IMG/VR virus record: IMGVR_UViG_2778261064_000007
DNA: 7,433 nt
DNA from: a virus
Lineage: Duplodnaviria > Heunggongvirae > Uroviricota > Caudoviricetes
Direction: 5' to 3' (one strand)
Shown here: positions 1-7,433 of the stretch, in pieces
Layout: every line of letters starts with the position of its first letter
Position numbering within the stretch: the stretch's first letter is position 1
Program-made: the position numbers and the translations under genes
Notes under the pieces: model-generated
What the model saw: the letters and a program-made list of their open reading frames with translations, nothing else
Database searches by the model: none
Told to the model about the DNA's origin: nothing

Positions 1-177
1 ATCACATCCGGTTGGGCTACCGACCTGGCGCTGGGCATTCTCAGTGATGAAGAAAAAGAAAAACTGAAAGTCTGGCGTATTTACGCAAAGGAATTGCAGT
101 CGATGGATTTCAGTACAATTGCAGACAAGACTGCTTACGACAATATTGACTGGCCGGAGCAGCCACAAAATACCTGA
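1..177 (+). CDS. Tail fiber assembly protein (Tfa-like), C-terminal fragment; 5' end lies outside the window
   Basis: Frame 1 is open from position 1 to the TGA at 175-177 and translates to ...SDEEKEKLKVWRIYAKELQSMDFSTIADKTAYDNIDWPEQPQNT. The pattern (acidic stretch, W-x2-Y, VD/MD, I-D/E-W-P-x-x-P at the extreme C-terminus) matches the C-terminal motif I recall for lambda Tfa (...[27 protein letters not shown]). Position just upstream of the sheath gene matches P2 gene G order (H-G-FI). Assignment from memory, not a search. Confidence 0.6.
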   Translation: MTSGWATDLALGILSDEEKEKLKVWRIYAKELQSMDFSTIADKTAYDNIDWPEQPQNT

Positions 178-195
178 AAAAGAAATGAATCATCT

Positions 196-218
196 GACCG
201 CCTGAGGGCGGTTTTTTT
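196..218 (+). terminator. Intrinsic-terminator-like hairpin (stem ACCGCC / GGCGGT, loop TGAG) followed by T7 tract
   Basis: Seen directly: 197-202 ACCGCC pairs with 207-212 GGCGGT, loop 203-206, T-run 212-218. Located 19 nt after the tfa stop and immediately before the sheath RBS (GGGAG 221-225). Confidence 0.6.
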
Positions 219-231
219 ATGGGAGAAATGT

Positions 232-1707
232 ATGTCCGGACTACATGGTGTTGAAACCATTGAACTGACGACAGGCACGGTTGCCGTGCAGACCATCTCC
301 ACTGCAGTGATTGGCCTGGTGGGGACAGCGCCGGGCGCCTCTGGTGGCGTGTGCGCTTCCGGCACCGCCGGCTCCTGGCTGCTGGGAACGGCGCTGGATT
401 TCACGGCGAAACTGGAAGGTCGGGCCGGTAATAAGATTTCGGTGGTTGCCGTCGCTGCCACAGAACAAAACGCGCAGACAGTGGCATCGCTGGAAGGCAC
501 AACCCTGACGATAACGCTGGGGACGGACGAACACAGCCAGGTTAACGCCACGGTGGACTGTGTGACTGAAGCGGTGAATGCGCTGGGGGATTCGCCTGTG
601 ACGGCGGCTGTCAGCTCCCTGAATGCAGGAGGCGCTGAAAATAATGTGGTGTCGCCGTTCAGCCTGACGTTATCCGGCGGGGAAGATGAGGCGTTCCCGG
701 TCAATACACCGGTGGTGGTGGCAGGGGCCATTACTCAGGCAGGGAAACTGGGTACAGCCGGAACATTATACCCGGCCCTGCGAGATATTTTTGACCAGAC
801 TGGTGCGCTGGTGATTGTGGTGCGCGCAGAAAGTAAAACAAAGGCGAAAGAGGCCGAACAGCGTGCGGCGGTGATTCAGGCCATGGAGGCGCTGACAGAA
901 AGTAAGGGCGTGACAGGCTATCAACCGCGCATCCTCATTGCCACGGGGTACAGTGAGGATGATGGCGTGGCAAAGGCGCTGGAAACGTATGCCGTGAAGC
1001 TGCGGGCTGTGGCCTATATTGACTCGCCTTCAATGGCAACGCCGCAGGATGTGGTTCAGCGGCGCGCGTCATTTGGCGGGCGTGTGGAGCTGCTGCGTCC
1101 GCGCGTGTCTGTGACGGATGACAGCGGGCAGACGATATTTCGTCCATATTCGGCCCGTGCTGCCGGGCTGCGGGCCCGTATTGATTACGAAAAAGGGTGG
1201 TGGTGGTCCAAATCAAACCAGGATGTGATGAATATCACCGGTCTGGAGCAGGTGGACACATTTATTCTCGGAGAGCAGAACTGCACGGCAAACCTGCTGA
1301 ACATGGAAAATATCTCCACCATTATTCGCCATGACGGTTTTAAACACTGGGGTAACCGTCTGTGCACATCCCACAGTCAGTGGCGTTTTGAGCCGGTACG
1401 CCGCACTGCAGATGTGATTGAGGACAGCATCCAGGAGGCCATGCTGCCTTATGTCGATCGCCCGCTTGATCGGGATGTGGCAGACGACATTCTTGGCAGC
1501 ATTAATGCCTATATGCGTCAGCTTAAAAATCTGGGCGCGATCCACGGTGGCAGTGCATGGCTGAACGATGAACTGAACACTGCAGAAACCCTGGCAGCAG
1601 GGCAGTTGTATATTGATTATGACTTTGGGCCGAAGTCACCACTGGAGCGCCTGACACTGCGGGCAATGATTAACAATAAACTGGCGCTGGAGGAACTGAC
1701 AGTATGA
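232..1707 (+). CDS. FI: Contractile tail sheath protein (P2 gpFI family), 491 aa
   Basis: Complete ORF with ATG at 232 and RBS GGGAG 6 nt upstream. The N-terminus (HGVETIELTTGTVAVQTISTAVIGLVGTA) and C-terminus (RHDGFKHWGNR...ETLAAGQLYIDYDFGPKSPLERLTLRA) resemble the P2 FI sheath as I recall it (...LIRRDGFRFWGNR...[27 protein letters not shown]). Followed by a tube-sized gene as in P2. Confidence 0.92.
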   Translation: MSGLHGVETIELTTGTVAVQTISTAVIGLVGTAPGASGGVCASGTAGSWLLGTALDFTAKLEGRAGNKISVVAVAATEQNAQTVASLEGTTLTITLGTDEHSQVNATVDCVTEAVNALGDSPVTAAVSSLNAGGAENNVVSPFSLTLSGGEDEAFPVNTPVVVAGAITQAGKLGTAGTLYPALRDIFDQTGALVIVVRAESKTKAKEAEQRAAVIQAMEALTESKGVTGYQPRILIATGYSEDDGVAKALETYAVKLRAVAYIDSPSMATPQDVVQRRASFGGRVELLRPRVSVTDDSGQTIFRPYSARAAGLRARIDYEKGWWWSKSNQDVMNITGLEQVDTFILGEQNCTANLLNMENISTIIRHDGFKHWGNRLCTSHSQWRFEPVRRTADVIEDSIQEAMLPYVDRPLDRDVADDILGSINAYMRQLKNLGAIHGGSAWLNDELNTAETLAAGQLYIDYDFGPKSPLERLTLRAMINNKLALEELTV

Positions 1708-2222
1708 TGACGGGTGAAAAAAAACTGTTGCGCGCATGGGCGTTATTTCTTCCTGGCGGGATCCGCCTTCAGGGTGCGCATGAATACACGCCGCCTGCCA
1801 TTAATATCACGACAGTGGATATCAAAACCGGCGCAATGGATGCACCGGTGGCAGTGGATGACGGCATGGAAGCGCTGACCTGTTCGTTTAAGATTTATGG
1901 CTATGATGTTGCCATGCTGACGCTGCTGGGATTACAGGCCGGGCTTTATTCGCCGGAGATTGTTGTGCGCCAGGGCTATCAGGTGGGGAATGCGACCAGC
2001 GGACAGGTGGAAACCCTGCAGGGGATGATCACCAGCATCACGCCGGATGCACGTCCGGCAACATCGCAGGCAGACGCCTCGGTGACGGTGGAAATGTCGC
2101 TGAGTTATTACCGCCAGGCTGTCGACGGTGTGGAAACCATCTGCATTATTCCGGAGGAGTTTGTACGTCGTATTAATGGCGTTAATGTTCTGGCGGATCT
2201 GAAAAAAATCATCCGGGTTTAA
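1704..2222 (+). CDS. FII: Tail tube protein (P2 gpFII family), 172 aa
   Basis: ORF start ATG 1704 overlaps the sheath stop (ATGA, 1704-1707), with a second in-frame ATG at 1707. RBS GGAGGA at 1690-1695. Length 172 aa equals the size I recall for P2 FII; position directly after the sheath gene. Sequence similarity itself not verified. Confidence 0.88.
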   Translation: MMTGEKKLLRAWALFLPGGIRLQGAHEYTPPAINITTVDIKTGAMDAPVAVDDGMEALTCSFKIYGYDVAMLTLLGLQAGLYSPEIVVRQGYQVGNATSGQVETLQGMITSITPDARPATSQADASVTVEMSLSYYRQAVDGVETICIIPEEFVRRINGVNVLADLKKIIRV

Positions 2223-2240
2223 TCCGGGATCCTGTCATTC

Positions 2241-2265
2241 AGGCGGCTCAGGCCGCCTTTTTTTT
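2241..2265 (+). terminator. Intrinsic-terminator-like hairpin (AGGCGGC / GCCGCCT, loop TCAG) followed by T8 tract
   Basis: Seen directly: 2241-2247 AGGCGGC pairs with 2252-2258 GCCGCCT, T-run 2258-2265. The AGGAG RBS of gene E follows immediately (2266-2270). Confidence 0.55.
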
Positions 2266-2276
2266 AGGAGATGCTT

Positions 2277-2579
2277 ATGTCGGAAAAAAACAGTGTTCCT
2301 GCCAGCTGCGTGGAAATTGTGTTATCCGTGCCGTATGTCACCGCATCAGGACAGACGATCACGCACGTCACCATGCGTGCGCCCACCGTCCGCGATCGTC
2401 TGTTGCATCGCCGGAGTACCAAACCGGAAGCAGAGGCTGATCTGGATATGATTGCCGGTCTGTGCGGGATGGACGCGGCAGACATGATGAACATGGAAGC
2501 GTGTGATTACCTGGCCCTGGAGCGGCAGTTTAATGTTTTTTTGCTGCCGCCGGTCCGGCGGAAGAAGAAAACATCCTGA
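2277..2579 (+). CDS. E: Tail assembly chaperone (P2 gpE / lambda gpG analog), 100 aa
   Basis: Small ORF between tube and tape measure genes. I prefer ATG 2277 (AGGAG at 2266-2270, 6-nt spacer) over the ORF-track start 2271, which abuts the RBS. Contains a TTTTTTG slippery motif near its 3' end. Assignment is by position and size. Confidence 0.8.
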   Translation: MSEKNSVPASCVEIVLSVPYVTASGQTITHVTMRAPTVRDRLLHRRSTKPEAEADLDMIAGLCGMDAADMMNMEACDYLALERQFNVFLLPPVRRKKKTS

Positions 2580-2716
2580 TGGCGATACGGCGTGCCGGTG
2601 TCTGGTTCGGGTGGTCACCCGGAGATGTGATGGCACTGCCGTATGAGGATTTTGTGGCAATAATGCTGGCAGAGGCGGAAGAGAGGAAGCAGTGTTATGG
2701 CAACGGTGGGCGATAA
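2277..2716 (+). CDS. Predicted E+E' frameshift fusion (tail assembly chaperone, ~146 aa); joins zero frame 2277-2542 to -1 frame 2543-2716
   Basis: Translating the -1 frame from 2543 gives AAAGPAEEENILMAIRRAGVWFGWSPGDVMALPYEDFVAIMLAEAEERKQCYGNGGR* with stop at 2714-2716. The extension overlaps the tape measure start (2697), as E' overlaps T in P2. Predicted size is close to the ~142 aa I recall for P2 E+E'. Confidence 0.65.
2536..2543 (+). other. Predicted -1 programmed ribosomal frameshift site (slippery T-run ending in G, heptamer T_TTT_TTG)
   Basis: Seen directly: G2535 then T2536-T2542 then G2543. Zero-frame codons are GTT-TTT-TTG (V-F-L). The -1 frame is open from 2543 to the TAA at 2714-2716. 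The same heptamer at the same relative position is the reported P2 E/E' shift site (established knowledge). Confidence 0.7.
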
Positions 2717-4349
2717 CCTCAGAGCGAATATCCGGATCGGCGGCACGATAGATCCGTCGTGGAAAAATTCTGTTAATGGCCTGAAAAAGGGCCTTTCCGG
2801 AGCCACGCGTGAAGTGGCTCGTCTGACACGCCAGCAGGACGTACTGAAACGAAAAATCCAGGCTGGCGTACTGGCAGGACAGGATATTACCGATCTGCGA
2901 AAGCAGTATGAAAAGCTGGGTAAAAAAATCCATGATGCCACCGCTGAGCAGGACAGATTTAACCGTGAACTGGCGCGTGCGGAACGTCTGGCTCGCTGGA
3001 AAGGGCGTGGAATGACTGCCCTGAAAGTGGGGGGCGAGCTTTCAGTCGGGGCAGGACTGACACTGGCAGGCGCTGCAGGTGCAGCACTTAGCCGGAACAG
3101 TGAAACGGCGGAGCGGGCAGGGATCGCCCGCAGTTACGGAGTGGATTATGAAACCTATGCGGCGTGGGATTCTCTGGCCCGACTGATGGGGCTGAACGGT
3201 GAAAACATCGGTGATCTGTTTGAGGAGTACCGGAACAAGGTTTTTGACGATGGTAATGGTGCCACGGATAAAGGGGCCATTCAGGAGGTCTTTGGCAAAC
3301 TGGGACTGAAAGCCGGGGTGATGGCAGGGAAAAGTAACCAGGAGCAGGTCGAATTTTTATTTGATCGCTTACTGCAGGTAGAGAATGAACAGGTGGCAGC
3401 CGGGATGGCAGATGCGTTGTTTGGTGGTGAGGCCAATAAAATTCTGACCTGGATGCGTCTGTCAGGAAAAACTTACCGGGAGCTTATCAGTGAGCAGAAA
3501 CGCTATAACCTGGTGACAAAGGCAGGGGCAGATGGCGCAGTTCAGGGGCATATGGCGCTGTCAAATCTCAGTAATGTTCTGAGTTCGTCCATTGATGAAA
3601 TCAGCGGGCAACTGGGTAAGGAGCTGGCACCACATATTCAACAGGTGACGGATGACCTTGCGGCCTGGTTTAAGAATGGTGGACTGGAAAAAATCCGGGC
3701 ATTTATTCGTGATGATGCCCTGCCGGCGCTGATCGACTTGGCTGCCTGGATGTGGAAATTTGGAAAAGTTCTTGCCGGAATTACACAAAAAGCCATTGAG
3801 TGGGGGCTGGCGGATGATCCGCGAGAGGACCGACGGGAAGTGCTGGAGTATCTGGCAAAAATGGGGTCGCCGGAGCTGGCGAGAGTAGTGGCGCAGAAAA
3901 ACGGTCAGGGTGAATGGTTTGATGAACTGCTCAGGCAAAATCCTGACCTGACAAAACAGGTTGTACAGGCCTATAAAGACACCCGCGGTTATCTCCCCTG
4001 GAATCATGACGATAAAAAGTTTGATGCATTTCTCGACCCTTTGCTGGGACCGAAGGAAGAACCTGATTTTAAGGCGATAAAAGAGAAATCCCGCACCTAC
4101 ATTGACGGACTTCCTGCGGCTGGTCAGGGACAGGAAAATCCTGATCGCCTTTCAGCTCTCCAGTATACACCCGGCAGTATCAGCCAGGTGGAAGTAAAAC
4201 CCACGTATCAGATACGGGCGGAATTCAACATTACCCAGAAACCTGGCGAGGATGCCGGACAACTTGCAGACAGGGTGATGAAAAATCTGGGGGATATTAA
4301 TTTTGGCCAGCGTTCCCGTATGACTGATGGTTATGAATCCTGGGGGTGA
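2697..4349 (+). CDS. T: Tail tape measure protein (P2 gpT analog), 550 aa
   Basis: Complete ORF, ATG 2697 with GAGAGGAAG RBS upstream. Position is immediately after E/E'. Translation has a long predicted helical, charged N-terminal half (LKRKIQAGVLAGQDITDLRKQYEKLGKKIHDATAEQDRFNRELARAERLARW) and Gly/Ala hydrophobic segment (GGELSVGAGLTLAGAAGAAL) typical of tape measure proteins. Confidence 0.85.
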   Translation: MATVGDNLRANIRIGGTIDPSWKNSVNGLKKGLSGATREVARLTRQQDVLKRKIQAGVLAGQDITDLRKQYEKLGKKIHDATAEQDRFNRELARAERLARWKGRGMTALKVGGELSVGAGLTLAGAAGAALSRNSETAERAGIARSYGVDYETYAAWDSLARLMGLNGENIGDLFEEYRNKVFDDGNGATDKGAIQEVFGKLGLKAGVMAGKSNQEQVEFLFDRLLQVENEQVAAGMADALFGGEANKILTWMRLSGKTYRELISEQKRYNLVTKAGADGAVQGHMALSNLSNVLSSSIDEISGQLGKELAPHIQQVTDDLAAWFKNGGLEKIRAFIRDDALPALIDLAAWMWKFGKVLAGITQKAIEWGLADDPREDRREVLEYLAKMGSPELARVVAQKNGQGEWFDELLRQNPDLTKQVVQAYKDTRGYLPWNHDDKKFDAFLDPLLGPKEEPDFKAIKEKSRTYIDGLPAAGQGQENPDRLSALQYTPGSISQVEVKPTYQIRAEFNITQKPGEDAGQLADRVMKNLGDINFGQRSRMTDGYESWG

Positions 4350-4840
4350 AGATGGTGGATTTACTGGGCTGGGGCGTAAACCGGCTTGAGCGCGAAGCAT
4401 GGGACGCAGTGGGCTCATTAACGGAGGTGGCTTCCCGCGTCATGCTGTCGTTTGGTGAGTTTGAATTCAGTATCGATACGGCAGCGTATAACGCCATGAA
4501 GCGCACCATGGAATGGCGGTGGGATGAACAACAGCTTATCGGAAAAAACGACCTGCTGCAGTATACCGGTAAGGGGGCCAGAACGATAACCTTTGAAGGT
4601 ATGGTGCATGCGGGATTTCGTGACGGTGTGGGAATGGATGCCCTTGATACACTGGTTCAGATGGTGGATGACAATCCGGCCCCGCATCTTCTGGTCTCGG
4701 GCACAGGTGATGTGATGGGGTATTTCGTGGCAACAGCCTATTCAGATAACACCACCTCCTTTCTTCCCGGCGGTGCGCCAAAGAATAAAACGTTCACTCT
4801 GGAGCTGAAATACTATGGCGAAAAACTGGCGGACCACTGA
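4346..4840 (+). CDS. U: Tail protein gpU family (tail tube terminator/initiator-type protein), ~162-164 aa
   Basis: ORF-track start 4346 is a GTG that overlaps the T stop (TGA 4347-4349). An in-frame ATG at 4352 with GGGGG 5 nt upstream may be the true start. Position between tape measure and X/D as in phiCTX and R-type pyocin loci. Sequence pattern (...FEFSIDT...TFEGMV...GYFV...) is consistent with the gpU family from memory. Confidence 0.82.
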   Translation: MKMVDLLGWGVNRLEREAWDAVGSLTEVASRVMLSFGEFEFSIDTAAYNAMKRTMEWRWDEQQLIGKNDLLQYTGKGARTITFEGMVHAGFRDGVGMDALDTLVQMVDDNPAPHLLVSGTGDVMGYFVATAYSDNTTSFLPGGAPKNKTFTLELKYYGEKLADH

Positions 4841-5033
4841 CGGCGATATGCTGGATGACATCTGTCAGAGGCACTATGGCAGTGCCGGGCTTAACCAGTC
4901 ACTGGCGGCGGTACTGGAGGCTAATCCGGGGCTGGCTGACCTTGGTCCGGTCTATCCGGCGGGAGTGGAAATCGTGTTGCCGGACTGGGTATATGAACCG
5001 GAAGTGAAGGAGACGTTTCAGTTATGGGAGTGA
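4815..5033 (+). CDS. X: Tail protein X (P2 gpX family, LysM-like), 72 aa
   Basis: Translation MAKNWRTTDGDMLDDICQRHYGSAGLNQSLAAVLEANPGLADLGPVYPAGVEIVLPDWVYEPEVKETFQLWE closely matches the P2 gpX sequence as I recall it (GDTLDAICVRYYG...VLAANPGLAELG...LPD...LWE). Overlaps the U stop by 26 nt. Confidence 0.9.
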   Translation: MAKNWRTTDGDMLDDICQRHYGSAGLNQSLAAVLEANPGLADLGPVYPAGVEIVLPDWVYEPEVKETFQLWE

Positions 5034-6112
5034 ATGAGTATCAGCCGGATTTCAGTCTGACAGCGGAAGGTCAGGATATCACGAAGGAAATAAAACGAGG
5101 TCTGGCTGAGCTGCGATATACCGATAATGGTGCTGGCACAAAGCGGTCCGATGAACTGATGATAACGCTGTTCAGTGAGACGCTGGCGTTGCCCCCGAAA
5201 GGCGCGGTGCTAACGCTGGGACTGGGGTTCAACGGAAATCTGGTAAATAAAGGCAGCTTTACCGTCTGTCAGGTGGCAAGTGGTGGCCCTCCCCGCCGGA
5301 TCACTATTTATGCCACCGCAGCCCCCATGAATGCGTCAAAACATGGCGCGGACGTGACCGCACTGAAAACCCGCGCTTTCAGTGATATCTCGCTGGGAGA
5401 TCTGGTAAAAACCATCGCCACTGAAAATAATCTGGTGGCGCAGGTATCACCGGCGCTGGCTGGTATTCATATCCCGTGGGTGATGCAGTCATCAGAATCT
5501 GATGCAGCCCTCCTGTCCCGCATTGCAGGTATGTACGGTGCCACCAGTAAACCGACCAGTGGCTACTGGTTGTTTCTGGAATACGGGGCATCACGGAGTG
5601 CAGGGGGCAGAAATGCCCCTGAGATAACCATTACGCCGGGTATGGTATCAGACTGGGATTATCGTGAAGGTGAGCGACAGGGCGCTGCGGGTGGCGGGAA
5701 AGATGGGAAAGTGGGTGTCCGGTATTTTGATGCCCGTGACGGACGCACACGTGAAGTTAAAGTTGACGTGGAGTCAACAGATAAGCGGCATCCCTTTACC
5801 CAGCCTGACCAGGGCACCGCAAAACACTGTGCAGAGTCGAAGGTTAAACGTGTGCAGAAAGCCGGACGCCAGATGACGATAACGTTGCCCTGCAGACCGG
5901 AACTGCTGAAAGCGGGGGCGGAGGTGCGTTTTATCACGCAGGGATTTGGTGTGCGTGAGGACCATTACTGGCAGGCTGAATCGGTGGAGTTTTCACTGGC
6001 ACCGGGGCAGGGATTTTCGCTGAATCTGTCGCTGACCACGGATATTTCCGCGAAAGGACAGGCATCAGGGAAGAAGAACGCGGATAAAAAAGGTGTCAAT
6101 TATTACGGTTAA
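5024..6112 (+). CDS. D: Tail protein gpD family (P2 late gene D product; baseplate hub/spike-associated, distantly related to VgrG N-terminal region), 362 aa
   Basis: Complete ORF, ATG 5024 with AAGGAG at 5007-5012, overlapping the X stop by 10 nt. Size and position after U-X match phiCTX/R-pyocin order. Motif resemblance (LTLGLGF, RPELLKAGAEV, DHYWQAESVEFSL) is from memory only. Confidence 0.82.
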   Translation: MGVNEYQPDFSLTAEGQDITKEIKRGLAELRYTDNGAGTKRSDELMITLFSETLALPPKGAVLTLGLGFNGNLVNKGSFTVCQVASGGPPRRITIYATAAPMNASKHGADVTALKTRAFSDISLGDLVKTIATENNLVAQVSPALAGIHIPWVMQSSESDAALLSRIAGMYGATSKPTSGYWLFLEYGASRSAGGRNAPEITITPGMVSDWDYREGERQGAAGGGKDGKVGVRYFDARDGRTREVKVDVESTDKRHPFTQPDQGTAKHCAESKVKRVQKAGRQMTITLPCRPELLKAGAEVRFITQGFGVREDHYWQAESVEFSLAPGQGFSLNLSLTTDISAKGQASGKKNADKKGVNYYG

Positions 6113-6136
6113 TTTTTTTAAATCAGGAAATTAAAA

Positions 6137-7433: not shown

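Follow-up and report, generated by a model that had tools for sequence, protein, structure and literature searches.

Terminator-like hairpins around the sheath and tube genes of a contractile-tail prophage and their possible role in a predicted Q-antiterminated late operon

The tail genes of the Caudoviricetes record IMGVR_UViG_2778261064_000007 raise a simple question: why should hairpins that look like transcription terminators stand inside a run of co-directional genes, each directly in front of the ribosome-binding site of the next gene? The stretch of DNA analysed here (7,433 nucleotides, referred to as the window) has two such hairpins, one before the tail sheath gene and the other before the tail assembly gene E. 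An earlier note on this DNA had assumed a P2-style regulation of the tail genes, and had suggested that partial termination at the second hairpin would set the stoichiometry of the tail proteins.

Anatomy and position of the two hairpins

Direct reading of the coordinates, a consensus scan and RNA folding all placed the two hairpins immediately before the ribosome-binding sites of the sheath gene and gene E, as the earlier note had described (Table 1). Both are canonical terminator-like structures with textbook anatomy on the sense strand: each has a 7-bp stem (with 5 and 6 G-C pairs in hairpin 1 and hairpin 2, respectively), a tetraloop, and a U-run directly 3' of the stem. Stem and loop sizes are within the ranges expected of intrinsic terminators (stems of about 5-14 bp, loops of 3-8 nt). 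When the + strand was scanned for terminator-like sites, hairpins 1 and 2 ranked best in the window; the window as a whole had no enrichment of such sites (12, compared with 7.7 +/- 2.9 in shuffled sequences). The hairpin free energies, which the earlier note had proposed to compute as a check, were -11.3 kcal/mol for hairpin 1 alone and -14.3 kcal/mol for hairpin 2. None of 200 shuffled sequences folded as well as hairpin 2 (z = -3.9). Hairpin 1 is of moderate stability, with five G-C pairs, one A-U pair and one G-U pair; its 36-nt minimum free energy (MFE) was -11.6 kcal/mol (z = -1.7), and 9 of 200 shuffles folded equally well.

Table 1. Coordinates of the genes, ribosome-binding sites and hairpins around the sheath-tube pair in the window
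Feature	Position	Strand	Details
tfa (tail fibre assembly), 3' end	1..177	+	PF02413 Caudo_TAP, E = 7.6e-14; stop TGA 175-177
Hairpin 1, intrinsic-terminator-like	196..218	+	GACCGCC (196-202)/GGCGGTT (207-213), loop TGAG, T7 212-218
Sheath SD, GGGAG	221..225	+	2 nt (219-220 = AT) past the T-run; 6 nt before ATG 232
Tail sheath gene, FI-like, 491 aa	232..1707	+	Pfam PF04984, PF17482, PF22671
Tail tube gene, FII-like, 172 aa	1704..2222	+	PF04985, E = 1.9e-23; stop TAA 2220-2222
Hairpin 2, intrinsic-terminator-like	2241..2265	+	AGGCGGC (2241-2247)/GCCGCCT (2252-2258), loop TCAG, T8 2258-2265
Gene E SD, AGGAG	2266..2270	+	abuts the T-run of hairpin 2; kept in relatives
Gene E-like tail assembly chaperone	2277..2579	+	PF10109, E = 6e-12

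Neither structure falls into the class of stabiliser hairpins that consist of a stem without a U-run, as both window hairpins carry the full U-run. There was no sign of a regulated attenuator or riboswitch either: the window had no Rfam match at E <= 1, and folding of the regions 170-245 and 2215-2285 gave only the terminator hairpin with weak outer pairing.

The two hairpins are placed in the same manner. Both begin 18 nt past the preceding stop codon and end 0-2 nt before the next Shine-Dalgarno (SD) sequence. Only two non-coding gaps between co-directional genes in 1-6112 exceed 25 nt. They measure 54 nt and 48 nt, and each is filled by one of the hairpins. All other junctions in this region overlap or are at most 24 nt long; the tube start, for example, overlaps the sheath stop (ATGA) in the list of open reading frames. 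The gene positions also agree with the earlier observation that hairpin 2 divides the sheath and tube genes from the genes E-T-U-X-D. As for the flanking genes, the counterpart of tfa in a 97.9%-identical prophage is annotated as a tail fiber assembly protein. The open reading frame of gene E opens at ATG 2271; the second ATG at 2277 has the proper SD spacing, is the one retained in relatives (relatives of the L003 type are without the first ATG), and corresponds to the annotated gene E start in the relative L001. Downstream of gene D, a tail fibre gene extends from 6137 to the end of the window (PF08400, PF03406), and in L001 the region past D contains tail fibre genes followed by an IS66 element.

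Conservation of the hairpins among relatives

Relatives of the window were taken from IMG/VR scans, yielding a comparative set of 113 loci with a tube identity of 45-100%. Megablast of a phage collection with the window gave no match, and a scan of genome contigs with the tube protein gave no confirmed relative; in the closest isolated phages the tube protein is only about 47% identical. A hairpin followed by a T-run was present at the pre-sheath site in 41 of 44 distinct orthologous sequences, and at the post-tube site in 66 of 67. These comparative data are the strongest evidence against chance hairpins.

The stems fall into three classes at each site, and they covary. In the MAFFT alignment of 30 distinct pre-sheath sequences, 100% of 210 cells were paired at site 1, with double-sided changes in 2 pairs, and controls in which the register was slid gave 23-66% pairing. 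The inner pairs of this stem alternate between GC, CG and UA. No variation was seen in the outer RACC/GGTT pairs, in the T-run or in the SD (GGAG in the pre-sheath alignment A2). At site 2 the three stem classes (AGGCGGC, AACGGCC and AAGGCACC) are mutually unrelated, with the T-run always adjoining GGAG, and one compensatory change of G-C to A-T was found within a clade, in the relative L007. Because MAFFT misregistered the three post-tube stem classes (alignments A3 and A4), alignment-based pair counts are limited to the pre-sheath site; the pairing table for the post-tube site has its register set by the hairpin finder (a hairpin-anchored script) and is biased towards pairing. The loops differ in length and sequence while the stems hold, and in the distant clade many of the loops are of the UNCG type. 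The compensatory changes indicate that the structure of both hairpins has been maintained by selection.

The T-run is conserved as well. Both sites keep a run of T5-T8 right after the stem in two clades that share only about 47% identity in the tube protein, and this run directly adjoins the SD in every clade. In most close relatives the T-run is interrupted by a C, and one relative has a tandem pair of terminators in the tube-E gap.

The boundary of homology at hairpin 1 suggests one possible origin of these structures. Operon-end terminators could have been inherited with a P2-like sheath-tube cassette and, being harmless under the Q antiterminator, would now only mark recombination junctions. 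Indeed, nucleotide homology to the phage Chris1, and with it the similarity between the two lambdoid clades, begins at the hairpin (window position 192), and hairpin 1 remains with the sheath gene even in loci that have a baseplate spike gene, instead of tfa, upstream. P2 also has a terminator upstream of FI at an operon boundary. However, neutral remnants would not retain perfect pairing, covarying stems and a T-run at about 47% tube identity while flanks and loops diverge, and we consider such a relic most improbable.

The late operon and transcription termination

The P2-type late-promoter dyad TGT-N12-ACA, which the earlier note had failed to find in 1-231, was indeed absent from this region: the window has 3 matches, all elsewhere and at chance level. 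A sigma-70-like site was likewise not found in 1-231. The T-run of hairpin 1 ends at 218 and the SD starts at 221, so there is no space for a promoter between hairpin 1 and the sheath gene. A P2-type Ogr/Delta late promoter before the sheath gene was rejected on these grounds (such a promoter has its dyad about 55 nt upstream of the start site, but 1-231 contains none, and only 2 nt, 219-220, lie between the T-run and the SD), and an ogr-like activator gene downstream of D was rejected because the tail fibre gene lies there instead. The earlier note had further considered a sheath promoter within tfa. This could not be sustained, since transcription from such a promoter would start upstream of hairpin 1 and be stopped there, and 1-231 has no sigma-70-like site.

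The assumption of P2-style regulation needs revision: the window is collinear with an E. coli prophage to which it is 97.9% identical, and this prophage carries int-xis-exo, cI/cro-like genes, O/P, RusA and Q (PF03589), and is lambdoid. In a lambdoid prophage with Q, a P2 late promoter is not expected. The prophage has one co-directional late operon, in which the lysis genes come first, then the genes of a lambda-like head and last those of a P2-like tail, and the annotations of L001 and Chris1 also place all late genes (lysis, head and tail) on one strand. The window ends short of the Q region, and Q was examined in relatives only. The relative L037 encodes a Q antiterminator at 21332-22153 (PF03589, E = 1.7e-49; PHROG 127/25523). 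Chris1, which belongs to the more distant clade and keeps both hairpins, encodes a Q-like protein at 4029-4634 (PHROG 753, E = 5e-60). Just past Q, L001 has a promoter-like sequence (TTGATT-16-TG-TAAAAT, 88-115) followed by a hairpin with a T-run (163-182), and past its Q-like gene Chris1 has a promoter-like sequence TTGAAA-16-GATAAT (4672-4699). These are consensus matches only, and promoter-like sites in the window and its relatives occur at or below shuffle expectation. Taken together, the late operon of the window's prophage family is expected to be lambdoid and Q-antiterminated, and not P2-regulated.

For Q-type operons, PMC7547250 describes pR' as constitutively active and terminated just downstream in lysogeny, and PMC8191782 describes processive antitermination as carrying polymerase through multiple terminators. 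The present locus is similar to the lambda Q system (pR'-tR') in that a close relative has a PF03589 Q, a promoter-like site, a terminator-like hairpin and a long co-directional late operon. It differs in that the hairpins studied here are about 20-22 kb downstream in the tail module, where read-through by Q is predicted.

We tentatively propose that the hairpins are genuine intrinsic terminators which bracket the sheath-tube pair within a single Q-antiterminated lambdoid late operon for a P2-type contractile tail, and that they probably stop only polymerase without Q. RNA polymerase unmodified by Q, which could arise in the lysogen, before Q accumulates, or from spurious internal starts, would release its transcript at the GC-rich hairpin and U-run, and the sheath, tube and downstream tail genes would remain silent. 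In lytic growth, Q-modified polymerase would pass both sites, making a separate sheath promoter unnecessary. The hairpins would persist in the read-through mRNA, in which hairpin 2 in particular probably also shields the 3' end, to the benefit of the sheath-tube segment. Residual termination would cause mild attenuation only, and both stabilisation and attenuation would be secondary (or rival) roles. We infer termination in vivo, its suppression by Q, and the benefit that maintains the hairpins.

Several observations speak against this proposal. The Q context is taken from relatives, with the window itself being without Q, and hairpin 1 is only moderately stable. No internal promoter in need of blocking was identified. 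In L001, at least five terminator-like sites on the + strand lie between pR' and the tail genes, so leak-through from pR' should already be negligible. If insulation were the sole role, terminators should not cluster at the genes of abundant proteins, yet in the structural region of the relatives the strong + strand intergenic hairpins are found after decoration, after major capsid, before sheath and after tube. This distribution points to expression tuning.

Tuning by termination is what the earlier note had in mind: a fixed fraction of late transcripts would end at hairpin 2, as would part of the read-through from the fibre genes at hairpin 1, leaving fewer transcripts of E, T, U, X and D. 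Hairpin 2 is strong and canonical, and sits precisely where the high-copy genes give way to the low-copy ones; an analogous hairpin with a T-run follows the major capsid gene in relatives. Partial terminators of this kind are known in phage T7 (T-phi after gene 10) and phage f1 (after gene VIII). On the other hand, polymerase on the genes of a Q-driven operon is expected to be largely terminator-resistant, and partial termination would then be a weak lever for stoichiometry. Attenuation at hairpin 1, which lies before the genes of the most abundant tail proteins, would reduce sheath and tube compared with the baseplate and fibre genes, which are low-copy, and so oppose the required stoichiometry. 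C-interrupted T-runs and tandem terminators in the relatives are also unlike a finely tuned fractional stop. Finally, Ogr-type P2 phages have the same tail stoichiometry and no canonical T-run at this junction, so termination at the tube-E site is not required for stoichiometry. We therefore regard partial termination as a decidedly unlikely explanation.

The hairpins belong to a known and widely observed but poorly understood kind of signal, namely intra-operon terminators in antiterminated late operons. In P22-like phages, such terminators are found within single-promoter late operons; their role is stated to be unknown, and the authors propose either partial termination or the stopping of spurious non-antiterminated transcription (PMC8022706). 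The P22-like phage L in that study has, like the window's family, a predicted intrinsic terminator in a single-promoter late operon with a Q-type antiterminator (gp23), at the end of a structural module. Compared with phage L, the window has two terminators that bracket the sheath-tube pair of a P2-type tail, each abutting the next SD, and for these terminators conservation and covarying stems are recorded in two clades.

P2-type phages and post-transcriptional roles

The P2 F operon (FI-FII-E-E'-T-U-D) shares its gene order with the window; the genes are homologous, the E/E' frameshift is present in both, a terminator precedes FI, and the FII-E gap holds a stable hairpin. In P2 about 100 nt lie between the terminator and FI, and these carry the Ogr site and then pF (relatives of P2 are organised likewise, with an annotated activator site); the FII-E hairpin is without a T-run, and the operon ends after ogr. 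In contrast, the window has neither promoter space nor a dyad before the sheath gene; a T8 run follows the tube gene, and D is followed by a tail fibre gene. A stable GC-rich hairpin of unrelated sequence, without a canonical T-run, was found in the tube-E gap (52-67 nt) of nine Ogr-type P2-family phages (P2 and eight other Peduoviridae); in one of the Peduoviridae, Dobby, only a weak TTTCTCT follows the hairpin. One would expect this difference if full terminators could be tolerated only in the presence of processive antitermination.

The idea that the T-run is exclusive to Q phages had to be softened, because the lytic lineages FoX5 and ECOO78 have a hairpin and a T-run after the tube gene, and the link to Q is to this extent not an exclusive one. 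Xanthomonas phage FoX5 has an annotated rho-independent terminator at the same junction (GGCGGCGG...CCGCCGCC and then TTTTT), but it is a distant lytic phage with a tube protein about 27% identical and a longer gap (92 nt). A universal post-tube hairpin was also rejected, as the gaps in vB_EcoM-569R10 and Vibrio MAR are 10-12 nt long with no hairpin. Full-text searches of the literature found nothing directly relevant on P2 FII-E stem-loops, on Term-seq of such prophages, or on ONT-cappable-seq.

These comparisons bear on the possibility that the selected function is in the RNA hairpins themselves, as segmental mRNA stabilisers or processing boundaries, with termination being incidental. After read-through, an endonucleolytic cut in the U-rich single strand would leave a hairpin that blocks 3'-to-5' exonucleases, resulting in a long-lived sheath-tube mRNA (and long-lived upstream segments) relative to E-T-U-X-D. 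That the nine Ogr-type phages keep the tube-E hairpin without a canonical T-run suggests that the hairpin, not termination, is the ancient feature. Both lambdoid clades place hairpins after decoration, major capsid and tube, which are the most abundant proteins, and the UNCG-type tetraloops and GC-rich stems fit stable 3' caps. Stabilisation can also explain a high level of sheath-tube mRNA despite a terminator-like element upstream. Intercistronic stabiliser hairpins are known in malE-malF (REP), puf and papBA. The present locus shares with these cases, and with T7 and f1, a hairpin right after the gene or genes of the most abundant product and a need for lower expression downstream; those cases are experimentally supported with other polymerases or in other contexts, whereas here hairpin 1 lies upstream of the abundant genes, in an operon that is probably antiterminated. 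However, the T-run is invariant at both sites across two clades, and an exonuclease barrier needs none. The segment stabilised by hairpin 1 would be that of the baseplate and fibre genes, which are low-copy, and not the sheath mRNA, and 569R10 and Vibrio MAR manage without the gap or the hairpin. We consider a primary stabilising function rather unlikely.

A role in translation was considered as well. The hairpin could insulate the ribosome-binding site with the U-run as an S1-binding enhancer, or an outer helix at hairpin 2 could hide the SD of gene E, in either case tuning sheath and E translation. The T-run adjoins the SD in every clade, and the MFE structure of the window pairs UCCUG (2230-2234) with UAGGA (2265-2269) around hairpin 2 (-24.4 kcal/mol, z = -1.9). 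The outer helix, however, is inconsistent across relatives (the estimate of the E start being unreliable in the distant clade), and in P2-type phages the hairpin is separated from the SD by 20-35 nt of sequence not rich in U. In a minor variant, the 3' fragments would be Hfq-binding sRNAs, and prophage Pas sRNAs do end in a similar hairpin and U-tail (bioRxiv 10.64898/2026.05.13.724894). The window has no Rfam match. We find a translational element very unlikely in any of these forms. That the hairpins are terminators of the known Pas sRNAs was rejected, as these map near Q, RusA, TerB and holin, and not at tail junctions.

It is conceivable, although we think it unlikely, that the post-tube hairpin is an old RNA element, conserved in position among P2-type tail modules, which acts mainly after transcription (capping or processing of the sheath-tube mRNA, possibly with Hfq-binding 3' fragments). 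It would have become a full terminator, joined by a pre-sheath partner, only in phages with processive Q antitermination. There the two would act as a Q-gated lock on sheath and tube, the tail proteins made in greatest number, which are perhaps toxic or able to trigger host defences. If so, the strength of the junction terminator would evolve along with the regulatory regime of the phage.

Regardless of which role prevails, the locus is a clean, conserved and tractable example, with two short elements flanking a two-gene block and covariation at both sites, and P2-type phages, in which the hairpin is retained but not followed by a canonical U-run, form a natural comparison set. Annotators should expect no P2 late promoter here and should not label such prophages as P2-regulated. 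In the engineering of tailocins or myovirus tails, the hairpins would be predicted to block expression from a heterologous promoter unless they are removed.

Two hairpins around the sheath and tube genes

The window is a P2-type contractile-tail module in which every gene lies on the + strand. From tfa, the tail fibre assembly gene, to D, just two non-coding gaps exceed 25 nt, and each contains one of the two terminator-like hairpins that the earlier note had placed right before the Shine-Dalgarno (SD) sequences of the sheath gene and of E, the tail assembly chaperone gene. The sequence, a consensus scan and conservation in relatives confirmed both hairpins at these places. They were the top + strand terminator-like sites of the window, and each starts exactly 18 nt 3' of the preceding stop codon (177-196 and 2222-2241).

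Features of the window, with the two hairpins and the genes around them
Feature	Position	Strand	Remark
tfa C-terminus	1-177	+	
Hairpin 1	196-213	+	GACCGCC-TGAG-GGCGGTT; T7 run to 218; SD GGGAG 221-225
Sheath	232-1707	+	
Tube	1704-2222	+	
Hairpin 2	2241-2258	+	AGGCGGC-TCAG-GCCGCCT; T8 run to 2265; SD AGGAG 2266-2270
E-like chaperone	2277-2579	+	-1 frame extension to 2716
Tape measure	2697-4349	+	
gpU	4346-4840	+	
gpX	4815-5033	+	
gpD	5024-6112	+	
Second tail fibre gene	6137 to window end (7433)	+	PF08400 prophage tail fibre N-terminal domain and PF03406 fibre repeat

The free-energy calculation that the note had proposed gave -11.3 kcal/mol for hairpin 1 and -14.3 kcal/mol for hairpin 2. Against shuffled sequences, hairpin 2 stood out clearly (z -3.9, 0 of 200 shuffles as good) and hairpin 1 had only a moderate advantage (z -1.7). 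Taken singly, the window sequence would make a modest statistical case for hairpin 1; it is the comparative data that settle it. In the minimum free energy fold of 2215-2285, UCCUG (2230-2234) pairs with UAGGA (2265-2269), overlapping the SD of E, and hairpin 2 is nested inside this SD-occluding helix (-24.4 kcal/mol, z -1.9), which relatives keep inconsistently.

Conservation of the hairpins among relatives

Relatives were compared at 113 loci taken from IMG/VR and GenBank phages, each with a tube homologue of 45-100% amino-acid identity. At the post-tube site, 66 of 67 distinct sequences have a hairpin followed by a T-run between tube and E, and the T-run adjoins the GGAG of the next gene in every case. 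Three unrelated stems occupy this site (AGGCGGC/GCCGCCT, AACGGCC/GGCCGTT and AAGGCACC/GGTGCCTT); in the clade to which the window belongs, the loop sequences vary and one relative shows a compensatory change from G-C to A-T. One relative, L030 (IMGVR_UViG_2778261068_000003, about 3540-3610), carries two tandem elements in the gap, GGCGGC-ctgt-GCCGCT followed by T-rich sequence and AAACGTCCGG-taac-GGACGTTT followed by TT.

The pre-sheath site has a hairpin and T-run in 41 of 44 distinct sequences. When pairing was scored on 30 distinct sequences aligned by MAFFT without supervision, all 210 cells (100%) were paired, and sliding the partner columns lowered this to 23-66%. Two inner pairs of the stem switch on both sides (UA/GC/CG and GC/CG); no variation occurs in the outer RACC/GGTT pairs, the T-run or the SD. 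That the hairpins are neutral relics is hard to square with this covariation and with a T-run that is invariant where tube proteins share about 47% identity, and we regard it as most improbable. In L020/L052, L088 and L104 the pre-sheath hairpin is missing and the sheath start is preceded by unrelated sequence; these cases may be rearrangements, insertions or contig artefacts.

Hairpin 1 goes with the sheath gene and not with tfa. In a distant clade consisting of Citrobacter phage Chris1, Hafnia phage yong2 and about 55 IMG/VR contigs, a baseplate spike-like gene lies upstream of the sheath gene and the hairpin position is unchanged. Nucleotide similarity between the clades starts at window position 192. 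The pre-sheath stem of this clade opens with the TGA stop of the spike-like gene (aaaatgTGACCTGC; L035 2490-2510 and the Chris1-like loci L060-L115), so a terminating ribosome would occlude the 5' arm, a possible coupling of translation to termination. The loops of the distant clade are mostly UNCG tetraloops (UGCG, UUCG, UCCG, UACG) closed by C-G.

Late-operon context and possible role of the hairpins

From end to end the window is collinear (97.9% identity) with a lambdoid prophage of E. coli 08-00022 (locus L001), which is inserted at ompW and carries, in order, integrase, excisionase, exonuclease, dicB, cI/cro-like repressors, O/P-like replication genes, RusA and Q. The Q protein matches PF03589 (E 1.7e-49) and the PHROG 'anti-termination protein Q-like'. 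An extended -10 promoter-like site (TTGATT-16-TG-TAAAAT) lies six bases 3' of Q, and about 50 nt beyond it is a hairpin with a T-run (L001 88-182), which together look like a classical pR'-tR' arrangement. The tRNAs, lysis genes, lambda-like head module and P2-like tail follow 3' of this pair, all co-directional. Chris1 shares this lambdoid layout: its Q-like protein (PHROG-753) is followed by a promoter-like site. Both clades with full terminators around the sheath-tube pair therefore appear to be Q-type phages. This would explain why the P2-type TGT-N12-ACA late-promoter dyad is missing from 1-231, as the earlier note had observed and we also found, and why no promoter fits between the T-run of hairpin 1 and the sheath SD.

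P2-type phages differ. About 100 nt before the sheath gene FI, P2 and about 80 close relatives have a terminator (e.g. CAGGCGGGCGAATTGCCCGCC then TTTTCTTT), and the annotated site of the late activator Ogr and the promoter pF come after it. The gap between the tube gene FII and E in P2 contains a 9-bp GC-rich hairpin followed by TTAACCC, not by a T-run. In eight further Peduoviridae (from Salmonella, Yersinia, Klebsiella, Pseudomonas, Burkholderia, Stenotrophomonas and E. coli) this gap is 52-67 nt long and holds a stable hairpin of unrelated sequence without a canonical T-run in each. Hairpins at the tube-E junction are thus widespread and old, unlike the U-run. There are exceptions to this pattern: two lineages have a tube-E gap of 10-12 nt and no hairpin, and the lytic lineages FoX5 and ECOO78 have both hairpin and T-run at the junction, the FoX5 terminator having been annotated by its authors. 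In the literature searched, which covers older P2 work thinly, we found no description of the conserved bracketing of the sheath-tube pair or of the contrast between Q-type (hairpin and U-run) and Ogr-type (hairpin only) phages; this may reflect search coverage rather than a true gap.

The strong intergenic hairpins of the structural region are clustered at genes for abundant proteins in both clades; they follow the decoration, major capsid and tube genes and precede the sheath gene. Those 3' of the major capsid gene (a tandem pair in Chris1) and of the decoration gene carry a T-run (15770-15820 in L116, the Chris1 locus; L001 12736-12760 and 13816-13836). The first post-capsid element of Chris1, GACCGCC-gcct-GGCGGTT then TTTTTAT, has a stem identical to that of the window's pre-sheath hairpin.

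We tentatively propose, with somewhat less than even confidence, that the two hairpins are real intrinsic terminators conditional on the state of the polymerase, at which unmodified RNA polymerase would halt and through which Q-modified polymerase would pass. The proposal builds on Q-type processive antitermination, which is established knowledge (PMC8191782, PMC7547250). An intrinsic terminator within an antiterminated late operon is a known kind of element, and conditional termination matches one of the two roles proposed for intra-operon terminators, whose function specialists call unknown (PMC8022706). We go no higher because the hairpins are grouped around abundant-protein genes and because P2-type phages retain the hairpin without the U-run. 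Both observations favor a post-transcriptional role in 3' capping or processing, which is possible but rather doubtful. The earlier note had instead suggested that partial termination at hairpin 2 would set the stoichiometry of sheath and tube against E, T, U, X and D. While the hairpins and their positions stand, that reading is weakened by the antitermination context, by the placement of hairpin 1 upstream of abundant genes and by the P2 comparison, and it is unlikely. Roles at the level of translation or as sRNA have little support and are very improbable. The two-hairpin finding itself is real and conserved, and is tentatively reinterpreted here as conditional termination.

Further features of the window and its E. 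coli relative

The 5' end of the L001 late operon (88-182 and 1695-3370) contains, with the pR'/tR'-like pair, tRNA-Thr, tRNA-Gly, a TerB pseudogene and, at 2129-2146 and 2781-2802, more terminators on the + strand. It is from this neighbourhood that Pas sRNAs of prophages have been reported (bioRxiv 10.64898/2026.05.13.724894).

The window has a second tail fibre gene 3' of D, at the position that ogr takes in P2. This gives the phage two fibre loci, one (H/tfa) upstream of the sheath gene and the other downstream of D. The sheath stop and tube start overlap as ATGA (1704-1707), which suggests translational coupling of the hairpin-bracketed pair. Gene E contains T TTT TTG at 2537-2543, a signal for programmed -1 frameshifting of the P2 type that is in the correct zero-frame register, and the -1 frame ORF (2579-2716), which overlaps the tape-measure start at 2697, would yield an E+E' product; the annotated E/E' arrangement of P2 matches this layout. 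The E ORF opens at ATG 2271, right behind the SD (spacing 0). A second in-frame ATG, at 2277, is the likely true start: its SD spacing is 6 nt, the annotation of the E. coli relative uses it, and relatives of the L003 type have no other.

The best score of the entire terminator scan fell on the minus strand at 1827-1849, antisense within the tube gene (9 bp, 6 G-C pairs, tail TTTGATAT). The E. coli relative has the same site (L001 21827-21849), which could stop antisense transcription or be due to chance.

Follow-up and report, generated by a model that had tools for sequence, protein, structure and literature searches.

A putative outer accessory domain in the P2-like contractile tail sheath of an Enterobacterales prophage

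The DNA analysed here (the window) is a stretch of 7,433 nucleotides encoding a contractile tail sheath that is longer than the sheath FI of phage P2 by 95 residues. The locus raises the question of how this extra length is arranged in the sheath protein, to what it is related, and what it might do on the assembled tail.

The 7.4-kb window covers the distal half of a module for a P2-like contractile tail. The sheath gene (232..1707, + strand) is an ORF of P2/R-pyocin type, 491 aa in length, and its stop codon is overlapped (ATGA) by the start of the tail tube gene (1704..2222, + strand, 172 aa; Pfam Phage_tube FII, E 1.9e-23). The tube gene directly downstream is followed by genes for an E-type tail chaperone (2271-2579), the tape measure (2697-4349, 550 aa), gpU (4346-4840), gpX (4815-5033) and gpD (5024-6112), and by the 5' part of a tail fibre gene (6137 onward) that continues past the end of the window. 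Clear Pfam matches in the window were obtained to Phage_tube, Phage_TAC_7, Phage_P2_GpU and Phage_tail_X, and a weak one to GPD. The window at full length was 97-98% identical to prophages in complete E. coli chromosomes, the RefSeq annotation of a 98%-identical prophage supports the same tail-gene context, and at least 80% of the window was present in 74 of 5,426 genomes. In strain RM9088, a lambda-like head module comes first, together with baseplate genes of P2 type, and the tail module follows. Two sets of fibres are encoded by the prophage, one P2 H-like and located upstream, the other lambdoid Stf-like and located downstream of gpD. The window encodes the tail module of a prophage of Enterobacterales that combines a lambda-like head with a contractile tail of P2 type.

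The window protein is a contractile tail sheath of the P2/R-pyocin type by its Pfam matches, by the homology of its core and N-terminal strand with a solved sheath and P2 FI, and by its genomic context. It matched Pfam Phage_sheath_1 (PF04984) at 55.8 bits (cut-off 31.4), Pfam Phage_sheath_1C (PF17482) at 61.2 bits (cut-off 26.9) and the phrog_23 tail sheath profile at E 5e-108. When the whole sheath model described below was searched with Foldseek, the best match was the pyocin R2 sheath (E 1e-24, TM (target) 0.74), over ~348 aligned columns that covered the core only.

The boundaries of the extra sequence were located by BLASTP against a reference P2-type FI (KC618326, 396 aa; the same length is given for a P2-type sheath by Evseev et al. 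2022, PMC9230969). Two blocks were obtained. In the first, window aa 5-36 align with FI 6-37 at 47% identity and contain the VIGLVGTA segment; in the second, window aa 146-483 align with FI 33-384 at 37% identity (E 2e-65), beginning at EAFPVNTPVVV. Residues 34-381 of the R-pyocin sheath PA0622 (PDB 3j9q, 386 aa) align with window aa 147-487 (E 1.4e-52). Because the two BLASTP blocks are collinear, the additional length forms one discrete block and is not dispersed along the sheath. This block, aa ~37-145 (~109 residues; 340..666, + strand), has no counterpart in FI or PA0622; by profile and model its limits are somewhat wider (aa 31-150, nt 322-681). An earlier note on this DNA, made from the letters alone, had proposed an insertion of about 100 residues relative to P2 and R-pyocin sheaths, lying between the VIGLVGTA and EAFPVNTPVVV segments at 337-675, and both the insertion and its position are borne out by these alignments; the proposed span corresponds to aa 36-148 and was essentially right. 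The lengths on which that proposal leaned (491 aa for the sheath, 172 aa for the tube and about 396 aa for P2 FI) agree with the ORFs and with KC618326, and the peptide quoted from the inserted stretch, TLTITLGTDEHSQVNATVDCVTEAVNALGDSPVTAAV, occurs in the sheath translation. A, T, V, S and G are abundant in the insert.

The sequences on either side of the insert are those of an ordinary sheath. The N-terminal arm with its conserved strand (aa 1-36, which contain VIGLVGTA; 232..339, + strand) had low column entropy across 75 homologues, and by homology with the pyocin structures (PMC8195476) this segment would be the linker and strand that join the inter-subunit handshake mesh. The core (aa 146-491; 667..1704, + strand), which aligns with PA0622 and P2 FI, comprises the protrusion and handshake domains and the C-terminal arm.

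An AlphaFold2 model of the whole sheath was built from the 75 homologues, and a second model was made of the isolated domain (aa 31-150, 36 sequences). In the whole-sheath model, aa ~31-140 (up to ~145) formed a separate compact unit with pLDDT >90. Low confidence was confined to aa 1-23 (where pLDDT fell below 50), 375-392, 467-472 and the last ~30 residues; poorly defined arms and core loops are expected in a model of the monomer, since such parts, the N-terminal arm among them, become ordered only in the assembled polymer. Modelled alone, the insert reached a mean pLDDT of 92.5 and a pTM of 0.83. The earlier expectation of a discrete domain in this region is therefore upheld by structure prediction, and the domain appears to fold independently; its description as beta-rich, with an Ig-like fold in mind, did not survive, as alpha and beta elements are mixed in the modelled fold, in which about eight strands are accompanied by one helix of 10 residues (108-117) and another that is short. 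An Ig-like decoration domain was rejected on this ground and for want of similarity to lectin, carbohydrate-binding or Ig-like folds.

Sequence searches with the insert gave no named domain. A Pfam scan of aa 31-151 returned nothing at E≤10 beyond a chance-level match to DUF6297 (E 0.11), and specifically no match at that threshold to Phage_sheath_domII (PF17481), the model of a sheath beta-sandwich domain; this model was faintly matched by two distant family members (P0150, E 1.5e-4; P0137, E 0.2), both below the cut-off. PDB sequences searched with the insert profile gave no match at E≤10, and a fold search of BFVD returned uncharacterised phage proteins only. The nearest structural relatives of the insert were sheath proteins with extra domains, at 11-22% sequence identity, and structurally similar domains occur in sheaths of Firmicutes and archaea. 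According to the models, the window sheath consists of a conserved main part and one extra compact domain, as in the 'type 2' sheaths of Evseev et al. 2022.

The insert domain is not peculiar to the window locus; it is a common feature of P2-like sheaths in a large and old clade. Among the best 120 database homologues of the sheath, nearly all were 484-528 aa long (a few were fragments and one was 542 aa), almost all were ≥56% identical over the full length, and many Enterobacterales genera were represented. The insert profile matched the same site (aa ~31-150) in six phage sheaths with E values of 1e-11 to 5e-45, those of Hafnia phage yong2, Vibrio phage Valp1, E. coli phage vB_EcoM-569R10, Stutzerimonas phage ZRG1, Acidithiobacillus phage AcaML1 and Aliivibrio phage H905; the sheath of Citrobacter phage Chris1 also matched, by tblastn. 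When the insert alone was searched by tblastn against 50,697 phage records, only yong2 and Chris1 were recovered, a restriction caused by the BLAST low-complexity filter; the copies of Valp1, AcaML1, ZRG1, H905 and 569R10 were detectable by profile search and not by this tblastn. The same-site domain was also found in sheaths of ~490-505 aa across the 50% representative set, and it is present in hundreds of Enterobacterales prophages. The survey of homologous loci called for in the earlier note thus returned a domain that is widespread at one site and that is discrete although common to its sheath clade.

A second insertion site was found in related sheaths. Those of ep3, KA2-1 and Xanthomonas phage M29 (~475-560 aa) carry a different insert, made up of tandem 'GYTxAPTV' units and placed after PRILxxPGF, which corresponds to window aa ~243. 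There are therefore two or more hot spots for insertion in P2-like sheaths. The ep3 and ECOO78-type sheaths had appeared in tblastn as full-length homologues of the window sheath (99% coverage), and were rejected as such when the alignment proved to be stretched and the insert to be absent from them in the multiple alignment.

A core tree was computed from 361 ungapped columns in 11 taxa by neighbour-joining with midpoint rooting. In this tree, the sheaths with the ep3-type insert (site B) were nested among those bearing the N-terminal insert (site A), and the insert-bearing sheaths (window, yong2, 569R10, Valp1, AcaML1, ZRG1 and H905) did not form one separate clade; the ZRG1 core was 68% identical to the ep3 core vs 43% to the window core. 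From this nesting it follows that, on at least one occasion, the insert domain was lost or another took its place. As regards P2 and the pyocins, the insert may reflect a gain in its bearers or a loss on the P2/pyocin side. It is possible, but in our judgement doubtful, that the domain was ancestral to P2-like sheaths and was lost by P2, phiCTX and the R-pyocins, so that the minimal sheath would be the derived form. The nested position of the domain-less ep3-type cores, with its one or more losses or replacements, is in keeping with such a history, as are the domains of similar fold in Firmicutes and archaeal sheaths. However, P2 FI is the outlier in this small, midpoint-rooted neighbour-joining tree, which makes the root uncertain; independent gain is plausible, given a clearly mobile domain family with members in unrelated protein families; and in the published analysis the one-domain form is treated as the core, with further domains as additions to it (PMC9230969).

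The wider family emerged from an hmmsearch of the sheath-insert profile against 1.84 billion representative proteins, in which 586 proteins passed a threshold of E≤1e-3 and 78 one of E≤1e-10. P2-like sheaths of ~490-505 aa have one copy at aa ~30-150, and a sheath of the DUF3383/phrog_205 type (P0139) has two. Three to six tandem copies are found in PHROG 8757 'virion structural protein' members of ~700-1050 aa, which are without a Pfam match; the neighbourhood of the phrog_8757 repeat protein was phage-like, with a Phage_tube_2 gene 2.5 kb downstream. Giant flagellins of Bryobacteraceae contain ten or more copies, and in the flagellar proteins FlgL, FlgE, FlgK and FliD the copies lie in variable regions between conserved terminal domains. 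The identities of these flagellar hosts were established with NCBIfam for FlgL (TIGR02550, 164-208 bits in three proteins, cut-off 127.2), FlgK (TIGR02492, 324 bits, cut-off 170.75) and the FlgEFG hook/rod subfamily (TIGR03506, 293-300 bits, cut-off 70.25). The FlgE- and FliD-specific NCBIfam models scored below their cut-offs, and these two hosts were named from Pfam FlgE_D2 and from Pfam FliD_N plus FliD_C, respectively, all above cut-off. 

Matches to family members extended over the full length of the domain, with whole-protein E values of ~1e-7 to 1e-42, and one motif recurred across the protein classes: L-x-F-T-A...G-x-x-G-N-x-I-x-V...I-T-V-x-L-A-T-D-x-x-G, followed by ...T-A-x-x-V...V-T-A...G-x-V...L-x-G-G. 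As a single motif pattern is present in all classes, the matches reflect homology and not composition. No Pfam model covered the family segments in the host proteins examined, and for the family as a whole neither a Pfam or NCBIfam model nor a solved structure detectable by sequence was found. On the strength of its full-length profile match and conserved motif, the insert is assigned to this unnamed 'GxxGN...LATD' repeat domain family. We tentatively suggest, as a reading that is possible but somewhat less likely than not, that this is a large family of horizontally mobile domains which have been repeatedly grafted onto variable regions of unrelated helical polymers, namely sheaths (P2-like and DUF3383 types at least), virion repeat proteins, giant flagellins, and flagellar hook, junction and cap proteins. 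In that case, tails of phages and flagella would share a pool of filament-coating modules that act alike in biophysical terms, for instance by stabilising the lattice, by adhesion or through their surface chemistry. If structures bore out the link, the domain family would be a new one that merits its own Pfam entry, and an exchange of modules between tails and flagella would be indicated.

Within the sheath, the insert varies much more than the core. Column entropy was 1.5-2.3 in the insert vs 0.1-1.0 in the core, and some homologues contain loop insertions of +12 to +51 aa within the insert; variability of this order is expected of an exposed accessory domain. Selection was gauged by a crude Nei-Gojobori count between the window and the RM9088 allele, which gave pS 0.145, pN 0.042 and pN/pS 0.29 for the insert (aa 37-145), and pS 0.043, pN 0.0013 and pN/pS 0.03 for the core (aa 146-491). 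By this count the insert is under purifying selection that is about ten-fold more relaxed than that on the core, and diversifying or positive selection on it is unsupported. The raised synonymous divergence occupies a tract at nt 1-700, from the upstream fibre-assembly gene to the end of the insert. Such a tract suggests recombination, so that the divergence of the insert is in part a property of the tract and not of the domain itself.

What the insert does on the tail was considered in the light of these results. The segment aa ~37-145 is probably an outer accessory domain of the sheath with a passive role outside the contraction machinery, and as judged from the comparison with known sheaths it is most likely an accessory domain added to the protrusion domain. 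It is spliced in directly behind the N-terminal strand/linker (aa ~36) and ahead of the first core strand (EAFPVNTPVVV). In the assembled tail it would sit atop the protrusion domain and face the outside of the sheath, at a distance from both the tube and the handshake mesh. A domain so placed would be carried along rigidly when the sheath contracts, and would have no share in the contraction mechanism itself. By adding a further layer on the outside, it could stabilise or shield the metastable extended sheath through lateral contacts, and the same layer may also stabilise the contracted sheath; weak adhesion of the insert to surface polymers would be a secondary possibility. The placement of the homologous flagellar copies, likewise between conserved terminal domains, supports the reading as an outer accessory domain.

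The main rival of a passive outer layer is a weak adhesion module. For the Ig-like domains that decorate the capsids and tails of phages, a raised rate of host encounter has been proposed, and by a similar logic a hundred or so copies of the insert per tail, or more, might bind weakly to glycans on cell surfaces or in the environment. The occurrence of relatives in flagellar variable regions and as multi-copy repeats in virion proteins would suit such a function, as would the variability of the insert and its tolerance of insertions, and adsorption is one of the roles considered possible for extra domains by Evseev et al. (PMC9230969). We nevertheless consider adhesion unlikely as the principal function: the insert resembles no lectin, carbohydrate-binding or Ig-like fold, it has no conserved pocket-like motif beyond structural Gly, Asn and Leu positions, and the phage already encodes two tail-fibre systems. 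The pN/pS of the insert, which is below 1, also argues against strong diversifying selection of the kind that might be expected of a host-interacting surface.

Still less probable is a domain that has no action of its own and serves for the docking of some other part of the virion, e.g. stowed tail fibres or a separate sheath-decoration protein. The P2 H-like and lambdoid Stf-like fibre systems of the prophage bring such a function to mind, as does the divergent tract, which is common to the insert and the neighbouring fibre-assembly gene and stops at the insert end. The idea is purely circumstantial. Domain-bearing sheaths occur in phages with other fibre sets (yong2, Valp1 and AcaML1), and no gene for a partner is known to accompany the domain consistently. 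Finally, an intein, gene fusion, assembly error or low-complexity spacer, as the A/T/V/S/G-rich composition and the filtered tblastn result might have implied, is effectively refuted by an ORF that runs without interruption and is 97-98% identical across numerous complete E. coli genomes, the confident predicted fold, the full-length profile matches with conserved motif positions across many protein families, and a Pfam scan in which no family, inteins included, matched the segment at E≤10 beyond the chance-level hit given above.

The window sheath offers a simple test system, being P2-like, with exactly one extra domain and a clean splice point. Natural comparators for domain swaps and deletions are the domain-less sheaths of P2 and the pyocins, and that of ep3 with another domain at another site. 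Extra sheath domains are the chief difference between contractile tails and the minimal pyocin machine, and we know of none with an experimentally defined function. The insert domain also accounts for the partial coverage of ~490-aa proteins by current sheath models.

Among known systems, the closest in gene order are P2 and the R-pyocins, in which sheath, tube, E or E+E', T, U, X and D follow one another as in the window. Hafnia phage yong2 has a gene set comparable to that of the window prophage in a different order: its baseplate genes J and I and its fibre genes lie downstream of the D-like gene, whereas those of the window prophage lie upstream of the sheath. PA0622 (PDB 3j9q, 6u5b) and P2 gpFI are minimal sheaths with a handshake and a protrusion domain; the core of the window sheath is homologous to them end to end, with the N-terminal strand and the C-terminal region conserved, and these proteins of 386 and 396 aa lack the ~110-residue domain of the 491-aa window sheath. 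In the pyocin sheath the handshake domain forms the mesh, and in other contractile systems one or two domains have been added to the protrusion domain while the rest is kept (PMC8195476).

Extra outer domains on sheaths are already known, and by its modelled architecture the window protein is a clear member of the 'type 2' class. In a survey of 112 modelled sheaths, additional domains were found away from the part that contacts the tube, and roles in virion stability or adsorption were proposed for them (PMC9230969). Other additional-domain sheaths of 'type 2' are phiCD508 gp55 (9gb1), DSY3957 (3hxl) and the Halogeometricum borinquense sheath (9ezm); at 11-22% identity, their likeness to the insert is structural. 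The published structure of phiCD508 gp55 has three domains, of which domain I adjoins the tube. Mu gpL (495 aa, also 'type 2') is similar in length to the window protein and is described as a two-domain sheath by Evseev et al. (PMC9230969). It was rejected as a source of the insert: gpL showed no significant sequence similarity to the window sheath or the insert (BLASTP, E 0.67; hhalign with the insert profile, probability 0.1%), and a weak phrog_279 match (E 0.002) was not substantiated.

The sheaths of Jilinvirus ep3, Klebsiella phage KA2-1 and Xanthomonas Foxunavirus (475-558 aa) are P2-like and belong to the same broad clade, with cores that are 43% identical to that of the window and 63-68% to that of ZRG1. 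As in the window, one inserted block makes these sheaths longer than P2 FI; the block, however, consists of tandem 'GxGYTxAPTVxxxGG' units after PRILxxPGF, and the domain at the N-terminal site is absent. Since the Peduovirinae sheaths in the survey were all modelled as one-domain (PMC9230969) and the insert of its example ep3 is a different one, the domain at the N-terminal site is, as far as we have found, undescribed. The phrog_8757 and flagellar proteins are not sheaths and carry from 2 to more than 10 copies in tandem, in contrast to the single copy of the window sheath. Judged from its profile matches, the unnamed family that flagellar axial proteins and phage repeat proteins appear to have in common is the more novel element of this locus.

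The extra domain of about 110 residues near the N-terminus of the window sheath (aa ~37-145) is missing from the P2-like sheaths of phages ep3 (L004:8983-10410), KA2-1 (L006:78-1754) and Xanthomonas M29 (L005:42-1514). In these three proteins, one to three tandem units with the motif GxGYTxAPTVxxxGG follow the sequence PRILxxPGF, forming a block of about 80–160 aa. The insertion point corresponds to window sheath aa ~243 (nt ~960), and the site after PRILxxPGF is a second insertion hot spot of P2-like sheaths. The difference between the N-terminal-site domain and the GxGYTxAPTVxxxGG insert was masked in the tblastn coverage figures. One E. coli sheath, P0004 (462 aa, 91% identical to the window sheath), carries a 29-residue deletion in its conserved core, relative to window aa 220-248 around TESKGVTGYQPRILIATGYSEDDGVAK; the gap may reflect an annotation artefact or an allele that is defective.

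Homologues of the sheath insert were also located outside sheath proteins. Three to six tandem copies are present in the phrog_8757 family (P0121, P0122, P0124, P0126, P0129 and others; loci L003 and L014:10001-12142), proteins of 700–1050 aa annotated as "virion structural protein" with conserved N-termini (..FL.IADRLAAQY..) and C-termini (..VERxISL); in L014 a Phage_tube_2 gene lies 2.5 kb downstream of the phrog_8757 gene. In flagellar hook, junction, cap and filament proteins, from 2 to >10 copies are flanked by conserved terminal domains. These proteins comprise FlgL (P0145, P0146, P0137), FlgE (P0161, P0184), FlgK (P0165), FliD (P0261) and the giant flagellins of Bryobacteraceae (P0125 and its cluster mates), and no Pfam model spans the insert homologues in any of these flagellar groups.

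Divergence between the window and the related prophage of E. coli RM9088 (L013, 1399742-1431176) was concentrated in three tracts, 1-700, 2200-2800 and 6600-7200, with 5–10% divergence within the tracts versus <1% elsewhere in the window. The first tract begins in the upstream fibre-assembly gene and stops where the sheath insert ends. Such a distribution suggests that related prophages have recombined in patches. In the RM9088 prophage the head module (terminase, portal, S49 peptidase, head decoration protein, major capsid and gpFI packaging protein) is lambda-like and is combined with a P2-like baseplate and tail; ompW, here truncated, and the yciEFG-trp locus lie next to the prophage.

Directly after gpD, a tail-fibre ORF (6137-7433) is open through all 432 codons and continues past the end of the window. 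Its central region is Ala/Gln/Glu-rich, which accounts for a strong A-over-T skew at 6500-7250. At the DNA level the ORF shares 78–85% identity with tail-fibre genes from Rac-SA53, phiP27 and an Actinobacillus phage, marking it as a mosaic joint and as a second fibre system besides the upstream P2 H-like fibre. The RM9088 copy of this gene carries a frameshift and is truncated, and an IS66-family element lies immediately downstream of it.

The E-type tail chaperone ORF (2271-2579) has a slippery heptamer, T_TTT_TTG (2537-2543), close to its end, and the -1 frame, as judged by eye, is open until about nt 2720; in RM9088 the RefSeq annotation places a separate small ORF in this region. The site resembles the programmed frameshift that is conserved in P2 (E/E+E'). 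The tape-measure protein (2697-4349) matched no family in Pfam and is 550 aa in length, whereas P2 gpT is about 815 aa, so that the predicted tail is noticeably shorter than that of P2.

Follow-up and report, generated by a model that had tools for sequence, protein, structure and literature searches.

An in-phase T_TTT_TTG heptamer and a conserved −1 frame suggest programmed frameshifting in the tail assembly chaperone gene E of a P2-like prophage tail

We analyzed a 7,433-nt stretch of tailed-phage DNA (IMGVR_UViG_2778261064_000007; hereafter the window) and found that its tail assembly chaperone gene E carries an in-phase slippery heptamer, T_TTT_TTG, followed by a conserved open −1 frame (E′). 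Judged from the sequence and its relatives, a programmed −1 ribosomal frameshift at this site would in all likelihood yield two products, an 11.1-kDa protein E and a minor 16.0-kDa fusion E+E′. The frameshift signal is of a known textbook kind and is absent from the current annotation.

The slippery heptamer and its setting in the tail module

Inside gene E and near its 3′-end, a run of seven T (2536-2542) is followed by G2543, exact to the base as the first-pass annotation had read it. The frame of gene E crosses this run as AAT GTT TTT TTG CTG, which places the heptamer in phase, with its zero-frame codons TTT at 2538-2540 and TTG at 2541-2543. The −1 frame is open from 2534 to 2713, giving 60 open codons, of which 57 follow the slip; translation thus returned the same codon count that had been proposed up to the TAA at 2714-2716. 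The suggested overlap with the tape measure start also stands, since the frame ends 20 nt inside the downstream ORF when that ORF starts at ATG 2697. The predicted fusion, comprising the first 89 codons of E plus E′, has 146 aa, 16.0 kDa and a pI of 4.7, in agreement with the product of about 16 kDa originally expected. Across the seven complete genes of the window, only seven in-phase X_XXY_YYZ heptamers were found in 1904 codons, and only 5% of codon positions were followed by at least 57 open −1 codons. T_TTT_TTG was the sole heptamer that both falls within 14 codons of the end of its gene and opens onto a frame ending at the start of the next gene.

Gene E is preceded by the Shine-Dalgarno sequence AGGAG (2266-2270), 6 nt ahead of its ATG at 2277. 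Its product matched Pfam PF10109 Phage_TAC_7 (E 5.6e-12; 46 bits against a gathering cutoff of 25; 78 of 79 profile positions covered), the family also matched by gpE of P2 (E 1.4e-12), and phrog_166 'tail protein' (7.5e-23). Searching NCBIfam with E, E′, the fusion and the T-like protein gave no match, nor did a profile search of solved structures. The genes are ordered as sheath (PF04984/PF17482), tube (PF04985), E, T, U (PF06995), X (PF05489) and D (weak PF05954), and the RefSeq annotation of strain RM9088 agrees with this order and names the tube gene 'phage major tail tube protein'. The ORF at the tape measure position, located between E and the gpU-like gene, matched several further PHROG tape-measure families, down to 1e-10, in addition to the one listed in Table 1, and had no match in Pfam or NCBIfam.

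Table 1. Coordinates of the features at the E/E′ locus
Feature	Position	Strand	Evidence or remark
FII-like tail tube gene, next upstream of E	1704-2222	+	PF04985 Phage_tube, E 1.9e-23
Terminator-like hairpin (2241-2258) plus T8 (2258-2265), tube/E gap	2241-2265	+	Terminator scan
Gene E (zero-frame product: tail assembly chaperone of 100 aa and 11.1 kDa)	2277-2579	+	ATG 2277, TGA 2577-2579; PF10109
TAA of the −1 frame, bounding the E′ frame upstream in this sequence	2531-2533	+	−1 frame translation
Slippery heptamer T_TTT_TTG	2537-2543	+	Zero-frame codons TTT and TTG; within the T7 run
−1-frame extension E′ (57 codons and TAA)	2543-2716	+	Translation; variable-site pattern
GC-rich hairpin, core CCGCCG-GUC-CGGCGG (2547-2561)	2544-2564	+	Starts 1-4 nt past the heptamer; candidate stimulator
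ATG in the −1 frame overlapping the TGA of E (TGATG), RefSeq start of a 45-aa hypothetical protein	2579-2581	+	Not conserved
Tape-measure-position gene (T-like), 550 aa, same frame as E	2697-4349	+	phrog_3654, 2.9e-209

The recoding arrangement had been taken as support for an assembly-competent tail rather than a decayed remnant. This part stands insofar as purifying selection acts on all seven complete tail ORFs of the window, each of them intact, but a recent inactivation of the prophage or a defect beyond the window stays compatible with a conserved slip site, as in strain RM9088, where an IS66-family element interrupts the fibre gene downstream. In the gap between the tube gene and E, a hairpin with a T-run also occurs in five related loci, of which L043 has the same stem and L003, L080, L082 and L045 have different stems; the element in the window is a possible attenuator that would lower the expression of E and T relative to sheath and tube.

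Conservation and coding pattern of the −1 frame

An E′-like peptide was found in the −1 frame of all 40 related loci that share 43-100% E identity with the window. Stop codons in the −1 frame of relatives had been named beforehand as a refutation; looked for in these loci, the extension was open and protein-like in every one. The heptamer was kept as T_TTT_TTG or T_TTT_TTA in 38 of the 40 loci, and only T_TTT in the other two. Ordered by E identity, T_TTT_TTG was invariant in 34 loci at 91-100% and was also present in Trabulsiella (56%), Cedecea-type loci (54%) had TTTTTTA, and at 43% only the in-phase T_TTT was left, namely in Hafnia phage yong2 and Citrobacter phage Chris1. Among these −1-frame relatives, the Phe codon was always TTT and the codon before it always ended in T. 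The run itself shortens from T7 in the window to T6 in Trabulsiella and P2 and T5 in yong2 and Chris1, with the −1 E′ frame conserved throughout. At the amino-acid level, the −1 frame had 64% identity to the Trabulsiella locus (L002) and 43% to a Cedecea-type locus (L003) with no stops, while the other frames had 25-43% and contained stops. The extension frame was assigned by homology in each locus, and several E. coli loci happen to have an open +1 frame, too.

The distribution of variable sites gave a matching pattern. Over the three codon positions, gene E had 13/8/56 variable sites and the E′-only stretch (2580-2696) had 6/8/25 in its −1-frame positions (chi-square p 2e-4; this and the following p-values are approximate, close relatives being phylogenetically non-independent); in the −1 frame, the E′-only stretch evolves the way coding DNA does. 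In the 34-nt overlap of E and E′ upstream of ATG 2579, third positions of the E frame varied at 1 of 12 sites compared with 56 of 85 elsewhere in E (p 2e-4), and those of the E′ frame at 1 of 11 compared with 25 of 39 (p 0.002). Synonymous variation is therefore suppressed in both frames upstream of 2579, which points to translation of the −1 frame already in this stretch, although part of the lowered variation in the overlap could be due to the local hairpin instead of dual coding. A −1 frame of 50 codons also goes with a second in-phase run, A_AAA_AAC at 2284-2290, which was considered as another recoding site and rejected, on account of the single-frame pattern (13/8/56) of the E-only region and the loss of the run in divergent relatives.

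Two elements flanking the heptamer were evaluated as stimulators. The 32 nt after the heptamer fold at −11.4 kcal/mol, a value reached by 3% of mononucleotide shuffles, and longer folding windows past the heptamer were not significant compared with shuffles (z = 0.41 and −1.0). The 6-bp stem at 2547-2561 does not vary within the E. coli clade and is kept with another loop in Trabulsiella; it is missing in the Cedecea-type locus L003 and in yong2, and no covariation was found among the relatives. The spacer between heptamer and hairpin is shorter than usual, and the equivalent hairpin of P2 folds no better than shuffles. Because fold, covariation, distribution, spacer and P2 comparison were all weak, the hairpin was left out of the claimed signal. 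Likewise, GGAG at 2519-2522, 14 nt upstream of the heptamer, was rejected as a stimulator, being inseparable from the conserved Leu-Glu codons encoded there.

Known frameshift systems and a proposed mechanism

The closest parallel is offered by the FI-FII-E-E′-T-U-D operon of P2, whose record (NC_001895) annotates a −1 frameshift at T_TTT_TTG in the phase GGT TTT TTG and notes E+E′ as an essential tail protein; the P2 E/E+E′ system (Christie et al. 2002, J Bacteriol 184:6522) is summarised in PMC3931495. The P2 arrangement recognized in the first-pass annotation was recovered in the window: a PF10109 gene between the tube gene and the T position, with the tape measure gene downstream, the identical heptamer in the identical codon phase, and a −1 extension with no conserved start or RBS of its own. 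The two loci differ in dimensions, with 12 codons between shift site and E stop here and 7 in P2, an extension of 57 codons here and 58 in P2 that ends 20 nt and 8 nt inside T, respectively, a long product of 146 aa compared with 142 aa, a T7 run compared with T6, and a tape measure of 550 aa compared with about 815 aa. Furthermore, the window has a gpX gene between U and D, and in its closest complete genome the prophage joins this P2-like tail to a lambda-like head module.

Pairwise similarity between P2 and window E was insignificant (BLASTP E 0.24, 21% identity). P2 E′ matched Pfam PF06528 Phage_P2_GpE at 1.2e-21, whereas window E′ had no match to this profile even at E up to 10; for the E′ peptides of relatives it was the top match but below threshold (E 0.007-0.05, 13.5-16 bits, cutoff 23). 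When E+E′ of the window was aligned with that of P2 by hhalign, the alignment was collinear through the junction over 113 columns (E 5e-4, with a probability of only 31%). Remote homology of window E′ to the P2 E′ domain family is plausible from these profile comparisons, for which a scan for P2 gpE relatives gave only loci 99-100% identical to P2, too uniform for a diverse P2 E′ profile.

Lambda, whose tail is non-contractile, uses G_GGA_AAG as its slippery sequence, which differs from T_TTT_TTG of the window. The layout here is nevertheless of the lambda type: immediately ahead of the tape measure gene lie two overlapping ORFs, and the recoding site that connects them is shared by the relatives. 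In lambda (Levin, Hendrix, Casjens 1993; Xu, Hendrix, Duda 2004, 2013, 2014; reviewed in PMC5009743), the tape measure is bound by the part that gpG and gpGT share and the tube (major tail) protein by the extension, the two are made at a fixed ratio of about 30:1, with the long product as the minor one, and both are absent from the virion; by analogy, this functional model may apply to the window locus. The same review cites the −2 tail chaperone frameshift of Mu and other +1/−2 members as part of the conserved set (Xu et al. 2004; Baranov et al. 2006). PF10109, described as 'E, or 41 or 14', is common to Mu gp41 and window E, but shift direction and site differ, as the window and its relatives of at least 43% identity use −1. 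In E. coli dnaX, A_AAA_AAG is accompanied by an upstream Shine-Dalgarno-like element and a downstream hairpin, and about 50% of ribosomes shift to a near-immediate stop. The window site shares with dnaX the bacterial tandem-slippage heptamer X_XXY_YYZ and is similarly flanked, by GGAG and the GC hairpin; it differs in that these flanking elements lack statistical or comparative support as stimulators, and in its long extension and presumably low rate of shifting.

Based on these parallels, we propose that most ribosomes would read gene E to its TGA and produce the 100-aa E, while a minority would slip one base back on the heptamer. The P-site tRNA-Phe, on UUU, and the A-site tRNA-Leu, on UUG, would each be able to re-pair with UUU in the −1 frame. 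The slipped ribosomes would then read the 57 codons of the −1 frame to its TAA and produce the 146-aa E+E′. The junction peptide expected from a tandem slip is QFNVFLAAAGPAEEENILMAIR (Leu, VFL-AAAG), and a VFF variant would correspond to slippage in the P site alone or to one more U in the mRNA. On the model of lambda G/GT and P2, the shared E part would bind the tape measure protein and the E′ part would recruit the tube protein, upon which the tube and then the sheath would polymerise to the measured length, and neither E nor E+E′ would stay in the virion. That the shift is ribosomal and infrequent, and which roles the two products play, we infer from these analogous systems.

Alternative origins of the E′ frame, its exchange within PF10109 and its annotation

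An identical frame change would result if RNA polymerase inserted one U on the homopolymeric T7 run and the U8 mRNAs were translated normally from E into the E′ frame. Bacterial transcriptional slippage is documented, yet the cases reviewed in PMC5009743 occur on runs of 9 A or T, and the run here has 7. What the relatives keep is the in-phase slippery pattern and not the run length, which drops to T6 in Trabulsiella and P2 and to T5 in yong2 and Chris1, and the P2 site is annotated as a translational frameshift. Runs of T5-T6 are poor substrates for polymerase slippage. We therefore consider it very improbable that transcriptional slippage is the source of E′, and a small share of the product may come from it. 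Equally improbable in our estimation is that E′ is an independent small gene of 45 aa, started at ATG 2579 and coupled to the E stop through TGATG with no frameshift. PGAP does annotate a 45-aa hypothetical protein from this ATG, which overlaps the TGA of E, and a few such 45-aa entries exist in public databases. This ATG is, however, the only one of the −1 frame, which has no other start codon from 2534 to 2579. Among the 15 distinct E′ variants of close relatives, 10 have Thr (ACG, ILT) in its place, and the ATG is likewise missing in Trabulsiella (Leu), the Cedecea-type L003 (Thr), yong2 and Chris1. Moreover, the peptide AAAGPAEEE... encoded before 2579 in the −1 frame aligns with that of the relatives, and it lies where synonymous variation is suppressed in both frames. 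Only six database clusters were found, in keeping with a frame that mostly escapes gene callers. In this particular sequence, ATG 2579 could additionally give coupled initiation of a 45-aa peptide.

Long open alternative frames are common in GC-rich phage DNA: about 5% of positions in the genes of the window precede a stretch of at least 57 open −1 codons, and some relatives have a +1 frame that is likewise open for 57 codons; the T-run and the open frame could then be a functionless coincidence or relic, whether the tail works or has decayed. Against this, the substitution pattern fits coding in the −1 frame specifically, an E′-like peptide is conserved in all 83 family members examined (the window and 82 loci), the slippery pattern is kept down to 43% identity, and the architecture is identical to that of P2 E+E′, an essential tail protein according to the P2 record. 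Conservation and the coding pattern of the −1 frame make a chance origin untenable, and we give it hardly any credence. A programmed −1 ribosomal frameshift is thus the reading that we retain.

Throughout these 83 family members, the E′-like peptide lies in an alternate frame directly after E. Forty-one of them use the −1 frame, among these the window and all relatives of at least 43% identity; the +1/−2 frame is used in the distant relatives PhiKM and KP12 (Bcepmu type) and in 40 Pseudomonas loci at 28-36% E identity. All 40 Pseudomonas relatives have the +1-frame E′ behind an invariant in-phase TAY_TTT_CGY, a motif whose UUU_CGY core is also that of the influenza PA-X +1 cassette. Tentatively, and at chances that we rate somewhat short of even, PF10109 lineages may have switched their way of reaching a homologous E′ domain among a tandem −1 shift on T_TTT_TTG/A in the enterobacterial clade of the window, a minimal T_TTT in yong2 and Chris1 and a +1 shift on TAY_TTT_CGY in Pseudomonas. 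If true, the window would represent one end of a natural series in which frameshift direction and strength were exchanged and the two-product output was kept.

The prophage family was found in 74 of 5426 complete E. coli genomes. RefSeq/PGAP lists its E′ as a free-standing 45-aa hypothetical protein, and in relatives without ATG 2579 it is probably not called at all; most likely, the real product is the 146-aa E+E′ fusion and not the 45-aa protein. The practical value of the finding is an annotation correction for this prophage family, and the E′ sequences, too divergent for the Pfam GpE model, could serve to widen it. The biology itself is of the expected kind: a mosaic prophage with a P2-like tail carries an intact textbook recoding signal on which selection acts, and this is consistent with a working tail module.

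Gene block and reading frames at the 3′-end of E

The window holds a contractile-tail gene block encoded on the + strand. The protein of gene E, the predicted tail assembly chaperone, matched Pfam PF10109 ('Phage tail assembly chaperone proteins, E, or 41 or 14') at an E-value of 5.6e-12, above the gathering score, and phrog_166 ('tail protein') at 7.5e-23. ATG 2277 is the best choice of start, with AGGAG (2266–2270) ending 6 nt upstream; ATG 2271 directly adjoins this Shine-Dalgarno sequence. The 550-aa ORF found further downstream, at the position where the tape measure gene belongs, was without match in Pfam or NCBIfam and matched several PHROG tape-measure families weakly (down to 1e-10). 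Its product is short; its phrog_3654 match (2.9e-209) is to a family of 'unknown function', and RefSeq as well as the yong2 and Chris1 annotations call the product 'hypothetical protein'.

Features of the window around the E/E′ site
Feature	Position	Strand	Match or remark
Terminator-like GC hairpin with T7 or T8	196–219	+	flanks sheath and tube genes
Sheath	232–1707	+	PF04984/PF17482
Tube	1704–2222	+	PF04985
A_AAA_AAA, tube codons 5–7	1717–1724	+	in phase; −1 frame open 20 codons
Terminator-like GC hairpin with T7 or T8	2241–2265	+	flanks sheath and tube genes
E, 100 aa	2277–2579	+	PF10109, phrog_166
A_AAA_AAC, E codons 3–5	2284–2290	+	in phase; −1 frame open 50 codons
T_TTT_TTG heptamer	2537–2543	+	in phase with E
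Tape-measure-position ORF, 550 aa	2697–4349	+	PHROG matches and position
gpU-like	4346–4840	+	PF06995
Tail protein X	4815–5033	+	PF05489
gpD-like	5024–6112	+	PF05954, weak (E 3.9e-4, under gathering score); RefSeq 'phage late control protein'
T7 run near mosaic junction	6113–6119
Second tail-fibre gene, 5′ part	~6137–7433	+	3′ of gpD; runs off window end

The second of the terminator-like hairpins sits where 54 nt separate the tube stop from the E start. A hairpin with a T-run recurs in this interval in related locus L043 with an identical stem, and with differing stem sequences in L003 (Cedecea type), L080 (yong2), L082 (Chris1) and L045, which suggests a conserved attenuator by which the chaperone and tape measure genes would be expressed below those of sheath and tube.

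The first-pass annotation had placed a T7 run followed by G near the 3′-end of E, and re-reading the sequence gave exactly these coordinates (2536–2542 and G2543). Translation confirmed that the −1 frame is open after the run for 57 codons to TAA 2714–2716, thereby ending 20 nt inside the 550-aa ORF (ATG 2697), which shares its reading frame with E. The sequence observation at 2530–2716 is therefore confirmed. The E frame around the run reads AAT GTT TTT TTG CTG, and a −1-frame TAA (2531–2533) lies immediately 5′ of the run, so that 60 open codons separate the two stops, 57 of them past the slip. The predicted fusion of E with the −1 extension (E+E′) has 146 aa, 16.0 kDa and a pI of 4.7, and the predicted E 11.1 kDa and a pI of 7.7.

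Across the seven complete genes of the window, only seven in-phase X_XXY_YYZ heptamers occur in 1904 codons, at least 57 open −1 codons follow at only 5% of positions, and T_TTT_TTG is the only one of the seven heptamers located at a gene end with its frame stopping at the start of the next gene; a chance origin is thus unlikely. The two A-rich heptamers in the table are probably incidental, given that the substitutions in E show no second coding frame and that divergent relatives are without the run. Runs of A8 are error-prone for polymerases.

Conservation and coding constraint of E′

A total of 82 related loci were compared, drawn from GTDB species genomes, IMG/VR, four GenBank phages and the genome record of E. 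coli RM9088, and the frame of E′ was assigned by homology in these and the window. An E′-like peptide lies in an alternate frame right after E in all 83 sequences, and the −1 frame, in which stops in relatives would have spoken against the site, carries it in the window and in all 40 relatives with E identity of at least 43%. Within the E. coli clade (34 loci, E identity 91–100%), TTTTTTG is unchanged in place and 58 −1 codons are open from the slip; the Trabulsiella loci (L002 and L046, 56%) have AAT GCT TTT TTG and 56 codons, and the Cedecea type (L003, L047 and L048, 54%) has TTTTTTA and 60 codons. Hafnia phage yong2 and Citrobacter phage Chris1 (43–44%) retain a clearly related E′ with GTT TTT ATG, having only T_TTT in phase, and such Z_ZZN tetramers are minimal −1 shift sites (PMC5009743). 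These E′ stretches without the full heptamer lie at ~2750–2931 of the yong2 locus, where GenBank treats part of E′ as a hypothetical protein of its own (39 aa), and at ~2740–2900, unannotated, of the Chris1 locus.

The 42 more distant sequences (Pseudomonas; PhiKM and KP12) have E′ in the +1/−2 frame (L004–L013 and L049–L078 at ~3225–3270 in locus coordinates, also L079 and L081). An in-phase TAY_TTT_CGY was found within the overlap in 40/40 Pseudomonas loci, and CGA_TTT_CAG in phase in PhiKM and KP12; in bacteria, +1 shifts occur readily at UUU_Ynn, and the influenza PA-X cassette reads UCC_UUU_CGU (PMC5009743).

Variable sites were counted by codon position in the window and 23 distinct close-relative sequences, giving 13/8/56 in the E-only region (E frame) and 6/8/25 in the E′-only stretch 2580–2696 (−1 frame; chi-square, approximate p 2e-4). 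The −1-frame amino-acid identity of the window is 64% to L002 and 43% to L003, without stops, compared with 25–43% and stops in the other two frames; nucleotide identity to L002 by −1-frame codon position is 0.76/0.78/0.47. Judged by this codon-position pattern and stop-free identity, the E′ stretch is protein-coding in the −1 frame.

In the 34-nt overlap from the heptamer to the E stop, 5′ of ATG 2579, variation is suppressed in both frames: third positions vary at 1/12 in the E frame versus 56/85 in the remaining E (p 2e-4), and at 1/11 in the E′ frame versus 25/39 (p 0.002), all these p-values being approximate, as the sequences share kinship and a local hairpin could add constraint. Such suppression is the mark expected of two frames read in the overlap, and speaks for a start of −1-frame translation at the heptamer rather than at ATG 2579. 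In related locus L041, an early zero-frame stop (GAAGTAAAC, ~3289–3291; window ~2565) trims 4 residues off E and the −1 frame remains open for 58 codons, which fits with a basic C-terminal tail of E less constrained than E′.

Proposed ribosomal slippage and its rivals

The E/E′ −1 frameshift interpretation is supported at the level of sequence and comparative analysis, with tandem −1 ribosomal slippage on U_UUU_UUG as the best-supported mechanism: tRNA-Phe and tRNA-Leu would re-pair to UUU UUU, GCU 2543–2545 would be the next codon, and the predicted junction product would be ...QFNVFL-AAAGPAEEENILMAIRR... The main mechanistic rival, transcriptional slippage at the T-run, is disfavoured because the slippery pattern stays in phase among relatives as the run length varies (T7, T6, T5), and because bacterial polymerase slippage has been placed at runs of about 9 (PMC5009743). 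Independent initiation at ATG 2579, the only start codon of the −1 frame within 2534–2579, is likewise disfavoured, as both frames are constrained upstream of it, and 10 of the 15 distinct E′ variants have ACG (Thr) in place of this ATG, which divergent relatives also lack.

Folding, shuffles and comparison with relatives and P2 found no convincing stimulatory element near the heptamer. A GC hairpin, CCGCCG-GUC-CGGCGG (2547–2561, extendable to 2544–2564), begins 1–4 nt past the heptamer and scores better than 97% of shuffled versions of the 32 nt; folds of longer stretches past the heptamer are unremarkable, the stem shows no covariation among related loci, the hairpin is absent from the Cedecea-type and yong2 loci, and its P2 counterpart is no better than shuffles.

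Relation to P2, origin and annotation

E, E+E′ ('-1 frameshift; essential tail protein') and the shift site each have an annotation in the P2 record, and the arrangement that the first-pass annotation likened to it is indeed reproduced. The P2 site, GGT TTT TTG, has the identical heptamer and phase; E′ stops 8 nt inside T in P2 and 20 nt inside the 550-aa ORF here, and the P2 fusion has 142 aa. The architecture is thus that of P2. P2 E+E′ matched PF10109 at 1.4e-12 and, over its E′ part, PF06528 (Phage_P2_GpE) at 1.2e-21, whereas a Pfam search gave no PF06528 match at all for the window E′. Pairwise BLASTP of the two fusions was not significant (E 0.24), with a collinear alignment pairing the junctions and a common motif, VWFGWSPGDVMALPYEDF in the window and VIFHWPPSELYPMSLTEL in P2. 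A profile of five window-clade fusions aligned to P2 E+E′ by hhalign over 113 columns across the junction (E 5e-4, probability only 31%), and PF06528 was the top, sub-threshold Pfam match for E′ of three relatives (E 0.007–0.05). By these comparisons, homology to P2 is established for the E part and plausible for the E′ part.

By analogy with lambda G/GT (reviewed in PMC5009743), the shared E part would bind the tape measure and E′ would recruit the tube protein, with a low long/short product ratio and products not in virions; the P2 record names the E products as essential tail proteins (Christie et al. 2002, summarised in PMC3931495).

Among 50,697 phage records, the tail block had no close match, and the fibre gene alone matched. 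Its DNA shares 78–85% identity with the stretch of lambdoid side-tail-fibre genes that encodes the N-terminal part (Rac-SA53, Actinobacillus phage pPE4, phiP27), placing a mosaic junction close to the T7 run that follows gpD. Of 5426 complete E. coli genomes, 74 carry stretch 2200–4400, with 80–98.5% identity. In strain RM9088, the block lies inside a prophage adjoining ompW and trp, whose head module (portal, S49 peptidase, decoration protein, major capsid protein, FI) is lambda-like and whose baseplate and tail are P2-like; an IS66-family element interrupts the corresponding fibre gene. RefSeq names E of RM9088 'phage tail assembly protein' and lists a 45-aa 'hypothetical protein' of its own in the −1 frame, starting at ATG 2579, which overlaps the E stop, with no frameshift annotation. 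In a search of 5.8 billion proteins, matches to the E′ peptide were limited to six clusters, four 'hypothetical protein' and two nameless, none with a Pfam domain.

The claim that the site shows an assembly-competent tail is justified in part: the window has intact tail ORFs and a signal under selection, but competence does not hang on the frameshift site alone. The site, with an E′ that has diverged too far for Pfam's GpE model to recognise, is a currently unannotated case of a well-known kind, and one unlikely to surprise a specialist.
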